This document shows, in pieces, positions 1 through 64,000 of a stretch of 64,000 nt of DNA. The position numbers were made by a program, and so were the translations under genes. How positions within the stretch are numbered: position 1 is the stretch's first letter; every line of letters starts with the position of its first letter. Origin of the DNA: Nitrososphaerota archaeon (GTDB lineage: Archaea > Thermoproteota > Nitrososphaeria_A > Caldarchaeales > Caldarchaeaceae); assembly GCA_041641305.1 (NCBI GenBank), contig JBEPYN010000001.1, forward strand, positions 544,001-608,000. The letters are read 5' to 3'. The notes under the pieces were generated by a model, which was not told the origin of the DNA, searched no databases, and saw nothing but the letters and a program-made list of their open reading frames with translations.

Positions 1-782
1 AACCATGTTGGGAGACCTGGTGCGAGAGGGTAGAAGGCGTGAACAGAGCTGAATATGTATGCGGAGCCTATTCCTACGGCGTAGAGAAGGTTCATGTCAG
101 CTGCGCCATGCATGAGGCTGCGGGCTGACCTGATGAAGAACTGTCTCGCCGGACCAAAGACAGCTATCGACGTAAGTATGAAGAGGAACAGCGGGCTCCC
201 GAAAAACTCGGGAAGAGGTATGTATGGGACGAGGCGTTTGCTTAACTCTCCTAAAACCGCAATCGCCGCTATTGGCGCCGCTATTGCGAGGTTAATCATC
301 TGGCTACGTATCTCGCGCTGCCTCTCCTGCTTCTCCCGCTCCGCCGCCGTCTCCGCTGAAACCTCCTCCCCCGCATCATAGCCAACACCCTTAACAGCCT
401 TGATGAGAGCCTGCTTGCTTGTGCCAGGTAACGCATTTACAACAGCCCTTCCAGTCATAAGGTTAACCGAGACATCTACAACACCCTCGACCTCCTTCAA
501 AGCGTTCTCAACACTCTGAACACATGAAGCACAGTGCATACCGCGCACAGTCAGCACAATGTGGTCCTTGAGAACCCTATACCCAATATCGTTGATCGCC
601 CTCTCCATATCAGACAGGCTCACACGCGTCGGGTCATACTCAACAGAAGCACGCGAGGCAGCAAAGTTAACGCTCACATTATGCACACCGTCGAGGCTCT
701 TGAGCATGCTCTCTACACTCTGTGCACAAGAGGCGCAGTGCATGCCACCAATCTGGAGAACAACCCTGCGACGCTCAGCCAA
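1..782 (-). CDS. copA: Copper-translocating P1B-type ATPase, N-terminal part (runs off window)
   Basis: Own minus-strand translation from TTG at 782: MAERRRVVLQIGGMHCASCAQSVE...VRGMHCASCVQSVE, i.e. two HMA domains (GMHCASC) followed by the first TM segments. Not in the ORF track. Confidence 0.9.
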   Translation of the reverse strand, partial: MAERRRVVLQIGGMHCASCAQSVESMLKSLDGVHNVSVNFAASRASVEYDPTRVSLSDMERAINDIGYRVLKDHIVLTVRGMHCASCVQSVENALKEVEGVVDVSVNLMTGRAVVNALPGTSKQALIKAVKGVGYDAGEEVSAETAAEREKQERQREIRSQMINLAIAAPIAAIAVLGELSKRLVPYIPLPEFFGSPLFLFILTSIAVFGPARQFFIRSARSLMHGAADMNLLYAVGIGSAYIFSSVHAFYPLAPGLPTW

Positions 783-829
783 ACACCATCACCTGCGACA
801 ACAAAAAAGGTGGGTAGGAGGGCGCGTCT

Positions 830-997
830 CTAGTGGCTGTGCGCTTCCTTCATGTATTTGTGGGGGGTTTTCTCAAACTCTCTCTTGCAGCCCTCGGCGC
901 AGAAGTAGAAAACCCTCCCCCCATGCTCAGACTTGTACTTGGCGGTTGCGGGGTCTATCTCCATGCCGCAAACAGGGTCAACCACTTTCCCAGCCAT
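830..997 (-). CDS. YHS/TRASH-domain metal (copper) chaperone, 55 aa
   Basis: Own translation MAGKVVDPVCGMEIDPATAKYKSEHGGRVFYFCAEGCKREFEKTPHKYMKEAHSH; DPVCGM...YFC..GC signature; directly upstream of copA. Confidence 0.9.
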   Translation of the reverse strand: MAGKVVDPVCGMEIDPATAKYKSEHGGRVFYFCAEGCKREFEKTPHKYMKEAHSH

Positions 998-1024
998 ATC
1001 CCATCAACCAATACAAGCAATTGC

Positions 1025-1041
1025 CGAAATTATAATATTCG
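1025..1041 (-). promoter_or_regulatory. TATA box embedded in an imperfect palindrome upstream of the YHS-copA operon
   Basis: CGAAATTATAATATTCG, about 30 nt upstream of the ATG at 997. Confidence 0.45.
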
Positions 1042-1235
1042 CATACATAAAAAGAAACAAAACAACAAAAGAACTTTCCGAAAAAGAGGACATCGACTTC
1101 ACGATGTAATAAAAGAAAAAAAGATGTGGCGGTTCTTTCTAATCCGCTCCATGTTAGAGGACATTCGGCAACCATGAGAATCTTTTTGTAAACCTTTTTT
1201 ACCAACACCTCTTTACTACTAATAGGTAGACCCAA

Positions 1236-1466
1236 TTGGCCGAGTACGTAACAGTTTCCACAAAAGTCAAGAAGAAACTGAAGGAGGAGGCGGAACGCCT
1301 CGGTGTCAAGGTATCCGAGGTACTCAGAAATGCCTTGGAACAGGAGGTGAGAAGACGACAGCTTGAGGAGCTTGAGAAAAAACTCGAAAACCTCGGCACG
1401 GTCCTCGATAAACTCGACATAGACAGAATAGCTCGGCTGATCCGGGAAGACAGGAAATTCAGGTGA
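1236..1466 (+). CDS. vapB: VapB-type antitoxin (RHH/CcdA-like)
   Basis: 76 aa, YVTVSTKV..KLKEEAERLGVKVSEVLRNALE, ends IREDR; directly upstream of a PIN toxin. Confidence 0.85.
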   Translation: MAEYVTVSTKVKKKLKEEAERLGVKVSEVLRNALEQEVRRRQLEELEKKLENLGTVLDKLDIDRIARLIREDRKFR

Positions 1467-1473
1467 AAACTGA

Positions 1474-1872
1474 ATGGGAAATCTTCTATTCGACGCATCC
1501 TCCCTAGTATATTTGTTAAAACTTAGGAATCTAAAACCACTCAACCAAAACCATATACAATGGTTAACTGTCTACGAAGTTGCCAACGCATTGTGGAAAG
1601 AGACATTCTCGATAGGCGGCATAAGCGTTGATGAGGCGCGTAAAATCATAGATGTTCTGAGAGGCATTATTGATGTTATCAACGTGCTAGGTCCACATTC
1701 TCACGAACGCGAAATCCTTGAGACAGCGGGTGAACTGGGGATTACAGCCTATGATGCGTCATACATCGTTTTGGCTAAGGTTAATGGATTATCCCTGGTT
1801 ACAGAGGACGCTGAGTTGAGGGATAAAGCGAAAAGAATGATTGAAGTGTTTAGTGTGAGCGAAATATTGTAA
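1474..1872 (+). CDS. vapC: VapC PIN-domain toxin
   Basis: LLFDASS, YEVANALWK, TAYDASYI, LVTED PIN motifs. Confidence 0.9.
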   Translation: MGNLLFDASSLVYLLKLRNLKPLNQNHIQWLTVYEVANALWKETFSIGGISVDEARKIIDVLRGIIDVINVLGPHSHEREILETAGELGITAYDASYIVLAKVNGLSLVTEDAELRDKAKRMIEVFSVSEIL

Positions 1873-2398
1873 CCTGAAATTTTTTCGCAAGATCTTGCAC
1901 ATCCTCTTTGATTATGTTGGCTAGGGTTGTTAGTGTTTTGGCTGCTGTTTGGTTGGTTGGTTTGGCGAGGCGCAGTGTTGGGAGGAGATGTGTGTTCAGG
2001 AATCTGGTTAGGAGGCGCCAGAGTCTATCGGCTTCTCTCTCGTCTGTCAACTGCTTCACGTAGGCATCTATTGCGAGACGTGCCGCGAAAGCCGCCATGG
2101 TCAACAGACTGTCTGCAGTCTCCGGGACCTCGTAACCAGCCTGTGTCATGAAAGCCTTAACATGTTGTCGCAGCTGGTTTCTAGACGCTGGCGGCAGGTC
2201 GGTTCTAACCGCTGAGGCCGTGAGTGTTCCTATGTATTTGACCAGCTCATAGTCTGACTTGGGAACCTCCACCCCAACGGCCTCCAAAAACTCTGCAACC
2301 TCTACGGGAACCTCTTCGCCGCTGGAAATGTACCGGAGCATGACGTATATGGAGACATAGAGGTTGGCTCGTTGGAAGGCGTCGTCCATGTCTTTCAC
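1850..2398 (-). CDS. TorD/DmsD-family molybdoenzyme maturation chaperone
   Basis: Last gene of the operon, GTG overlapping the catalytic-subunit stop; E(T)ADSL..M and FL..HL motifs resemble TorD EPxDH and FLxxHL. Start shortened relative to the ORF track. Confidence 0.6.
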   Translation of the reverse strand: MKDMDDAFQRANLYVSIYVMLRYISSGEEVPVEVAEFLEAVGVEVPKSDYELVKYIGTLTASAVRTDLPPASRNQLRQHVKAFMTQAGYEVPETADSLLTMAAFAARLAIDAYVKQLTDEREADRLWRLLTRFLNTHLLPTLRLAKPTNQTAAKTLTTLANIIKEDVQDLAKKFQVTIFRSH

Positions 2399-5300
2399 CA
2401 GACTACGCGATGTGGCTGGATTCTGTGGACGCGGCCTGTTTTCACAACTTTGACAGGGTTGCTGTAGTATGACTGTCCAGAGCCGAGCCACGATAGCATG
2501 GGCCAGTTGCCGATGGACGGGTCGCCTAACTCAACCGGGTTGGGTGAAACACCGTTGAACCGCCACTCGTCCACCGCGAGACCTTTCTCAAAATATTCAG
2601 CGGGCCTGTGGGTGAATAGTATCTTTTTAGCGATAGGTGGTAGGTGTTTCACGGGGTTGACGGCTGTCTCCGGTATCTCCACTTTATCGGGAAGGCTTGC
2701 AGCAATTTCCCCGCCGTTTTTGAGGCTGAAGTAACTGGGTTTAACGACCAAGGTCTCAGCCCATCTTCCCATTCCATAAGGCACTGCGACCACACCCCTG
2801 GCAATTGAGGCGGTGACAACCGCCGGGGCCTCAATACTTCCCTCCGGGCTCTCAACCAACACAACATCGCCTGTCTTCACTCCAAGCATAGCCGCATCCT
2901 CCCTATTGATCAGTACAAAGTTTTCGGGAAGAATCGATTTAATCCAGTAGTAGTTGCCGCTTCGATGCTTCGTGTAAAGTGGGCCTGATTCGAAGACGAG
3001 TTTGAGCGGATACTGCGACTGTGGGTAAAGCTCTTCAAGAGGTGTTCCGGCGAAGCTTAGCGACTTTAATCCTCCGACCGGGGCGTAGGTAGCCGGCTCA
3101 AAGTATGCGGGGCCTCCCCAAAACTTCTTTCCCGTGATGCTGTTACGTGTTTTCGCCAGCTTCTCATTCCACAGCAACAGAACACCTGTGCCGGGCACGC
3201 TTCTCTTCGAGAAGCCTTTTTCGTTGAAAGAGTCCTCGTATCTTGTGAAGACACCGCCTCTGGCCAGGCAATAGGCCGCTGCCTGCCACTCGTCCTCTGG
3301 GAGAATGTCCTTGAACTTGGCTATTGGATAGTTTTGCTCGACGAACCTAACATCTTCGACGGGAATCTCCTTGGGGAGGATTCCTCTGTCTTTGGCGCTT
3401 ATTCCGCCGTTTGCGAAGACTCGTAGAATGTAGTCCCAGAAGCTGTGAAGTGGGAACCATTTTCCGTCATATTTTTTATCCTTGACCCCTGGGATGCCTT
3501 TTTCCCCGAACCCGGGTGCTTTTAGTGCTTTGCCAACGTCGATGAAGAACTCCCACATAGATGCGTAACGTGGTTTCCCGTCGGGTGAATCGTTTATCCT
3601 CTGTGTAAGAGGCATGATTGCCGGCGACCTCCATGCCTCGGCTATGTACCTGCCCATGCCTCCGCTGTAGAGAAACTGAACACCGTTTGTACCTGTCTCG
3701 AGGTATGTTGTGTCTGGGACAAGGTAGTCGGCGTAGAGATAGGTCTCGTTGATGGTGGTTGTTATGCCGATGAAGAGAGGCAGCTTCTTGGTGTCGCGTA
3801 GCACTTCCGTGAACTTCAGTCCTTTGTTCGCCGAGAGCACTGGGTTGGCGAAGTAGAGTATGAGAGCCATGATTGGGTAGGGGTATGCAAGGTCTATTCC
3901 TGCGAAGAGCTCTGTGTAGCTCTCCTCGGGGCTGAACGGATACCACGGCCTCTTAGCCGGATACGGGTTCTCACCCGACTTCACCTTTCTGTAATACATT
4001 ATGGTTTTTTCGTACTCGGCTCTGTGTCTGTCGATTGGCGGCCCCCAGCTTATCGGCTCGCCGAAACCGCTTGCCGACAAGTTGTATAGATAGCTGTTGT
4101 ATGATGTGAGGGATGGCCGTGCCAGCAGCCCACCACTCCTGTGGAAGTTTCCCACTAGGATGTCGAGGCTCCTAATGGCCCAGACGGTGTATTCTCCGTT
4201 TGGATGCTGGGCAACCCCTCTGTGTATGTAGGTGGCCGCCCGTGGGGCAGCCTCCCCAAAATCCCTCGCCATCTCCTGTATCGTCTGAACAGGTATCCCG
4301 CATATGCGCGACCATTCCTCAACTGTTTTGCTGAAGACCGTCTCCTTGAACACGGTGAATACTGTTTTGACCGTTACCTCCTCGCCTGAGGCGAGTTTGA
4401 CCTTACCAGTGAACTCGAGGTCGGCCCTGTCAACAGAGTCATATGGGATAATCTCTTCACCAGCTTTGACAAGTGGTTTGTTGTCGCCGCCGATGCCGAG
4501 CATCGTGTCTGTAAGATGCGAGCCATAAAGGCTGTGATTCTCCTCCATGACCACTAGCCATGTGGCGTTGCTGTGGTAGGGATAGCCGAGCTTCTCGGCG
4601 GCTTTCTTAGACGGAGCCTCGAGGAACGCCTGGTTTATCCACCCGTTCTTTATCAGGAGCTGCGCTACGGCAAGGGCCCATGCGGCGTCCGTTCCAGGTT
4701 TAACGGGCACCCAGACGATGTTTTTCCGAGCCGCTGTTCTAGGGGCCAGAGGGTTGATGTAGTAAATCTTTAATCCGTTTTCCGCGGCTTTCTCAATAAG
4801 GGATCCCTGCCCTGTCGCACCTGGATGAACCCTGCCCATGGCTGCCCCTGCCATGAGAATGACTTTTGAACCCATTACGTCGGGGTTGATGTCATAGTAA
4901 CCTGACCACAGGTAGTTTCCGGTGTAGAATGCGAGCTGACACGCTGATGTGTGTCTCATCCAGTTAACGCTGCCAAAAGCTTTGATGAACCTGTTTGTGA
5001 AGGTGTCGGCGTTGTCCTGTCCACGGCCTCTCATGAATACAAGCATGTTGGCTTTTGTTCCGAGGTCAGGGTTTTCGGGGTCGATCAACACATCCTCCAG
5101 CCTAAGCCCCTTCTCACCCAAAATCTTGCTCCATTTTTCCTTGAAGCTTGTAAGAAGCGCCTCAAACTCTTCCATTGTTACTTTTTTGTCGGCAGCCTTT
5201 GCTACGAGCTCGTCCACATCTTTCTTGAGAGAAGATAGTATATCGTATGGGTTATCGAACCCTGCGTCCCGGAGAAGGCCGTAGACAAATATCTGCCGAA

Positions 5301-5841
5301 GCCCTGGCAGCCTCTCACCCGTCTCTTCGATAACTCCTCCGTCGACCACTTCGTTGATAAGCTGCTCCCATGAGATCTCCTTCCATTTTCCACGGCCCCT
5401 CGGCCCAGCTCGTTTCAGTGGCCTCGTTATCCTGTACGGGTCGTAGACATAGTGTATACCGTCTTGGCCTCTTGCGCAGAGAGTTCCCGTCACAGTCAGA
5501 GAGTCTGTTACAGGTGTTTGGTAGGTGAGCTCGCTGAAGCGGCTGAGCTGATGGTCTGGCGAGATGGCCCGGTTGTATGGATGGTAGGGGTTGCCCTCTA
5601 TCCTCTCCACCACCTCCATCCCATCGACCGTCGCTACCCTGACCCTGATGCCGCATCTGACGTTGCATCCGAGGCAGCTGGAGTAGACGTATCTCACGCC
5701 TGCTCCGCGGAGTTGGTCAGGGCTGTAGAGCTGGGTTGTTGGCCTAATGATTTTTTCTACTGTTCCCCAGTAACCCGCTAAGAAGACACCCGTCGACGCC
5801 GCCGCCAACACTCCCTTTACCGCTGTTCTCCTACTCACCAA
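2395..5841 (-). CDS. ttrA: Molybdopterin oxidoreductase catalytic subunit, tetrathionate reductase TtrA-like
   Basis: 1148 aa; Tat motif SRRTAVK; CLGCNVRC...CARG 4Fe-4S motif; HTSACQ probable Mo-ligand Cys; C-terminal MGD-binding domain; ttrBCA gene order. Confidence 0.75.
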   Translation of the reverse strand: MVSRRTAVKGVLAAASTGVFLAGYWGTVEKIIRPTTQLYSPDQLRGAGVRYVYSSCLGCNVRCGIRVRVATVDGMEVVERIEGNPYHPYNRAISPDHQLSRFSELTYQTPVTDSLTVTGTLCARGQDGIHYVYDPYRITRPLKRAGPRGRGKWKEISWEQLINEVVDGGVIEETGERLPGLRQIFVYGLLRDAGFDNPYDILSSLKKDVDELVAKAADKKVTMEEFEALLTSFKEKWSKILGEKGLRLEDVLIDPENPDLGTKANMLVFMRGRGQDNADTFTNRFIKAFGSVNWMRHTSACQLAFYTGNYLWSGYYDINPDVMGSKVILMAGAAMGRVHPGATGQGSLIEKAAENGLKIYYINPLAPRTAARKNIVWVPVKPGTDAAWALAVAQLLIKNGWINQAFLEAPSKKAAEKLGYPYHSNATWLVVMEENHSLYGSHLTDTMLGIGGDNKPLVKAGEEIIPYDSVDRADLEFTGKVKLASGEEVTVKTVFTVFKETVFSKTVEEWSRICGIPVQTIQEMARDFGEAAPRAATYIHRGVAQHPNGEYTVWAIRSLDILVGNFHRSGGLLARPSLTSYNSYLYNLSASGFGEPISWGPPIDRHRAEYEKTIMYYRKVKSGENPYPAKRPWYPFSPEESYTELFAGIDLAYPYPIMALILYFANPVLSANKGLKFTEVLRDTKKLPLFIGITTTINETYLYADYLVPDTTYLETGTNGVQFLYSGGMGRYIAEAWRSPAIMPLTQRINDSPDGKPRYASMWEFFIDVGKALKAPGFGEKGIPGVKDKKYDGKWFPLHSFWDYILRVFANGGISAKDRGILPKEIPVEDVRFVEQNYPIAKFKDILPEDEWQAAAYCLARGGVFTRYEDSFNEKGFSKRSVPGTGVLLLWNEKLAKTRNSITGKKFWGGPAYFEPATYAPVGGLKSLSFAGTPLEELYPQSQYPLKLVFESGPLYTKHRSGNYYWIKSILPENFVLINREDAAMLGVKTGDVVLVESPEGSIEAPAVVTASIARGVVAVPYGMGRWAETLVVKPSYFSLKNGGEIAASLPDKVEIPETAVNPVKHLPPIAKKILFTHRPAEYFEKGLAVDEWRFNGVSPNPVELGDPSIGNWPMLSWLGSGQSYYSNPVKVVKTGRVHRIQPHRVVW

Positions 5842-6940
5842 CTTCCCTCACCTCCAGAGGAAACAGTATCGAGAGAAATAGGAATAGGGCGACGCCGGCT
5901 GCCACAGGGGCCAGCGTCTCAAGCCACCAGAGTCCATGCAGCTCGGCTTCGAAGAAAGCGAGACCGGTTTTCGAGATGAGCTGGGCGTTTATCAGGATGT
6001 TCCACTTGTTGGCAAACGTGCCCACAAGAGCGACTACCGACACAGCCAAACTTGTCAACGGATAGCGTATGGAAGCCAGCGAGAGAAGGAAGCTTAGAAG
6101 CATCACTATTATCACTAGGTACATCAGCGTGTGGAGCGGCGCCGTCATCTCCGCGAACGATGGAGACCAGAATCCCCAGACAGCTAACTGCAGTCCTGTA
6201 AGAGCAGCCACCGAGATAGAGCCGGCCGCGTGTATCTTCAGCACGGGCACGACGACGTCTCTCTCTAGATTTCTTCCCCGCCAGAAAAAGTAGAAGAGAA
6301 GGAATAGGGCTGTAGCAACCACGAATGTGTCGGCGAAGTACACGACGGGAAGAAGACTCCAGTTTCTCCAGACGGGGTTCCATGTCTGCGCAAGCAGCAT
6401 GGAGGCAGGGTATATACCCCACATCACAAGTGGCACCAGCATAGCTATAGCAACCCCCTTAGCAACCTTCTCAGCAACGGCGTACCTCTCTTTAGTAGAG
6501 ACACCAAGTGAGAAAACTCTGTAAAAAGCGGCTCTGAGACCTTTCGCACTGATTGAGGCCTGATACGAGTAGTAGGAGAATGTTGAGACGGCGAAGACTA
6601 GGGCAAGGATTAGTGCAACGACCCATGCTATCCCTTGGATGGCTATCAACGAAATACCGGGGTTCTGGGCGGTTGCAGCTATGTGCGGGTTGCCGAAAAT
6701 AAGCCACGCTCTCTGCGGGGACCTGAGGTCCGCCAGAGGCCCCAGCAATACGACGGCGAAGAACCCTATGCCCATCATCGTCATCAGCGGAATGGCTTTT
6801 CTCAGCGAACCGGATAGGTATGCGAGGGCTGTGAGGATGAGCAGGTCGGCTCCCGATATGAGCAGTGTGTAGGTGAAGAGAACGGGATGCCAGAGAAGAG
6901 GTTCAGCAGCCTCGTTCGGGAAATAGTATTCCAGCACCAT
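5831..6940 (-). CDS. ttrC: NrfD/PsrC/TtrC-family membrane anchor
   Basis: Multi-TM protein with LADLRSPQR (NrfD xDLxxPxR motif), located between the Fe-S and Mo subunits. Confidence 0.75.
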   Translation of the reverse strand: MVLEYYFPNEAAEPLLWHPVLFTYTLLISGADLLILTALAYLSGSLRKAIPLMTMMGIGFFAVVLLGPLADLRSPQRAWLIFGNPHIAATAQNPGISLIAIQGIAWVVALILALVFAVSTFSYYSYQASISAKGLRAAFYRVFSLGVSTKERYAVAEKVAKGVAIAMLVPLVMWGIYPASMLLAQTWNPVWRNWSLLPVVYFADTFVVATALFLLFYFFWRGRNLERDVVVPVLKIHAAGSISVAALTGLQLAVWGFWSPSFAEMTAPLHTLMYLVIIVMLLSFLLSLASIRYPLTSLAVSVVALVGTFANKWNILINAQLISKTGLAFFEAELHGLWWLETLAPVAAGVALFLFLSILFPLEVREVGE

Positions 6941-6942
6941 GG

Positions 6943-7587
6943 CTACCTGTTCACCTCGCTCGGTAAATCAAGATAGAAAATCATGGGCTTTGCCCCTGTC
7001 TCGGGCTTGAGGACCTGAGTTGGCCTACTGTTGATTATTCTCGTCAGCTCGTTATCCTCTGTAAGGGGTCCGAAGACACGGGCTCCTGTTGGGCACGCCT
7101 CTACGCATGCGGGCAACAACCCCTCGGCCAGTCTGTGGCTGCAGAACGTGCACTTATCGGCCACACCTTTGACAGGGTTGATGAAACGTGCTCCATACGG
7201 ACATGCCTTGACGCACGCTCCGCATCCGATGCAGAGGTTGTCGTTGACGAGCACGAGGCCGTCTGATGTGATGAAGGTCGCTTTGGTTGGACACGGTGGA
7301 ACGCATGGAGGGTCGTCGCAGTGGTTGCACTGCTTGGGGATAAATATCCGGGTGCCGTCAGGCTTCTCCAAATACTCAATCCATGTCCTAAAGAAGTCAA
7401 GGGGCACATTATTCTCAGCCGAGCACGCCACCACACAAGCCATGCAGCCGTAACACTTCTCAACATCCATCAACATCGCGTACCGTTTTCCTTGCTCACC
7501 AGTCGCCGACACGGTGAACACCGGCGCTGATAGCAACAAACAGCCGGCAACACCCTTTATGAAATCGCGTCGAGACTGCTCGATCAC
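6943..7587 (-). CDS. ttrB: 4x[4Fe-4S] electron-transfer subunit (TtrB/PsrB/NrfC-like)
   Basis: Tat motif SRRDFIK; CYGCMACVVAC, CNHCDDPPCVPPCP, CIGCGACVKACP, KCTFC...PACVEACP. Confidence 0.85.
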   Translation of the reverse strand: MIEQSRRDFIKGVAGCLLLSAPVFTVSATGEQGKRYAMLMDVEKCYGCMACVVACSAENNVPLDFFRTWIEYLEKPDGTRIFIPKQCNHCDDPPCVPPCPTKATFITSDGLVLVNDNLCIGCGACVKACPYGARFINPVKGVADKCTFCSHRLAEGLLPACVEACPTGARVFGPLTEDNELTRIINSRPTQVLKPETGAKPMIFYLDLPSEVNR

Positions 7588-7675
7588 GGATAGTATGCAT
7601 ACACTCGTATAGATAATGGTATCTGTACAAGTATGTACTTTTGTGTGATAGGCATTTACAATATTGTTAATAATC

Positions 7676-8104
7676 CTATCGCTTGGGTTTCTTGACCTCC
7701 CCTGTTACAAGTAGGTCGAGAGGAGCTCCGTTCACCATGGTTACTTTGTATCTGACGCCAGGCAGGTCTCCCATGGATTTGCCCATGGAGCCGCCGATGC
7801 CCTCGACGATTACTTCGTCGTGTTCGTCGACGACGTTGAGGGCCCCGTCTCCGGGCAGGAACGCGGTTATGGCTTTGCTGTTTTTGATGAGCTGGACGCG
7901 GACGCATTTGCGGACGGCCGAGTTGGGCTGACGGGACTCAATCCCTACTTTCTGTATAACTATGCCACGGGCCATGGGAGCGCCCTCCAGCGGGTCCGTT
8001 TTCTCCTTCAGCCGGAGCATCCTTATACGATAGTCTCTCTTCGCCCACCTAAACCTGTTCCTAACCTTTATCAGATGCCTCGCCGCGAACTCTCCGTTAC
8101 CCAT
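7676..8104 (-). CDS. rps12: 30S ribosomal protein uS12 (S12/S23)
   Basis: [40 protein letters not shown]. Confidence 0.97.
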
Positions 8105-8152
8105 ACCGGTCTCCGAGAAACAGCACCGAGCCGGTGTTTAATAAGGTTGAGC

Positions 8153-9196
8153 CTATCCACCTATGGTGTGCATAGGCCTCACGTGGGGCACAAGTTTCTT
8201 AGACTTGATAAGTGTCTCGACACCCGCAAACTTTTTCCTAAAACTTTGCCTAATGAAGTCAGCTATCTCCTCATCCGAGGCCCCGCCGCGTAAAAGCTGC
8301 TTCACATCATACTCATCCCTGCTGAAGAGGCAGGGGACGATTTTCCCGTCAGCGGTGAGCCTTATCCGGTCGCAGTCTCCGCAGAAGGGGTTGGTCATGC
8401 TCGTGATTATGGCGACGTTTCCGTCGGCTCCGTCGGCGAACTCGTAGACCGTTGCGGTGCTTCCAGGCTCACGCGGCAGCTCAACAAGCCTATACCGTTT
8501 GTTTATTTTCTCGATGATCTCGGAGCCGGGGACAAGCCGTGAAACATCCCATAGATGCCTTCCATCGAAAGGCATGTATTCTATGAACCTGATGGAGTAT
8601 CCTGACTGGCGGCCAAGCTCCACGAAGTCGAGTATTTCGTCGTCGTTGCATCCACGTGTCACGACACAGTTTATCTTGACGGGATTTAGCCCGGCTTTCT
8701 TCGCCTCCCTAAGCCCATCCAACACCTTCGAGAAAACATCCTTGCGACCAACTATTTCTTCAAACCGCTCAGGCTTTAGACTGTGGAGGCTTACCGTGAC
8801 GCTCTGGAGACCCGCCTCCTTGAGCAGAGCAGCCTTCTCCGCCAAGAAATAGCCGTTGGTGGTCATCGATATTGACTCGACACCCTTTATGCTGCTGATG
8901 AGCCTCACACCTTTCTCCAGATCACGTCTCATCAGTGGTTCGCCGCCGCTCAGCCGAACCTTGGTAACATTCATGCTTGCCAATAATCTGACAACACGCG
9001 CCATCTCCTCATATGTTAGAATCTCTTTGTGAGGTATCCAGACGGGGTGGAGAGGCATGCAGAAATCGCATCGAAAATTGCATCTATCCGTGACAGAAAG
9101 CCGTAGCTTCCTCGCCACCCTCCCGAAACCGTCGACAAGCGGCTCCAATCCAGCAAATAGTAAACCGGCTACGCTATAAAGAGATTTTTGATACAA
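8153..9196 (-). CDS. moaA: GTP 3',8-cyclase MoaA (true start probably slightly downstream)
   Basis: LRLSVTDRCNFRCDFCM radical SAM motif, FCGDCDRIRLTADG, C-terminal MHTIGG. Confidence 0.95.
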   Translation of the reverse strand: MYQKSLYSVAGLLFAGLEPLVDGFGRVARKLRLSVTDRCNFRCDFCMPLHPVWIPHKEILTYEEMARVVRLLASMNVTKVRLSGGEPLMRRDLEKGVRLISSIKGVESISMTTNGYFLAEKAALLKEAGLQSVTVSLHSLKPERFEEIVGRKDVFSKVLDGLREAKKAGLNPVKINCVVTRGCNDDEILDFVELGRQSGYSIRFIEYMPFDGRHLWDVSRLVPGSEIIEKINKRYRLVELPREPGSTATVYEFADGADGNVAIITSMTNPFCGDCDRIRLTADGKIVPCLFSRDEYDVKQLLRGGASDEEIADFIRQSFRKKFAGVETLIKSKKLVPHVRPMHTIGG

Positions 9197-9205
9197 GTGG
9201 TTGGC

Positions 9206-10555
9206 TTATTTGACCGCCTGCATCGCATGTCTGTAGATGTGCGCGATTGCGCCGAAGAGCATCACGACTACGCCGAGGTTGAAGAGGGCGAGGTTTTTGA
9301 GACCTTCGAGATAGTTCTGAAACGCTACGAGCGAGAGTATGCCTATGACTGCTAGAAGGCCCATGATTATACGCACAGCCCATGGATATGGGAGCTGGAA
9401 GGTTATTGGCCTTGTTCTGACAGGAGGTTTCTGTGGACGTGCATAGGGTGGGGGCGCGATGAATTTGTAGCTGACTATGAAGGATGCGGCCACGAGGAAA
9501 GCCAGCAGCGGATAAAAGATCAGTGGCTCGATGTAAACGGCGGTGAAGGCGTCAACACGAGGCGTCGTGTAGAAGCCCCACACAGTTGTCACAACTATGA
9601 GAACAATTGATGATATTCCCGCGGCTGTGAAGAAGGGCCTCTCTTTCCAGCTGAGCTTCTTGGAGCGGTCGACGAAGGGAACTATGAGGAAAAAGAGGAT
9701 GAACAACAGGGGGAGGAAAGCTCCCGCAGTAAACCTCTCAAGCCCCGTCCTAAGAAACGCATAGATACTGGTGAGGTACCATTCTGGCACCTCTACGATG
9801 CCCCGCGTCGGGTCATATTTTATTCCGAGGTCGACGGGGTAAAGTCCACCTGCTATCAAGATGGCTCCTATTACGCCTGCGACAACGGGTGGGTCGAAGA
9901 CGAGGTTGCGTGGGAAGTGGACGAGGGCAAGGAGAAGCATGACCATGGGAAGAATGAAGACATGTAATGCGTAGAACCTGATGATGAGGTCGTAGAGGCC
10001 TCCGCCGAGAAGCAGAGGAGCCAGCTGCGCCCCCAAAACAGGCGCAGAGTTCGTGAGACCTACCGCAATGTTGACCGCCAGCATAGCTCTCTGGTTGAGT
10101 ATGAGGTCGTATCCTGTGAAGGCCTCGATAACTGTCACAGTTCCGAGGATTACCCCGGTCACCCATATGACCTCGTTTTTGACTTTGAACCTTCCGCTAA
10201 AGTATTGGTAGAATAGGTGGGCGATGGCGAGAAAAACCATCGCATTTGATGCGTGGTAATGGATGTTTCTTATGAAGAAGCCGAAAGCTATCTCCTCCTG
10301 AATCTGTTTCACACTGTTATAGGCTTGTGTGACGTCGGGCCTGTAGTAGAACATGAGAAGCGCACCCGTTACTCCGAGGAGAAGAAAAACTATCGCGGTT
10401 AACGTGCCGAGGTATCCGAAGGGGCTTACCGCGACACGGGGAATCTGAAACCTGAAAGTGACAATCGGAGTCCGCTCAAGCCGCTCCACAAGCCATTTGA
10501 CAAACTCGTCAAACACACGCCCCAGCGGCCCAGCCTCACTCTTCTGCTGAGACAT
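9206..10555 (-). CDS. petB: Cytochrome b (fused b6 + subunit IV type) of a Rieske/cytochrome b complex
   Basis: Four heme-ligand His (RNIHYHASN...AHLF; FYALHVF...VHF) and PEWY motif; start taken at MSQQKSE. Confidence 0.9.
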   Translation of the reverse strand: MSQQKSEAGPLGRVFDEFVKWLVERLERTPIVTFRFQIPRVAVSPFGYLGTLTAIVFLLLGVTGALLMFYYRPDVTQAYNSVKQIQEEIAFGFFIRNIHYHASNAMVFLAIAHLFYQYFSGRFKVKNEVIWVTGVILGTVTVIEAFTGYDLILNQRAMLAVNIAVGLTNSAPVLGAQLAPLLLGGGLYDLIIRFYALHVFILPMVMLLLALVHFPRNLVFDPPVVAGVIGAILIAGGLYPVDLGIKYDPTRGIVEVPEWYLTSIYAFLRTGLERFTAGAFLPLLFILFFLIVPFVDRSKKLSWKERPFFTAAGISSIVLIVVTTVWGFYTTPRVDAFTAVYIEPLIFYPLLAFLVAASFIVSYKFIAPPPYARPQKPPVRTRPITFQLPYPWAVRIIMGLLAVIGILSLVAFQNYLEGLKNLALFNLGVVVMLFGAIAHIYRHAMQAVK

Positions 10556-10642
10556 CAAAAGTAAAAATCCGTCTCGATATATAAGAGTAATTCCAAGTAA
10601 CGCTGCGGCCTCAAAGTTAAATAACAAAATCCGCTGCTCAGG

Positions 10643-11581
10643 TTGTTGAGACACGTCATCTCAGCGAAGCAGTTTGACCACGACACTCTTGCTGACATCT
10701 TCTCGACGGCTAAGATTTTGAAGAACAAGTTGTCAGAGAGGAGGGTTGTGAAACTAGCTGTTGACAGGATTTTGATGACGGTTTTTCTGGAGCCAAGCAC
10801 GAGGACGCGGCTGAGCTTTGTCTACGCCATGAAAAGGCTGGCTGGTGACGTGGTCGACTTCGGGCCCGAGGAAGTGACAAGCAGGGCTAAGGGCGAGAGT
10901 TTCGAAGATACCATGCGGATGCTCGATGGCTATGCTCCAGACGTGATTGTCCTCCGTAGCCGCGAAGTCGGAGCCGCTGAGAAAGCCTCGAAAATTGTCA
11001 GGTGCCCAGTTATAAACGCAGGCGATGGTTGGAACGAGCATCCGACACAGGCGCTGCTCGACGTCTACACAATTTGGGAGCAGCTGGGCAAAGTCGATGG
11101 ATTGAGGATAGCTATAATGGGTGACCTGAGATATGGCAGAACACCCAGCAGCCTCTCCTACCTTCTCGCAAAATACCGCGACATCACCTTCTACTATGTT
11201 GCTCCGCCTCAGCTGCAAATCCGCGAAGAAGTGCTAAAGGAAGTTTCACATCACACCGTTCATCAACTCAGCAGACTCGAGGAGATAAGGGATGAGGTTG
11301 ACGTGCTTTATGTAACACGGCTTCAGAAAGAGCGGCTTGGCGACGAAAACCTGTATCAGCAGCTTAGGGGAAGCTACGTCGTCACCGTCGACTTGTTGAA
11401 GAAGCTTAGGAAAATCCCGTTGATCATGCATCCCTTGCCCCGGGTAGATGAGCTCTCAACCGAGGTTGATGCACTTCCTCAGGCGAAATATTTTGTTCAG
11501 GCCGAGAACGGCGTCTACGTCCGCGCCGCCCTTCTCACCAAGCTGCTCAACCTCGACACATCGGTTCTACACAGCGGCTAA
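10643..11581 (+). CDS. pyrB: Aspartate carbamoyltransferase catalytic subunit
   Basis: EPSTRTRLSF, NAGDGWNEHPTQALLD, HPLPR. Confidence 0.97.
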   Translation: MLRHVISAKQFDHDTLADIFSTAKILKNKLSERRVVKLAVDRILMTVFLEPSTRTRLSFVYAMKRLAGDVVDFGPEEVTSRAKGESFEDTMRMLDGYAPDVIVLRSREVGAAEKASKIVRCPVINAGDGWNEHPTQALLDVYTIWEQLGKVDGLRIAIMGDLRYGRTPSSLSYLLAKYRDITFYYVAPPQLQIREEVLKEVSHHTVHQLSRLEEIRDEVDVLYVTRLQKERLGDENLYQQLRGSYVVTVDLLKKLRKIPLIMHPLPRVDELSTEVDALPQAKYFVQAENGVYVRAALLTKLLNLDTSVLHSG

Positions 11582-12852
11582 ACCTTCACACTTTTCGAGA
11601 ACAACCATATTCCCTGGGCAGCCGAAACAGTCACAACAGCTGCGGGAAGCAAAGCCAGCAGCGTGAAAGGATCGGTTGATATCCGTATCAGTTGGAGAGC
11701 CGATGTAGCGGCGAAGTCGATGCCAAGAATGAGTAGGAGGCCGGCGAATAATTTTCTTTTGACGCCGCCGTTGATCAACACCGTTGATATTGTTATCATG
11801 TTTACTGCTCCGAGGCCTGTGAATAAGGCGTTGAGGGAGGCTGTGGATGTCGCCGCCGCGAGAGCGAGGAGGACCGCTAGCATGGGGAGCAGCTGGTTTG
11901 GAGCTCTTCCTCCAAACATCTTAACACCGTGGCCTGTTTTGACAGCGTCGCCGACGATGCTGACAGCTGCCGCGAGAGCGATTACTTGAACAACTCTCTG
12001 AATCAGGGCCGCTGAAGCATCCACGTTGGGGAGGCCGGTCAAAGGCGTCAGGAGATTTGCCAAACTTGTGTGGAAGACGACACCATGTATGGCAAGACCG
12101 GCGGCGGCCGAGGCCATGACAGCGTCGCCAAACCTGACACTGTTTCGACTCAGGGATGGGGAAAGGGCTGCGAACGCTGCGGGGATGATTAGCAGGCTCT
12201 CGGGGCCGAGTTCAGTGCGTATGGATGTCTGTGTCCCGGACAGGGGTGAGAGAAAGAGCCCGATGATGATGAAGAGGAGGACTGCGGCTCCCACGGCTGT
12301 GAAGGCCTGAGGATAGGTTGAAGCTGTTTTGACACTTGCAGAAGCCGCTGCCAAGAGAAGAATAGTGAACATGAGTGGAGTTATTTCAGCTGGGAAAAAT
12401 GAAGCGGAAAAGTTTGAAAGGGCGGCCAGCAGCACTAGAGTGGTAGAGGCGGCTACAGCCTGTGCAGTAACCTGGCCCATTCTCGCATAGACGAGGGTAT
12501 GAAAGACGAATGCGACCAAGAAGACTGATAGCATGGGGAATTCGAGCCCGCTTTCATAGATGGTTTTTACGACCAAGGTGAGCAACAAGGTTGTTGAAGC
12601 CAATTGTGGGATGGAGTTTTTTTGGAGGCTGGGCTGGAGACGTTTCAGCCAAGGTGTGAGCAACGCCGTCGCGAGAGCAAGTCCCGCAACTGCTCCGAGG
12701 ATGGAGAAGCTGCTAAAAAAAATGGATACGAAAACAAGATAAACGTAGAGCATTGAGTAGCTTGTTTCCAGAGTCGGCTTAAGGCGGCCAATCAGAAGAA
12801 AACCCGCCGCAGCCGCAGCCAGAATAGCGGCGAAAACAAGCAGCGGCAACAA
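11578..12852 (-). CDS. Hypothetical polytopic membrane protein
   Basis: 424 aa, about 12 or more hydrophobic segments, no recognised motif. Confidence 0.7.
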   Translation of the reverse strand: MLPLLVFAAILAAAAAGFLLIGRLKPTLETSYSMLYVYLVFVSIFFSSFSILGAVAGLALATALLTPWLKRLQPSLQKNSIPQLASTTLLLTLVVKTIYESGLEFPMLSVFLVAFVFHTLVYARMGQVTAQAVAASTTLVLLAALSNFSASFFPAEITPLMFTILLLAAASASVKTASTYPQAFTAVGAAVLLFIIIGLFLSPLSGTQTSIRTELGPESLLIIPAAFAALSPSLSRNSVRFGDAVMASAAAGLAIHGVVFHTSLANLLTPLTGLPNVDASAALIQRVVQVIALAAAVSIVGDAVKTGHGVKMFGGRAPNQLLPMLAVLLALAAATSTASLNALFTGLGAVNMITISTVLINGGVKRKLFAGLLLILGIDFAATSALQLIRISTDPFTLLALLPAAVVTVSAAQGIWLFSKSVKV

Positions 12853-12979
12853 CTCACGAAAACATCCAAAACCTCATGTAATAAACCACATGGATACAAT
12901 CAAGGCCTCCAAACCGGGGCCGCGGAATGCTCGTAACACAACCAATCTTTAAAAACACCTGAGCAAAACATCCTATACA

Positions 12980-13055
12980 GGGGCCGTGGTCTAGCTTGGT
13001 CTAAGACTCCAGCCTGGGGCGCTGGCAATCCTGGGTTCAAATCCCAGCGGCCCCA
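12980..13055 (+). tRNA. tRNA-Pro (GGG)
   Basis: Acceptor GGGGCCG/CGGCCCC-A; anticodon arm CCAGC-CTGGGGC-GCTGG; T arm CTGGG-TTCAAAT-CCCAG. Confidence 0.97.
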
Positions 13056-13149
13056 CATAATTCAAAAAAGTTTAAATTTGGATAAAATTTACGTTTCTCC
13101 AAATGTGCCGCAATTGTGTTGATGCGGGTATGATTCTCTGTTTTCATAG

Positions 13150-13716
13150 GTGTGGTCCATGGAGTTAGTTGGTTTCCTAGGTCAGATAGAGCCCCCTCTT
13201 CCGCCGCCTTGGCTTGACCCCGCTGTTTTTCTGTCAAACCTTTTCTGGGTTTTCCTGCGAACGTTCACAACGTTTGTTGTCGTCTTCATTCTCGGCCTTG
13301 TCTCGCTCCGTGTAGTTGATTGGATAACTCCGGGAGTGAGGGAGATTCAGAGGATTAAGGGTCATCCGCTGGCCACCGCGCTCTTCGCCGCCGGATTCTT
13401 TGTCTACCTCTCCTTCGGCTACATCGCCTCGATGGCTTCACCCATACCCGTCGGTCTGGAGACAGGAATAGTTTCAGGCCCAAACCTCAGCCCCCTAGTC
13501 CTAATATCTTACAAACTCGTCACACTCCTCTTAGGCGTCGTCTTATCTTATGTTTTCGCAATAATCTACTACAGGGTTCTCGCGAAGGTTGAGCCGTTCG
13601 GCCTCGACTTGGACGATGTTGACAAGGAGCCTTTGGCTGTCGGCGTCTACCTCTTCGGCTACCTCGTCTTCCTGGGCGCGGTTGTCTACGTCGCGTTGAT
13701 GCTGCCGGCGGCTTGA
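13150..13716 (+). CDS. DUF350-like membrane protein
   Basis: Internal two-fold repeat (..DWITPG..EIQRIKGHPLATAL / ..EPFGLDLDDVDKEPLAVGV) typical of DUF350. Confidence 0.55.
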   Translation: MWSMELVGFLGQIEPPLPPPWLDPAVFLSNLFWVFLRTFTTFVVVFILGLVSLRVVDWITPGVREIQRIKGHPLATALFAAGFFVYLSFGYIASMASPIPVGLETGIVSGPNLSPLVLISYKLVTLLLGVVLSYVFAIIYYRVLAKVEPFGLDLDDVDKEPLAVGVYLFGYLVFLGAVVYVALMLPAA

Positions 13717-13719
13717 GCC

Positions 13720-14592
13720 ATGTCTCTTAGGGAAGGGTTTTCAACACTTTTCAAACGTCCACCGCCTATTGTGAAGCCAACCTCCGAAGTATACGCCGCA
13801 GGAGCCATAACCACCAAAACATCGAGGCTAATCATAGCCGGTGTCGCTGTCCTTTTTCTCTCGGGTTTGGCCGCATTTATCGCCCAGGGATTTTTCCAAC
13901 CACTTGCCCTTCTGGCTTATTCCCTGCTTCCGGTTGCGCTCCTGCTAGGATGGGCCATGAGGACAGACAGGTATGAGCCAGAGCCAAAGTCACTTATCCT
14001 GATGGTCATCGGCCTCGGTGGCGCCTTATCGGCTCTCTTCACGGTTGTAACCATTCCGGGCGGACTGCTCGGATACATGGTGAAAGTCTTTCTTGCTGAG
14101 CTGGTGTTTTTCCTAATCTTGGCTGGGCTGGACTCCAACAGAGTGACTGGCAGGGAGTTTAACGATCATTTGGACGGCGCGGTCTATGGCCTGGCTCTTG
14201 GAGCAGGGTTCATAGCCTACTCAAACTACTTAACGATACTGGCTGGTGGATACGCGGCACCGTTGGCGGCCACAGCTTTTGCTTTGGAGAGGCTCTTCAC
14301 CATGGTCTTCCCAGGGCTGACAGGCTGGTGGATAGGATACGTAAAGGCAAAGTATGTTTCCATTAATTTTGCATCACTTTTCGCAGGCTTTGTCCCCGTT
14401 CTGGTTCTTAGGCTTTTTTATGAGGGGTTGTTGACGGCTTTCGCCGGCTTCAGCCTCCCCGTCAGAGCTGTCTTGACGACGGTGGTGGGTGTGTTGTTTG
14501 TAGCTGTTTTGGCGAGGAGGGTTCGCTGGGCTGTTGAGGACGAGAAAATCTGGGGATATGCCGCGGGATTAGCGCCGGTGGAGAAGAAATGA
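13720..14592 (+). CDS. PrsW-family intramembrane protease homolog with degenerate catalytic motifs
   Basis: DRYEPEP, EFNDHLDGAVYG..LGAGF scaffold present; EExxK, FxxxEN and His motifs replaced. Confidence 0.75.
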   Translation: MSLREGFSTLFKRPPPIVKPTSEVYAAGAITTKTSRLIIAGVAVLFLSGLAAFIAQGFFQPLALLAYSLLPVALLLGWAMRTDRYEPEPKSLILMVIGLGGALSALFTVVTIPGGLLGYMVKVFLAELVFFLILAGLDSNRVTGREFNDHLDGAVYGLALGAGFIAYSNYLTILAGGYAAPLAATAFALERLFTMVFPGLTGWWIGYVKAKYVSINFASLFAGFVPVLVLRLFYEGLLTAFAGFSLPVRAVLTTVVGVLFVAVLARRVRWAVEDEKIWGYAAGLAPVEKK

Positions 14593-15605
14593 GGAAAGTA
14601 AAACCCGTAGCTATTCTCGCTTTGGCGGTTGTTTCGATGATGATTCTTACAACCGCATATGCCCAGGCGCCTCCACCATACATCCAGCCCGGCCTAGTCT
14701 TCGTATACCAGGTTATCAATGTTGAGAAGAACCAGCCTGAAAACGCTTTCCAGCGCTACATAATCGAGTCTGTCACCTCCCAGGCCATAACAATATCCAT
14801 AATGTCTGACATAGCTCAGTCCGGTAGGATTACCGTTAACGCCAACGGCGAGTTCAGGCCAGGCGAGAGAATAGATCTTTGGATTCCGCCGGATGTCACT
14901 GCGGGGACTCGGTTTAAGATGATGGGAGTTGACGCATACGTGGCCCGGAGAGGATATGAGATGCAAGGGTTTAAACTCACAGTTGTGGTTTCCGCCGACC
15001 AGTCAATCTTCTGGACGTTTATAGAAGATGGCCCGTCCCCATACAACCAGCTGAAAGGCCTTCTACTTTACGTATTGTTTACTTCCAGCAAGAAGGCCCT
15101 AGGCCTGGCAAGTGTTGAGCAGGCTGGGTCTGTGACGACGACTTCGACGTATAGCACGACGGTTAGGACGACCACAGCGAGGCCTGTGACCACTTCGAGG
15201 ACCACCATGATGGGAGGATCAACAGTCACAGTCGTGGAGACGGAGACGGTTACAGAAACGGTTGTAGTGACCAGAACGGTTGGCACAGCCTCTACCTACG
15301 TCACGACATCTACCCAAACAGTTAGCTTCCAAGCTGAGAGCCCACCCATCTCGCTGCCCCTAACAATCGCTATCCCAGTTGCAGCCGTCATTGTCGGAGG
15401 TGGCTTGTTCTATGTAAGGTCGAGGAGAAGGCCGCTTCCACCTACTTACCCCTATCCGAGCTATCCTCCTCCCTCACCATCGGGCGGATACTATCCGCAG
15501 CCACAGCCAGCAGTAGCCCATCCCGTCGGAGCCTGCCCAGCCTGCAGATTCCCCATTTACCCGGGTGACGCCTTCTGCAGGAGGTGCGGCTACCGCTTTG
15601 CGTAA
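14589..15605 (+). CDS. Single-pass surface protein: signal peptide, Thr-rich stalk, TM, Pro/Tyr-rich tail, C-terminal Zn ribbon
   Basis: MRKVKPVAIL signal; TTTSTYSTTV stalk; TM followed by RSRRR; CPAC...FCRRCG. Confidence 0.8.
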   Translation: MRKVKPVAILALAVVSMMILTTAYAQAPPPYIQPGLVFVYQVINVEKNQPENAFQRYIIESVTSQAITISIMSDIAQSGRITVNANGEFRPGERIDLWIPPDVTAGTRFKMMGVDAYVARRGYEMQGFKLTVVVSADQSIFWTFIEDGPSPYNQLKGLLLYVLFTSSKKALGLASVEQAGSVTTTSTYSTTVRTTTARPVTTSRTTMMGGSTVTVVETETVTETVVVTRTVGTASTYVTTSTQTVSFQAESPPISLPLTIAIPVAAVIVGGGLFYVRSRRRPLPPTYPYPSYPPPSPSGGYYPQPQPAVAHPVGACPACRFPIYPGDAFCRRCGYRFA

Positions 15606-17265
15606 AACACTCACCATGACCATTCTCGTCTTCTTTCTTGCCATGCCCTCTATTCCAGTCATTGCAGCTCAGCAAAGCGACGAGGACCCATTTGCTGGAG
15701 CCGAGCTGTGGAAGCAGAGACCTGTTTTAGGTGCTCAGCCTACTCTCGTAGCCATGGTTGAATTTTCCGACCAGAAGTTTAGACATTCACGTGCACAGGT
15801 AGAGGAAATAATAAAAATCGTGGACAACTTTGTCAGGTCCGGCTCATACGGGAGAGCCTGGCTCGAGTACTACATTCATCCAAAGGTGATAACACTTCCC
15901 AAACCACATTCATACTACGGTGCACCTTCACCTGGCGCGCAGAGAGGAGACGACCCCGCCAGACTCATAGAGTATATGAAAACGTCGATCGATATTCTTA
16001 AGACAAGAGAGAAAATAGACATAACAAAATACAAACACGTGATATTGATTCATGCTGGAGAAGATGAGGCGGATGGAACATCTCCCACCAACATCTGGTC
16101 AGTATGTTACATGGGTTTGGATTTTCAAATATTGCTGGAAAAAGGCTATAGATTCGAGGAACTCAAGGAGGTTTATAAGAAAACGCAATGGGCAGTGTAC
16201 GCCGACGCAATAGACTTTTTACTTCATAAAAAACCTGATGGCTCTTGGCATCTGCTCAATGGAGTTGAGACAGTGGCCGCTGAAGCGGGTCCTTTTCTAG
16301 CATCCACTATAGCTCATGAGTTCACACACAGCATGTGGATAAGTGACCATTATGTTTATGGGAAGGATGGATACGGCGTCGGAAACGAGGTTGGTGTATG
16401 GACTAACATGGACTACGGACCTTTCCTCGACCCGCCGGTGGACATAGACGGCTGGAGCAAGTATTTGCTTGGATGGGTTGAGGCGGTTACCGTGGAAAAA
16501 GACGGCGAATACACTATACATACCTTGGACAAGCCTGACGAACCCCACGCGCTGATAATCCCGATAAACGACAAAGAATACTATTTCATACATGCACGCA
16601 GACCCGTGAAGAATGACGCAGCCCTACCATCACCAGGCATCCTCGTCTTTAGAGTAAACAAATACATGTGGGGTAATGTTGTTGGAGAGCCTTTCATGGT
16701 CCAGCTTATGGACGCCAACCAAGGTCCACCAGAATGCGAAGAAAAAAGTAAACAATATTCAGATTCTGAAGGTTACATGACTTTATGCGTCAAGTTTGAC
16801 GCCGCCTACTTCTCCGCACCGGGGATAACAAAATCTTGGACCCTAAAGTATGTCGACGGGTCTTCGGATGGCCCATTCACCATCAATTTAAGTGGTTTCG
16901 AGTTTGTTTCTGAGGAGGGGTTCCGTGTAGCTGTTGTATCTTTTGACCCCGACGCTGGTGTTGCGAGGCTGAGAGTTGGACTTGGTGGAAAAAGTGGCGG
17001 GGAGACCTCTGTTGTAACTGTTACCCGCACAGTCACGGGAACGGTGACAAACACGTTATACACAACATCCTCCGTTGTCGGCACCGAGACAAGAACAGTT
17101 GTCGTCACAGTCACCACCAAACAAACACCCGCCCCCACATACGAGGGATACATCTCGATAGCAATAATCCTCGCGGCCCTCGTGATGATGTTAGGCCTAA
17201 TCGCTTCTAGACGTAGAAGAACACTCCCACCCCCACCACCGCCTCCACCACCCCAAGCGAGGTGA
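15598..17265 (+). CDS. M6 (immune inhibitor A-like) zinc metalloprotease, membrane anchored, paralog 1
   Basis: IHAGEDE, IWS, HEFTHSMWISDHY, WTNMDYG, WSKYLLGW; Thr stalk, TM and polyPro tail; start taken at TTG 15598. Confidence 0.85.
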   Translation: MRKTLTMTILVFFLAMPSIPVIAAQQSDEDPFAGAELWKQRPVLGAQPTLVAMVEFSDQKFRHSRAQVEEIIKIVDNFVRSGSYGRAWLEYYIHPKVITLPKPHSYYGAPSPGAQRGDDPARLIEYMKTSIDILKTREKIDITKYKHVILIHAGEDEADGTSPTNIWSVCYMGLDFQILLEKGYRFEELKEVYKKTQWAVYADAIDFLLHKKPDGSWHLLNGVETVAAEAGPFLASTIAHEFTHSMWISDHYVYGKDGYGVGNEVGVWTNMDYGPFLDPPVDIDGWSKYLLGWVEAVTVEKDGEYTIHTLDKPDEPHALIIPINDKEYYFIHARRPVKNDAALPSPGILVFRVNKYMWGNVVGEPFMVQLMDANQGPPECEEKSKQYSDSEGYMTLCVKFDAAYFSAPGITKSWTLKYVDGSSDGPFTINLSGFEFVSEEGFRVAVVSFDPDAGVARLRVGLGGKSGGETSVVTVTRTVTGTVTNTLYTTSSVVGTETRTVVVTVTTKQTPAPTYEGYISIAIILAALVMMLGLIASRRRRTLPPPPPPPPPQAR

Positions 17266-17271
17266 CAAAAT

Positions 17272-18912
17272 ATTAAAAAGAGCCTCGTCACATGCCTACT
17301 ATTAATAGCGGCCCTTCTCACATTGCCGTACTCAGCAGCCCAACAGGATGAGATCGAGTGGAATAGGCAGATACCGTTTCTCGGGGCGCAGCCGACACTT
17401 GTTATCCTCGTCCAGTTCACAGACGTGAAGCTTTCCATAACGAGGGCCCAGGCCGAGCAAATAGTCAAGATAGTTGACGACTTTGTCAGAACCGCTTCCT
17501 ATGGGAGAACATGGCTCGAATACACCATACACCCACGTGTGATAACATTGCCCAAGCCCATGTCACACTATGGAGCACCAGCCCAAGGAGCACAAAGAGG
17601 AGACGATAACCAACGTATTCTTGAGTACCATTTAACCACTATTCAGCTCGTCAAAAGGGACGGGGTAGACCTCAGCCAGTACAAACACGTCATCGTTATC
17701 CACGCTGGGAAGGATGAGGCTGTCGGCGGCACAGCCAACGATATATGGAGCCACTGCAGCTGTGTTCTTCCTAAGGTTCTTTATTTTTGGATTGAACAGG
17801 GTGGGTTTGACGCTGTAGAGTCCGGGCTTAAGAAGCAGGGGTATGATTGGGTTGTTGAGCTTTTCATGCATAGAACGCCGAACGGCGAAGGCCGTCTACT
17901 ATCGGGCATAGAGACTGTCGCAGAATATGATTTTCCCAGCGTAATGTCCCACGAGTTCACACACAGCATGTGGATAAGTGACCACTATGTTTATGAGAAG
18001 GATGGATACAGCGCGGGTAGCGAGGTTGGTGTATGGTCTAACATGGACTACGGCGCTTTCCTTGACCCGCCGGTGGACATAGACGGCTGGAGCAAATACC
18101 TATTGGGCTGGATAGAGGCCGTCACGGTTGAGAGAGACGGAGAATACATCATCCACACCCTCGACAAACCGGATGAACCCCATGCATTACTCATCCCGAT
18201 AAACGACAAAGAATACTACTTCATACACGCACGCAGACCCGTGAAAAATGATGCTGCACTGCCCGGCCCCGGTGTCCTGATCATGAAGGTTAACAAATTC
18301 AAAATCAAAAATGCTGAAGGGGAGCCTTTTATGGTGCAGCTTTTCGACGCCAACCCCGATACCCCAAATGAATGCGAACAGTATGCGGGCCAATCCAGAG
18401 ACCCGAGGAGTTTCATGTCTCTGTGTGTAAAGTTTGACGCAGCCTTCTACAGCCATGAAGGCTACAGCAATTCATGGGCCTTTAAAACTCTTGGGGGAAC
18501 CCGTGGAACTTATCAGATAGACTTGGCCAACTCCGAGTATGTTACGGAGGAGGGCTTCAGGATATCTGTAGAGTCTTTTGACGAGGGCGGCGGGGTTGCG
18601 AGGATAAGGGTGTCGCTTGGTGGACAACCTCATGATGGAGAGGGAGGAGAAACAACGGTAACCACCGTCACCCGCACAGTCACTGGAACAGCCACCGAGA
18701 CACTCTACACAACCACAACAGTCGTCGGAACACAGACGAGAACAGTCGTCGTAACCGTAACAACAGCCCAGCTCCCACACTCAACAGGAGAAGAATACAC
18801 ATCCATAGCCATCATACTCGCAGCACTCCTCTTCACCATGGCTATAATCGCGATGGGAAGAAGAAGACCGAGAACAGCTCCTCCGCCGCCTCCTCCACCT
18901 CCTACATGGTAG
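17272..18912 (+). CDS. M6 zinc metalloprotease, membrane anchored, paralog 2 (probable ATT start)
   Basis: Same motifs as paralog 1; the signal peptide is only complete if translation starts at ATT 17272 after GAGGTGA. Confidence 0.85.
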   Translation: MKKSLVTCLLLIAALLTLPYSAAQQDEIEWNRQIPFLGAQPTLVILVQFTDVKLSITRAQAEQIVKIVDDFVRTASYGRTWLEYTIHPRVITLPKPMSHYGAPAQGAQRGDDNQRILEYHLTTIQLVKRDGVDLSQYKHVIVIHAGKDEAVGGTANDIWSHCSCVLPKVLYFWIEQGGFDAVESGLKKQGYDWVVELFMHRTPNGEGRLLSGIETVAEYDFPSVMSHEFTHSMWISDHYVYEKDGYSAGSEVGVWSNMDYGAFLDPPVDIDGWSKYLLGWIEAVTVERDGEYIIHTLDKPDEPHALLIPINDKEYYFIHARRPVKNDAALPGPGVLIMKVNKFKIKNAEGEPFMVQLFDANPDTPNECEQYAGQSRDPRSFMSLCVKFDAAFYSHEGYSNSWAFKTLGGTRGTYQIDLANSEYVTEEGFRISVESFDEGGGVARIRVSLGGQPHDGEGGETTVTTVTRTVTGTATETLYTTTTVVGTQTRTVVVTVTTAQLPHSTGEEYTSIAIILAALLFTMAIIAMGRRRPRTAPPPPPPPPTW

Positions 18913-18961
18913 CCGTCGATGACCTTTATATCAACCAAGTCCGCCTCAAAAAGCGGAAAAA

Positions 18962-19816
18962 TTGGTCGGAAAACCCGTTATCGAAATAGCTTTCGACACC
19001 CCGAGGGTTGAGGAGAAGCTGCTGGCTAAGGCTGTGGCCGCAAAAGGAGCTGAGCTGAGGCTGACAAACGTCAAACAGAATGTCTTCACTTTACAGAAGA
19101 CCGCGGTAGATGTTTGTCTCGTGAGATGCGTCTCGCTCTACGGCGCCATACATACAGCCGCGTTGAGAGAGGGGGCAGGTGTGCGGAGCATAAACAGCTC
19201 CGAAGCCATTTTCCTCGCGGGCGACAAGGTTTTGACCGTTTCACGTCTCAAGTTGGTGAACCTGCCCATTCCGAGAACTGCCGTGGGCCTAAACACGAAA
19301 GCGGCTGAGAAGGCCCTCGAGAAGGTCGGGCTACCCGCTGTAGACAAACCACCCATCGGAAGCTGGGGCAGACTCGTCGCCCTTCTGAGAGACATCGACG
19401 ACTTCAAGCTCGTCACCGAACACCGCGAAATGCTGCCCAGCAGCTACATGAAAACCCACATCATACAGGAATACATCGACCTCCCCAATAGAGACATCAG
19501 AACACTCGTCATTGGCGAAGAGGTCGTAGGAGCCATCTACCGCTACAGGGCCACGGGCGACTGGAGGACAAACGTCGCCCTCGGAGGCGAGCCAGTCCAA
19601 GCTTTTCTCAACGACGAGCTAGTGGAAATCAGCCTCAGAGCCGCTAAAGCCGTGAAAGGAGAAGTCGTCAGCATAGATGTCTTCGAGACAACAGATGGCA
19701 GCTATCTCGTCAACGAGGTCAACGGCGTCCCCGAGTTCAAGGGACTGATGAAAGCAACAGGGGTGAACGTCCCCGAGAAAATCATCGACTACGTCATCGA
19801 CTCAACAAGGAAATAG
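18962..19816 (+). CDS. lysX: LysX/ArgX (RimK-family) ATP-grasp ligase
   Basis: KPPIGSWGRLV, QEYI..PNRDIR, WRTNVALGG, NEVNGVPEF. Confidence 0.85.
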   Translation: MVGKPVIEIAFDTPRVEEKLLAKAVAAKGAELRLTNVKQNVFTLQKTAVDVCLVRCVSLYGAIHTAALREGAGVRSINSSEAIFLAGDKVLTVSRLKLVNLPIPRTAVGLNTKAAEKALEKVGLPAVDKPPIGSWGRLVALLRDIDDFKLVTEHREMLPSSYMKTHIIQEYIDLPNRDIRTLVIGEEVVGAIYRYRATGDWRTNVALGGEPVQAFLNDELVEISLRAAKAVKGEVVSIDVFETTDGSYLVNEVNGVPEFKGLMKATGVNVPEKIIDYVIDSTRK

Positions 19817-20312
19817 CTCTCGACCTACATTTTCCGCACAAGTCGCCGCTTTTGGCGTCCACCTCCGCGACAGAGTTGCTAAAACTCATCACACACCTCT
19901 CCGTCGAGCAGTGGTGGAGACCGATCAAGTGGCCAAACTCGTGAACAGTCTCCTTCAAAACCCTATCAAGGAGCAAAAGCCTACCAGACGCGCCTGCTTC
20001 TGGAGAAGGCTTCAGCCTATGAATTGAGACCACGCCGACAGGCGGTGGAGCATATCCGAAGACAAAGTTCAGCCCCTCGACATAAAGGTCCCTATCTGTC
20101 AGGATGAGGACAAGGCTCTCTTCCGGCTTGACATGTTTCACAAGCTTTTCGGCGTCGTATTGGCGTCTCAGAGGGTTCCAAGCCTTCTCAGCAAATGGCA
20201 CAAAACCATTCTCAACCAAAGTATCAACCCCGTAAACCTGTGCAATCCCTGCGGCTACGGCTTCGCCGAGGGCGGTGTCACCTGTCTCGTTCAAAACCTT
20301 TAATCGCAACAT
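19794..20312 (-). CDS. amzA: Archaemetzincin (M54) Zn protease
   Basis: RRQYDA, DLY..GLNFVFG, HEFGHLIGLHHC...CVMSFSNS..EVD.K...LC..C; start taken at MLRLK. Confidence 0.9.
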   Translation of the reverse strand: MLRLKVLNETGDTALGEAVAAGIAQVYGVDTLVENGFVPFAEKAWNPLRRQYDAEKLVKHVKPEESLVLILTDRDLYVEGLNFVFGYAPPPVGVVSIHRLKPSPEAGASGRLLLLDRVLKETVHEFGHLIGLHHCSTERCVMSFSNSVAEVDAKSGDLCGKCRSRAISLLSR

Positions 20313-20334
20313 CCCCCACAACCCGCGGGTCACG

Positions 20335-20910
20335 TTGATAATATGGGTGACGGGGACACCTGGCGTAGGAAAAACAGCGACGGGAAAAACTCTTGCGAAA
20401 CGACTCGGCATAGATTTCATAGACCTTCCCGAACTCGTATCCACATATAGCCTGTATGAGGAAAGGATGGATGATGGCACAATGGTCGTGGAGACGCGGA
20501 GGCTTGCACGTCATCTGCAAAAACAGGTCAGGGGCGACACGGTCATAGCTGGGCACATCCCTGTCAGGGTTCGAGGACACGAAAACAGGTGCATAGTTCT
20601 TCGCCTAAACCCTCTCCAGCTCAGAAAACGACTTGAGGAAAGAGGCTACAGCGCAGAGAAGGTGGCGGAAAACGTTGAAGCAGAGTTTCTTGGAGTGATA
20701 TATCTTGACGCGATGCGTGTCTTCGGAAAGAAACACGTGACTCAGATAGATGTGACGGGGAAGGAGCTCGGCGAAGTGGTTGACCTATGTATTGAGGCTG
20801 TTGAGCGAGGAAATGCTGGAGAAGATGTTGAATGGATGAGCCGCCTGGATGAGAGTTCTCTCTCTGAGCTTTTACGCCATCTCTCCTCAGCGAAAAAGGG
20901 TAAGCTGTGA
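20335..20910 (+). CDS. Adenylate kinase AK6/Fap7 family
   Basis: IWVTGTPGVGKT P-loop, RL..RGY...KV.ENVEAE; start taken at TTG 20335. Confidence 0.85.
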   Translation: MIIWVTGTPGVGKTATGKTLAKRLGIDFIDLPELVSTYSLYEERMDDGTMVVETRRLARHLQKQVRGDTVIAGHIPVRVRGHENRCIVLRLNPLQLRKRLEERGYSAEKVAENVEAEFLGVIYLDAMRVFGKKHVTQIDVTGKELGEVVDLCIEAVERGNAGEDVEWMSRLDESSLSELLRHLSSAKKGKL

Positions 20911-20978
20911 TATCTTTTTTACCGGCTTGCGTGGAGATGCGTCGGAGAAACACTTCATTCGATGGTCTGGTGAGGTAG

Positions 20979-22766
20979 ATGGTTTCCGACCACCGTGTAG
21001 CGGTTCTCGACAGAGACAGGTGTGACTCTAGAAAATGCGGAAACTGGCCATGCATAACATACTGCCCACCCGTCCGAAACAACATCGAGGCCATCAAGAT
21101 GGGTGAGGACGGTTTCCCGATAATCAGCGAAACACTCTGCATAAGCTGCGGAATCTGTGTCAAAAAATGCCCCTTCGAAGCCATCACCATAATCAACCTC
21201 CCAACCGAGCTGCGCAAGGATGTGGCCCATCACTATGGTGTCAACAGGTTTAAGCTCTTCAGGCTTCCATACCCAGAAGTCGGGAAGGTAGTCGGCCTGC
21301 TGGGGAAAAACGGAATCGGAAAATCCACGGCACTCAAAATCCTCGCCGGGCAGCTGATCCCCAACTTCGGTATCCTCGATAGACCTGTTACATGGGAGGA
21401 GGCTTCACGGTTTTTCAGAGGCTCGCTCATCCAAGAACATCTCAGCAGCATCTCCAAAGGTGATGTGAAGATCTCCTACAAGCCTCAAAACATCGCCGAA
21501 ATACCAAAGGTGGTTTCGGGGACTGTTAAGCAGGTTTTGGCCAGGCTCGGCGACCCAGCAGCAGTTGAGGACGTTATTGAGAAGCTGGAGCTGACGAAGC
21601 TAGGCGACCGGGACATCCGTTTCCTCAGCGGAGGGGAGCTGCAGAGGCTTGCCATCGCCGCATGCCTTCTCAGAAAAGCAGATGTCTACATCCTCGACGA
21701 GCCGTCAAGCTTCCTCGACATAAGGCAGAGGCTGAGGATGGTGGAGACGGTGCGAGCTGCTCTACGGGACAACGTAAAAATCGTCGTAGCAGACCACGAC
21801 CTCGCGGTTCTCGACTATTTCTCTGACACAATTTTCCTCTTCTACGGCGAGCCATCTGTCTACGGCGTTGTAGCAGGCCCCTACGGTGTGAGAGAAGGAA
21901 TTAACATCTTCATCGAGGGATACATTCCCGACGAAAACATGAGGTTCAGGAGCGAGCGGATAGATTTTCAGGTGAAGCCTCCGACACGTGAGCAGACAAG
22001 TGCCGAAAAGCTGATGTGGCCCAGCTTCACTAAAACATTTGAAGGATTTAGGCTCGAGGTGGAGGAGGGATGGGTCTACAGAGGCGAGGTGCTTGGCATC
22101 GTCGGACCAAACGGGATAGGGAAGACGACTTTCGCATCAATCATCGCAGGCGTGCAGCAAACCGATCAGGGATTCACCTTCGACCCAAAGGCTGTTAGCT
22201 ACAAGCCACAGTATCCACAAGCCGACGACAAAACAGTGGAGGAACATCTCAGAGAAGCTGCGGGACAGGAATACGACACATCGCTTTACCAATCTCTTAT
22301 ACTTCGGCCCTTCGGCCTCGAGAAGCTGCTGGAGAGAAGCATGAAGGAGCTGAGCGGAGGAGAGCTGCAGAAGGTCGTCGTCGCAGAATGTCTTTCGAGG
22401 AAGGCCGACATCTATGTCCTCGATGAGCCGAGCGCTTTTCTCGACGTCGAGGAAAGATACCATATGGCGAAGATTCTAAAGAGATTGGCGCTGGAGAAGA
22501 GGGCATATGTTCTTTTGGTTGAGCATGATTTCACGGTTCTCGACTTCGCTTCATCGGCTTTGATGATTTTCAGCGGCGAGCCCGGTGTATATGGGCGCGG
22601 CAGCAGCCCCACCGACCTAAGGACAGGTTTCAACATGTTTCTCGAGCAAATGGACGTCACCTTCCGCCGCGATCAGGCGACTAAACGCCCCCGTATAAAC
22701 AAGAGAGACAGCCAGCTTCATAGACTCCAGAAAAAGATGGGCGAATACTACTATCTCTCTGCGTGA
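20979..22766 (+). CDS. rli: ABCE1/RLI ribosome recycling ATPase
   Basis: N-terminal 2x[4Fe-4S] Cys motifs and two ABC domains (GKNGIGKST, LSGGELQ, GPNGIGKTT). Confidence 0.97.
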   Translation: MVSDHRVAVLDRDRCDSRKCGNWPCITYCPPVRNNIEAIKMGEDGFPIISETLCISCGICVKKCPFEAITIINLPTELRKDVAHHYGVNRFKLFRLPYPEVGKVVGLLGKNGIGKSTALKILAGQLIPNFGILDRPVTWEEASRFFRGSLIQEHLSSISKGDVKISYKPQNIAEIPKVVSGTVKQVLARLGDPAAVEDVIEKLELTKLGDRDIRFLSGGELQRLAIAACLLRKADVYILDEPSSFLDIRQRLRMVETVRAALRDNVKIVVADHDLAVLDYFSDTIFLFYGEPSVYGVVAGPYGVREGINIFIEGYIPDENMRFRSERIDFQVKPPTREQTSAEKLMWPSFTKTFEGFRLEVEEGWVYRGEVLGIVGPNGIGKTTFASIIAGVQQTDQGFTFDPKAVSYKPQYPQADDKTVEEHLREAAGQEYDTSLYQSLILRPFGLEKLLERSMKELSGGELQKVVVAECLSRKADIYVLDEPSAFLDVEERYHMAKILKRLALEKRAYVLLVEHDFTVLDFASSALMIFSGEPGVYGRGSSPTDLRTGFNMFLEQMDVTFRRDQATKRPRINKRDSQLHRLQKKMGEYYYLSA

Positions 22767-22813
22767 TATAGGCTAAGGTTTTATACCTGCTATATAGAAT
22801 TGGCAGACAGGTC

Positions 22814-24994
22814 ATGTCAAGCTCGTCACCAACTAAGAAAAAAGAGCTAAGCCTTAGGGTCGCCGAGGCTCGTCAAAGAGACATAGGCCGGAAAATTGCT
22901 CGTGTCGACAGTCAGGGAATGAGGGAGCTTGAGCTGAGCCCCGGCGACCTGATAGAGATAATTGGTAGGAGAGGCACCGTCGCCATAGTTTGGCCGCCCT
23001 ATAAGGAGGATGATGGACAGGGGATAATCAGGATTGATGGCGAGATTAGGCGGAACGCGGGCGTTAGCGTGGGCGAGTTTGTCCGTGTCTCCAAAACAGC
23101 AGCAAAGCCTGCTACGAAGATTGTTCTCGCACCCTTCGAGCCTCTCCCATTTGTGGGGGATTTCGGCAGGATTGTGAGAAGCCAGCTGCTCAACATGCCC
23201 GTCGCCAAGGGAGACATCATCGTGGTGCCGGTCCTCGGAATGGGTGTTGAGCTTAAGGTCAGCTCTACAAGCCCCTCGCCAATAGTCATGGTAACGGAAA
23301 GCACAGTCGTCGAAATCAGTTCAACAACAGCCAAAAGAATAGAGGAGGTCTCAGGCGTCACATACGAGGACATCGGAGGTCTTCACGACGAGCTTCAACG
23401 GATAAGGGAAATGATTGAGCTGCCCCTCAAGCATCCCGAGCTCTTCAGACACCTCGGCATAGAACCGCCAAAAGGCGTGATTCTCTATGGGCCGCCAGGC
23501 ACCGGCAAAACACTCATCGCCAAGGCAATAGCCAACGAGACCGGAGCCCACTTCGTCTCCATAAACGGACCCGAGATAATGAGCAAGTTTTACGGCGAAT
23601 CAGAGGCGCGGCTTAGGGAGGTGTTTCAGGAGGCTGAGCAGAACGCTCCCTCGATAATTTTCATCGATGAGCTGGATGCTATAGCGCCGAAGAGAGGCGA
23701 AGTCACGGGGGAGGTTGAGCGCAGGGTTGTCTCACAGCTTTTGACGTTGATGGATGGGTTGAAGAGCCGTGGACAAGTTGTTGTCATCGGCGCCACTAAC
23801 CGCATAGAGGCGATAGACCCGGCTCTCCGTCGACCTGGCAGGTTCGACAGAGAAATACGCATAGGTGTCCCAGATAAAAATGGGCGGAAAGAGATCCTAC
23901 TCATACACACGAGGCGAATGCCTTTAGCCGAGGACGTGAACATAGACGAGCTTGCTGAAATAACACATGGTTTCGTCGGCGCCGACATAGCGGCGCTCAC
24001 ACGCGAAGCCGCGATGAACGCTTTGCGGAGATTTCTACCTCAGATAGATTTGGAGAAGGAGATTATCCCTGCTGAGGTGTTGGAGAAGATTAAGGTGACG
24101 CGTGAGGATTTCGCCAACGCCTTGAAAACGATTCAGCCGTCGGCGCTTAGGGAGGTTGTCCTCGAGGTGCCTAACGTGAAGTGGGAGGACATAGGCGGAC
24201 TTGAATCCGTTAAGCAGGAGCTGAGGGAGGCTGTTGAATGGCCACTCAAATACCCCGATGTCTTCAAACGCCTCGGAATAAGGCCTCCGCGGGGAATACT
24301 ACTCTATGGCCCACCCGGAACGGGTAAAACACTCCTGGCCAAGGCAGTCGCCACCGAGAGCCAGGCCAACTTCATCAGCGTCAAGGGTCCGGAGATACTT
24401 TCGAAATGGGTCGGTGAGTCTGAGAAAGCCGTCCGCGAGATATTCAGGAAAGCGAGGGAAACCGCGCCATGCATCATTTTCTTCGACGAGCTCGACTCCA
24501 TCGCACCGCGTAGGGGTATCCACACCGATGCAGGTGTCACCGACAGGATAGTGAACCAGCTTCTGACAGAGATGGATGGGATGCAGTCTCTGAAGGGTGT
24601 GGTCGTCTTAGGCGCCACAAACAGGCCCGACATCCTCGACCCCGCGCTTCTGAGACCAGGCAGGTTTGACAGAGTGCTCTACGTTCCTCCGCCTGACAAA
24701 AGCGCCCGCCTAGCCATATTCAAGATACATACAAGGGAGATGCCTCTCGACAAGGATGTGGACCTTGAGCAGTTGGCCGCTGTCACCGAGGGCTACACGG
24801 GCGCGGACATCGAGGCAGTTGTCCGCGAAGCCGCCTTGATAGCTGCGAGGGAAAACATCAACGCCCAGGTTGTATCGATGAGACATTTCGAGTTGGCGCT
24901 TCAGAAGATTAAGCCAAGCGTCGGCACCGAGGAGAAGGCTGAATACGAGAGAATAGTCAGCAACTTCAAGAAATCCATGGCTTACATCGGGTAA
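22814..24994 (+). CDS. cdc48: CDC48/VCP/VAT AAA+ ATPase
   Basis: N domain, two AAA modules (GPPGTGKTL twice, RPGRFD), C-terminal HbYX-like YIG. Confidence 0.97.
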
Positions 24995-25103
24995 CAGAAT
25001 ACAGGTGTAACACCCCGACACTATCCACATATTCTTTAACCCGCGGCAGAAATTCAACCGATAAATATGCCGACACATAGCCTCGCTCTCGAGGTTAGAA
25101 AAA

Positions 25104-25727
25104 ATGAAGATGCCATGGAGTAGGGAACCAGCGCAGAACCCGTCTGCCTACGTGCGACCCGTCAACTACCAAGACCGAATGCTGGAGATACTGACGCAGC
25201 TGAAGATTCAGAACGAGAAGCTGAACCGCACGATCGAGAGGCTTAAGCACCGGGGCAAAGAGCTTTTCGAACAATGTGTTAGAGCTGAGCAGGAGAAGGA
25301 CACGGCGCGTGCAACAATCTACGCCAACGAGATAGCCCAGCTCCGTAAGATGACTAGGACGCTGCTAGCCAGCCACATGTCGCTCGACAAGGTTGTTCTA
25401 CGCCTTGAGACGGTTAAGGAGTTCGGCGACGTAATGCATGTCCTCGGCCCGGCGACACAGATAATCAAGCAGGTGCAGCACGAGATCTCGGGAATCGTTC
25501 CAGAAGTGGCCCACAGCCTTAGAAGAGTTGATGAGATGCTGGAGAGCATAATCATAGAGGCTGGCAACGTAACCGGCGGAAGCGTCTACGTCTCTGTCTC
25601 AGACCCTGAGGCCCAGAAAATCATGGAGGAGGCCGCTGAGGTAGCTGCGCAGAGGATGAAGAGCAGCTTCCCCGAGCTGCCTGAAACCTATCAGCACCTC
25701 GAGTCAGCCGCCAACAGGGCTGACTAA
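25104..25727 (+). CDS. cdvB: ESCRT-III (CdvB/Snf7-family) protein
   Basis: LFEQCV.A...KD..RATIYANEIAQLRKM, LRLETV..FGD, EAQKIMEEA...FPELP. Confidence 0.85.
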   Translation: MKMPWSREPAQNPSAYVRPVNYQDRMLEILTQLKIQNEKLNRTIERLKHRGKELFEQCVRAEQEKDTARATIYANEIAQLRKMTRTLLASHMSLDKVVLRLETVKEFGDVMHVLGPATQIIKQVQHEISGIVPEVAHSLRRVDEMLESIIIEAGNVTGGSVYVSVSDPEAQKIMEEAAEVAAQRMKSSFPELPETYQHLESAANRAD

Positions 25728-25739
25728 ACATCCTATTTT

Positions 25740-26630
25740 TTACAACATTTTTTTGAAAGTTTTCGGTGGAGCTTTTCCTCGGAAAACTTCTGGGTGCAGT
25801 ATCTCTGCGAGTATTAACGCTGTGTCACCTATCTGTGGACCGTGTCTACTGAAGTATCGATCTGCCTCGGCCGCGTATATTTCGCCCAATCGGTATGCCG
25901 GCAGCTGTTGAACCCAGCTCATTCCACAAAATCTCTCAACCTCCGCCGCGGCTTTTTCCAAACTGTATCCACATGGAGCCGCCACCAGTTTCTCAGGCCC
26001 ATGTGCAGAGACCTCCTCAACCCTGATCCTACGTGATGGCTTTCCAGCGACGCCGAGGTCATTTCCCCCAGCCAGTTCAACAAGCTCCGGAACCCAGTGG
26101 CCGCTGCAAAAAGGAGGATAAAGCCACTCGAGAACAGCCGTCCTGACGCAGGGAAGACCAGCCGCATACTCTCTCACATACTCTAAATTAGCTGAAATAG
26201 CTGAAACAAGCTCAGCAGCTTCTTTCTCTCTCTTCACAAGCTTTCCGACATGGAGCATGTCGTCGAGAATCTCCTTTACCGTGTGTGGGTTGAGGGTGCA
26301 TATTGGCGCCACGTTTCTCAGCTTTTCGGTGACTGTGTCGCCTGTTATGCCGCAGACCTCGCAGAGGCCCTGCGCCAAGATGAGATCGGGTTTTAGAGAC
26401 GCGATTAACCCATAGTCGACCACATATAGCTGTTCACCGTTCGCGGCAGCCGTTGAAACAACATGGTCGACTTCCTCGGGTGAGAGGTTCTCAGTGTTGA
26501 TGCGAGGCTTCACCACAACTGGTTTCGACGCAACTCCGCAGGCATAGGTGACCGCCGCCAATTCATCAACCGCGCCCAGCTCCACCAAGATGTCGGTTGC
26601 GCTGGGGACAAGCGAGACTATCCGCATCAC
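25740..26630 (-). CDS. Cobalamin/Fe-siderophore-type substrate-binding protein (BtuF-like)
   Basis: RIVSLVPSATD, LKPDLILAQGLCEVC, LEWL.P.F..GHWVPELVELAGG. Confidence 0.85.
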   Translation of the reverse strand: MMRIVSLVPSATDILVELGAVDELAAVTYACGVASKPVVVKPRINTENLSPEEVDHVVSTAAANGEQLYVVDYGLIASLKPDLILAQGLCEVCGITGDTVTEKLRNVAPICTLNPHTVKEILDDMLHVGKLVKREKEAAELVSAISANLEYVREYAAGLPCVRTAVLEWLYPPFCSGHWVPELVELAGGNDLGVAGKPSRRIRVEEVSAHGPEKLVAAPCGYSLEKAAAEVERFCGMSWVQQLPAYRLGEIYAAEADRYFSRHGPQIGDTALILAEILHPEVFRGKAPPKTFKKML

Positions 26631-26685
26631 AGAGTCGGAGATGAGGCTTGCATATATTTTTATACGGGATGGGAAAGCTGGTTGC

Positions 26686-27453
26686 GTGGATTTAGGCGAA
26701 GCTGTTTTCCTCGGCGTTGTTCAGGGTTTGGGTGAGTGGCTTCCCGTGAGCAGCGAGGGGCTGGTGACCCTCTTCTCGAGGCTGGTGTTCGGCAAGAGCT
26801 TCGAGTATGCTCTCGCGGTCGCCATATGGCTGCACACGGGGACGCTCTTCGCAGCGCTTCTGTATCTTCGAAAAGATGTGCGGCTTGCTTTAAGGGGGTT
26901 CACGCGCGACGTTGAGGGGCGGAGGCTTCTACGGTTTCTCATAGTGGCAACCCTGTCCTCCGCCGTGTCCGCGGCTCCTCTTCTCCTGCTTCTACGTGGT
27001 CTAGAGTTATCCGACAAACCTTTCACAATAGCCGTAGGCCTTTTACTTGTTGTTACTGCTCTTGTTCAGCGGAGGGAACCGTCTGGTGAACAGAGGATAG
27101 ATACATGGAGCGCGTTTGTGGCAGGGCTGCTGCAGGGCCTTTCCATAATGCCGGGAATAAGCAGGTCGGGGATAACCTTAGCCGCCCTAGTGGGCCTCGG
27201 GTTCAGGGTCAGGGAAGCTCTCCGTCTAAGCTTCCTGATGAGCATACCCGCAGTAGCGGCTGCACAGGTTCTACCCCCGCTACTTATGGGGGGATTTTCA
27301 ACGAGCCTTGAAATGTTTGCAGGAGCCTTTGCAGCCTTTGCCATGGGAATTGCCACTATGAAGATGTTGTTGTCGGCTGCGGAGCGTCTCGACCTACGCC
27401 TCTTCATGATACCTCTTGGCGTGGCGATAGTTTTGCTTGGTCTGCTACTCTAA
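26686..27453 (+). CDS. uppP: Undecaprenyl-diphosphate phosphatase (BacA/UppP family)
   Basis: LGVVQGLGEWLPVSSEG, PGISRSG.T, SFLMSIP; start taken at GTG 26686. Confidence 0.9.
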   Translation: MDLGEAVFLGVVQGLGEWLPVSSEGLVTLFSRLVFGKSFEYALAVAIWLHTGTLFAALLYLRKDVRLALRGFTRDVEGRRLLRFLIVATLSSAVSAAPLLLLLRGLELSDKPFTIAVGLLLVVTALVQRREPSGEQRIDTWSAFVAGLLQGLSIMPGISRSGITLAALVGLGFRVREALRLSFLMSIPAVAAAQVLPPLLMGGFSTSLEMFAGAFAAFAMGIATMKMLLSAAERLDLRLFMIPLGVAIVLLGLLL

Positions 27454-28055
27454 AACCGTGGACGCGGCGGATAAAGGCCTCCGGTCTTCCTCCTTCTAGC
27501 GTATTCGTTGAGCATCCGGTAGACTGCTCCATGGGGAGCCCCTTTCACAAGTGTTACGACAGCCTCCTCCGCCGCTCTCACGTTCTCGTATTCTCCGATG
27601 ATTGAGACGGTGTCGCCGTATATGGAGACGTCGACTAGGCATGTTTCCTCGATTATGCGGCGTGTTTTGCCCTGTGTGCCTATCACACGGGCCTTTACTC
27701 TGGTCAGGTGGTTGGGGTTGTCGCCGACGTAGTCGGTTAGGTCAATCACGGTGAGAACTGTTCCGTCGTTGACGAGTTTCAGAGCTTTTTCGGGTGAGAA
27801 GCCTCTTCCGATCGCTGTGACTATGTCCCGTGCCTTGAACAAGGACGCCGGGTCGCCGCCCTCCTGCACGGGCTTCGCCAAGCTTATGACAACGGTGCCC
27901 TCGCGGCTGTCAACCTGAAGCGAGACACCGAGAAGCCGCTCAATCTCCGCCTTAACCGAGCCACCCTCACCGATCAAGACACCGACACGTTCTTTCGGAA
28001 TGTTGACGACGAAGCTCGAATGCGTAACATGTGGAAAACCTTTCCCATCCACCAC
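27450..28055 (-). CDS. dim2: KH-domain rRNA processing protein Dim2/Pno1
   Basis: IPKERVGVLIG..G, AIGRGFSPEKA, RVIGTQGKTR, GAPHGAVY. Confidence 0.9.
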   Translation of the reverse strand: MVDGKGFPHVTHSSFVVNIPKERVGVLIGEGGSVKAEIERLLGVSLQVDSREGTVVISLAKPVQEGGDPASLFKARDIVTAIGRGFSPEKALKLVNDGTVLTVIDLTDYVGDNPNHLTRVKARVIGTQGKTRRIIEETCLVDVSIYGDTVSIIGEYENVRAAEEAVVTLVKGAPHGAVYRMLNEYARRRKTGGLYPPRPRF

Positions 28056-28061
28056 AGTAGA

Positions 28062-28859
28062 TCACCCCGACTTAATCATGCGAAGCGTCTCATCAACATC
28101 AACGCTCACCCCACGTTTACTGATAAATTTTGACAAAGTTTCAACACCCTTGGCCAGCAAGGGTTCCGCGAGAGGGTGACCAAGCTTCACAGCCTGTGCA
28201 AAATCTATTATGTAGACCGTGGGCCCTCGGGCGACGACCACGTTGTATTCGCTCAAGTCGCCGTGCACGATAGAGGCCTTTCTATACATCTTCGCCATGT
28301 TATCCACCAGCTGCTCCCAAATCATCCTCAACTCATCCAGCTCAAAATCCTCTTCCACAAGAAGTGGATATCTTACACCGTTTTCTCCGAGAAACTGCAT
28401 AACCAATATGTTCTCCTTCTGGACGATGGGCTTGGGAACCGAGACACCAGCGTTGTATACATCGACGAGGTTAGCGAACTCCCTCTTCGCCCATAGGTAC
28501 ACAAATTTTCTAAAGTCGCGCGGAATGGATTTGAATCTCGGGTCGTCGACAACATACTGGAGCCTGTTGCGCCTAAACTCCGCCGAAGAAGTTAGGTAGA
28601 TTTTCACGGCTGTTTCTGACCCGTCGCCGGCCACGCCGTGGTATACACGAGACTCTTTCCCCGCGCTAATCACGCCCATAACCTCCCTAAGCCTACCCGT
28701 GTTGAGAAGGTCGTAGAGGGCCAGGAGAGTCCGCTGATCAAACACCTCCTCCAAGCTCTCGTCAAGCTCCGACCTCTTCTCAAGATAACGCTGCATCCTC
28801 TCCTTTCTATACTCGCGTTGACGCAGACGCTCCTCGACTTCGTCAAAACCCCCCTTCAA
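28062..28859 (-). CDS. rio1: RIO1 serine kinase
   Basis: ISAGKESRVY, AVKIY, WAKREFANL, VHGDLSEYN, IIDFAQAV. Confidence 0.95.
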   Translation of the reverse strand: MKGGFDEVEERLRQREYRKERMQRYLEKRSELDESLEEVFDQRTLLALYDLLNTGRLREVMGVISAGKESRVYHGVAGDGSETAVKIYLTSSAEFRRNRLQYVVDDPRFKSIPRDFRKFVYLWAKREFANLVDVYNAGVSVPKPIVQKENILVMQFLGENGVRYPLLVEEDFELDELRMIWEQLVDNMAKMYRKASIVHGDLSEYNVVVARGPTVYIIDFAQAVKLGHPLAEPLLAKGVETLSKFISKRGVSVDVDETLRMIKSG

Positions 28860-29169
28860 CCAACCACCATAAAAAAGTCCCGCGGGCAGGATTAGTATTT
28901 AAGCCAGCACTGGCATAATGAAAATAAGCGTAGAGATGGTTGCGGTGAGGATGGTTAGGAGACCCTTCAATTCTAAGCTACATCCCGGTCGCGATCATTT
29001 ATAGATTATATGATGGCCTAAACATGTACTGTCGACAAGTAATATTATTGAATTGTCTCAACCGCTCTTTATCAGTATGTTGCGGGTTGCCATATCGTCT
29101 GATTCTCTTTGTTCTCTGCCCCCTTCTCCTGCTGGTCTTCCTCTGTCTTGGGTTTATGCTGCGTTGAGG

Positions 29170-29520
29170 GGGATGTTGTATATGAATGTCTTATGTATCA
29201 TCTCTATGCTCATCCATCTGGGCTTCTTTGACTGCATCTCTTCACCGAATATCGACTTTCCCCGCGATCCAACGCTTGCTATATCCTACTACTCTCCTTC
29301 GTAAGTCGTATCCTAGGTCCATTATCATCTTGGCGGGGGATCTCCTAGACCGAGGCCCTCTATCAGTCCTAGCATTCCCCTAGGAACTCGACGTAGCTAT
29401 GGGTAATCTTGTATGGTCTGCCCCTCTTACCGTCGTTGAGCTCCCTGTTCTCATCAGCGTAACGCCTTACGAACTTCAAGTATCAGAGTACCCCTCCTTA
29501 TGAGCCTCCCATCAACCCTC
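29170..29520 (-). pseudogene. IS5-family transposase remnant (internally deleted, frameshifted)
   Basis: Minus-strand fragments ELNDGKRGRPYKITHSYVEFL (N-terminal) and GYSKRW.../FGEEMQSKKPRWMSIEMIHKTFIYN (C-terminal) in different frames; DDE core missing. Boundaries approximate. Confidence 0.7.
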
Positions 29521-29776
29521 CCCCGATAAAACATCATCTTGAATGGGGAAGTAAAGGTAGGCCGTAAGGCATTACCCTTTATAAGCAACCACCATCAAAA
29601 CCAGAGAAACACCAAGACAAAGCCAGAGAAAAGACTCAAGAACGTAGAAAAGCCTATGAATTAAGCCACAAGGCAACGTATATGTCAAACGATTTTACAT
29701 GAAACTTACGTAAAAACCAAAAGTAACATATTTTAAGCCTGCGTCTTACCTATTTGTGCTTAACGGGTGGCAGTAG

Positions 29777-30811
29777 TTGAGAATAGAGTACAGGCGGCTC
29801 CAGCTCTCGGCCATGGGTAGTTATCTCGTGACGATTCCGCGGCAGTGGGTTGAGGAGCTGGGCTGGGATTAGGGTAGTAGGCTTGTGCTGGGCCTTGAGG
29901 GGGGTAGGATTACAATAGCATCCGAGACCAAGTCGGCGCAGCCGCGTAGGTCTACGCACACGATATACATAGAGGACTTTCCAAACCATAAGTTTCTGGA
30001 ACTATGCATAAACGCCTCCTACATACAGGGGAATGACGTAACTGATATTCTCTCGCGCGAGAAGCTGAGGTCTGAGCATCGTAAGTGGATTCGCGACGCT
30101 CTGGATAGTGTTGTGGGCGCTGAGATTGCCGAGGAGTACTCGGATAGGGTTATACTCCCGAGCCTTGTTGACCCGCTGAAGTTCCATATCAACGCGGTGG
30201 TGAGCAGGTTCTCTGTGGTGGCTATGGCTGTTTATACCGACGCCGTGAAGGCTCTCTACATAGGAGACCGCGACCTTGCGTTAGATGCTTATGAGCGGGG
30301 CAAGGACAGCGCGAAGCTCTACCGCCTCCTCATGAGGCAGGTCGTAGAATGCGCGCGGAACCCAGAGCTTGCGGCGCGTATGGAGATGCCAGACCTAGGT
30401 GAGGTGATAGTCATGGGGCTCACGGTGCGGGAGCTGAGCAGGATAGCATACTACGCCATGCGCATAGCGGAACACGCGGCGGAGATAGCGGAGGCAGGCC
30501 TTGACGACGAGATACTAAACATAATCTCAGAAACACACGCCGCCGCTATGAGCCTGCATAGGAACGGGATGCAGGCACTGCAGGAGAAGAGCCTACACCT
30601 CGCGAGCAAGGTGATAGATGATATGGAAACGCTCCGCGAGGTGTTTGACAGGGGGCTGAGCTACATCATGTCTGGGAAGCTCAAGCCAGAGGTGGCTAGG
30701 CATGTGCTGTTCATACTGAGGAACTTCAGGGCGATAGGTGGCTATGCCGTTGGACTCGCCGACAACGCGACGCTCAGAATATTCTCGCGGAGCGTTTCAT
30801 CTGAACCTTAG
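29777..30811 (+). pseudogene. phoU: AbrB/SpoVT-PhoU phosphate-uptake regulator with an in-frame TAG
   Basis: TTG 29777 gives MRIEYRRLQLSAMGSYLVTIPRQWVEELGWD*GSRLVL; TAG at 29870-29872; intact PhoU domains follow. Confidence 0.75.
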
Positions 30812-32698
30812 CAGATGGAGAGCCAGAGCTATTATCGCGAGCGTTACCCCGTCATCGCCCAGCACGCCCACCCAGAGGGGTATCAGGCCAGCTATTCCAA
30901 GCGTGATGAGAGACAGCTTCAGCCCTATAGCGAGCAGTAGGTTTGCCTTGAGTGTCTTCACAAGCCTCCTGCTCAGCCTGATTAGATACTCAACTATGCG
31001 GAGGTCGTTTCCCATTAGGGCTACGTCGGCAGCCTCTATCGCTATGTCATTACCAGCAGTACCCACGGCTACGCCGACATCAGCGGCCGCCAACACTGCG
31101 GCGTCATTAACGCCATCGCCAACCATCATCACTGGCCCATAACGCTGACGAAGCTCCCTGACCACGCGAACCTTATCCTCTGGTAGTAGGCCGGCATAAT
31201 ACTCGTCTATCCCCAGATGCTCGGCCACCTCGCGCGCCGCGCGCTCGTCATCGCCCGTGAGCATGACAACCCTAATGCCCAGGCGCTTAATCTTCTGAAC
31301 AGCCTCGCGCGCCTCTGGCCGCGGGGTGTCGGAGAGGCTTATCGTCCCAGCAAACCTGTTATTCACGGCAACGTCAACGACTGAGCCGCGCAGCTCCTCA
31401 TGAACCACGTGGCTATGGTTTGCCTGTGAATTCACGAATGAGTGGCGGCCAATAATTATCAGCTGGCCATCCGTTGTCAGGGCGATCACACCCATCCCTG
31501 GCCTCTCCTCAGCCTTCACATCGCCGTGAAGGCTTATCCCGTTGGACTTTGCCGCCTCAACAATAGCATTAGCTATCGGATGCGTTGAGCGCGAGGCTGC
31601 AAGGGCTGAGAGCTTCAGAAGCTCCCTCTCGCTGAAGCCGCTTGTGGGCTTAACACCAACAACGCGAAGCACACCCTTCGTTAATGTCCCAGTCTTGTCA
31701 AATGCAACGACGCGCGTACGCGCCATATTCTCCATGTATATCCCGCCCTTGACCAGTGAGGAGCTCCACATGGCGCGCGTAAGCCCCAGCATCACGGTAA
31801 CTGGTGTTGCTATCACGATTGCGCTTGGGCAGGCTATGATGAGGACGACCAGCGCCCTATACACCCATTTCATCAGGGGCTGGGCTAGCATTAGCGGCGG
31901 GACAACAGCCACGAGGGCTGCCAGAACAGTAGTAGCTGGGGTGTAGTATCTGGAGAACCTGTCTATGAAGCGCTCCAGCCTAATCTTCTTCTCGCGCGCC
32001 TCAATAACAAGCTTGGTTATCCTACTGACGGTGGAATCCCTAAACGGCTTCTCCGCAACAAGCTCCAGCGAGCCCGTTAAGTTAAGCGTTCCAGAGAGAA
32101 CCACATCCCCAGGCTGCTTCTCAACTGGTATTGACTCACCAGTTACTGTTGACTGGTCTATTGTGGAGCTTCCCGCCACGATGCGGCCGTCAACTGGTAT
32201 GCGCCAGCCAGGCTTGACAACCACGATGTCGCCGACCTCTATCTCCTCTACGGGTATCTCCTCAACCTTGTCGACGCGCTTGACGAGGGCGCGCTGGGGG
32301 AGGAGCGACGCCATCCGCCGCGTGATGTTCCTAACCTTATCAACGGTATAATCCTCCAGCGTCTCGGCGAAGTGGTAGAGTATCAGGACGGCCGCGCCCT
32401 CCTCATAGAAGCCTATCGCGGCCGCTCCCACCGCACCGGTGAGCATGAGGACATCGGTGTTGAACGGGTTGCTCCTAAACCTGCGCACAGCGTCATAAGC
32501 AACGGGGACGGCGACCAGCAGGAGAGCAACGCCAGCCAGGAAATGCTCAACAGGGCCTCCCAAGCCCTGCCAGAGCATCGCGAGAGCCGCGAGAAGGAAG
32601 GCTAAAGCTACTAAAGCCAGAACGAGCCGCTTTGACAGGCGGCTCTCATATTCCTCGCTCTCGCTATGCTCGTGCCCACCAGTCAAAACAAACGTCAA
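30797..32698 (-). CDS. Heavy-metal (Zn/Cd/Co) P1B-type ATPase
   Basis: TGESIPV, IACPSA, FDKTGTLT, HP, MVGDGVND; short His-containing N-terminus. Confidence 0.92.
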   Translation of the reverse strand: MTFVLTGGHEHSESEEYESRLSKRLVLALVALAFLLAALAMLWQGLGGPVEHFLAGVALLLVAVPVAYDAVRRFRSNPFNTDVLMLTGAVGAAAIGFYEEGAAVLILYHFAETLEDYTVDKVRNITRRMASLLPQRALVKRVDKVEEIPVEEIEVGDIVVVKPGWRIPVDGRIVAGSSTIDQSTVTGESIPVEKQPGDVVLSGTLNLTGSLELVAEKPFRDSTVSRITKLVIEAREKKIRLERFIDRFSRYYTPATTVLAALVAVVPPLMLAQPLMKWVYRALVVLIIACPSAIVIATPVTVMLGLTRAMWSSSLVKGGIYMENMARTRVVAFDKTGTLTKGVLRVVGVKPTSGFSERELLKLSALAASRSTHPIANAIVEAAKSNGISLHGDVKAEERPGMGVIALTTDGQLIIIGRHSFVNSQANHSHVVHEELRGSVVDVAVNNRFAGTISLSDTPRPEAREAVQKIKRLGIRVVMLTGDDERAAREVAEHLGIDEYYAGLLPEDKVRVVRELRQRYGPVMMVGDGVNDAAVLAAADVGVAVGTAGNDIAIEAADVALMGNDLRIVEYLIRLSRRLVKTLKANLLLAIGLKLSLITLGIAGLIPLWVGVLGDDGVTLAIIALALHLLRFR

Positions 32699-32750
32699 GA
32701 CAGAACACCAGCTCCGCTATCATATAAGTATTTTCGTCAATTGATAATTG

Positions 32751-33474
32751 GATAGTGTCCGGATAAGGGACTATATTTAAAGGCCGGTCTTCGATGATAA
32801 TCTGCGTGGATGCCGTCGCCCTGATCTCGAGCTGTTTCGTGCGCAACAAAAAAGCCGTGAGGTGAAGGTCCTCGCTGTCTTGGAGTACATGTTCCGCGGT
32901 AGCTGTAGGAGGGTCTCTAAAGTTCTGAGAAGTCTACTGTACACGATCTTGCTAGGAAGGTATCCTCAACGGTAGCAGTAGCCTCAGAGCCGAAGCGTAG
33001 GAGGTGCATAGCTGTTGATGAGACTAAGCTCAGGGTTAAGGGCGCTGTCGTCTACGTCTGGTCAGCTGTAGACGTCGATTCCGGCGAATTGCTGGCTCTA
33101 GAGGCTTCATACGGGAGGAGCTGCCTCAACGCGTTAACCTTCCTGAAAAAGGCCCTCAATATGTGCTTGAACAAACCTAAGGTTATAGTCGATAGGGGTC
33201 CATGGTATATCGTTGAGCATATGCTCAACAAAGTATCCGTGGGCGTTACAGAGGCTAGGGCTGGAATACGAGCACCAGAGGTTCGGAATGAGGAACAGGG
33301 TAGAGAGGTTCTTCAGATACCTAAAAGAGAGGACAGGATTATATCATAACAAATTGAGCGCGAAGAACTACGAACAAGGAATAAAGAACCTAAACTTGCT
33401 CCTAAATCTCTTCACGCTATACTACCAAACCGTTAGGAACGGGGGTGGGTAGAGGTGCTTATCCGGACACTATC
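32751..33474 (+). mobile_element. IS6-family insertion sequence (724 bp), transposase inactivated
   Basis: Perfect 17-bp TIRs GATAGTGTCCGGATAAG (32751-32767) and CTTATCCGGACACTATC (33458-33474); fragments IAVDETKL, YVWSAVDVDSGE, VDRGPWY, RNRVERFFRYLKERT split by frameshifts. Confidence 0.9.
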
Positions 33475-33806
33475 GCTTAAATGATTTAGAGACGGGTTTT
33501 ACACTTTCTTGGGGAAGGTCTTCGGCATTGTTTGTTCTTCTCTCTTAGGGTTTCATAATTACTCACCTTTACAAGGTGACGACTACGTAACATGACGCTA
33601 CCCCGGAATCATCACTGGCATACCGAGATGAAAAAAGGAAAGAAGGAGGGGTTGTATACACCACCTTCATCTCCTACGCCTTCGCCCAAGACTTTCCCCG
33701 CGGAACGCCCGACTGTCTTCCGCCCGCATGTCATCACCCTCTGGAGTATGGGGTTGACGCCGCAGGCGCCGGCTGGTTTCTGTCACCCTTCATAGGGAAA
33801 GGTTCA

Positions 33807-34580
33807 TTAGGAGCCCTCACCCAATATACCCTCGGCAGGGGCTGCCGGAGGGGTCTTGGGAAGGACTTCCTCCCCTTCCCCTCCAAGTGGCAGACCCTGA
33901 CACTGGGGGCCTTGGGTGAAGGCTTTCTCGACGGCTGTTGTAAGGTTGTCTAATGCCTGTTTGTATTCTCTGAGCTCTTTTCCGAGGTGGGTGTCGAGCA
34001 GGTGGAAACCGTGAAGTAGTAGCGCTGTTCTCGCCAGATTTTTCACCGCCACATGGTCTCTGTCATCTCGGTGTCCGCATTCTTCGCACTTCAGTCTATC
34101 CCATCTGCCTTTCTCATGCTTCATCAGTTTGTTGCATTTTGGACATAGACTGCTGGTGTAGTGGGGAGGCACTGTTACTAGCTTCCCCATCTTTTCGCAT
34201 GCTGTTGACAGTCGTCGTATAAGCTTGGCTATGGGCCAGCTGCTGATGATATGTGACTTTTCAGGGTCTTTTGCTTTTAGCCGCTGCTTTAGCTGACCGG
34301 CGTTTAGCCGCTCCAGAACCACTGCCTGTGTATTCGATGCAAGCCTCTTCACTAAACCGGCTGATTTGTTCACCCAGTCGTTGTCCAGGTTTCTAGCATA
34401 TCTCAGCCACGCATATGCTGGTCTTCCATGGATCCTTAGAGACCGCCTGTTAACCCTTCTGACAAACAATAGCTTGCCGACGTTGCGTGAGACACGTTTA
34501 TAACCCCTGAAGCGGATCAGCAGCCCAACCTCAACCTCGGCAACTATGATGTCTCTGACGTTTACGTCCACCACGACCAT
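33807..34580 (-). CDS. tnpB: Minimal TnpB-like nuclease (RuvC + Zn finger only, 257 aa)
   Basis: Starts at RuvC-I (MVVVDVN); VVLERL (RuvC-II); VPPHYTSSLCPKC...CEECG.RDDRDHVAVKNL (ZnF and RuvC-III). Confidence 0.85.
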   Translation of the reverse strand: MVVVDVNVRDIIVAEVEVGLLIRFRGYKRVSRNVGKLLFVRRVNRRSLRIHGRPAYAWLRYARNLDNDWVNKSAGLVKRLASNTQAVVLERLNAGQLKQRLKAKDPEKSHIISSWPIAKLIRRLSTACEKMGKLVTVPPHYTSSLCPKCNKLMKHEKGRWDRLKCEECGHRDDRDHVAVKNLARTALLLHGFHLLDTHLGKELREYKQALDNLTTAVEKAFTQGPQCQGLPLGGEGEEVLPKTPPAAPAEGILGEGS

Positions 34581-34584
34581 TTTT

Positions 34585-34934
34585 ATGGATCCCCGCAGCG
34601 CATAGCTCCGAAGCAGATCTGGAAAATATCCTCCCGCCCCGGCCCCCAACCCCGAAGAGCCGGAGCCGCCAAAGCGTTCTCCAGATCCTCCCATAGCTCT
34701 CCCCGCTCATCCCTAGACCCGGAGGCTGAGACCCCAGGCCTTTGGGATGAGACCTGGGGGCTTGGGTCTAGGGATCATCAAGCACGCTAACTGCCGCCGA
34801 ATGTGTAACATCTGCGTAGGGTCGACAACCCTACTTTCTGCGGGCAGCCGACTACCGCCCTTTTAACGGCCAGGCGACTACCGGCCCTATAGCCCAGCTA
34901 GGCGGGGCTTTCCACTCCTTCTCCTTACCTAGCC
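34585..34934 (-). ncRNA. Putative structured ncRNA or leader upstream of the minimal TnpB
   Basis: Series of stems with G-U pairs valid on the minus strand, a cUUCGg tetraloop, three phased hairpins, and a TATA-like TTATTATA about 25 nt upstream. Confidence 0.55.
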
Positions 34935-35027
34935 GTTTTCAACTACATTGTCCCGATATAATAACTTAACTTCCCACTTTCAGATACCTCTTAACTTATT
35001 TGAGGCTACCCTACTATTCACTGTAGT

Positions 35028-36302
35028 ATGCTCCTTAGACGGGTGTCCTTAGATAAGAAGAGACTCCAGGTCAGCATCTCAGGCAAAGTTTTCAATGTGT
35101 GGGGTAGGGAGGACGAGGGTTATGTCCTGAAAGGTGGTCTAAACCTGCTTGAGCACGTGCGGGGTATTAGGCTGTCTGACCTTCCTGAGCATTTGGTGGT
35201 AGAGATTGGTCCTAGGTTATCGGAGAAGTTTGGACTACAAAGAAGATTGAATTTCTCGGCAAGTCGGAAGGCTTTCAAAGTATCCTATCTGCTAACTGCT
35301 TCACGGGAAACTCTGATAGATGTTGAAGAGTATGCGTCAGAGATTGCTCGCAAGGCTGAGGAACATGGATTCAGCTGTCAAACCAGCAAGACGGAAGAAG
35401 AGACCCACATTGAGGCTAGTTACCGGCTGGGCGGAGGAGAGGAGATAGGGTATATTGTGGAGCTTTTCGAGGATGCATTAGCGTCTGCAGAGAGGTCGAT
35501 TGAGCAGAAAGAAAAGAGTATGCGTCAAAAGCTGGAGTACTGGATAGGAAATGTGGAACGGCTTGATGGCCGCATTCTCTCAAAACTGAACGGCTTAGAA
35601 GGCGTGGCTAAATGGATTATCCATCCGCTCACCAGTAAAGAGATAGCGTTCATACTCTTCGGCATCAAGCCTGAGTCGTTTAATCTGGGAGCCAAGCTGT
35701 CTTATGCATTGCTTCAAAGATTCGGGGTCTGGGATGGAGAGACAATAGATAGGCTTAAGGCCTTAGGCATAATCGCATACATGGAAGATAATTCAAGGCT
35801 CTTCTGCACGTTCACAGGATGGCGGGTCAAAAAGCTCCTCGAACAAATGATCTTCTTGGAACCTAAAAGCTTCACCTCATCCACAGCCAGCGGCTACGAC
35901 CCAATCTCCCTCCTCCACTATATCGGGAGGAACTTCCCATCACTGGCAATATCCAAAAGCAGGAGATTCAGAGGAAACAAAGGCGGAGCATTCAGATACG
36001 CCGAAAAAATGCTGAAACAGCTAACCTTCACACATATAGCAGCCCTAGCCGGAATCTATTGGCGGCTTCCCATACCCAAGCAGGTATTAGACGAAACCCT
36101 CAGCCAGCTGGTCAGCCTAGGCTTCATAAGCCACAACAGAAAAATCAAACCCTTCGCCAAATGGATAATAAGCCTGCTAAACGGCTACATCAGAAAAACC
36201 AAACTAGCCACAAACCCAAACCAAAAACAAACCCAGACAACACTGTTCAACTGGAACTGCCTACAAGAAACATTCATAAAACGAATATCTGAAAAACGGT
36301 AA
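35028..36302 (+). CDS. Hypothetical protein (424 aa) in the island
   Basis: Long ORF with ATG, divergent from the TnpB locus; no motif recognised. Confidence 0.7.
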   Translation: MLLRRVSLDKKRLQVSISGKVFNVWGREDEGYVLKGGLNLLEHVRGIRLSDLPEHLVVEIGPRLSEKFGLQRRLNFSASRKAFKVSYLLTASRETLIDVEEYASEIARKAEEHGFSCQTSKTEEETHIEASYRLGGGEEIGYIVELFEDALASAERSIEQKEKSMRQKLEYWIGNVERLDGRILSKLNGLEGVAKWIIHPLTSKEIAFILFGIKPESFNLGAKLSYALLQRFGVWDGETIDRLKALGIIAYMEDNSRLFCTFTGWRVKKLLEQMIFLEPKSFTSSTASGYDPISLLHYIGRNFPSLAISKSRRFRGNKGGAFRYAEKMLKQLTFTHIAALAGIYWRLPIPKQVLDETLSQLVSLGFISHNRKIKPFAKWIISLLNGYIRKTKLATNPNQKQTQTTLFNWNCLQETFIKRISEKR

Positions 36303-36337
36303 AAACCGGGTCAGGTCCGTGAAATTTCTGGAGGCTG

Positions 36338-36461
36338 TCCCGCGGGGCGGATTTGAACCGCCGACCACCCGGTTTCCATGTTGCCTGGCGGGCTGATCTT
36401 CGGCTCAGCCACTTGGCTGACCGCTACAGCCGGGCGCTCTACCAGGCTGAGCTACCGCGGG
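36338..36461 (-). tRNA. tRNA-Tyr (GTA) with a 50-nt intron at 37/38
   Basis: CCCGCGG acceptor; CCCGG-CTGTAG[intron]A-CCGGG; T arm GGCGG-TTCAAAT-CCGCC; bulge-helix junction CUGU/AUGG with AAA bulge. Confidence 0.95.
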
Positions 36462-37030
36462 ACTTTGTTCGAGATGTTGATTTGCTCGGTGTTTTTTAGT
36501 TTTTCGAGGGCTTGGAACCGTTTTGAGAGCATGTACGCGTTTATGGCTAGTAGGGTGATCGCCGCCGCTGTGAGGAATGGGCTGAGGGCTGATACGGCCG
36601 CTACTCCGAAGAAGACGACAGAAACTGGCCATCCGCAGCAGAGGTAGCCGAAGCTTATCACGCTCGCTAGGAGGCCGCCCACCCCGCTCCAAGCCGTCCC
36701 CAGCATACAGGTTCTCAACATGCCGCGGCGATAAAGCGTGAGAAGAAGCCCCGCATTATATCCGACAAGCGCAGAGACCACCAGACCGAGAAGCATGGAG
36801 TAAATGCGGAGGTTGAAGACGAACCCGTCGCCCACAACCTGTAGCAGAGGTCCCGTGTAAAGCTGCGTCTCAACAAACGTGTAGACGAACGCCGTGGACG
36901 CTATGCCTATCCGAGGCGTCTGTATAAGCTGGGCCGCGCCTGTGAAGAACAGGTAGAAGAGAAAATAGGCTATAGCTGATGGAGCCGAGTAAGTGATGAG
37001 CTGTCTCTTCACGGTCTTGTCAGCAACCAT
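36452..37030 (-). CDS. Membrane protein with a CC motif, coupled to SCO
   Basis: About 4 TM, GYLCCGWP; overlaps the SCO stop; 3' end overlaps the first bases of tRNA-Tyr. Confidence 0.7.
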   Translation of the reverse strand: MVADKTVKRQLITYSAPSAIAYFLFYLFFTGAAQLIQTPRIGIASTAFVYTFVETQLYTGPLLQVVGDGFVFNLRIYSMLLGLVVSALVGYNAGLLLTLYRRGMLRTCMLGTAWSGVGGLLASVISFGYLCCGWPVSVVFFGVAAVSALSPFLTAAAITLLAINAYMLSKRFQALEKLKNTEQINISNKVPR

Positions 37031-37674
37031 TCAACTCCCTTCTGATATTCGTCAAAAGGCATGTCAGGTGTGAAGGCGAGGCGGAGAATGTGCTGCCTAT
37101 CTGCACCCAAGACGAGAGCATAATGGTCAACGAGATAGTTTCCCTGCTCATCGGGAGGCTGCTTCGTATAGAAGACGTTGTATAGACGGGCAACTTGCTC
37201 AATTTCTTCAGGCGTGCCTGTTAAGGCTATGATTTTTTCAGAGTAGTAGGATACATATTTTTTCATGGCGTCCACGGTGTCCCTCTCCGGGTCAACCGTG
37301 ATAAATATGAGCGCGACATCGTTGGCTCTGTTTCCGAGAGTTTTGACGAGTTGTGCGTACTTGGTCATGACAAGTGGGCACACGTCGGGGCAGTGTGTGT
37401 AGCCAAAATAGATTAGCACGGCTTTACCCTTAACGCTTGACAAGGTGAATGGGTTTCCGTTCTGGTCTGTGAGCGTGAAGTCTGGGAGAACCCTGTCTCC
37501 CGGGATTTCTATCGCTGGTTTATAGGGTTCGAGCACTTGACGTGATAGAACAGCTGCTGAGGCGCCCGCGGCGACTGCGAGAGCCGCGACGCCTATGAAT
37601 AGCAGCAGCTTTGACCTGTCCACGTCTAATGTGTGGGGTGTCTTTGTTTTAAGTTTATGCCAGTTTCTTGGCAA
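37009..37674 (-). CDS. sco: SCO1/SenC copper chaperone (true start probably near 37623)
   Basis: FGYTHCPDVCP, ITVDPERDT, YLVDH; N-terminal TM. Confidence 0.93.
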   Translation of the reverse strand: MPRNWHKLKTKTPHTLDVDRSKLLLFIGVAALAVAAGASAAVLSRQVLEPYKPAIEIPGDRVLPDFTLTDQNGNPFTLSSVKGKAVLIYFGYTHCPDVCPLVMTKYAQLVKTLGNRANDVALIFITVDPERDTVDAMKKYVSYYSEKIIALTGTPEEIEQVARLYNVFYTKQPPDEQGNYLVDHYALVLGADRQHILRLAFTPDMPFDEYQKGVEWLLTRP

Positions 37675-37707
37675 AGAATAAAAGCGGTTGCACCGAGTTG
37701 TTGTAGG

Positions 37708-40257
37708 TTGTGTCCTGTTCCTCTTAAGGTTGTGAAGAGGGATGGCAGAGTTGTGGATTTTGATGCAGGACGTATCCGCGAAGCCATACGCAAGGCAATG
37801 GCCGCTAAACGTGTCGAGGATGAAAAACTTCTGGAAAAAGTTGTTGCAACGGTGCTGGAGCAGCTTTCAACACGTTTCGGAGCCGAGAAGATTCCACACG
37901 TTGAGGAGATTCAGGACATAGTTGAGAGCTCTTTGATGGAGCATGGGTTGAAGGAGGTGGCGAAAGCCTACATACTCTACAGACATGAGCGAACAAGAAT
38001 TAGGGAGGAGAAGATGAGGATACTTGAGACGAGCTATGTTGACGAAGTGGACAAAGCCTTCTCGGTCAACGCCCTGAGACTGATGGCAACACGCTACCTT
38101 CTACGCGACAAAGCAGGCCGACTCATCGAGAGGCCTAAGCAGATGTTTCAGAGGACAGCGGCCCTCATCGTGCTGGCGGACATCCTATACGACCCCATGT
38201 TCTTCGACAAACATGGCGGACAGAAAAAATGGGAGATAGATGACGTGGAACTCGAGGAATACGCCGGCCGAATCGGCGTCGGCCCATCCACCAACATGTT
38301 GGAGACAACGTGGAACACACACCATATCGAGAGGCTTACCGCGCTGTACAGACGTTTGAACGAGAAGGGGATGATGAGGAAACATCTGCGGGATGTGCTC
38401 GAGCATCTCAGAAGCCATCCATCCCGGTTCTATGAAAGCTACCGCCGCTACTACGACTTGATGGTTGAGAAAAAGTTTCTTCCCAACAGCCCCACACTCT
38501 TCAACGCAGGCACTGTCCTCGGCCAGCTGAGCGCATGCTTTGTTCTCGACGTCGAGGATGATATTTCCTCGATTATGAGGACGGCTGAGGAGGCTGCGTT
38601 GATTTTCAAGACGGGTGGAGGTGTTGGGATAAACTATTCGAAGCTTAGGCCTGAGGGGGATGTTGTTTCGTCGACGGGCGGTGTCGCATCGGGGCCGGTG
38701 TCCTTCATGCGTATAGTTGACACGGTGACGGATGTGGTTAAGCAGGGTGGTCGTAGGAGAGGCGCGAACATAGGTGTCCTAAACATCAACCACCCCGACA
38801 TAGACAAATTCATAGCCGCGAAGCAGCGGCCGGGGTTTCTAGAAAACTTCAACATCTCTGTGATGGTTACAGCGGATTTCTGGAAACACTACCAAGAGAA
38901 CAGGCCTTATCCTCTTGTTAACCCTCGAGACGGCTCGGTCTGGAGACTTGTGGACACACATAAACTCCTGAGACAAATAGCTGAAAACGCTTGGAAGACA
39001 GCCGACCCCGGGCTACTATACCACGACAACATCAACGAGCTCAACCCACTCAGGGAAGCATATGGCGACATCTACTGCGTAAACCCATGCGGCGAGCAGC
39101 CGCTCTACCCCCACGAATCATGCAACCTCGGCTCCATCAACCTACACGCATTCATCAAAGACGGCCGCCTTGACTGGGATGCTTTGGGAAAATGCATAGA
39201 AACCGCTGTAAGGTTTCTTGACAACGTCGTGGACTTGACCAAGCATCCTACAGAAGCCATCGAGAAGATGACTCTGAGGACGAGGAGGATTGGGCTCGGT
39301 ATAATGGGTTTGGCGGATATGCTGTACGCTCTACGCATACCCTACAACAGTGAGGAGGGGTTTGAGATGATGAGGAGGGTTATGGAGTTCATCGCCTACA
39401 AGGCGGTTGAGACATCGGTTGAGCTTGCGGAGGAGCGTGGCCCGTTTCCCGATTTCTCGAGGTCTTTGTGGGCTAAGGGTTTGCTGCCTTTCAGGTGCCT
39501 GAGGGATGGCGGTGACCTGGCGATGGATTGGGGCAGGCTCGTGGAGCGTGTGAAGAAGGGCATCCGCAACAGCCATCTTCTTACGGTTGCACCCACGGGG
39601 AGCATCTCGATGCTCGCAGACACATCCTCGGGCCTCGAGCCACAGTTTGCTCTTGTCTACCGCAAACAAGTGACAGCCGGCGTCTTCTACTACGCCGACC
39701 CCGTGTTTGAAAAAGCTCTCGATGAACGTGGGCTTCCAAAGCAGGATATATTGAGGAAAGTTGCTGAGAACGGTGGTTCTGTGCAGGGCATTCAGGAGAT
39801 ACCCGAGGATATGCGTAGAGTGTTTGTCACGGCGCTTGACATTCCTTGGTGGGACCATCTAAGGGCCCAGCACGAAATACAGAAGTGGGTTGACGCATCG
39901 GTGAGCAAAACAATCAACATGCCCTCATGGGTGACCGTTGAGGATGTGTTGAAGGCATTTGTCGCCGCTCACAGGCTCAAGCTCAAGGGTGTCACCGTCT
40001 ACAGAGACGGGTCAAAAGCTGCCCAAGTTCTTGTCACACCCACGCAGAGGAACAAACGCTATGAACTATCTTTCACCAACAAAACCACAGAAATTCTCCG
40101 CGGCCTCGGCATAGAAGTCGAGGAAAAACCAGTCGAAACACCTCCTCCCCCCATAATACACACCACATGCCCTCTTTGTGGAAGCACATCAATAGTCTTC
40201 CAAGAAGGATGCGAAAAATGTCTCGAATGCGGATGGATAAGCTGTGTAATTGCATAA
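37708..40257 (+). CDS. nrdJ: Adenosylcobalamin-dependent (class II) ribonucleotide reductase with ATP cone
   Basis: VVKRDG ATP cone, PNSPTLFNAG, LSACFV, NPCGEQPL, APTGSIS, C-terminal CPLC...EGC..C..CG.ISC; start approximate. Confidence 0.93.
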   Translation: MCPVPLKVVKRDGRVVDFDAGRIREAIRKAMAAKRVEDEKLLEKVVATVLEQLSTRFGAEKIPHVEEIQDIVESSLMEHGLKEVAKAYILYRHERTRIREEKMRILETSYVDEVDKAFSVNALRLMATRYLLRDKAGRLIERPKQMFQRTAALIVLADILYDPMFFDKHGGQKKWEIDDVELEEYAGRIGVGPSTNMLETTWNTHHIERLTALYRRLNEKGMMRKHLRDVLEHLRSHPSRFYESYRRYYDLMVEKKFLPNSPTLFNAGTVLGQLSACFVLDVEDDISSIMRTAEEAALIFKTGGGVGINYSKLRPEGDVVSSTGGVASGPVSFMRIVDTVTDVVKQGGRRRGANIGVLNINHPDIDKFIAAKQRPGFLENFNISVMVTADFWKHYQENRPYPLVNPRDGSVWRLVDTHKLLRQIAENAWKTADPGLLYHDNINELNPLREAYGDIYCVNPCGEQPLYPHESCNLGSINLHAFIKDGRLDWDALGKCIETAVRFLDNVVDLTKHPTEAIEKMTLRTRRIGLGIMGLADMLYALRIPYNSEEGFEMMRRVMEFIAYKAVETSVELAEERGPFPDFSRSLWAKGLLPFRCLRDGGDLAMDWGRLVERVKKGIRNSHLLTVAPTGSISMLADTSSGLEPQFALVYRKQVTAGVFYYADPVFEKALDERGLPKQDILRKVAENGGSVQGIQEIPEDMRRVFVTALDIPWWDHLRAQHEIQKWVDASVSKTINMPSWVTVEDVLKAFVAAHRLKLKGVTVYRDGSKAAQVLVTPTQRNKRYELSFTNKTTEILRGLGIEVEEKPVETPPPPIIHTTCPLCGSTSIVFQEGCEKCLECGWISCVIA

Positions 40258-40288
40258 ACCATAAAAATCAACGTTTCGGGAAAAATGC

Positions 40289-40726
40289 ATGCCTGAAGTA
40301 GTGAACAGAGCTAAAGCTGTTTGGCAGGGAGACCTTTTCCATGGACAGGGCACCGTCAGCTTCGACAGCGGAGCGCTTCCAACAGCCGATGTCTCATGGT
40401 CCGCACGCTCCTCAAAGATAAGCGGAAAAACGAATCCAGAAGAACTCATCGCCGCAGCTCATGCCACATGCTTTGCCATGGCTTTGTCCAACATAATCGC
40501 GAAGGAGGGAAAACGAGCTGAGAGACTCGAGGTTACTGCTGAGGTGGTGTTCTCCATCGGCGACCAGGTGAAAATCTCGGAGTCGCGGATAACAGTTGTA
40601 GGAAAAGTGCCGGGAATGGACCAGGCCTCTTTCGAGAAAGCTGCGCAGGCCGCGAAAGATGGTTGCCCAGTCTCCAAAGCGTTAAAAGGAAACGTGAACA
40701 TCACTCTAACAGCCAAGCTTGAATAA
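40289..40726 (+). CDS. osmC: OsmC-family peroxiredoxin
   Basis: TNPEELIAAAHATCF, CPVSKAL. Confidence 0.93.
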   Translation: MPEVVNRAKAVWQGDLFHGQGTVSFDSGALPTADVSWSARSSKISGKTNPEELIAAAHATCFAMALSNIIAKEGKRAERLEVTAEVVFSIGDQVKISESRITVVGKVPGMDQASFEKAAQAAKDGCPVSKALKGNVNITLTAKLE

Positions 40727-41258
40727 AAAAATCCTCGTACCAGCGGCGCTTCTAACCATTTTTCTCGGATTTTTATCAATTCTAGTTTTCTTCGACATCC
40801 AAACACAAGCCACCACAACAACCACCGTCACAAAAAAATCTGAAACCATCTATACGTCAACCACATCGGAGAAGCCGCGGGAGCCGTATGTAAAAATCAG
40901 AGAAGCGGTTTTCTATGTCGAGATAGCTGATGACGATGCGGAGAGGGGAAAAGGCTTATCTGGCAGAGAAAGCCTGCCCGAGGACCGTGGCATGCTTTTT
41001 GTTTTCGAGAACCCGGGCCGCTATAGTTTCTGGATGTATGAAATGCGGTTCGCCCTTGACATTATATGGATAGACGAGGATGGCCGCGTGGTCCACATCG
41101 AGGAAAACCTTCAGCCATGCACACCTAACCAGGTTTGCAGCTCGTACACGCCTTCAGCCGACGCGAAATATGTTTTGGAGGTTAACGCGGGACTTGCCAA
41201 AAAACACGGGATAGTTGTCGGTGATGTGGTTGAGTTTGGGCTGGGCTCAGCCGACTGA
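40719..41258 (+). CDS. DUF192-family protein with N-terminal TM
   Basis: [40 protein letters not shown]. Confidence 0.9.
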
Positions 41259-42647
41259 GCCCGACATCTCTAGCTCGATGAGTCTGTTGAACTCGACGGC
41301 GTATTCCATGGGCAGTGTTTTTGTGAAGGGTTCGAGGAACCCGAGGACAATCATGTTGAGGGCCTCCTGCTCCGAGAGGCCGCGGCTCATCAGGTAGAAG
41401 AGCTGCTCTTCGCCGATTTTTCCGACCGTCGCTTCATGCGTCGCCGTCGTATCCTCCTCGTTTATCTCGTTGTATGGGTAGGTGTCTGTCCGCGAGATGT
41501 CGTCAAGTATCAGGGCGTCGCATCTCACACTGGACTTGACCCGTTTAGCTCCCTTCGCAACATGCAGCAATCCTCTGTAGGATGTTCGCCCGCCGTCCTT
41601 GCATACTGATTTCGAGGTTATTCGTGAAGTGGTGTCAGGCGCGAGATGCACGGCTTTAGCACCGGTGTCCTGGTGCTGGCCGCGTCCAGCGAAAGCCACC
41701 GACAAAATATCCGCCTTAGCACCCCTTCCGAGTAGATAGACACTCGGATACTTCATCGTCACCTTGCTTCCGATGTTGGCGTCAACCCATTCAACCGTCG
41801 CCCCCTCATATGCGTGGGCCCTCTTGGTCACGAGGTTGTAGACATCGCTGCTCCAGTTCTGGAGAGTTGTGTATCTTACGTAGGCGCCTTTCTTAGCAAC
41901 TATCTCGACGACAGCGGTGTGCAGCGAAGAGGTTGAGTATATCGGCGCAGTGCAACCCTCTATATAATGAACCCTGCTGTAGGGCTCGGCTATGATAAGC
42001 GTCCGCTCAAACTGGCCGACGTTGGCCGCGTTGATTCTGAAGTATGCTTGTAGTGGGTACTGGATTTCCACACCTTCGGGTACGTAGATGAAGCTTCCGC
42101 CGCTGAAGACTGCGCTGTTGAGTGCGGCGAACTTGTTGTCCTCAGGGGGCACGACCTTGCCGAAGTAGGGTTTGAAGATGTCAGCATACTCGCGGAAAGC
42201 TGTGTCGGGGTCGACGAAAATCACACCCTTTTTCTCAAGCTCCTTCTGAAGGCTGTGGTAGACGACCTCGCTCTCGTACTGTGCGCCCACGCCTGCGAGG
42301 AATTTTCTCTCCGCCTCCGGTATCCCCAGCCTGTCAAAGGTCTTCTTGATGTATTCGGGGACATCGTCCCAGCTTCTAGCTTTGCGGTCGCTGGGCTTGA
42401 TGTAGTAGTGTATGCGGTCAAAGTCCACGCCCGATAGGTCTGCGCCCCAGATGGGCATGGGTTTCTTATAGAATATCTCGAGGCTCTTGAGCCGGAATTT
42501 TCTCAGCCACTCCGGCTCGTCCTTGTGCTGCGAAATCTCCTCCACAACCTTCTCCGATAGCCCGGGCTTTGACTTGTAAACGTAAAGCTCCGGGTCCTTG
42601 AAGTCATACTTGCTGTAGTCTATTTCGAGCTTCGTCTGTCCAGCCAT
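41247..42647 (-). CDS. sufB: Fe-S cluster assembly protein SufB
   Basis: [37 protein letters not shown]. Confidence 0.96.
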
Positions 42648-42712
42648 TTCGCTATAACGCCGTTATCCCCGCTATTATATGTTACACACCTACATCCATA
42701 GGATAAGCGTCT

Positions 42713-44971
42713 TCAAAGGCTCTCCGGCTTTATTGGAAGCTTTTTCACCCGTTTACCGGTGGCGTCGTAAACCGCGTTCGCGATGGCCGCCGGCGTAGGT
42801 ATACACCCTGTCTCCCCTAAGCCTTTGGCTCCGAAGGGGCCCGCGGGGTCGGGCTTCTCGACGAAAACAGCCTTGATAACAGGTGTTTCGAGGGCCGTGG
42901 GCAGAAGATAGTCTGTTAAGGCTGCGTTGACGACGCGCCCCTGCTCAAGAACCAGCTCCTCATACATGGTGTAGCTGAGGCCCATGGCCACTCCCCCGTG
43001 AACCTGCCCCTCAGCAGCCGCCGGATTAATTATACGCCCCGAGTCATGAACAGAGACAATCTTCAACACTTTCACCCACTTCGTCTCGGGGTCCACTTCG
43101 ACAAGAGCAGCCTGTGCGCCGAAGACATAGGCCGCGGAGAGGTTGCCCATCCAGTTCTCGTCCTGCATCTCCGTGGGCGGGTCATAATACACCGACACCA
43201 CTATGTTGCTTCCTCCCTGCCTGAAATGCAGGCGTCTAACTAGCTTGTCGAACTCTATTTTCTTGGCCGGGTTTTGGATGTCGTACACGGTGTTGTTTTC
43301 GAAGACGAGGTTTTCGGGGGTTGTTTGCAGCATTTCGGCGGCGGCTTTGGCGAGTGTTTCTTTTGCTTTTTTAGCGGCCATTAAGGCGGAGTTGCCTGCA
43401 ACGAATGTGGCCCGGCTCGCGTGCGTCCCCACATCCCATGGCCTTATCGAGGCGTCGTCGTTGACAACCCGCACCTTCTCCAAAGGTATGCCCAGTTCTT
43501 CGGCTACTATCTGCGCGATTGCTGTGTCGGAGCCTGTGCCGAGGTCTGTTGAACCCGTTATGACCGTGACGAGGCCGAAGTCGTCTATGGTGAGGATTGT
43601 TCCGCATCCATCGGACCTGTATACGCGTGCGCCTCCGCCGACGTGGAAAAAGGCCGCGAACCCTATGCCTCGGTTGGGCCCGGCCATCCCTCTTCCACGC
43701 CATCCAATCTCCTCCGCTGCTCTCCTCAAACACTCGCGGAGCTCGCACGTGGTTATTCTCATGCCCTGCGGCGTGACGCTGTTGGGTTTGTTGGCGTTGA
43801 GTATGCGGAACATAACAGGGTCCATGCCCAGCTCCTCGGCCAAAGCGTCCATCTGCTGCTCGATGGCGAATGTTATCTGGGGGTTGCCCGCTCCTCTCTG
43901 CGTGCCTGTGTATGGGTTGTTGGTGTAGACAACAGTGGCCTCGAACAAAACCTCGGGAACGGTGTAGAGGCCCGTTGAAGTCGCCATCATCACACGTCCA
44001 TCAAAAGGACCCCATGAAACATACGCACCCGCGTCGAGTATTACACGCGCCTCTCTGGCCAACAGTCTGCCGTCGCGGTCGGCGGCTGTCCGCATGTAGA
44101 TTATCGCCGGCTGCCGCGGAGGCGCGTACTGAAGCTCCTCCTCACGGGTGAACACAAGCTTGACGGGGCGACGTGTCTTCATGGAGAGGACGGCCGCTAT
44201 CGGGTCGAGGGGGTAAACGTCCATGCCGCGTCCAAACGCGCCGCCTATCTCAGGCTGTATCACCCTTATGTTCGCCGGGTTAATTCCGAGGATTTTTCCG
44301 AGCTCGTGGCGGTAGAGAAACGGTGCCTGTGTGTTTGTGTAGACGGTGAGTTCTCCGAGGCTGTTGTAGTGTGCGACAACACCCATAGTTCCGAGCGGTG
44401 AGGCGTTGTTGGAGTGGACTTGGTAGCGGTCTGAGACGACTGCCGCCGCCTTTTCAAACACCTGGTTTATGTTTGCGATGTCGCTGGTTGAGAAACGCAT
44501 CTTGAGGTCTACTACGTTGCTGCCGTTTTCCTCGTGGACGAGAGGAGCGTCCGGTTTCATGGCATCCTCCGGGTCGAAGACACCCTCTAGAGGCTCATAC
44601 TCCACCTCAATAGCTTCAACGGCTTCTTCAGCGGCTTCAGGTGTTTCGGCTGCGACGGCGGCGACCTCGTCCCTCACCGAGCGAACCTTCCCCGTCTTCA
44701 GCGGCGGATGATCCTCAAGGATACCCATGCGTCCAAGCTGCACATCATATCCCGTCACAACCGCCCTCACCCCGGGAACACGCCAGGCCTTCTCGGTGTT
44801 TATCCGCAGAATCCTCGCATGAGGGTATCTGCTTCTCAGTATCTTGGCGTAGAGCATGTTGGGGAGCTCGATATCATCGACATAGCGTGCGGCTCCGACG
44901 ACCTTCAGCCCGCCGTCAATCTTTGGAACGGATTTGCCCACGACACTGTAACGCTCAGCGGTGACAAGCAC
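42713..44971 (-). CDS. Xanthine dehydrogenase-family Mo-binding large subunit (CoxL/HcrA-like)
   Basis: GGAFG, QRGAGNPQ, GQVHGG...G, GPFGAKGLGE. Confidence 0.9.
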   Translation of the reverse strand: MLVTAERYSVVGKSVPKIDGGLKVVGAARYVDDIELPNMLYAKILRSRYPHARILRINTEKAWRVPGVRAVVTGYDVQLGRMGILEDHPPLKTGKVRSVRDEVAAVAAETPEAAEEAVEAIEVEYEPLEGVFDPEDAMKPDAPLVHEENGSNVVDLKMRFSTSDIANINQVFEKAAAVVSDRYQVHSNNASPLGTMGVVAHYNSLGELTVYTNTQAPFLYRHELGKILGINPANIRVIQPEIGGAFGRGMDVYPLDPIAAVLSMKTRRPVKLVFTREEELQYAPPRQPAIIYMRTAADRDGRLLAREARVILDAGAYVSWGPFDGRVMMATSTGLYTVPEVLFEATVVYTNNPYTGTQRGAGNPQITFAIEQQMDALAEELGMDPVMFRILNANKPNSVTPQGMRITTCELRECLRRAAEEIGWRGRGMAGPNRGIGFAAFFHVGGGARVYRSDGCGTILTIDDFGLVTVITGSTDLGTGSDTAIAQIVAEELGIPLEKVRVVNDDASIRPWDVGTHASRATFVAGNSALMAAKKAKETLAKAAAEMLQTTPENLVFENNTVYDIQNPAKKIEFDKLVRRLHFRQGGSNIVVSVYYDPPTEMQDENWMGNLSAAYVFGAQAALVEVDPETKWVKVLKIVSVHDSGRIINPAAAEGQVHGGVAMGLSYTMYEELVLEQGRVVNAALTDYLLPTALETPVIKAVFVEKPDPAGPFGAKGLGETGCIPTPAAIANAVYDATGKRVKKLPIKPESL

Positions 44972-44975
44972 ATAA

Positions 44976-46214
44976 ATGAAGACTTGGATGCATGGTTTAA
45001 ACTTTGCCGAGGACAGGTTTACACTTAAGTCATGGCTCTACGCTGTATACTTGAGGCTGGTTAGCTTGTTGTTGATGATACCTGGCCCGACTGAGATTGA
45101 TGAACGGGTTATCCGTGCTATGGCGCGGCAGATGATTGACCACCGGTCGGAAGAATTTCATGTGCTCATGAGGAGTGTGGTGGAGAAGTCTCGGAAAATT
45201 TTTGAAACAAACGGCTCCGATGTCTACGTTTTGACGGCTTCTGGGACGGGGGGTGTCGAGGCTGCTGCGGCGAATCTCACACAGCCTGGGGACAAGGTCC
45301 TGGTTCTCTCGGCTGGGTTGTTTGCGGATAGGATGGCGGAGGCATTCGCAGCCTATGGCGCGAACGTTGTTAAGCACCAGCTTGAAAACGGCCAGGGCCC
45401 CAATCCCGAGGCCGTGAAGAAACTGTTGGAGACGCATCCCGACGCAGCTGTTGTAGCTTTTCCATTCAACGAAACCTCCACGGGGATAATCTCGCGCGAC
45501 GTTAAGGAGATTGGCAGGATTTGCCGTGAGCATGGTGCTTTGCTTGTTGTAGATGCTGTGACGGCGGTCGGTGGAGTGAGGGTTGCCGTCGACGAATACA
45601 ACATAGATTTCTGTGTGGCGGGGACGCAGAAGTGTTTGGCTACGCCGCCGGGGCTTGCGTTGGTTACTGTTTCCAAACGTGCTTGGGAGAAGATTGAGCG
45701 GAAAAAGCTTCGTCCACCCTACTTCGACCTCGTCAAGTATAGGCATTTTATGGAGAGGTGGGAGACGCCGTTCACACCAGCGGTTACGCTTTTCTGGGCG
45801 TATGACGAGGCTTTGAACATCATCTTCGAGTACGGCTATGAGAGGTGGCTTGCTCGCCACGCAGCCGGGGCTGCGGGCCTCTACGCCGGCCTACGCACAT
45901 ACGGGCTGGAGTTCTACGCTGGCCCAGGTTTCGAGTCCCCGATTGTTGCGGCTATGCATATTCCTCCAGGGCTCACAGACACGGCTATCCGTGAAACGAT
46001 GAAGAAGAGATATGGTATATTGATTTCGGGTGGTCTCGCGCATTACAAGGGTAAGATGTTCCGCATAGCTAACATCGGGTTGATTACTCGGGAGAAGGTT
46101 GTGAACACGGTTTTTGCTTTGGGGAAGACGTTGAAGTCTCTTGGAATGGATGTGAACGTTTCTGAGGCGGTTGAGAATGCTGAGCATGAGCTTGACCGTA
46201 GCTGGCCGAGCTGA
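44976..46214 (+). CDS. Class V PLP aminotransferase (Ala-glyoxylate/Ser-pyruvate type); true start near 45060-45075
   Basis: LMIPGPT, SGTGGVEA, NETSTG, VDAVT, GTQKCLATPPG. Confidence 0.92.
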   Translation: MKTWMHGLNFAEDRFTLKSWLYAVYLRLVSLLLMIPGPTEIDERVIRAMARQMIDHRSEEFHVLMRSVVEKSRKIFETNGSDVYVLTASGTGGVEAAAANLTQPGDKVLVLSAGLFADRMAEAFAAYGANVVKHQLENGQGPNPEAVKKLLETHPDAAVVAFPFNETSTGIISRDVKEIGRICREHGALLVVDAVTAVGGVRVAVDEYNIDFCVAGTQKCLATPPGLALVTVSKRAWEKIERKKLRPPYFDLVKYRHFMERWETPFTPAVTLFWAYDEALNIIFEYGYERWLARHAAGAAGLYAGLRTYGLEFYAGPGFESPIVAAMHIPPGLTDTAIRETMKKRYGILISGGLAHYKGKMFRIANIGLITREKVVNTVFALGKTLKSLGMDVNVSEAVENAEHELDRSWPS

Positions 46215-46217
46215 GGC

Positions 46218-46655
46218 ATGTTTTTCGAGGATTTTGAGGTGGAGCGGGAGTTTGTCTCCCGCGAGAGGGTTGTGACATCTTCTGACATAGACCTTTTCGC
46301 GACTTGGACGTGGGCGGCTAACCCGCTTTTTCTCAGCGACGGCTTCGCGAGGGGGAGGGGGTTTCCGCAGCGGATCGCTCCCGGCGCCCTTGTCATATCA
46401 TTCGCCATAGGCCTCCTGTATCAGACAGGTGCTTTCGACAACATAGTTGCTCTCGCGTCGATTGATAAGATGAGTTTCAGGTCGCCGACGATGCCCGGGG
46501 ACAGCATCAAGGCCGTTGCAAAGGTTGTGGAGAAACGTGAGTCCAAGTCTCCTGACCGTGGGCTTGTAAAGCTTGAGGTTACGTGCCATAACCTGACGCG
46601 TGGGGCTGTTGCTTTTTCGGCTGAGATGCTTTTCGTGGTTCTCCGCAAAGCTTAA
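46218..46655 (+). CDS. MaoC/hotdog-fold dehydratase
   Basis: FFEDFEV, NPL..SD.FA...GF.QRIAPG, F.SP..PGD.I. Confidence 0.88.
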   Translation: MFFEDFEVEREFVSRERVVTSSDIDLFATWTWAANPLFLSDGFARGRGFPQRIAPGALVISFAIGLLYQTGAFDNIVALASIDKMSFRSPTMPGDSIKAVAKVVEKRESKSPDRGLVKLEVTCHNLTRGAVAFSAEMLFVVLRKA

Positions 46656-46680
46656 ACAACTGTTTGGGAGATGTGTTTGC

Positions 46681-47400
46681 GTGGAGCACGGGAGAACCAA
46701 GCTTCTGTATCTTGATGACTCTTATTTGTCGAGTTTTTCGGCTAGGGTTGTTGAGGCCGTTGGCGATGTTGTTGTTTTGGATAGGACGGCTTTTCATCCG
46801 CGTGGTGGTGGGCTTGTCTCTGATGTTGGGGTTCTCCGGTTTGGTGGTGTTGAGGCACGTGTTGTGGAGGCTTTTTTCATGGATTCTGGTGTTGGGCATA
46901 GGGTTGAGGGGCCGTTGCCTGGTGTGGGTGAGGTTGTTGAGGGAGTGGTTGATTGGGGGAAGAGGTATAGGGTTATGAGGATGCATACGGGGCTGCATGT
47001 TTTGGCTGCTACGATGGTTGAGAGAACCGGGGCGTTAATCACTGGTAACAACATCTCTTTTGACGGTGGGCGTGTCGACTTTAGTTTGGAGGCGTTTGAC
47101 CGGAGGGTTATCGAGGATGTTGTGGAGGAGACGAATAGGCGTCTGGCCGAGGATCATCCCGTCAACGTCTATTACATGGAGAGGGAGAAGGTGTTGAGCA
47201 CTCCTGGGATGGTTAAGCTGGCGAATAGGCTTCCTCCCGATGTCCCGGTTCTCAGGATTGTTGAGATAACGGGGCTTGATGTTCAGGCTGATGGGGGTCC
47301 GCATGTGAAAAACACTAGGGAAGTGGGTAGGGTGGAGGTTGTGAAGCTGGAGAATAAGGGGAGGACGAATAGGCGGCTCTATTTCACGGTCTCTCCTTAA
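46681..47400 (+). CDS. alaX: AlaX (AlaXM) alanyl-tRNA editing protein
   Basis: TKLLYLDDSY, LDRTAFHPRGGG, MRMHTGLH, QADGGPHV; start taken at GTG 46681. Confidence 0.93.
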   Translation: MEHGRTKLLYLDDSYLSSFSARVVEAVGDVVVLDRTAFHPRGGGLVSDVGVLRFGGVEARVVEAFFMDSGVGHRVEGPLPGVGEVVEGVVDWGKRYRVMRMHTGLHVLAATMVERTGALITGNNISFDGGRVDFSLEAFDRRVIEDVVEETNRRLAEDHPVNVYYMEREKVLSTPGMVKLANRLPPDVPVLRIVEITGLDVQADGGPHVKNTREVGRVEVVKLENKGRTNRRLYFTVSP

Positions 47401-47503
47401 ATAAGGGAGCGTGTAAATTGTTTTGATGATGAGACTGACCTGTTCAGAGAGCCGCGTCGCTCGATGAAGAACATACACCTCTCTGAAACAAACATCCCCC
47501 AAT

Positions 47504-50500
47504 CTTTCAACCCCCTCTCACGGGACCGCATGTTTTCCGCCGTCCGTGAAGGACAGCTAGAGATAGCCCACTTTCAATTCCCTCTCGCGGGATCAGATAC
47601 GTGGCAGGTTTAGGGTCTTTGGCGAGAGTCTAAACATAGGCGCTTTCAATTCCCTCTTGCGGGATCAGGACGAGTATATCGTCGAGCTCTTGGCTCTTCT
47701 CGACGCTTACTTCTACTTTCAATTCCCTCTTGCGGGATCAGACACCGCTGTGGCGGGTAGGTCGAAACGTAATCTGGATGAAGTTTGTCTCCTTTCAATT
47801 CCCTCTTGCGGGATCAGTGGGGTGGTCGTTTATGACCACCTCAACGACGACAAAGACGAACTTTCAATTCCCTCTTGCGGGATCAGCTGTTGAAGTCATT
47901 AGCCGAAGCATAATCAAAAACGTGATTATTACTTTCAATTCCCTCTTGCGGGATCAGATCTCTGCAGCTGACATAGATAAGAGATTTGTAGGCGGGGTAA
48001 CTTTCAATTCCCTCTTGCGGGATCAGTCTGATGTCTAAGTCCTGAAGATTAAGGCGGTATAGGCTTTCAATTCCCTCTTGCGGGATCAGAGATTAGCCGC
48101 TGAATATGCAGCCATGGTCTCCGCCCAGACTGGCTGGCAATATGTTTCTTTCAATTCCCTCTTGCGGGATCAGTTAGCCAGAGCTCATAGTCGGGGTCTG
48201 GCAGGGAAAAAGAGACAACACTTTCAATTCCCTCTTGCGGGATCAGATGATAATGGATGCGTGCTCGGCGTAGCTAAGGGATGCGAACCTTTCAATTCCC
48301 TCTTGCGGGATCAGGTAGCATCTCAACCAGCTCCCGGTGGTCATCGTCAGACATCGCTCGATACTTTCAATTCCCTCTTGCGGGATCAGGGACACCACTG
48401 CCTAGTGAAGATGCTGTGCGACGACTGCGGTAAAAGACTTTCAATTCCCTCTTACGGGATCAGTGAAATACAGGTGAACGTCGGCCCCCAGCTTGAGCAG
48501 ACCATATCTTTCAATTCCCTCTTACGGGATCAGGGTATATAACAATAGCACAGCCTCCATAACGGTTGACTTTCAATTCCCTCTTACGGGATCAGTGGTT
48601 TTCGAACGTTTCTGGATTACTCTGGCTCTGAACGGCGCCTGCTTTCAATTCCCTCTTACGGGATCAGTGTAGTAGCTGCAGTATGAGCTGCAGAAAGCCA
48701 TTTGGCAGGCCTTGTACTTTCAATTCCCTCTTACGGGATCAGACGTGTATCGCAAGCATTTCAGCCGACTGAATGAGGCCGACATACTGCTATCCGCAAT
48801 CTTTCAATTCCCTCTTACGGGATCAGATACATACAGCCACACGGATACAACAAGGTATTACTCGAGCTATCTTTCAATTCCCTCTTACGGGATCAGAAAA
48901 TCCAGCCTATCACCAGCCCCAAACAAAACGTTACCTGTGGCAGAAAAACTTTCAATTCCCTCTTACGGGATCAGTTTTCTTCAGCAGGCGAGGGCTGGGG
49001 CCTGGCTGGCAGGAGGCCTTTCAATTCCCTCTTACGGGATCAGCAGCGGGTTTTCGCTAGACCATGTGGAGCCATTATAGTATTGCTTTCAATTCCCTCT
49101 TACGGGATCAGAGAACCTTGTGAAAAACCACCATAGCAAGAAGCTGGTCAAGAGCTTTCAATTCCCTCTTACGGGATCAGACATCCATGTCAGTTATAAA
49201 GGCAGGCATCTCAGTTAATCTTTCAATTCCCTCTTACGGGATCAGCCGGCATGGCACCTGCACCGACACCATTTGAAAACCCAAACAACACTTTCAATTC
49301 CCTCTTACGGGATCAGATGCCTCTTAAATTTTATTACGTCGTTCATGGTGTGTGTACTTTCAATTCCCTCTTACGGGATCAGCTGTCCTATAATCCTCTT
49401 CAGCAGCTTGGATGCCAGGTCCATATCCTTTCAATTCCCTCTTACGGGATCAGTCAACCACATCCACCCTGACCATCCCCAACCTAATCTTTCAATTCCC
49501 TCTTACGGGATCAGTTAGTCTCTCTTTACAATTCCACCATTTTTCGGGGATGAAAAACTTTCAATTCCCTCTTACGGGATCAGAAATTGACGAAGAAAGT
49601 TCAGATACAGAAATAGATTATGAAGCTTTCAATTCCCTCTTACGGGATCAGTTTCTCGGAACTCCACGGTGTCTGCGTTGAATGCGTTGAGGAAAATACT
49701 TTCAATTCCCTCTTACGGGATCAGATGAGGGGGGGCGGGCTAGAGCCGCCGCCGACCCGGTGGGTCAAACTTTCAATTCCCTCTTACGGGATCAGATATG
49801 TGACCTGCCCCTTCTGCCTTGGAAACGGAAAACTAACCTTTCAATTCCCTCTTACGGGATCAGGCAAAAGAGTTTAGCTCCAGGCGGGGGGATGTGCTGT
49901 GGAGCTTTCAATTCCCTCTTACGGGATCAGATGCTAAGGTGCGACGTAATAGCGTGGTTACGTGTCGGAGGTTTTTCTTTCAATTCCCTCTTACGGGATC
50001 AGCGGATATACGATTTGGGGGCCGAATCATTACACGCGTGCTTTCAATTCCCTCTTACGGGATCAGTCACTACTTTTGGTTTGGCGTTCATGGGCGTGGA
50101 TACCACTTTCAATTCCCTCTTACGGGATCAGTTGGTTTTGGTTTGCTTTTGCATGCGGTTCCGGGGATTCCCTTTCAATTCCCTCTTACGGGATCAGGAT
50201 AATTCTTGGGGCCTCGCAGGGCGTGAGTGGGAGCTTTGGCTTTCAATTCCCTCTTACGGGATCAGTGCGAGGAACCTCGGCTGGGACATCGGCTTCGCGA
50301 AAACATTCCTTTCAATTCCCTCTTACGGGATCAGTTTCGATAAAGTTTTTATCATCGAAGGCAGAGAGTTGGCCTTTCAATTCCCTCTTACGGGATCAGA
50401 GTATCACTTTCCGCGAAGATATCCACAATATGCCAAACCTCATTTGACTTTCAATTCCCTCTTACGGGATCAGGTGGCCCGCGGCCATGTCCACTACCAC

Positions 50501-50963
50501 CTCGTCGCGCAGATAGCTTTCAATTCCCTCTTACGGGATCAGCCAAACCAAACCCTTCCCGTGTTGTTCGGATCAGCTTTCAAACTTTCAATTCCCTCTT
50601 ACGGGATCAGTAAACCCTTAGTGTCCAGCCACACCCTTGTTTCCTGTGTGTACTTTCAATTCCCTCTTACGGGATCAGGGAAGTTTGACTGTGGCTAATC
50701 CATGGGTTGATTTTTCAAGCTTTCAATTCCCTCTTACGGGATCAGGTCAAGCATCATGTCAGCCATTTACGCAGCACCTCCGGACACCATCACTTTCAAT
50801 TCCCTCTTACGGGATCAGTTGATTGTGTTGGCTTTGCTTATGCGTTTGTTGAGGTGATGTGTACTTTCAATTCCCTCTTACGGGATCAGAACCCTACTCG
50901 AGGCAGTCCACGAACTACCCTGCAACACATATGGATTCTTTCAATTCCCTCTTACGGGATCAG
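47504..50963 (-). CRISPR. CRISPR array: 49 repeats of 26 bp plus one degenerate terminal repeat
   Basis: CTTTCAATTCCCTCTT(A/G)CGGGATCAG from 47571 to 50963 (manual count); degenerate copy at 47504; spacers about 36-58 nt; minus-strand repeat ends ATTGAAAG. Confidence 0.98.
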
Positions 50964-51125
50964 TGTGTGTTTTTTCTTTGTTTTTTGAATTTTTGCGGCA
51001 TTTTGTCGCCGCTTGTTTTCAGGCTAAAAATGTTTAGAGGTGCTATTTAGGTTTATCCCACCAAATCACCCATAAAACCTTATAAACAATCAATGAAACC
51101 GCTGGGGAAAATATCTCAGCTATAA
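50964..51125 (-). promoter_or_regulatory. CRISPR leader
   Basis: AT-rich non-coding stretch at the end opposite the degenerate repeat, with TTTATAA near 51079-51086. Confidence 0.75.
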
Positions 51126-51131
51126 GCTTTG

Positions 51132-52358
51132 CTACTGTGTTCTGGGCCGGTGCCGAGTCGTCGAAACAATCGACAAAACATCCCTATCCTTTAGACGATA
51201 ATCACCCGGGAGATGAAGCCCTGTCCGCACATCAACCGCGTAAAGCAGACCCTTCTCAAGCTCCGTGTGAATGGCTCGGGCGAGGTCTTTGACGGTTGAG
51301 TTGGGAGGCATGAGATACGCGTCGGGGAGAACATTTCCAGCTCCGTCGGAGAGCTTCGCGGGATCAGACACCGGATAAACCACACTCATCGCCAAAAGCT
51401 TAAACACAGCAACATTAATCGCAAACTGCACACCCGTCCGCATATACTCGCCCAACACACGAGACTGAATAAACTCCAACGCCCTCTTCTGCTCAGGAGC
51501 CAACTTCGACTCATCAAGAATCCTGAAACTCTCCTCACCCGGAATATACTTGACAAACCCCTTCTGAACAGCCCGTCGAAGAGCAAGCTCCGCCTCAGCG
51601 CTCGCGGGAATAACCATGTAATTCGTCAAAGTATCCCTGAGAACCTCGAAATTGGCCCCCGCCGTCTCAAGATCCATCTTATTAGCCAAAACAATCATCG
51701 GTTTAGAGACCTCGAGAAGCTTCTCAGCAAATTTTCTATCCTCAAGCATCGTCCACTTCTCAAACTCCTCACCCCTAAGCCCGGTAAGACGCAGCGCAGC
51801 CTCGATATGCACCGCAGATATCTTGACACCCTGAAGAGCCTCCGCCAAAGTCTCCACAAACCCCTTCCCAGCCTTCAGGTTGCGGACAATCTTATCCTCC
51901 TGCCTATCGATAAGCCGCATCAACCACATCACAAGCTCCTCCTGAATATCGTAGAAATCAGCCAACGGGTTACCCGTACCCATCTCAGTTATCCGCCCCT
52001 CCTCATCAACACTCCCCGAAGCATCAACCACGTGAATAAGCGCATCAGCCTGAGAAGCAACCGAGAGAAACTGGTTACCAAGCCCCTTCCCAGCCCAAGC
52101 ACCCTTAATCAAACCCGGCAAATCAATAATCTCAACAGGAAGATGCCGATACCCATCTATGCAAAGCGAGTTCCGCGGATTATCAGTCACGTTAAACTCT
52201 CTACAAACACAGGGAGTAATGGCATAGGTTGTCCCATAGTTGGGCTGCTTGGTGGTGAACGGATAAGTCGAGATCTCGGCATACTGAAGAGTAGCAGCGT
52301 TGAAAAACGTCGTCTTACCCGTGTTGGTCTTACCTATCAGCCCTATGCGAACAGTCAT
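51132..52358 (-). CDS. ychF: OBG-family YchF-like NTPase with TGS domain
   Basis: GKTNTGKTT, YPFTT, DLPGLIKGA..GKGLGNQFL, ANKMD. Confidence 0.92.
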   Translation of the reverse strand: MTVRIGLIGKTNTGKTTFFNAATLQYAEISTYPFTTKQPNYGTTYAITPCVCREFNVTDNPRNSLCIDGYRHLPVEIIDLPGLIKGAWAGKGLGNQFLSVASQADALIHVVDASGSVDEEGRITEMGTGNPLADFYDIQEELVMWLMRLIDRQEDKIVRNLKAGKGFVETLAEALQGVKISAVHIEAALRLTGLRGEEFEKWTMLEDRKFAEKLLEVSKPMIVLANKMDLETAGANFEVLRDTLTNYMVIPASAEAELALRRAVQKGFVKYIPGEESFRILDESKLAPEQKRALEFIQSRVLGEYMRTGVQFAINVAVFKLLAMSVVYPVSDPAKLSDGAGNVLPDAYLMPPNSTVKDLARAIHTELEKGLLYAVDVRTGLHLPGDYRLKDRDVLSIVSTTRHRPRTQ

Positions 52359-52402
52359 CTAACCCCAACACCATATAACATACCGCTCTGTCAAAAACTT
52401 TA

Positions 52403-53275
52403 TCACACCACCCTGTCAAACCTCTTCAAAACCATAGGAAGCATATGTATAACATCCTCGGCAGTAATGTGCAGACCCAATTTCTCTGCAGCCGCCACAC
52501 CAGCAAGGCCGTTGGCAACAGCCGCTGCGACAGCCGCCTGAAAAGGCGAAACCATCCGCGCGAGAAAACCAGCAACAACACCCGTCAAAACATCACCTGT
52601 GCCACCGACCGTCATCGCGGAAGAAAGAGGCTGCTTCCTATTCACAACAACTTCCACACCATCAGACACCACGTCAACATGACCCTTCAGCAAAACCGTT
52701 ACACCATGAAGCTTAGCCATCCTAAACACGCTCTCAACCCTCTCCTCAACCGTGGAACCCGGCTCCTCACCAAATAGACGCTTAAACTCACCAGCATGCG
52801 GCGTCACAACAGCCCTCGCACCACGGAGATGCAAAAGAACATCGCTGAACAAAGCGGTCGCATCAAGCACAACAGCAATCTCCCTTTCAATAAGAAGCCG
52901 AACAAGCTTAACCACACCCTTCTCACATCCCCCCGCAAGACCCGGGCCAATAGCCGCAGCGTTCACGTTATCAAGCACCTTCGTAATCCTGTCAACAGAC
53001 TTCGACGTCAGCTTGTAGTCATGCAACGGCAGCACAATAAGCGAGGGAGAGAGAGCCCTTATCGCGGTAGCGACTTTCTCCGGCGCGGCTGTGTAAACAA
53101 GGTCTACACCTGTCCGCATAGCGGCCATAGAGACGAGGAAAGGCGCTCCATGATAAAGCCAGCTCCCCCCAACAACGAGAACAACACCGTTATCACCTTT
53201 CCTCGACCAAGCCCGCCGCGGAACACAACCCCTTGCAAGGTCCTCCTCAACCGCCTCCCGCCAAGAAACAGCCAC
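52403..53275 (-). CDS. nnrD: ADP-dependent NAD(P)H-hydrate dehydratase
   Basis: KGDNG.VLVVGGS..YHGAP, IGPGL, TPHAGEF, GGTGDVL.G. Confidence 0.93.
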   Translation of the reverse strand: MAVSWREAVEEDLARGCVPRRAWSRKGDNGVVLVVGGSWLYHGAPFLVSMAAMRTGVDLVYTAAPEKVATAIRALSPSLIVLPLHDYKLTSKSVDRITKVLDNVNAAAIGPGLAGGCEKGVVKLVRLLIEREIAVVLDATALFSDVLLHLRGARAVVTPHAGEFKRLFGEEPGSTVEERVESVFRMAKLHGVTVLLKGHVDVVSDGVEVVVNRKQPLSSAMTVGGTGDVLTGVVAGFLARMVSPFQAAVAAAVANGLAGVAAAEKLGLHITAEDVIHMLPMVLKRFDRVV

Positions 53276-53322
53276 GTCATCAACATCTTTAACCGGCTAA
53301 AAAATCTAAGAATCGCCAGCAC

Positions 53323-54084
53323 ATGGAACAGGACGAGGTCTATCTCCTGGGCGGAGGAGTTTACGCCGTCACGGCGGCGGCGAGACTCAGCCGCGAAGGC
53401 CACAAAGTCAACCTCATAGCCGTGAGCAGGAGGCTCGGCGTTTTCCCCTTCACAGTACTCCCGCAGCAGTTTTTTGCCGAATTTCACCTTAATTCCGCAA
53501 AACACATAGAAGCCTCAATTACCACATCGGAGATAGAGGACGAGAAATTTGAGCTGAGCGAAAATCTGTATGTCTGCCGCACAACACCATTATTAGAGGA
53601 GTTGGTGAAGCTCCACAACATCGGCTACACATCTAAACCACCTCACTCAGCCAAAACAATCAACTGCATAGGAACAACGTGGAAAGAGATACGCTGCATG
53701 CAAACACTCGAAACAGCGGACACTGCGAAAAACATTCTGAAGATAAAACCGGAACCCGGAAAACAGATATCCATCACCTACTACTTCAACGGCCTCGCCA
53801 TCAAAACAACATACACAAAAGCAAAAACATTGACCGAGAAAAATGTGCTGGCCTCGGTCGAGAGAGCGACGGCCTTCACACATCCCGAAACCATGGAGAC
53901 AACGCCAACAATTTCCTTTCTGGGGCCTGATTATGGGGAATGGCGGCCAAACATAGACGAGGCCCTGGCCGAGGCTATGGAGCTTGAGCGGCTCCTATAC
54001 ACAGGCTTGGAGCCGGCGCGACTTAACGTTTTTATCGAGCGAATAATCATAAACCACGCGAAAAGAGGCGAACAACATGGTTGA
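53323..54084 (+). CDS. Hypothetical protein with N-terminal dinucleotide-binding-like motif
   Basis: VYLLGGGVYAVTAAARLSREGHKVNLI; the remainder is unrecognised; overlaps the alba start. Confidence 0.65.
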   Translation: MEQDEVYLLGGGVYAVTAAARLSREGHKVNLIAVSRRLGVFPFTVLPQQFFAEFHLNSAKHIEASITTSEIEDEKFELSENLYVCRTTPLLEELVKLHNIGYTSKPPHSAKTINCIGTTWKEIRCMQTLETADTAKNILKIKPEPGKQISITYYFNGLAIKTTYTKAKTLTEKNVLASVERATAFTHPETMETTPTISFLGPDYGEWRPNIDEALAEAMELERLLYTGLEPARLNVFIERIIINHAKRGEQHG

Positions 54085-54367
54085 AGACTCCATCGTCCTC
54101 GTGGGAAGGAAGCCGACAATGAACTACGTGCTGGCGACGACTTTGCCCCTCGCAGAAGGCAGAAGAGTAGTCCTGAAGGCGCGTGGGAGAGCAATAGCCA
54201 AAGCAGTAGACGTCGTCGAAGTTGTCCGAAGACGTTTTGTCCAAAACGCTGTAGTCGAAAAAATAAGCATCGGAACAGAGGAGGGCAAAGTCGGAAACGA
54301 CGGCAGACAGCGAAACGTCAGCACCATAGAAATAATACTGAGCCAGCCTAAAACCTCGAAGAAGTAG
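54077..54367 (+). CDS. albA: Chromatin protein Alba
   Basis: VGRKPTMNYVLA, LKARGRAIAKAVDV.E, VSTIEI.L. Confidence 0.96.
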   Translation: MVEDSIVLVGRKPTMNYVLATTLPLAEGRRVVLKARGRAIAKAVDVVEVVRRRFVQNAVVEKISIGTEEGKVGNDGRQRNVSTIEIILSQPKTSKK

Positions 54368-54431
54368 GCAAAGCCCGGACAACTCCGGGTTCATTATATT
54401 TTTATTATATAACAGATTGCATTACTTTAGG

Positions 54432-55067
54432 GTGTTGGCTGAGAGGTCTACGGATTCTGTGTGGGTTGTCTGCAACAAATGTGGAGCGAAAACACTCAAA
54501 GGCCGCTTTTGTATGAAATGCGGCGCACCTCTCACCCAATACACCGCGGCACATTATCACTACCGCTTTAGGGTTGATGTTTTGGGCGAGAAGAATGTGG
54601 GGAAGACATCTTTGATAGAGAAGCTGGTGTCTTCAAGCAATGTGAGCGCAGACCTGGGCTCGACCACATCGGGAGGCTGGATTATAGGGAATGCAGAGGT
54701 GGTCATCGACTTCAGGGAGTCGGACGTAATGCATGCCTCTCTCGATGATAAAACTGACACCGCTGTTCTGGTCTTTGATTTAGGCAACCGCCGCAGCTTC
54801 TTGAAATGCCTTTACTTCCTCCAAAAGTTGAAAACTCTCCCAAATCCTCCCCCCGCTTTCCTAGTGGTTAACATGAAAGACGAGACAGCAGACAGAGAGG
54901 TTAATCAGCAGGAAGCCGTTGAGATGGCCAAGTCGTATGGATTAACCTTCTTAGAGGTATCTACTTCAACAGGCCATAACATCGATAAGCTGCGGAAAGA
55001 GCTTATAAGGAGGCTTCTCAACAAAAAGCTAGAGCAAGTCCGAAGGTTGTTGAGCGATGGTCAGTGA
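54432..55067 (+). CDS. Ras/Rab-like small GTPase with N-terminal Zn ribbon
   Basis: CNKCG...FCMKCG; GEKNVGKTS; LVFDL.NRRSF; NMKD; LEVSTSTGHNI. Confidence 0.75.
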   Translation: MLAERSTDSVWVVCNKCGAKTLKGRFCMKCGAPLTQYTAAHYHYRFRVDVLGEKNVGKTSLIEKLVSSSNVSADLGSTTSGGWIIGNAEVVIDFRESDVMHASLDDKTDTAVLVFDLGNRRSFLKCLYFLQKLKTLPNPPPAFLVVNMKDETADREVNQQEAVEMAKSYGLTFLEVSTSTGHNIDKLRKELIRRLLNKKLEQVRRLLSDGQ

Positions 55068-56079
55068 TTCGTTGATCAGGAGACCGAGTGTCGAATCCTT
55101 TGTTAGAAATCTGGAGGCTACAGGGGTTGAATCGGTGGACCCAGTCTTCGAAAATACATCTTATCGTTATCCGCTTGCTGAGGAGTATTTTGGAGAGGAT
55201 GCCGAAACCGTTCTTGAAGAGTTGGCGCAGCTGGGCATCTTCGAGAAAAGGCTGATTGACTCAGCTCTGATGTGTCCAGACTGTGGCACGCTCGCCCAGG
55301 TTCTCAAACCAGTTTGCCCAACATGCAGCTCCGGCCGGCTGGTTAAGGGCAACGTTATTGAACACCTGCTTTGCGGATATGTTGACTTTGAGCACGAGTT
55401 TCTGCGGCAGGGCTTCAAATGCATCAAATGTGGAAAAGAGCTTAAAACACTTGGGGTAGATTACCGTAGAGCCGGAGTCTTTTACAAATGCATGTCCTGC
55501 GGCAGAGTCACAGCGATTCCGGTGAAGAGATGCATTTGCGGTCACTGCGGAAGAGCAAGCACGGAGGAGGAGCTACATCTCAAATCCGTTTATAGCTATG
55601 TTGTGGTCAGAGAAAAATTCGCTGTTCTCAAGGGAGTATTTTTCGACCTCTCCCCACTCATCACACTCATCGAGTCGAACGGCTACGTCGTCGAGTCTCC
55701 CGCAAAAGTTGTCGGAGTGTCCGGTGTGGTGCATGAGTTTACACTCTATGCAAGCAAACCCGGTGCGCCTGCCTCTACAAGCCTCGCTGTCGACATCGTC
55801 CGAGAAGTAGACGACATCAAGTTGTTTGAATTCTTCACAAAAACTTTCGACGTCAAAGCTGGGGCAGCTTTACTTCTCTGCCTAAGCAATACCGATGAGA
55901 AGGCCAGAAAGCTTGCGCAAACCTTTAACATACAGATGCTCGAGTTCTCATCGCCTGACGAACTTGTCGAAAAATCCAAACCATACATCGCCAAAATACT
56001 TGAAAAGTTGAGTAAAAAGGAGTTAGCCGATGAAGCTAATTACCTTGAAGAGCTACTGAAGAAATTAGACAAAGTTTAA
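55057..56079 (+). CDS. TackOD1-like multi-Zn-finger protein with C-terminal PD-(D/E)xK-like domain
   Basis: CPDCG...CPTCSS..L....IEHLLCGY...C.KCGKELKTLGVDY...C..C..C.HC; GVSGVVHEF motif. Confidence 0.7.
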   Translation: MVSDSLIRRPSVESFVRNLEATGVESVDPVFENTSYRYPLAEEYFGEDAETVLEELAQLGIFEKRLIDSALMCPDCGTLAQVLKPVCPTCSSGRLVKGNVIEHLLCGYVDFEHEFLRQGFKCIKCGKELKTLGVDYRRAGVFYKCMSCGRVTAIPVKRCICGHCGRASTEEELHLKSVYSYVVVREKFAVLKGVFFDLSPLITLIESNGYVVESPAKVVGVSGVVHEFTLYASKPGAPASTSLAVDIVREVDDIKLFEFFTKTFDVKAGAALLLCLSNTDEKARKLAQTFNIQMLEFSSPDELVEKSKPYIAKILEKLSKKELADEANYLEELLKKLDKV

Positions 56080-56107
56080 ACGGATGTAGAGGCCGCTTAA
56101 TCCGCAG

Positions 56108-57154
56108 ATGGTCTTTAATGGTAGAGGTCTTCTTCCACCTGTATTTCTCAATCTTTTGATTGGATTGTTAGCCGGCGCTTCGAGGATGGGGCTTCTACCC
56201 ATGCTTGTATCCAACGCTGTTCAAAACCATGGTGCACTCATGATGATGGGGTTCATATCCGGCATAATAGTCGTGGAACGCGCCAACACATTAAAGGACC
56301 CGTTTCTGACAGCGGCGTCCATCGCCTTCCCCGCTGGCGGGTTTTTGCTCATCGCCGGCATAGACTTCGCCGCATACTATGCATGGTTCTTCGGCTCACT
56401 GCTCTTCGTCATGTGGTCTGTGAGCTTTCTTGCAAAGTATAGAGGCAGGTATTCTGGCTTTTTCTTTCTCTTCTCATCTTTTCTCAACTTCTTAGGTGTA
56501 TGTTTCTACGCCTTCGGCTATCCAGCCACCTTCTATGTGTATAGCTGGGTGGGCTTCATCGTGTGCTTCATATGCGGTGAGCGGATGGATATGCTTCAGA
56601 TATCGAGGCCCAGCAGCCTCTCCCGTCTGGCAGCTTTTGCGTCGCCGGCCGCCGCCTTAGCAGGCGTCATCTTGGTCCGGAAAGAGCTTATGGCCCTGTT
56701 TTTCCTTCTTCTGTTGCTTGCCGTGACGCGGCACGACCTTGCCATAAGAATGTATAGAAGGCCGGGTTTCAGCCGATTTCTATCCATAGGGGTAATCACT
56801 GCCTACGCTTGGCTAACCGCTGCGGTCCCCATATGGACCTTGTCATCCTCGTGGGACGCGATGCTTCACACAATATTCCTCGGCTTTGTGGGCACGATGA
56901 TTCTGGCCCACGGGCCCGTCGTCTTACCAGCCGTACTGAAAATCAAACACTTTTTCAGCCCACTCCTCTACATACCCTTCATCATACTACAGACGTCCAC
57001 CATCCTACGCATCTGGTCGGGCGTCTTCATCCGCGTCGATGCATGGGCCTTATCCGGGCTGGCCACAATCTCCGCAGTAGCAATTTACGTCTTACTCGCG
57101 TTCTCAACCAACGTCGTAAAGAAAACCTTTTTGAAAAATCGTTTACCTTCCTGA
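56108..57154 (+). CDS. NnrS-like membrane protein
   Basis: HGALMMMGF...I..ERA, I.GER, HTIFLGFVGTMI.AH.P. Confidence 0.65.
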   Translation: MVFNGRGLLPPVFLNLLIGLLAGASRMGLLPMLVSNAVQNHGALMMMGFISGIIVVERANTLKDPFLTAASIAFPAGGFLLIAGIDFAAYYAWFFGSLLFVMWSVSFLAKYRGRYSGFFFLFSSFLNFLGVCFYAFGYPATFYVYSWVGFIVCFICGERMDMLQISRPSSLSRLAAFASPAAALAGVILVRKELMALFFLLLLLAVTRHDLAIRMYRRPGFSRFLSIGVITAYAWLTAAVPIWTLSSSWDAMLHTIFLGFVGTMILAHGPVVLPAVLKIKHFFSPLLYIPFIILQTSTILRIWSGVFIRVDAWALSGLATISAVAIYVLLAFSTNVVKKTFLKNRLPS

Positions 57155-57157
57155 AAC

Positions 57158-57952
57158 ATGGTCTTGCGAGGTGAGACTGTCTCATCCATTCTCGCAATAG
57201 CCTCGATAGTGTTGATTCTCATCGAGTATTTTGTCCCTCTTAGCTTTGACCAGCTTGTCACGATAATGGCCTTGGATGGGTTGATTGTGCTCTATCTTGG
57301 CGTGGACCTTGTTAGACGTGCGAGGGCCTCCGGTAATTTGGCCAACTATGTGAGGAGGAGATGGTATGAGGTGGTTGCTCTGGTTCCTATGTTTGCACTG
57401 TATCTGCTTGAGACGCAGACCATTGTTGGAGCGGTGTTGAGAGGCTTTAGGCTTACGCGGCTCCTGAGGCTTTTGCTGGTGACCGCTAGGACGCGGAAAA
57501 CGTTGATACATTTTCTCGAGGTTGTTTCAGTCAGTCGCCTCATCTACCTCCTACTTGTCTCGGCCATCGTGGTTTTCACGGGAACGATCTCGGCATACCT
57601 GTTGGAGGTAGGTGTTGAAGGCTCCAAGATAAGAGACATCGGCGACGCATTTTGGTGGGCGTTGGCAACCGTGACAACGGTTGGATACGGTGACGTTGTC
57701 CCGGTCACGGTGGCTGGACGGGTTGTCGGCTCCGTCCTGATGGTGACGGGAATAGCGATACTGGGCGTCTTCATCTCCTCACTCGGCTCAGCCCTCCTAC
57801 TCGAGCGTGCTGCCCAGAAATCATCAAGCGATGAGCTCAAAGAAATCTTGAAAAAGAAAATAGACATGTTGGAGAACCTCAGCGAAGAGGAGTTGAACCA
57901 GCTGGTCGGGTTGATAAAGGTGTTACACGGGACTTCTCCACGTCGTAGGTAA
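57158..57952 (+). CDS. Voltage-gated potassium channel (6TM, KvAP-like)
   Basis: S4 RGFRLTRLLRLL; filter WWALATVTTVGYGD. Confidence 0.93.
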   Translation: MVLRGETVSSILAIASIVLILIEYFVPLSFDQLVTIMALDGLIVLYLGVDLVRRARASGNLANYVRRRWYEVVALVPMFALYLLETQTIVGAVLRGFRLTRLLRLLLVTARTRKTLIHFLEVVSVSRLIYLLLVSAIVVFTGTISAYLLEVGVEGSKIRDIGDAFWWALATVTTVGYGDVVPVTVAGRVVGSVLMVTGIAILGVFISSLGSALLLERAAQKSSSDELKEILKKKIDMLENLSEEELNQLVGLIKVLHGTSPRRR

Positions 57953-57959
57953 CACCGAT

Positions 57960-59084
57960 ATGTCGAAGGGTATCAGAGCCGTTGCAATCCTCGGTCTGGT
58001 CTCGCTGCTCGGAGACCTTGTCTATGAGGGGGGCCGCTCTGTTCTTCCCGACTACATGCGTCAGCTGGGAATGGATGCTTTCATGGTGGGTGCCGCGCTT
58101 GGCGTGGCTGAACTGGCGGGCTGGGCTGCGAGGCCGTTGGGCGGAATGTTGGCTGACAAAACAGGCAGATACTCGTTGGTCGTGAAGCTTGGCTACGCTG
58201 GCCTATTTGTCATCCCTCTTATGGGCTTTGCACCTTTCTGGTGGCTACTGGTCGTGCTTGCTTTTCTCGAGAGGGTTTTCAGGGGGATGCGTGTCCCGGC
58301 CCGTGACGCCATGCTCGTGAGGCTGCGGGGAGATGTGAAGATCGGGAAAGCGTTTGGGCTGCATGAGTTGATGGACCAAGTCGGCGCGGCAGGAGGCCCA
58401 TTACTGGCCATATTCGTGCTGATAAGCCTCCCAATCCCGTTTGTCTACTATATCCTCGCGATACCCTACCTTATTCTCCTCATCGTGCTCACGCGGGTGC
58501 CGACGTATAGGGAAAAAGCCGCTGAGTTGAAGGGGTTGAAGCCTACGAGGGGAGTGGTTCTCATCTCGTTGGCCGCTGCGTTGAACACAGCTGGCTTGTT
58601 GCCCGTGCCGCTTTTACTTTACATGGTTTCTCTCCAGGCAGGCTCAGGGTCGTGGCTCATACCCGCCGCCTACACCATCGCAATGGTTGTGGACGCTTTC
58701 GCCGGACTCATTCTGGGGATACTGTACGATAGATGGGGGATTAAGATAGTTGCCTTAGTGGCACCCGTGTCTGTTTTGCCGACGGTCTTCATCTACTCGG
58801 ATGTGGCGCTTCTCATGGTTGCGGCTTTTTTGATCGGTGTTGTGATCGGTGCGCAGGAATCTATTTTCAGGGCCGCTGTCGCCGACTTGGCTCGTCTCAA
58901 CAGCCTCGGATCAGCCTACGCATCCTATGGACTTGCATTTGGAGCCGGAGCAGCCATCGCGGGCGCGGTCTACGGCTACATGATTCAAACAAACACAGGA
59001 CTCGAATACATTCTTCTATTCACAGCTCTCATGCAAACCATATCCGCTATACTCATCCTAAACGCCGCGAAACAGAAGAAATAG
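57960..59084 (+). CDS. MFS transporter
   Basis: G.LADKTGR motif, R.PARDA, about 12 TM. Confidence 0.9.
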   Translation: MSKGIRAVAILGLVSLLGDLVYEGGRSVLPDYMRQLGMDAFMVGAALGVAELAGWAARPLGGMLADKTGRYSLVVKLGYAGLFVIPLMGFAPFWWLLVVLAFLERVFRGMRVPARDAMLVRLRGDVKIGKAFGLHELMDQVGAAGGPLLAIFVLISLPIPFVYYILAIPYLILLIVLTRVPTYREKAAELKGLKPTRGVVLISLAAALNTAGLLPVPLLLYMVSLQAGSGSWLIPAAYTIAMVVDAFAGLILGILYDRWGIKIVALVAPVSVLPTVFIYSDVALLMVAAFLIGVVIGAQESIFRAAVADLARLNSLGSAYASYGLAFGAGAAIAGAVYGYMIQTNTGLEYILLFTALMQTISAILILNAAKQKK

Positions 59085-59091
59085 TTAATTC

Positions 59092-60066
59092 ATGGATGAC
59101 CTCGACAAGGAGTGGATGATTGCTCTAAGAGATGTTTACCGAGCGCGAAAAATTTTGTCCAAATACTTGACACCGACTCCTCTTCTTTACTCAAAAAAGC
59201 TTTCCAAGGAGTTGGGTGCAAACGTCTACGTGAAGCTTGAGAACATGAACCCGACCAACAGCTTCAAAGTCAGAGGAGGTCTCTATTACATGAGCCTGAT
59301 GCATGACAAGGTACGGGGAGCTGTAACCGCGTCTATGGGGAATCATGCACAATCAATCGCCTACTCTGGCTCGCTCTTCGGAGTGGAGACAACGATTGTG
59401 ATGCCCAGCTGGGTTAACCCTTTGAAAAAAGAGGCGGTCGAAGAGCTTGGGGCGAAAGTTATCACCTATGGAGCATACTATGACGAGGCCGCCGCATATG
59501 CACAGCATTATGCAGAGGAGCGTGGGCTTGTTTTCATCGATCCGATAAATGAGGTGAGGCTGTATCCCGGTGTCGCGACCATGCATCTCGAGGTCGTCGA
59601 GGAGCTTCCCAGCGTGGAGACTGTGTTCAACCCGTTGGGAGGAGGCTCGGGCGCGATAGGCGCGGTCACTGTCTACAAATCCATTAACCCGGCGGTAAGG
59701 GTTTACGCCGTTCAAGCAGAGGGCGCTCCAGCCTTCTATCTCTCCTACAAAAAAGGCATGCTACAATCCACCGACGGAGTCAAAACAAGGGCAGAGGGCC
59801 TCGCGGTGGCCAAAGCCTATGAAACACCTTTCCAGCTGCTCAGAAACAGGCTCGACGACGTCATACTGGTGTCGGATGAAGAGATGGAAAACGCTGTCGT
59901 GAAGCTCTACAACGCCGTCAGACAGGTTGCCGAGCTCGCCGGCGCCGCCTCAACCGCGGCCGCCTACAAATCAGCCGAAAAAATATCCGGAAAAACGGTT
60001 GTCCTCATGCTCACTGGCGGAAACATAGATCATAAACGGTTCGCGGAAATATTAGCCAAACATTAG
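59092..60066 (+). CDS. Threonine/serine ammonia-lyase (no regulatory domain)
   Basis: KLEN.NPTNSFKVRG, ASMGNHAQ, GGGSG, TGGN. Confidence 0.88.
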   Translation: MDDLDKEWMIALRDVYRARKILSKYLTPTPLLYSKKLSKELGANVYVKLENMNPTNSFKVRGGLYYMSLMHDKVRGAVTASMGNHAQSIAYSGSLFGVETTIVMPSWVNPLKKEAVEELGAKVITYGAYYDEAAAYAQHYAEERGLVFIDPINEVRLYPGVATMHLEVVEELPSVETVFNPLGGGSGAIGAVTVYKSINPAVRVYAVQAEGAPAFYLSYKKGMLQSTDGVKTRAEGLAVAKAYETPFQLLRNRLDDVILVSDEEMENAVVKLYNAVRQVAELAGAASTAAAYKSAEKISGKTVVLMLTGGNIDHKRFAEILAKH

Positions 60067-60107
60067 CCTAAATATCGCGTAATCCCATTATATTTGGTGT
60101 CGACACC

Positions 60108-60443
60108 TTGGGCAAGCGGAAAATTGTCTCTGAACCCGATGAACTGGATCAGTTGATGGAGCCGGGGCCGGGGGATGTCTACGGGGTGGTGAGCAAGATG
60201 TATGGATATGACAGGCTTTTGGTGGATTGTTCGGATGGTAAGCAGAGGGTTTGCAGGATACGGGGGCAGCTTAAACGCCGGATCTGGATTAAGGAGGGGG
60301 ATCTTGTTCTTGTCTCGCCGTGGGATTTTCAGAGAGACAGCAGAGGCGATGTCTGGTGGCGTTTCACACACAACCAGGCCCTCGAGCTCGCCAAAAAAGG
60401 CGTCATCCCAGATTTTTTGAAAGCCAAACTGGGAGCTTCCTAG
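60108..60443 (+). CDS. eif1a: Translation initiation factor aIF-1A
   Basis: C.DGK.R.CRIRG.LKRRIWIKEGD.VLVSPWDFQ..RGD. Confidence 0.95.
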   Translation: MGKRKIVSEPDELDQLMEPGPGDVYGVVSKMYGYDRLLVDCSDGKQRVCRIRGQLKRRIWIKEGDLVLVSPWDFQRDSRGDVWWRFTHNQALELAKKGVIPDFLKAKLGAS

Positions 60444-62023
60444 CCTGTCTCGAGTATCTTTGTCACCACTCCTATGCCCTTTGTTTTCCCCTCCCGGAAG
60501 ACAAACTTGTCACCGGGCTGAATGTAGAAAGGCCTATACTTGAACCGCATTTCCACCCTGCCCGATTCCCCCGCTTTGAGATAGGGTTTGTCGAGTAGTT
60601 TAACACGTGTTGTAGAGGCGATGGTGTGGATGTGGACGATTGGCTCATAGCCTGTGCTGATTCTCGTCGGATGGGAGAGGACGGTGACCTCGGCCTCGAA
60701 AGACCTGACACTCTCGGGGTTGAGGCTTGGGTCACATATGATCATGCCTCTTTCGAGAAGCTCCTCCCTCACCCCTTTCACGGCCACTCCCACAATATAG
60801 CCTGGCTCGGCCTCCGCCAACCGTGTATAATGCATCTCAATACTCCGCGCACGTACGGGCACATAGGCACCTTTCCGCGTCGGCCCCAAGAGAAGCTCAG
60901 CCCCCGGCGTCAAACTCCCCTGCCTAACAGAGCCTGAGACAACATTCCCCACACCCTCAACACTGTAAACCCTGTCAATGTATAGCAGGAATGGTTGATC
61001 TTTTTTCTTTGCCCTTGGAGGCAGCCTCCTAAGCAGATGATAAACAAGGTCATACCCCTGCCGTGTCACAGACGAGATCTTAAACACCGGGACAACCACG
61101 GAGACCTTGTCGACGAGCAGTTCTACGTCGTTGACTGAGTTGACTATGAAAGGTATTCGCCCAACTCGTTTAAGCAGTGATACGATCTCTGACTCGGCGG
61201 CCTGGACTCTGTTTGCGGGAACTTTATCGATCTTCGTCACCAGTATGATGACTGGGATGTCCATCGCAAGCATTATGCCGAGATGCTCCCGCGTGATGTG
61301 GGTGGGGCCGTCGTCGGCGGCGACAACCAAGAAACCGTAGTCTATTTCTTGGCCGAGTATGCCGCGGATGGTTGTCCTCAGCCAAGGCTCATGACCGACA
61401 GTGTCCACAAAGCTCACGAGACGCTCCGATTCGCGGGTGACACGTATTCTCTCAGCCCGGTCAAGCGGGTTCTTCATGAAGTTAGGCTCCGAGCCACGGA
61501 AGCCCAGAACAATGAAGTGGAGGTCGGCTGAGAGATTTCTCTCAACCTCGTGAGGCAAGGTGTCGAGGTAAAGCCATTTCTGGCCGTCGTCCCTCTCACC
61601 GGTAATCAGGCACGCTAGGAAAGTGGATTTCCCGTGGTTGACGTGACCCGCCACAGAGACAACCAAGTGGTCAACACTCGGCCTCGACTGCGTGGTGATA
61701 ATTACTCTCGCAATCAAGCCACCGTTTGAGTCAAACTTCTCAACCCTATCTATCGCAGCCCCGCACTCCGAAGCCACTTGCCTTAAGACGCTGAGGCTTT
61801 CTTCAAGCTCTATCTCAGTTATCCCCGACGCTGTCCCATCGTCTCTAACTCCGAGAATGTAAACAGCGGTCCCGTCGCCGTTCTCCAGCCTATACTTCAT
61901 CTGGCTCGCAAGCTTCTGCCTCTTCTCCGTTCGGAGATGAATCTCGGGAATAAGCTTCTCCTTAAACTCGATATGCATCTTCTCAACAGATGGTATAGTG
62001 AACCTCTTGTTACCAGCCATCAA
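60440..62023 (-). CDS. GTPBP1/2-like translational GTPase
   Basis: IEFK...QMKYRL..GDG.A.Y.LGV.DDG; GHVNHGKST; DTVGHE; TKID; EF-Tu-like domains II and III, FREGKTKG.G. Confidence 0.9.
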   Translation of the reverse strand: MMAGNKRFTIPSVEKMHIEFKEKLIPEIHLRTEKRQKLASQMKYRLENGDGTAVYILGVRDDGTASGITEIELEESLSVLRQVASECGAAIDRVEKFDSNGGLIARVIITTQSRPSVDHLVVSVAGHVNHGKSTFLACLITGERDDGQKWLYLDTLPHEVERNLSADLHFIVLGFRGSEPNFMKNPLDRAERIRVTRESERLVSFVDTVGHEPWLRTTIRGILGQEIDYGFLVVAADDGPTHITREHLGIMLAMDIPVIILVTKIDKVPANRVQAAESEIVSLLKRVGRIPFIVNSVNDVELLVDKVSVVVPVFKISSVTRQGYDLVYHLLRRLPPRAKKKDQPFLLYIDRVYSVEGVGNVVSGSVRQGSLTPGAELLLGPTRKGAYVPVRARSIEMHYTRLAEAEPGYIVGVAVKGVREELLERGMIICDPSLNPESVRSFEAEVTVLSHPTRISTGYEPIVHIHTIASTTRVKLLDKPYLKAGESGRVEMRFKYRPFYIQPGDKFVFREGKTKGIGVVTKILETG

Positions 62024-62250
62024 TGCATCACAATCAGGGAGACAACCGAGGTGATGTTTTCAACCTTCTTAATACGGTTGTTGACAACCTGTTTCAACAC
62101 ATCCATTGACTCGGCTTCAATTTTCACAACCATGTCGAAGACGCCGTATACTCTCTGAGCATCCTTAACCTCCTTGACCGCCCGAAGGTGGCTGAGAACC
62201 TCCTCCTCTCTCCCGGGCCTAACGTTCAGAAGCAGGAAAGCAAGAGCCAT
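62020..62250 (-). CDS. Stand-alone Lrp/AsnC ligand-binding (RAM) domain
   Basis: AFLLLNV.PG.E..V, VYGVFD.VVKIE. Confidence 0.88.
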   Translation of the reverse strand: MALAFLLLNVRPGREEEVLSHLRAVKEVKDAQRVYGVFDMVVKIEAESMDVLKQVVNNRIKKVENITSVVSLIVMH

Positions 62251-62300
62251 CGGCTTGCCCAGGTATACAAAGCTCAGCCGCTATAAAAATCTGAAAAAAA

Positions 62301-62663
62301 TTACTTGAACCTGTATCCGCAGTAGAAGCAGACGATGGCATCGACCTCGTTGAGCGCTCTGCAGCTGGGGCAGTGGAAAGAGGTGACAAGCTTGATCTCC
62401 TCCTTCCTTTGGATGACCGGTTCCTCCGCTGGAGAAGGCATGCAAACAAGTGTTTCAACCTTTATGACGTTGGGCTGCTTAGCCAAGATTTCATAAACCC
62501 TTTGAGAAAGCTGCTCTACACTGTCAGCAGATACAAAGAGCACGGCGTCAAAACGGCCGAAAACGCTGTGAGCGGAAATTACTCCGGGCATAGACCTGAG
62601 CGCGACTATTTGGTGACTTGTGCCCGGTACTGTGCGTATAAGGACGTATGCGAATACCTTCAT
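62301..62663 (-). CDS. Lrp/AsnC RAM domain fused to a C-terminal Zn ribbon
   Basis: MKVFAYVLI..PG, VFGRFDAV; CPSC...CFYCG; start taken at ATG 62663. Confidence 0.82.
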   Translation of the reverse strand: MKVFAYVLIRTVPGTSHQIVALRSMPGVISAHSVFGRFDAVLFVSADSVEQLSQRVYEILAKQPNVIKVETLVCMPSPAEEPVIQRKEEIKLVTSFHCPSCRALNEVDAIVCFYCGYRFK

Positions 62664-62914
62664 CAGCCGTTCCCGCGGAACATCACGATGCAGGTCTCTG
62701 TGCGGACCACGTTTGGGATTTTCTCGATGACCTTGTAAAGAACCTGTGACAGTGTATTCATGTCCTCGACTTCCAGGGTTATGATTGCGTCGTATCTTCC
62801 GAAGACCGAGTCGGCTGCGACAACCCCCTTTATCGCGGAGGCTTCTTTGAGAAACTTGACGATGTCCTCGGATGTGCCGGGTTTCGCGGAAACAAGAACA
62901 TATGCCTTGACCAT
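62663..62914 (-). CDS. Stand-alone Lrp/AsnC RAM domain
   Basis: AYVLV...PG, VFGRYDAI, RTET.I. Confidence 0.88.
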   Translation of the reverse strand: MVKAYVLVSAKPGTSEDIVKFLKEASAIKGVVAADSVFGRYDAIITLEVEDMNTLSQVLYKVIEKIPNVVRTETCIVMFRGNG

Positions 62915-62920
62915 GGGCCG

Positions 62921-64000
62921 TCACACGTCGAAGTAGAGGTAGAACTCGTAGGGATGCGGCTTGGTGGCAACGTCTATGAATGACTTGAGCTGGAGCTCTG
63001 TGAAAACCTCTATCAGGTCATCGGTGAAAACGGGTTTGAGGAACTCGTGGTCGCTCAGCAATTCCTCTACAGCCTCGCGAAGCGAGCCGGGAAGCTCCCG
63101 TATCCCGAGCTGCTTTCTCCTCTCGGGACTGAGCTTGTAAATGTCCTCGTTAACGGGGTCGCCTGGGTCAATCTTCTTCTTTATTCCATCGATGCCGGCA
63201 GCAGCCATCGCGGCGAAGCATAGGTAAGGGTTGGCTGATGGGTCGGGTGTCCTAAACTCTATTCTCTTTGACTTCATAGAGGAACGGCCTCTGTAGTAAA
63301 CTGGTATGCGTATGTTGGCGGATCTGTTTGACCTGCTCCACGCTATGAAAACCGGCGCCTCGTATCCTGGGACAAGCCTCCTGTAGGAGTTTGTTGTGGG
63401 GTTGGTTATGGCTGTCAACGCGCGGCTGTGCTCGAGAAGGCCTCCCACAAAGTATCTGCCCAGCTGGCTGAGCTCCGCATAGTCGTCTTTCTCGTCGTAG
63501 AATAGGTTGACGCCGTTTCTCCAAAGGCTAACATGGACATGCATGCCTGATGCGTTGTCTCCAAAAATCGGCTTGGGCATGAACGTGGCCACCATGCCTA
63601 GGTTGTTTGCGATAACACGTGACACATACTTGTATGTCTGGGCCTTGTCAGCCATCTTGGTCAACGTGTCAAACCTCATGTCTATCTCACACTGTCCCGC
63701 CGTCGCAACCTCATGGTGATGCGCGTCAACTTCAATGTTGAAGTACTCAGTTAAGACTCTGCAGACCTCGTTCCTGTACTCCATCAAGCTGTCCTGCGGA
63801 GGCACTGGATAGTATCCCTCCTTAAACCTGATGGGGTGCTGTGTCCCTCCAGAGTTCCAAGCAGCCTCTTTGGACTCGATTTTGTAGCTGACGCCTTCGA
63901 AGGGTGATTTCACGTCCCAGTGGACCTTGTCGAAGACGAAGAACTCTATTTCAGGGCCCCAGTAGGATGTGTCGAAGCCCTGTGCCTTGATGTATTCCTC
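62921..64000 (-). CDS. glnA: Glutamine synthetase type I, C-terminal part (5' end outside window)
   Basis: [48 protein letters not shown]. Confidence 0.97.

Follow-up and report, generated by a model that had tools for sequence, protein, structure and literature searches.

Here we describe, within a window of 64,000 nucleotides from the genome of a hot-spring archaeon of the Caldarchaeales (the whole stretch of DNA that was analysed), a gene cassette built around a TnpB-family nuclease, hereafter mini-TnpB. The family has lost its recognition lobe and has nevertheless been retained by selection, and it is accompanied by an omegaRNA-like RNA, a partner protein and an internal RNA segment that tracks the neighbouring tRNA gene. 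The reading that we favour, to which we give slightly less than an even chance, is that the cassette encodes an exapted, split, N-terminally truncated TnpB nuclease that is guided by RNA to the adjacent tRNA gene, much like a free-standing homing endonuclease. The case for RNA guidance rests on three features that the preliminary description had not used, namely the 3' RNA, the segment within it that is antisense to the tRNA, and the partner protein.

A RuvC-only TnpB relative under purifying selection

The mini-TnpB gene occupies positions 33807 to 34694 on the minus strand and was assigned on the basis of Pfam PF07282, hhalign, an AF2 model and dN/dS. It probably starts at the conserved ATG at 34694, preceded by the SD-like sequence GGGGAGAG, and would then encode 295 aa. 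The preliminary description had proposed a 257-aa protein starting at 34580; its catalytic and zinc-binding residues stand, while its start probably does not. In the 295-aa numbering, the RuvC-I residue D43 (34568-66), the RuvC-II residue E128 (34313-11), the RuvC-III residues D211/D213 (34064-34056) and the cysteines C184, C187, C203 and C206 of the CCCC zinc ribbon (34145-34077), all encoded on the minus strand, are invariant in 17 homologues.

Different methods assign mini-TnpB to the C-terminal half of TnpB. PF07282, which describes a TNB zinc ribbon inserted in RuvC, matches above its cut-off (1.5e-13); hhalign places the protein at 98.8% on residues 176-354 of a canonical 389-aa TnpB; and the NCBIfam guided_TnpB model aligns at model positions 265-388 only, with a score under its cut-off. 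The AF2 model (pLDDT 78) aligns only with the RuvC/TNB halves of TnpB and Cas12 structures (Z 11.5-14.8); the top Foldseek match is Cas12g, whose rank over other Cas12 and TnpB structures is within noise. Only 37 residues precede the RuvC-I strand and residues 1-175 of canonical TnpB have no counterpart, so that the WED/REC lobe is missing.

This architecture is a property of the family. Some 24 clusters from Caldarchaeales and related lineages were found, none of which has the missing lobe, and profile searches with mini-TnpB retrieved this Caldarchaeales-type family only, the next matches being canonical TnpBs at 29% identity. A frameshifted or decayed N-terminus upstream was considered and rejected, because the in-frame opening ahead of RuvC-I closes within 40-70 codons in each clade and other frames are unconserved; the outlier, L007, has 95 codons, compared with 23 in its close relative L008. 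Neither a full-length nor a frameshifted N-terminus was seen in any homologue. A second TnpB that could donate the recognition lobe was likewise rejected, mini-TnpB being the sole TnpB-family match genome-wide. Values of dN/dS between 0.06 and 0.19 in six independent close pairs indicate purifying selection.

A structured 5' leader that belongs to the cassette

Upstream of the conserved ATG lies a non-coding structured leader (34934 to 34695, minus strand) that comprises, in order, a P1 stem GGCUAGG/CCUAGCU (34934-28 with 34902-34896), three phased 19-nt hairpins (34886-68, 34860-42 and 34834-16), a variable linker and a long hairpin (34775-34709) directly ahead of GGGGAGAG and the ATG. The perfect 12-bp stem of the latter (34775-64 with 34720-09) encloses the helix CCCCAGG/CCUGGGG. 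A further hairpin (34688 to 34615) has a 12-bp stem (34688-77 with 34626-15) that contains two required G.U pairs and hence works only on the minus strand, as had been proposed. With the ATG at 34694 taken as the start, this hairpin lies inside the first 27 codons, spanning codons 3-27; the peptide that it encodes is predicted to be disordered, and other clades have a structural equivalent of different sequence. The earlier proposal that the ~350 nt upstream are structured rather than decayed coding sequence holds in that no conserved frame was found there, with the correction that the 34688-34615 hairpin is likely to be within codons.

The stems listed in the preliminary description are all present, and the minus strand folds better than its shuffles (z -3.0), whereas the plus strand does not (z -0.8). 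In each of the 12 loci with phased hairpins, 0/300 shuffles reached them. Across 11 leader sequences 95.8% of the cells are paired, compared with at most 51% in slid controls, and both sides have changed in 13/25 pairs. Hairpin number varies from one to three by clade, with none in the most distant mini-TnpB clades, and the long hairpin is absent from clade B. A scan of positions 32500-36000 against Rfam 15 by E-value returned a chance-level match only (IMES-1, 19.6 bits against an 81-bit cut-off), and no known RNA family was recognised.

A TATA-like box (34963-34955, minus strand) lies about 21 nt before the first stem, close to where it had been placed before, and is found at the same place in most clades examined; transcription of the nuclease gene is predicted to start near 34934. 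Between this promoter and the divergent one lies the motif TGAAAGTG (34975 to 34982, minus strand), which is present in most clades examined, including both LAGLIDADG loci described below, and is possibly an operator. Metatranscriptome contigs from a closely related strain span 33632-34914 at a word depth of 477-1500, versus 4-12 on the side of the partner gene, and a single one (33969-34914) covers the join between leader and ORF; the upstream structure is both conserved and represented in RNA libraries. The join between the ORF and the 3' RNA is also covered by RNA-library sequence. The ends of these contigs cannot fix the 5' or 3' end of the transcript, and the contigs continue beyond 33632 into strain-specific sequence. 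There appears to be one transcript, running from about 34934 to an oligo-T run at 33631 and carrying the 5' leader, the 295-aa nuclease and the 3' RNA.

The partner protein p424 and the LAGLIDADG sister cassettes

Divergent to the nuclease gene lies a gene encoding a 424-aa protein, p424 (35028 to 36302, plus strand); this conserved neighbour had not been part of the earlier considerations. Its AF2 model (pLDDT 89.5) predicts a beta/alpha-beta domain at the N-terminus, together with a long helix and with winged-helix domains that are MarR-like. It has no Pfam or NCBIfam match, searches by structure and features (Foldseek PDB, VIA-wide, ESM Atlas) gave generic or weak matches only, and invariant catalytic residues are absent from its alignment (A6). 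On these grounds, a role as transposase finds no support. The idea that p424 is a diverged WED/REC lobe is likewise unsupported, the hhalign probability to canonical TnpB being 0.07. The protein is about as rare as the nuclease, with 28 representatives among 1.84 billion proteins, and is almost confined to such cassettes; it adjoins mini-TnpB in most loci and in nearly every clade, among them each clade with at least 44% identity. The nuclease genes of L007 and L066, which are the most distant mini-TnpBs, have ~250-aa winged-helix neighbours that are similar to one another and unlike p424.

In sister cassettes, a p424-like protein is accompanied by a LAGLIDADG protein at the nuclease position. 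LAGLIDADG is a classical homing-endonuclease fold. Where a p424-type partner is paired with a LAGLIDADG nuclease, that gene is preceded by a leader of the same layout, with the TGAAAGTG motif, the TATA box, P1 and tandem hairpins with UAAUCGU-type loops, and in one locus this leader is also homologous in sequence to that of mini-TnpB. The leader therefore belongs to the cassette and is no substitute for the lost TnpB lobe. It would most likely be a site for p424 binding or translational control, outside the guide complex. One of the LAGLIDADG sister cassettes lies 45 nt from a tRNA-Ala gene.

An omegaRNA-like 3' RNA with a segment antisense to the neighbouring tRNA

The final ~80 nt of the ORF overlap a structured 3' RNA (about 33890 to 33631, minus strand), which ends in a C-rich tail (33653-33637) followed by a T6 run (33636-33631). 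Similarity to a strain with a 96%-identical protein ends at 33632. The 3' RNA shares 67-79% nucleotide identity (blastn) in most clades, can be aligned in all 21 loci of alignment A5, and retains covarying helices over all clades examined, down to 40% protein identity. The A5 structure has 34 pairs (91% paired), of which 20 show changes on both sides, compared with 12.7 +/- 2.0 in shuffles (0/500). A C-rich tail and a T5-T7 run close the conserved RNA in 20/21 loci checked, L061 having T4 runs instead. At long distances, dS is lower in the ORF tail that overlaps the RNA than in the core, which fits RNA constraint.

The p424 gene ends towards the 3' end of an intron-containing tRNA-Tyr(GTA) gene (36337 to 36461, minus strand), which default ARAGORN missed and which was detected once introns were allowed. 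A segment of the 3' RNA that is unpaired in the consensus structure, ACAGUCGGGCGUUC (33703 to 33716, minus strand), is antisense to positions 23-36 of this tRNA (36426-36439), the predicted target. No other part of the 3' RNA pairs as well as this segment does with its 14 contiguous pairs (12 Watson-Crick and 2 G.U), which were reached by 0/500 shuffles; a search of the whole window transcript for exact matches to tRNA-Tyr gave nothing, and the pairing emerged only with G.U allowed. When the variable linker of the 5' leader, the P1 loop, the left region, and the 5' and 3' RNAs in their entirety were tried as guides against the cassette's own genome, they gave just chance-level matches of 12-15 nt.

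Across clades, matching segments occupy homologous columns of the 3' RNA and pair with the cassette's own neighbouring tRNA, be it Tyr, Phe, Glu or Arg. The segment of clade B pairs with its neighbouring tRNA-Tyr at 12/12 positions, that of L061 with tRNA-Phe at 18/20 (both exceptions being U.G), those of L039 and L038 with tRNA-Glu at 12/12, that of L065 with the 5' end of tRNA-Glu at 12/12 and that of L007 with tRNA-Arg at 14/14. In an own-versus-other matrix, each segment has the top or tied score on its own tRNA species, except those of L020, which scores higher on the clade B tRNA-Tyr, and L022, for which no matching tRNA was found in the DNA examined around the locus. The segment of L033 matches a non-tRNA flank. 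The RNA segment is always antisense to the tRNA, while in the DNA some loci have the match in inverted and others in direct orientation. Mostly, the match falls on the D arm and anticodon stem, in the 5' half of the tRNA molecule, and relatives with and without the cassette have the same target sequence. Inspection of six loci revealed no shared TAM-like motif beside the targets.

Genomic context

The locus is single-copy, and a Y1 transposase (Y1_Tnp) gave no match in the whole 99.3%-complete genome, in agreement with the earlier remark that no tnpA is nearby. No transposase gene was found directly beside the cassette, nor does the rest of the genome contain a repeat of it; the suggestion that the ORF is cargo of a structured mobile RNA or ssDNA element accordingly finds no support. 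Just past the 3' end, an IS6/IS240-type transposase remnant (32979 to 33474, no strand assigned) lies outside the cassette and marks a disrupted flank. Further downstream, a variable stretch alters gradually among close relatives, which, like the single copy, gives no sign of recent mobility. Cassettes are patchily distributed among relatives and sit in tRNA-adjacent variable regions with IS remnants, and one decayed copy adjoins BREX/Eco57I-type genes. No clean empty site was found in a sister genome; G009 retains just the final ~50 nt of p424 next to the tRNA, and an IS6 copy comes after them.

Discussion

In the scheme that we favour, mini-TnpB would bind its own 3' RNA in the manner of TnpB and omegaRNA, p424 would be a separate protein performing the nucleic-acid-binding work lost with WED/REC, and the complex would base-pair with the adjacent tRNA gene and cut there. 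Such cutting might favour retention or copying of the cassette through recombination, as in the case of free-standing homing endonucleases. A more specific version, which we consider rather unlikely, is a three-part split nuclease consisting of the 295-aa RuvC/TNB subunit, p424 as a recogniser that can also serve a LAGLIDADG nuclease, and an RNA whose internal guide directs it to the neighbouring tRNA gene. Several observations count against the favoured scheme. The guide-like segment lies inside the RNA, is short at 12-20 nt, and is followed by a conserved tail and terminator; the G.U pairs of two loci would fit pairing to RNA no less than to DNA; p424 has no detectable similarity to WED/REC; L022 and L033 are exceptions; and a shared TAM-like motif is missing. 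Moreover, since the target is the same with or without the cassette, self-cutting would require a safeguard.

The tRNA match could also serve other ends. Rather than homing, the RNA-guided cassette may serve the defence of a host or island, or competition, or may act as a regulated toxin; its targets would be elements carrying tRNA-gene fragments (such as attachment sites of integrating viruses and plasmids), with p424 as sensor or regulator. This is unlikely, though it would agree with the patchy distribution, the tRNA-adjacent variable regions with IS remnants, the decayed copy beside BREX/Eco57I-type genes and the interchangeable nuclease partner, and a toxin role has been proposed for active, immobilised TnpBs in connection with RHH/MazE-TnpB (PMC10691335). 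Against it, what the segments match is mostly 5'-half sequence of the tRNA, unlike usual attachment sites, and the same target is present in the host's own tRNA gene. Attachment sites of integrative elements usually copy the 3' half of a tRNA gene. Alternatively the target may be RNA, with the 3' RNA pairing to the D/anticodon arm of the tRNA (or its precursor) and the complex acting to regulate or cut this tRNA. The positions in the window and L061 that are not Watson-Crick are all G.U wobbles, the matched strand is invariably the sense strand of the tRNA regardless of DNA orientation, and Cas12g, which targets RNA, is the best Foldseek match. Nevertheless, TnpB RuvC domains are DNA nucleases, a mature tRNA, being folded, is an unfavourable partner for pairing, the match of L033 lies in a non-tRNA flank and the Cas12g ranking is within noise, making an RNA target quite improbable.

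Still less probable is that the complementarity is a by-product of cassette arrival, that is, a scar of recombination or integration without a working guide. The 3' end of a tRNA gene is a classical integration site and does face the cassette in most loci with a detected tRNA; however, it is the 5' half of the tRNA that supplies the matching piece, the columns that this piece occupies in a conserved structured RNA are always the same, its RNA sense is constant while the DNA orientation flips, and it has changed in step with four different tRNA species. That the nuclease has a large, structured 5' RNA as a scaffold in place of its WED/REC lobe, as the preliminary description had suggested, is very improbable. 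This RNA is conserved, covaries and shares an RNA-library contig with the ORF, yet a leader of the same type precedes LAGLIDADG genes, once with sequence homology, and its hairpins are the parts that vary in number, disappear from the most distant clades and, for the long hairpin, are missing from clade B. Finally, a decaying tnpB-only insertion sequence remnant without present function is scarcely credible. It would agree with the single copy, the IS6 remnant next door and the frameshifted homologues at several other loci, and is contradicted by the selection analysis, the invariant catalytic residues, the conservation of the RNAs and the partner gene, and the strong representation in RNA libraries. 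The part of the preliminary description that proposed a RuvC-only TnpB relative with a structured RNA is borne out by the purifying selection and the covarying stems.

To our knowledge, the guides of characterised TnpBs all result from 3'-terminal read-through into the flank, and we know of no characterised TnpB, Fanzor or Cas12 in which the recognition lobe is not in the same polypeptide or the guide not at one end of the RNA. Like the TnpB-omegaRNA/reRNA systems of IS200/IS605 and IS607 (OMEGA; 8H1J, 8IAZ), mini-TnpB has the RuvC D/E/D triad and a TNB zinc ribbon, and a structured RNA that starts within the 3' end of the ORF and contains a segment complementary to DNA beside the element. Unlike them, it lacks the WED/REC lobe (~175 residues), its guide-like segment is internal and followed by a tail and oligo-T instead of flank read-through, the match lies 0.3-2.7 kb from that segment and not at an element junction, and the cassette is single-copy, lacks TnpA and has a dedicated partner and a structured 5' leader.

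We found no description of the mini-TnpB/p424 cassette in the literature; the only related mention that we found is one sentence in Altae-Tran et al. 2023 (PMC10691335) on TnpBs of Halobacteria that are short (~220 aa), RuvC-only and non-mobile (e.g. WP_004214924.1) and for which the use of a guide was considered unlikely. Mini-TnpB is likewise archaeal, RuvC-reduced, apparently active and non-mobile, and differs from these proteins, as they are described, in that its flanking RNAs are conserved, a tRNA-antisense segment is present and there is a partner protein. Exapted RHH/MazE-TnpB, Sigma-TnpB and TldR are also immobilised TnpBs with a DNA-binding partner and a long 3' RNA; these retain the complete TnpB architecture, and many of them are catalytically inactive, whereas mini-TnpB is truncated with an intact catalytic core and its partner is a 424-aa orphan family. 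SegB of phage T4, one of the free-standing homing endonucleases, cuts tRNA genes (PMC13565253, citing PMC2330249). The mini-TnpB gene resembles those of SegB and LAGLIDADG enzymes in lying beside, and not within, a conserved tRNA gene that is apparently recognised; recognition in the mini-TnpB cassette would be by RNA pairing and not by protein.

If our favoured reading is correct, the cassette shows how far the TnpB core can shrink, that a separate protein can provide the recognition function, and that RNA-guided and protein-guided (LAGLIDADG) nucleases can share a selfish-cassette niche by tRNA genes; a catalytic unit of less than 300 aa would also be a possible start for engineering. If the three-part split were true as well, it would constitute a new RNA-guided DNA-targeting architecture, with the smallest known catalytic subunit for one.

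A nuclease family limited to the RuvC half of TnpB

The host genome of the window (G000:C1:544001-608000) is archaeal, 1.66 Mb in size and 99.3% complete, and the locus, which is single-copy in it, has its nearest public relative in a Candidatus Caldarchaeum subterraneum MAG (96% protein identity). The sole Pfam match of mini-TnpB, the nuclease encoded at 34694-33807 (-), is the Cas12f1-like TNB zinc ribbon. Residues 38-224 of the family profile align with residues 176-354 of a canonical 389-aa TnpB (probability 98.8%), and the AlphaFold model (pLDDT 78; residues 1-24 and 257-295 disordered) aligns solely to the RuvC/TNB halves of TnpB, Cas12f, CasPhi and Cas12g (Z 11.5-14.8). The D/E/D triad and the four cysteines that the preliminary description had recognized in the ORF are invariant in 17 homologues. 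A search of 5.8 billion proteins yielded about 24 clusters at 90% identity, all members being 260-363 aa long and hosted by Caldarchaeales, Wolframiiraptor, Calditenuis, Pelearchaeum and similar lineages; outside this family, ordinary TnpBs come next, with 29% identity. The core of the nuclease is under selection, with a dN/dS of 0.06-0.19 in six independent close pairs, and frameshifted pseudogenes occur among the copies elsewhere. Apart from this gene, the genome gave no TnpB-family match, and it gave no Y1 transposase match either, which extends the reported absence of a nearby tnpA.

The upstream reading frame is readable in 50 of the 58 fetched loci and closes there 40-70 codons above the RuvC-I strand (the outlier L007 has 95 codons, and its close relative L008 has 23). 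This rules out a local frameshift as the cause of the missing WED/REC lobe and makes its loss a family trait, so that the RuvC-only form proposed at the outset holds across homologues. The 257-aa ORF starting at MVVVDVN (34580) is probably too short: all members of the nearest clade share an ATG with GGGGAGAG in front of it, and this ATG has its counterpart at 34694, which makes 295 aa the most likely length of mini-TnpB. In one clade (L037-L041; e.g., L039:2857-3000), ACG stands in place of this ATG, and no in-frame ATG, GTG or TTG is present ahead of the RuvC-I strand; as these ORFs are still intact and under selection, this suggests that they use an unusual start codon.

A divergently encoded partner protein

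The cassette is composed of the mini-TnpB gene, with structured RNA at both its ends, and a divergent gene at 35028-36302 (+) that the preliminary description had overlooked, encoding a 424-aa protein (p424). In most loci a homologue with 21-38% identity lies at the corresponding place, oriented in the same way (alignment A3), and they occur in all clades at 44% identity or more. There is no match to p424 among the Pfam and NCBIfam families, and it is as rare as the nuclease, with 28 representatives in 1.84 billion proteins. Its AlphaFold model is confident (pLDDT 89.5) and consists of an N-terminal beta-rich plus alpha/beta domain, a long helix and MarR-like winged-helix domains. It matches generic folds only, and the alignment contains no invariant acidic, histidine or tyrosine residue; p424 looks like a nucleic-acid-binding protein rather than an enzyme. 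The most distant mini-TnpBs (40% identity; L007 and L066) have neither p424 nor the leader hairpins; they neighbor winged-helix proteins of ~250 aa (L007:2495-3229 (-) and L066:3982-4740 (-)) that are alike (38% over 72 aa) and unlike p424.

The 5' leader travels with the cassette type

Every stem listed in the preliminary description is present exactly where it was placed. On the minus strand, the 380 nt upstream of the codons for MVVVDVN fold better than shuffled sequences (z -3.0; 0 of 100 shuffles as good), and on the plus strand they do no better than shuffles (z -0.8); an Rfam scan at a relaxed threshold found nothing, i.e., no known RNA family. Within the nearest clade, the 240 nt from a conserved TATA box to the ATG (the leader being 34934-34695 (-) in the window) can be aligned and contain compensatory changes. 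The leader sequence differs in other clades and the plan is mostly the same: most clades have a TGAAAGTG motif, a TATA box, a closing stem (P1), one to three hairpins with a period of 24-26 nt, usually a long hairpin ahead of the start codon, and a further hairpin inside the first ~30 codons. The stems of the phased hairpins vary between copies and their 6-7 nt loops are alike within a clade (yAGUCGn, UAAUCGn, GCUCGA or UUUGAM), and in each of the 12 loci having such hairpins none of 300 shuffles matches them. Covariation is evident in an alignment of P1 and three hairpins from 11 sequences, in which 95.8% of the cells are paired, versus 32-51% when the partner is slid by 1-3 columns, and 13 of the 25 pairs are altered on both sides; the upstream structure is conserved in these homologues. 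Invariant G.U pairs favor an RNA of the gene's own strand, in line with the minus-strand reading made originally. There is no T-run in the sequence between leader and ORF.

This 5' RNA had been proposed to substitute for the lost recognition lobe. However, the divergent p424 relatives P0020 and P0026 are paired with an HTH plus LAGLIDADG_3 protein of ~415 aa (Pfam 7.9e-15, above the cut-off) instead of mini-TnpB, in sister cassettes (L075:2161-5392 and L074:1-2219) whose p424-like gene is likewise divergent from the nuclease gene. On the nuclease strand, their intergenic regions follow this leader plan too, including the TGAAAGTG motif, TATA box, P1 and tandem hairpins with UUAUCGU/UAAUCGU loops, and a profile built from mini-TnpB leaders detects one of them (E = 2.8e-8). 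The leader therefore travels with p424-type cassettes whichever nuclease they encode, which speaks against its replacing the lobe of TnpB. A tRNA-Ala gene is 45 nt away from the L075 cassette, which has IS240-type transposase genes on its flanks.

A 3' RNA complementary to the neighboring tRNA

A second RNA, which the preliminary description did not include, starts ~80 nt ahead of the nuclease stop codon and ends in a C-rich tail followed by a T5-T7 run (~33890-33631 (-)). Its nucleotide identity, 67-79% between clades within blastn reach, exceeds that of the protein, and the C-terminal tails of annotated homologues resemble one DNA read in different frames. The consensus of 21 sequences has 34 pairs, 91% paired, of which 20 are altered on both sides versus 12.7 +/- 2.0 in shuffles (0 of 500), and slid controls are far lower. 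Similarity to the strain with the 96%-identical protein ends at 33632, the end of the T-run. In position and structure this RNA is the counterpart of omegaRNA; unlike omegaRNA, it seems to stop at an end of its own, without reading into the flank.

Between two conserved blocks lies a variable segment (columns ~209-250 of alignment A5) that the consensus structure leaves unpaired. In the window this segment, ACAGUCGGGCGUUC (33716-33703), pairs with positions 23-36 of an intron-containing tRNA-Tyr (36461-36337 (-)), whose 3' end faces the end of p424. The 14 contiguous pairs (12 Watson-Crick and two G.U) are the best pairing anywhere in the 3' RNA, and 0 of 500 segment shuffles reach the score. 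(The intron is 34 nt long and ARAGORN misses the gene at default settings, so that tRNA scans of these loci need the intron mode.) The matches are short. They recur with different neighbors: tRNA-Tyr in the four loci of clade B (12/12), tRNA-Phe in L061 (18/20, both exceptions U.G), tRNA-Glu in L039 and L038 (12/12) and, at its 5' end, in L065 (12/12), and tRNA-Arg in L007 (14/14), with at most four of 200-300 shuffles as good. When own and other tRNAs were compared, segments scored highest or tied on their own species, with two exceptions: L020 does better on the tRNA-Tyr of clade B than on its own, and for L022 the fetched DNA does not include the matching tRNA-Tyr.

The tRNA gene is located either past p424, on the strand of the nuclease, or 60-330 nt past the T-run, on the opposite strand (about 1.2 kb past the RNA's end in L020), and its 3' end points towards the cassette in most loci. 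The repeat could be viewed as an integration scar; however, at the DNA level its orientation changes between loci, being either inverted or direct, and the RNA is antisense to the tRNA throughout, a pattern that agrees with selection on pairing and disagrees with a scar. Five genomes of the genus that lack the cassette have the identical target sequence, and inspection of the target flanks revealed no common motif. In L033, the match of the segment is to a flank without a tRNA, in the position that the tRNA has in other loci (past p424, ~1.8 kb upstream of the RuvC-I codon), so the rule may be a match to the neighborhood, usually a tRNA gene. The segment has an insertion in this clade and agrees at 20 of 22 positions with the AT-rich non-tRNA sequence, of which a second similar copy is found close by.

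Expression and genomic context

Four metatranscriptomes contain parts of the locus as it occurs in a closely related strain. Their contigs, one of which spans 33969-34914, cover 33632-34914 at a word depth of 477-1500 versus 4-12 on the p424 side; strand and ends are not readable and DNA carry-over is possible, and the coverage is supporting evidence only. One metatranscriptome (X2) contains several 60-nt contigs at 34428-34570 (nuclease codons ~40-90) with a depth of 7,000-28,000, 5-20 times that of the rest of the transcript, which could reflect a stable fragment, another organism's sequence or an assembly effect.

The cassette is an accessory element with a patchy distribution and occupies variable DNA next to tRNA genes. 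Of 40 relatives, 16 show some TnpB-like match and about seven encode the mini-TnpB family. A complete genome of the same genus (G009) is without the cassette; the last ~50 nt of p424 remain there beside the same tRNA-Tyr, and an IS6 copy comes next. The 3' end of the cassette borders on the broken remnant of an IS6/IS240-type transposase (32979-33474 and 33089-33452). Contig C2 has another copy of a 75-nt stretch of this remnant, and copies related to it lie beside tRNA-Tyr in G009 and beside the LAGLIDADG cassettes. In L079:1-5586, decayed p424 and mini-TnpB remnants adjoin an Eco57I-type methylase-nuclease gene and BrxL, a defence-island context.

A possible RNA-guided counterpart of homing endonucleases

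The original observation as a whole is confirmed far beyond chance. As to its interpretation, an unusual, functional RuvC-only TnpB with a conserved structured RNA was correctly recognized, and the purpose assigned to the 5' RNA was not. The composition of the cassette, the selection acting on mini-TnpB, the covariation in the 5' and 3' RNAs and the complementarity to the tRNA are established here. The TnpB census of Altae-Tran et al. (PMC10691335) describes partner-linked exapted TnpBs and contains nothing resembling p424, the cassette's RNAs or the tRNA match, and no description of the cassette was found in full-text literature on TnpB with Aigarchaeota, truncation/REC loss or tRNA-gene targeting. 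We consider it possible, if a little short of probable, that mini-TnpB, its 3' RNA and p424 together form a split RNA-guided nuclease, which would be directed at the adjacent tRNA gene. The nearest functional analogue is SegB, a free-standing homing endonuclease of phage T4 that, according to a 2026 review (PMC13565253, citing PMC2330249), cuts tRNA genes. If so directed, the cassette would behave as a free-standing homing endonuclease does.

Follow-up and report, generated by a model that had tools for sequence, protein, structure and literature searches.

A conserved hairpin array with a shared loop in the putative leader RNA of a Caldarchaeales nuclease cassette

In the coat-protein operator hairpins of phages MS2 and PP7, the stem sequence is free, the loop and a bulged nucleotide are fixed, and the element lies in the 5′ part of the mRNA that it restrains. 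Type III toxin-antitoxin systems carry near-identical tandem repeats and a terminator before the toxin gene, and the toxin is an endoribonuclease that processes the repeats, while CRISPR arrays consist of direct repeats of at least about 23 nt with unique spacers of similar length. REP and BIME elements are dispersed between genes in tens to hundreds of copies per genome; IS200/IS605 elements have subterminal hairpins at both ends, are mobilized by the Y1 (HUH) transposase TnpA, and are usually present in several copies. The ωRNA of TnpB comes from the 3′ end of tnpB, overlapping the gene, and has its guide 3′ of the scaffold, and in IscB the ωRNA substitutes for protein. IStrons are reported to have structured RNA on either side of the gene (PMC10690162).

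The 64,000-nt stretch analyzed here, referred to as the window, comes from a Nitrososphaerota archaeon of the Caldarchaeaceae (assembly GCA_041641305.1, contig JBEPYN010000001.1, positions 544,001 to 608,000), and positions below are those of the window. On its minus strand, from 34886 to 34816, three 19-nt stem-loops follow one another at a 26-nt phase. Hairpin 1 (34886 to 34868) reads GGCCGG-TAGTCGC-CTGGCC (as RNA, GGCCGG/UAGUCGC/CUGGCC), hairpin 2 (34860 to 34842) reads GGGCGG-TAGTCGG-CTGCCC (GGGCGG/UAGUCGG/CUGCCC), and hairpin 3 (34834 to 34816) reads GTAGGG-TTGTCGA-CCCTAC (GUAGGG/UUGUCGA/CCCUAC); the first two contain one G·U pair each, and all three loops have the form T(A/T)GTCGN. A sequence-only reading of this DNA had described three stem-loops in 26-nt phase with conserved loops and purine-rich 7-nt linkers. 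The sequence is as it stated, with the linkers GTTAAAA, GCAGAAA, and GCAGATG on the 3′ side of the respective units, and Tandem Repeats Finder reports a 26-nt period at 34834 to 34888. The array occupies the 333-bp gap that separates two divergent ORFs, P0001 (33807 to 34694, minus strand), which encodes a 295-amino-acid TnpB-like nuclease made up of RuvC and TNB domains only, and P0002 (35028 to 36302, plus strand), which encodes a 424-amino-acid orphan protein, and it lies 120 to 190 nt upstream of the nuclease start codon.

The triplet geometry is not rare and by itself is no proof of function: when G·U pairs are allowed, the genome contains five phased triplets with 6-bp stems and 7-nt loops, against zero to three in ten dinucleotide shuffles. 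Among the five, the triplet at 34816 to 34886 alone has loops that all contain one and the same hexamer, an event for which our rough back-of-the-envelope estimate, which is not a tool output, gives a chance of about 5 × 10−7 per genome. We judge the array to be real because of this shared loop and the compensatory changes described below, rather than because of its geometry. The array region occurs once in the genome, which measures 1.66 Mb and is 99.3% complete. A recurrence of GTAGTCG at 33580 to 33586, which the sequence-only reading had pointed out, proved to be at chance level (237 occurrences of the heptamer in the genome versus about 209 expected); it also falls outside the conserved cassette, since a 95%-identical relative (L012) diverges right past the T-run at 33631. 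ATGTTAC, found at 34809 and 33591, was considered as a transposon boundary and rejected, because L012 has ATATTAG and its sequence diverges 3′ of the T-run. Farther out, a 75-nt stretch at 33400 to 33474 is 88% identical to C2:107642-107716, and fragments of ORFs at 33089 to 33452 recur near other cassettes (L019, L036, L024, and L057); these are probably the remnant of an IS.

For comparison, we drew on species genomes and on metagenomes, which together gave about 60 related loci. One to three hairpins are present at the equivalent position 5′ of every P0001 orthologue with enough flanking sequence, with different stems and a spacing of 24 to 26 nt. In a 10-sequence MAFFT alignment (A3), hairpins 1, 2, and 3 are 100%, 100%, and 93% paired, with 8 compensatory pairs, compared to 32 to 51% pairing in controls with slid 3′ partners. 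A covariance model derived from A3 was used to align 17 lineages (A6), in which paired cells make up 96.9% of the total and both partners have changed in 19 of 26 pairs (slid controls, 34 to 48%); fitting to the model favors structure, and the MAFFT alignment agrees. Helix by helix, hairpin 1 is fully paired in the 17 leaders as in the 10, and hairpin 2 is 99% paired in the larger set; compensatory pairs number 2 to 4 in hairpin 1 and 3 to 5 in each of hairpins 2 and 3. Hairpins 1 and 2 contain G·U pairs, and one G·U pair in the helix upstream of the array is kept in 9 of 10 sequences of A3. Because these would be C·A mismatches on the opposite strand, the sense strand is the folding strand.

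About 50 Caldarchaeales loci match the covariance model, each of them once, and in every case the match is on the sense strand of the nuclease gene and 5′ of it. These loci answer the sequence-only reading's call for a search in related genomes, the number of units varying from one to three, and they bear out the proposal that selection acts on structure plus loop, since the stems covary and the loop is kept. Across the order, 7 of 75 genomes match, with one copy each. In the window's own genome, the array site is the single significant match; a second, weaker one, at C2:408091-408197 (E 0.36), was set aside, as tblastn found no cassette genes around it. Other loop-bearing hairpins in this genome number 41 versus about 26 expected by our own estimate, which is about the chance rate, and the best of them (C2:408134) likewise has no cassette genes by tblastn. 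Homologues are named as Aigarchaeota or Nitrososphaerota, with the nearest locus in a metagenome-assembled genome of “Ca. Caldarchaeum subterraneum.” The two-gene cassette to which the leader belongs is restricted to Caldarchaeales, archaea of hot springs, where it is patchily distributed in differing contexts and often abuts tRNA genes.

The 7-nt loops follow the consensus Y-A-R-U-C-G-N in eight lineages, with U at position 4 in 20 of 20 loops and G at position 6 in 19 of 20. Position 1 can always pair with position 6, including as U-A in UCCUCAU; the unit, judged from these loop sequences, is probably a 7-bp stem with an ARUC-type tetraloop and a bulged 3′ base. Loops evolve in concert within a locus: their identity is 5.25 of 7 positions within loci and 3.97 of 7 between lineages, a difference reached by none of 20,000 permutations. 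Wolframiiraptor-type loci, for example, have UAAUCGN three times, another clade has GCUCGA three times, and another has CAGUYGA or UCGUCGG. Some lineages carry aberrant loops (e.g., CCGUUGA, AGUAG, and UUUGAC), and others have just one or two hairpins. No consistent reverse complement of the loops recurs anywhere in the cassettes, which makes a protein reader more likely than an RNA kissing partner.

Read in the sense of the nuclease gene, all lineages share one order of elements: a CTGAAAGTGG box, a TATA-like box, about 25 nt farther on a helix with a purine-rich loop (PuL), the hairpin array, a variable spacer, and a long hairpin with the start context. In the window, the CTGAAAGTGG box (also called the TGAAAGTG box; 34983 to 34974, minus strand) is just 5′ of the TATA-like element TTATTATAT (34964 to 34956), so that the two span 34956 to 34983. 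No other DNA motif in the intergenic region is as well conserved as this box across all lineages, including those with a LAGLIDADG nuclease discussed below, and the box is sometimes duplicated (GAAAGTGAAAGTG in L089). Going by general knowledge of archaeal TATA promoters, box and TATA-like element would form the promoter/operator of the leader transcript, the start of which is placed from the TATA-like box only; the CTGAAAGTGG box is also a candidate operator for P0002.

The helix that follows (34892 to 34935, minus strand) would fold into a pseudoknot of two stems around PuL (34927 to 34909). Stem a, formed by CGGCUAGG (34935 to 34928) and CCUAGCUG (34902 to 34895), is 95 to 99% paired, with 3 to 5 compensatory pairs and a conserved G·U pair. 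Stem b pairs GCC (34908 to 34906) with GGC (34894 to 34892); it is apparent by eye in the L015, L017, and L032 groups and is 63% paired in the MAFFT alignment, so the closing of the leader helix into a pseudoknot is tentative. The long hairpin, CCCUAGACCC ... GGGUCUAGGG (34711 to 34773, minus strand), is kept in L012, L013, L022, and L023 and lies just 5′ of the start-codon context GGGAGAGCYAUG, which is common to LAGLIDADG-type loci. No hypervariable stretch of the kind expected of a guide-like spacer was found between close relatives; the leaders of the window and L012 are about 96% identical, and their differences are scattered.

Metatranscriptome contigs from three studies, representing a relative about 96% identical, cover parts of 33632 to 34914. 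A 968-nt contig, X1, spans 33969 to 34914 and thereby joins the ORF to the complete array and to some of the pseudoknot. As these contigs are assembled, carry no strand or 5′-end information, and may include DNA, joint transcription of leader and ORF is supported, not proven. RNA contigs are absent at 33514 to 33627 and above 34938, and such contigs cannot demonstrate absence. X1 departs from the window at 34914/34915, inside PuL, and its 22 further letters match nothing in the genome or the loci. Separately, the X2 metatranscriptome contains short contigs at 34426 to 34596, in the 5′ part of the P0001 ORF, with a word depth of about 7,000 to 30,000 versus about 1,500 in the rest of the gene; a stable fragment of RNA could account for this, as could sequence that other organisms have in common with this one.

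The only Pfam match of P0001 is to the Cas12f1-like TNB domain (PF07282, 1.5e−13), and the NCBIfam profile guided_TnpB aligns, below its cutoff, over profile positions 265 to 388 only, the C-terminal third. The residues D43 (the RuvC-I aspartate), E128, and D213 and the CCCC zinc finger C184/C187/C203/C206 are invariant in 16 homologues. An AF2 model (core pLDDT, >90; residues 1 to 24 disordered) matches the RuvC and TNB cores of Cas12g, Cas12f, and TnpB in Foldseek searches (E, 5e−7 to 1e−4). P0001 belongs to the TnpB/Cas12 lineage, with a RuvC fold and a D-E-D triad split by the zinc-finger TNB domain; because model and profile matches cover the RuvC and TNB core only, it lacks the N-terminal WED and REC domains of TnpB and Cas12 proteins. 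P0001 is the sole TNB-domain gene in the genome, and no relative of it was found on viral contigs.

Overlapping the end of the P0001 ORF and extending beyond it is an ωRNA-like 3′ RNA of about 300 nt (33631 to 33926, minus strand). Nucleotide conservation here persists through changes of reading frame, apparent “protein” conservation such as LMNLSPM turns up in different frames, and RNAalifold yields 64 pairs, 23 of them compensatory. These alignments point to an ωRNA-like scaffold for the RuvC-only TnpB. The RNA ends in a pyrimidine tail (PyT; 33653 to 33637), 3′ of which is the T-run (33636 to 33631). PyT is complementary to PuL in a lineage-specific manner, over 13 of 13 nt in the L017 group, 10 to 13 nt in the L015 group, 9 to 10 nt in the L032 group, and 8 nt in the window; exact-match lengths were used because RNAduplex energies are uninformative, all leaders being purine-rich. 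Short pyrimidine tails are also visible by eye behind LAGLIDADG ORFs. We read PuL and PyT as a putative 5′-3′ RNA pairing, which could serve mRNA stabilization or autoregulation and, in the TnpB type, might act as a self-directed guide. Short inverted repeats would be an alternative reading of the two.

The nuclease behind the leader is not always a TnpB relative. The covariance model matched two genomes with a LAGLIDADG_3 endonuclease downstream instead, and P0002 relatives led to three more LAGLIDADG-type cassettes with the same box, pseudoknot, and two hairpins (loop pairs UUAUCGU/UAAUCGU, CAAUCGA/CAAUAGA, and UCCUCGU/UCCUCAU). The LAGLIDADG_3 genes stand behind the leader and beside P0002 homologues in L081 (3261 to 4334), L082 (1681 to 2895, minus strand), L089 (1661 to 2908, minus strand), L086, and L088. 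A sister mini-TnpB clade (41 to 42% identity; G003 and G011:C14), in contrast, keeps the 3′ RNA signature with neither P0002 nor the leader, and the leader is absent from the mini-TnpB loci L008 and L009. (At L009:1300-2484 and L009:2492-3229, both on the minus strand, a mini-TnpB gene stands behind a codirectional 245-amino-acid ORF with an HTH-like N terminus and a hydrophobic tail.) Because of this double dissociation, we assign the hairpins to a module of P0002 and leader and not to a TnpB guide RNA. The suggested linkage of the array to RuvC-only TnpB thus stands insofar as the leader precedes P0001 orthologues and falls insofar as the same leader precedes LAGLIDADG genes and is missing from the sister clade; the constant partner of the leader is the divergent winged-helix gene P0002, not TnpB. 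In a P0002 tree, LAGLIDADG-type cassettes are interspersed among TnpB-type cassettes, which takes at least two changes, a reading that is tentative because the branches are long. Within a cassette type, one nuclease can apparently be swapped for another. The loops group by P0002 relatedness and not by the kind of nuclease; the LAGLIDADG-type locus L086 has TAATCGT, as do its sister Wolframiiraptor TnpB-type loci, and this covariation of loop and P0002 is inseparable from shared ancestry.

P0002 homologues adjoin the leader in nearly all loci, and the other flanking genes vary. The family (400 to 460 amino acids) is tiny, with 28 representatives in a set of 1.84 billion proteins; P0002 itself matches nothing in Pfam or NCBIfam, and a word-based homologue search returned a near-identical homologue only. 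The AF2 model of P0002 (pLDDT 90) has an N-terminal α/β domain with similarity to the ACT and YbjN folds, one long helix, and a pair of winged-helix domains. Foldseek found nothing in the PDB at an E value of ≤1e−3, a fold search (VIA-wide) gave weak matches only (Z 6 to 8 to α/β subdomains and MarR-like folds, with the MarR-like winged helix at about 6), and ESM Atlas searches by fold and by features gave nothing informative. Few residues are invariant (E162, S368, and several G, F, P, and W), a wing motif, GFIS..N.K.RP.G, is conserved, and in our own reading of the alignment none of the invariant residues forms a recognized catalytic motif. As the sole constant protein of the cassette, with two winged helices and no recognized catalytic motif, P0002 is the most likely candidate for the predicted hairpin binder. 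It could equally be a DNA-binding regulator of the TGAAAGTG box, in which case another factor would bind the hairpins. A 124-nt Rfam tRNA match (36338 to 36461, minus strand), missed by ARAGORN and probably intron-containing, lies directly against the 3′ end of P0002. In the downstream flanks of several other lineages (L013, L018, L042, L088, and L089), sequences that look tRNA-like by eye abut the nuclease end of the cassette, which suggests tRNA-linked insertion.

We propose, as a reading to which we give even chances, that the hairpins are iterated RNA docking sites in a structured leader through which a cassette-specific factor, most likely P0002, gates expression of the nuclease. Transcription of the leader would start at a promoter within the 333-bp intergenic region and run toward the nuclease gene, and each 6-bp stem of free sequence, 24 to 26 nt from the next, would present the same Y-A-R-U-C-G-N loop to a sequence-specific RNA-binding factor that evolves with the cassette. 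Cooperative binding may then gate how well the mRNA of the potentially toxic nuclease is translated or how stable it is, much as happens at the operator hairpins of phage coat proteins, and the leader, as a module of a two-gene cassette, would drive interchangeable nucleases, either the RuvC-plus-TNB-only TnpB relative or a LAGLIDADG enzyme. The array resembles the MS2 and PP7 operators in its free stem, its fixed loop and predicted bulge, and its place toward the 5′ end of an mRNA encoding a product that has to be restrained. It differs in that there are three phased copies, in an archaeon, with an unrelated loop (YARUCGN) and a winged-helix protein instead of a coat protein as the candidate binder.

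Alternatively, the hairpins might be part of the guide-RNA scaffold of the RuvC-only TnpB, with the leader replacing WED and REC and joining the 3′ scaffold through PuL-PyT. The locus has much in common with the TnpB/OMEGA systems of IS200/IS605 and IS607 elements, namely, a RuvC-plus-TNB nuclease with a structured RNA overlapping its 3′ end, and with IStrons, as they are reported, in that structured RNA flanks the gene on both sides. The absence of WED and REC from P0001, the large conserved RNAs on both flanks, and the lineage-specific complementarity of 3′ tail and leader loop all fit such a scaffold. Nevertheless, we consider it unlikely: the same leader and hairpins precede LAGLIDADG genes, which need no guide RNA, the sister mini-TnpB clade has the 3′ scaffold without a leader, and pyrimidine tails behind LAGLIDADG ORFs make the 5′-3′ pairing not specific to TnpB. 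The array moreover lies upstream of the start codon with its own putative promoter, a separate 3′ scaffold holds the position of the ωRNA, and, unlike TnpB/OMEGA elements and IStrons, the locus has a protein without WED and REC, no TnpA, and a single copy. Rfam showed no group I intron signal, even at an E value of ≤10.

A somewhat more doubtful possibility is that the units act as double-stranded DNA, each being an imperfect palindromic operator to which P0002 or another winged-helix regulator binds as a dimer. Each unit is indeed a 6+7+6 inverted repeat, and P0002, with its two MarR-like winged helices, is transcribed divergently from the same intergenic region. However, the arms differ between units and the asymmetric center is kept, which is the reverse of the selection expected from a dimeric DNA reader; pairing of the arms is upheld by compensatory changes and by G·U pairs that would be mismatches on the other strand; and the TGAAAGTG box upstream is a better operator candidate.

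We rate no higher the idea of a type III toxin-antitoxin-like or processing array, in which pieces of about 26 nt would neutralize or load a protein. As in ToxIN-like systems, a tandem RNA array, here a phased one, stands immediately 5′ of a gene for a potentially toxic nuclease. The cassette is patchily distributed, and RNA depth is very uneven. Yet it is structure and loop, rather than sequence, that the units share, the stems being different; there is no T-run terminator between array and ORF, which one RNA contig bridges; the array is common to two unrelated nuclease folds, RuvC and LAGLIDADG, both of the DNase type; and in some lineages it is down to one or two units. A CRISPR array is likewise a poor description of 19-nt units with 7-nt linkers and differing stems. 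Elsewhere in the window, at 50041 to 50197, is a tandem repeat with a 65-nt period, the unit of which begins with CTTTCAATTCCCTCTTACGGGA..., that resembles the terminus of a CRISPR array.

Hairpins that form in the single-stranded DNA of a mobile element (IS200/IS605-type ends, the REP-like elements suggested by the sequence-only reading, or a replication origin) are the most improbable of these readings, for despite the short GC-rich hairpins with conserved unpaired bases, the adjacent TnpB relative, and the patchy cassette in varied, often tRNA-abutting contexts, the array is at one site in a 99.3%-complete genome and present once per genome in relatives, it is internal to the cassette between two conserved genes rather than at a conservation boundary and has no matching hairpins at the other end, the genome has no match to the Y1 transposase family PF01797 and neither a RAYT nor a TnpA, G·U pairs and RNA contigs point to RNA, and no relative of P0001 was found on viral contigs.

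Docking sites in a leader RNA remain our preferred reading of the hairpins, in line with the iterated protein-binding site that was one option of the sequence-only reading. At the Rfam gathering score, the window matches two tRNAs only, and nothing credible appears at an E value of ≤10 over 33450 to 35050. The literature that we searched contains no report linking TnpB with Caldarchaeales and none describing natural RuvC-only TnpB genes or a similar leader. The leader may thus be a previously undescribed structured regulatory leader RNA with iterated predicted protein sites, and the cassette as a whole may be more novel still. More tentatively, and as a possibility that we hold to be somewhat improbable, the locus would represent a new archaeal cassette in which an orphan, sensor-like winged-helix protein and a dedicated leader RNA, with a pseudoknot, iterated loop-specific hairpins, and 5′-3′ end pairing, control interchangeable homing-type nucleases. 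One of these would be the smallest natural enzyme of the TnpB lineage, reduced to RuvC and TNB, with its nucleic acid-holding domains replaced by RNA, and the whole would be a selfish or defense element that inserts next to tRNA genes.

The comparison defines a structured RNA that is conserved and has no counterpart in Rfam, and the loops that change in concert within a locus offer a testable code of RNA-protein recognition. One regulatory module serves two unrelated nuclease families. The locus also highlights TnpB relatives of 260 to 300 amino acids with RuvC and TNB only, in which the catalytic residues are kept along with about 300 nt of conserved 3′ RNA; such enzymes could be starting points for very compact thermostable editors. 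Together, these features bear on how little protein an RNA-guided nuclease needs and on how archaea restrain selfish nucleases.
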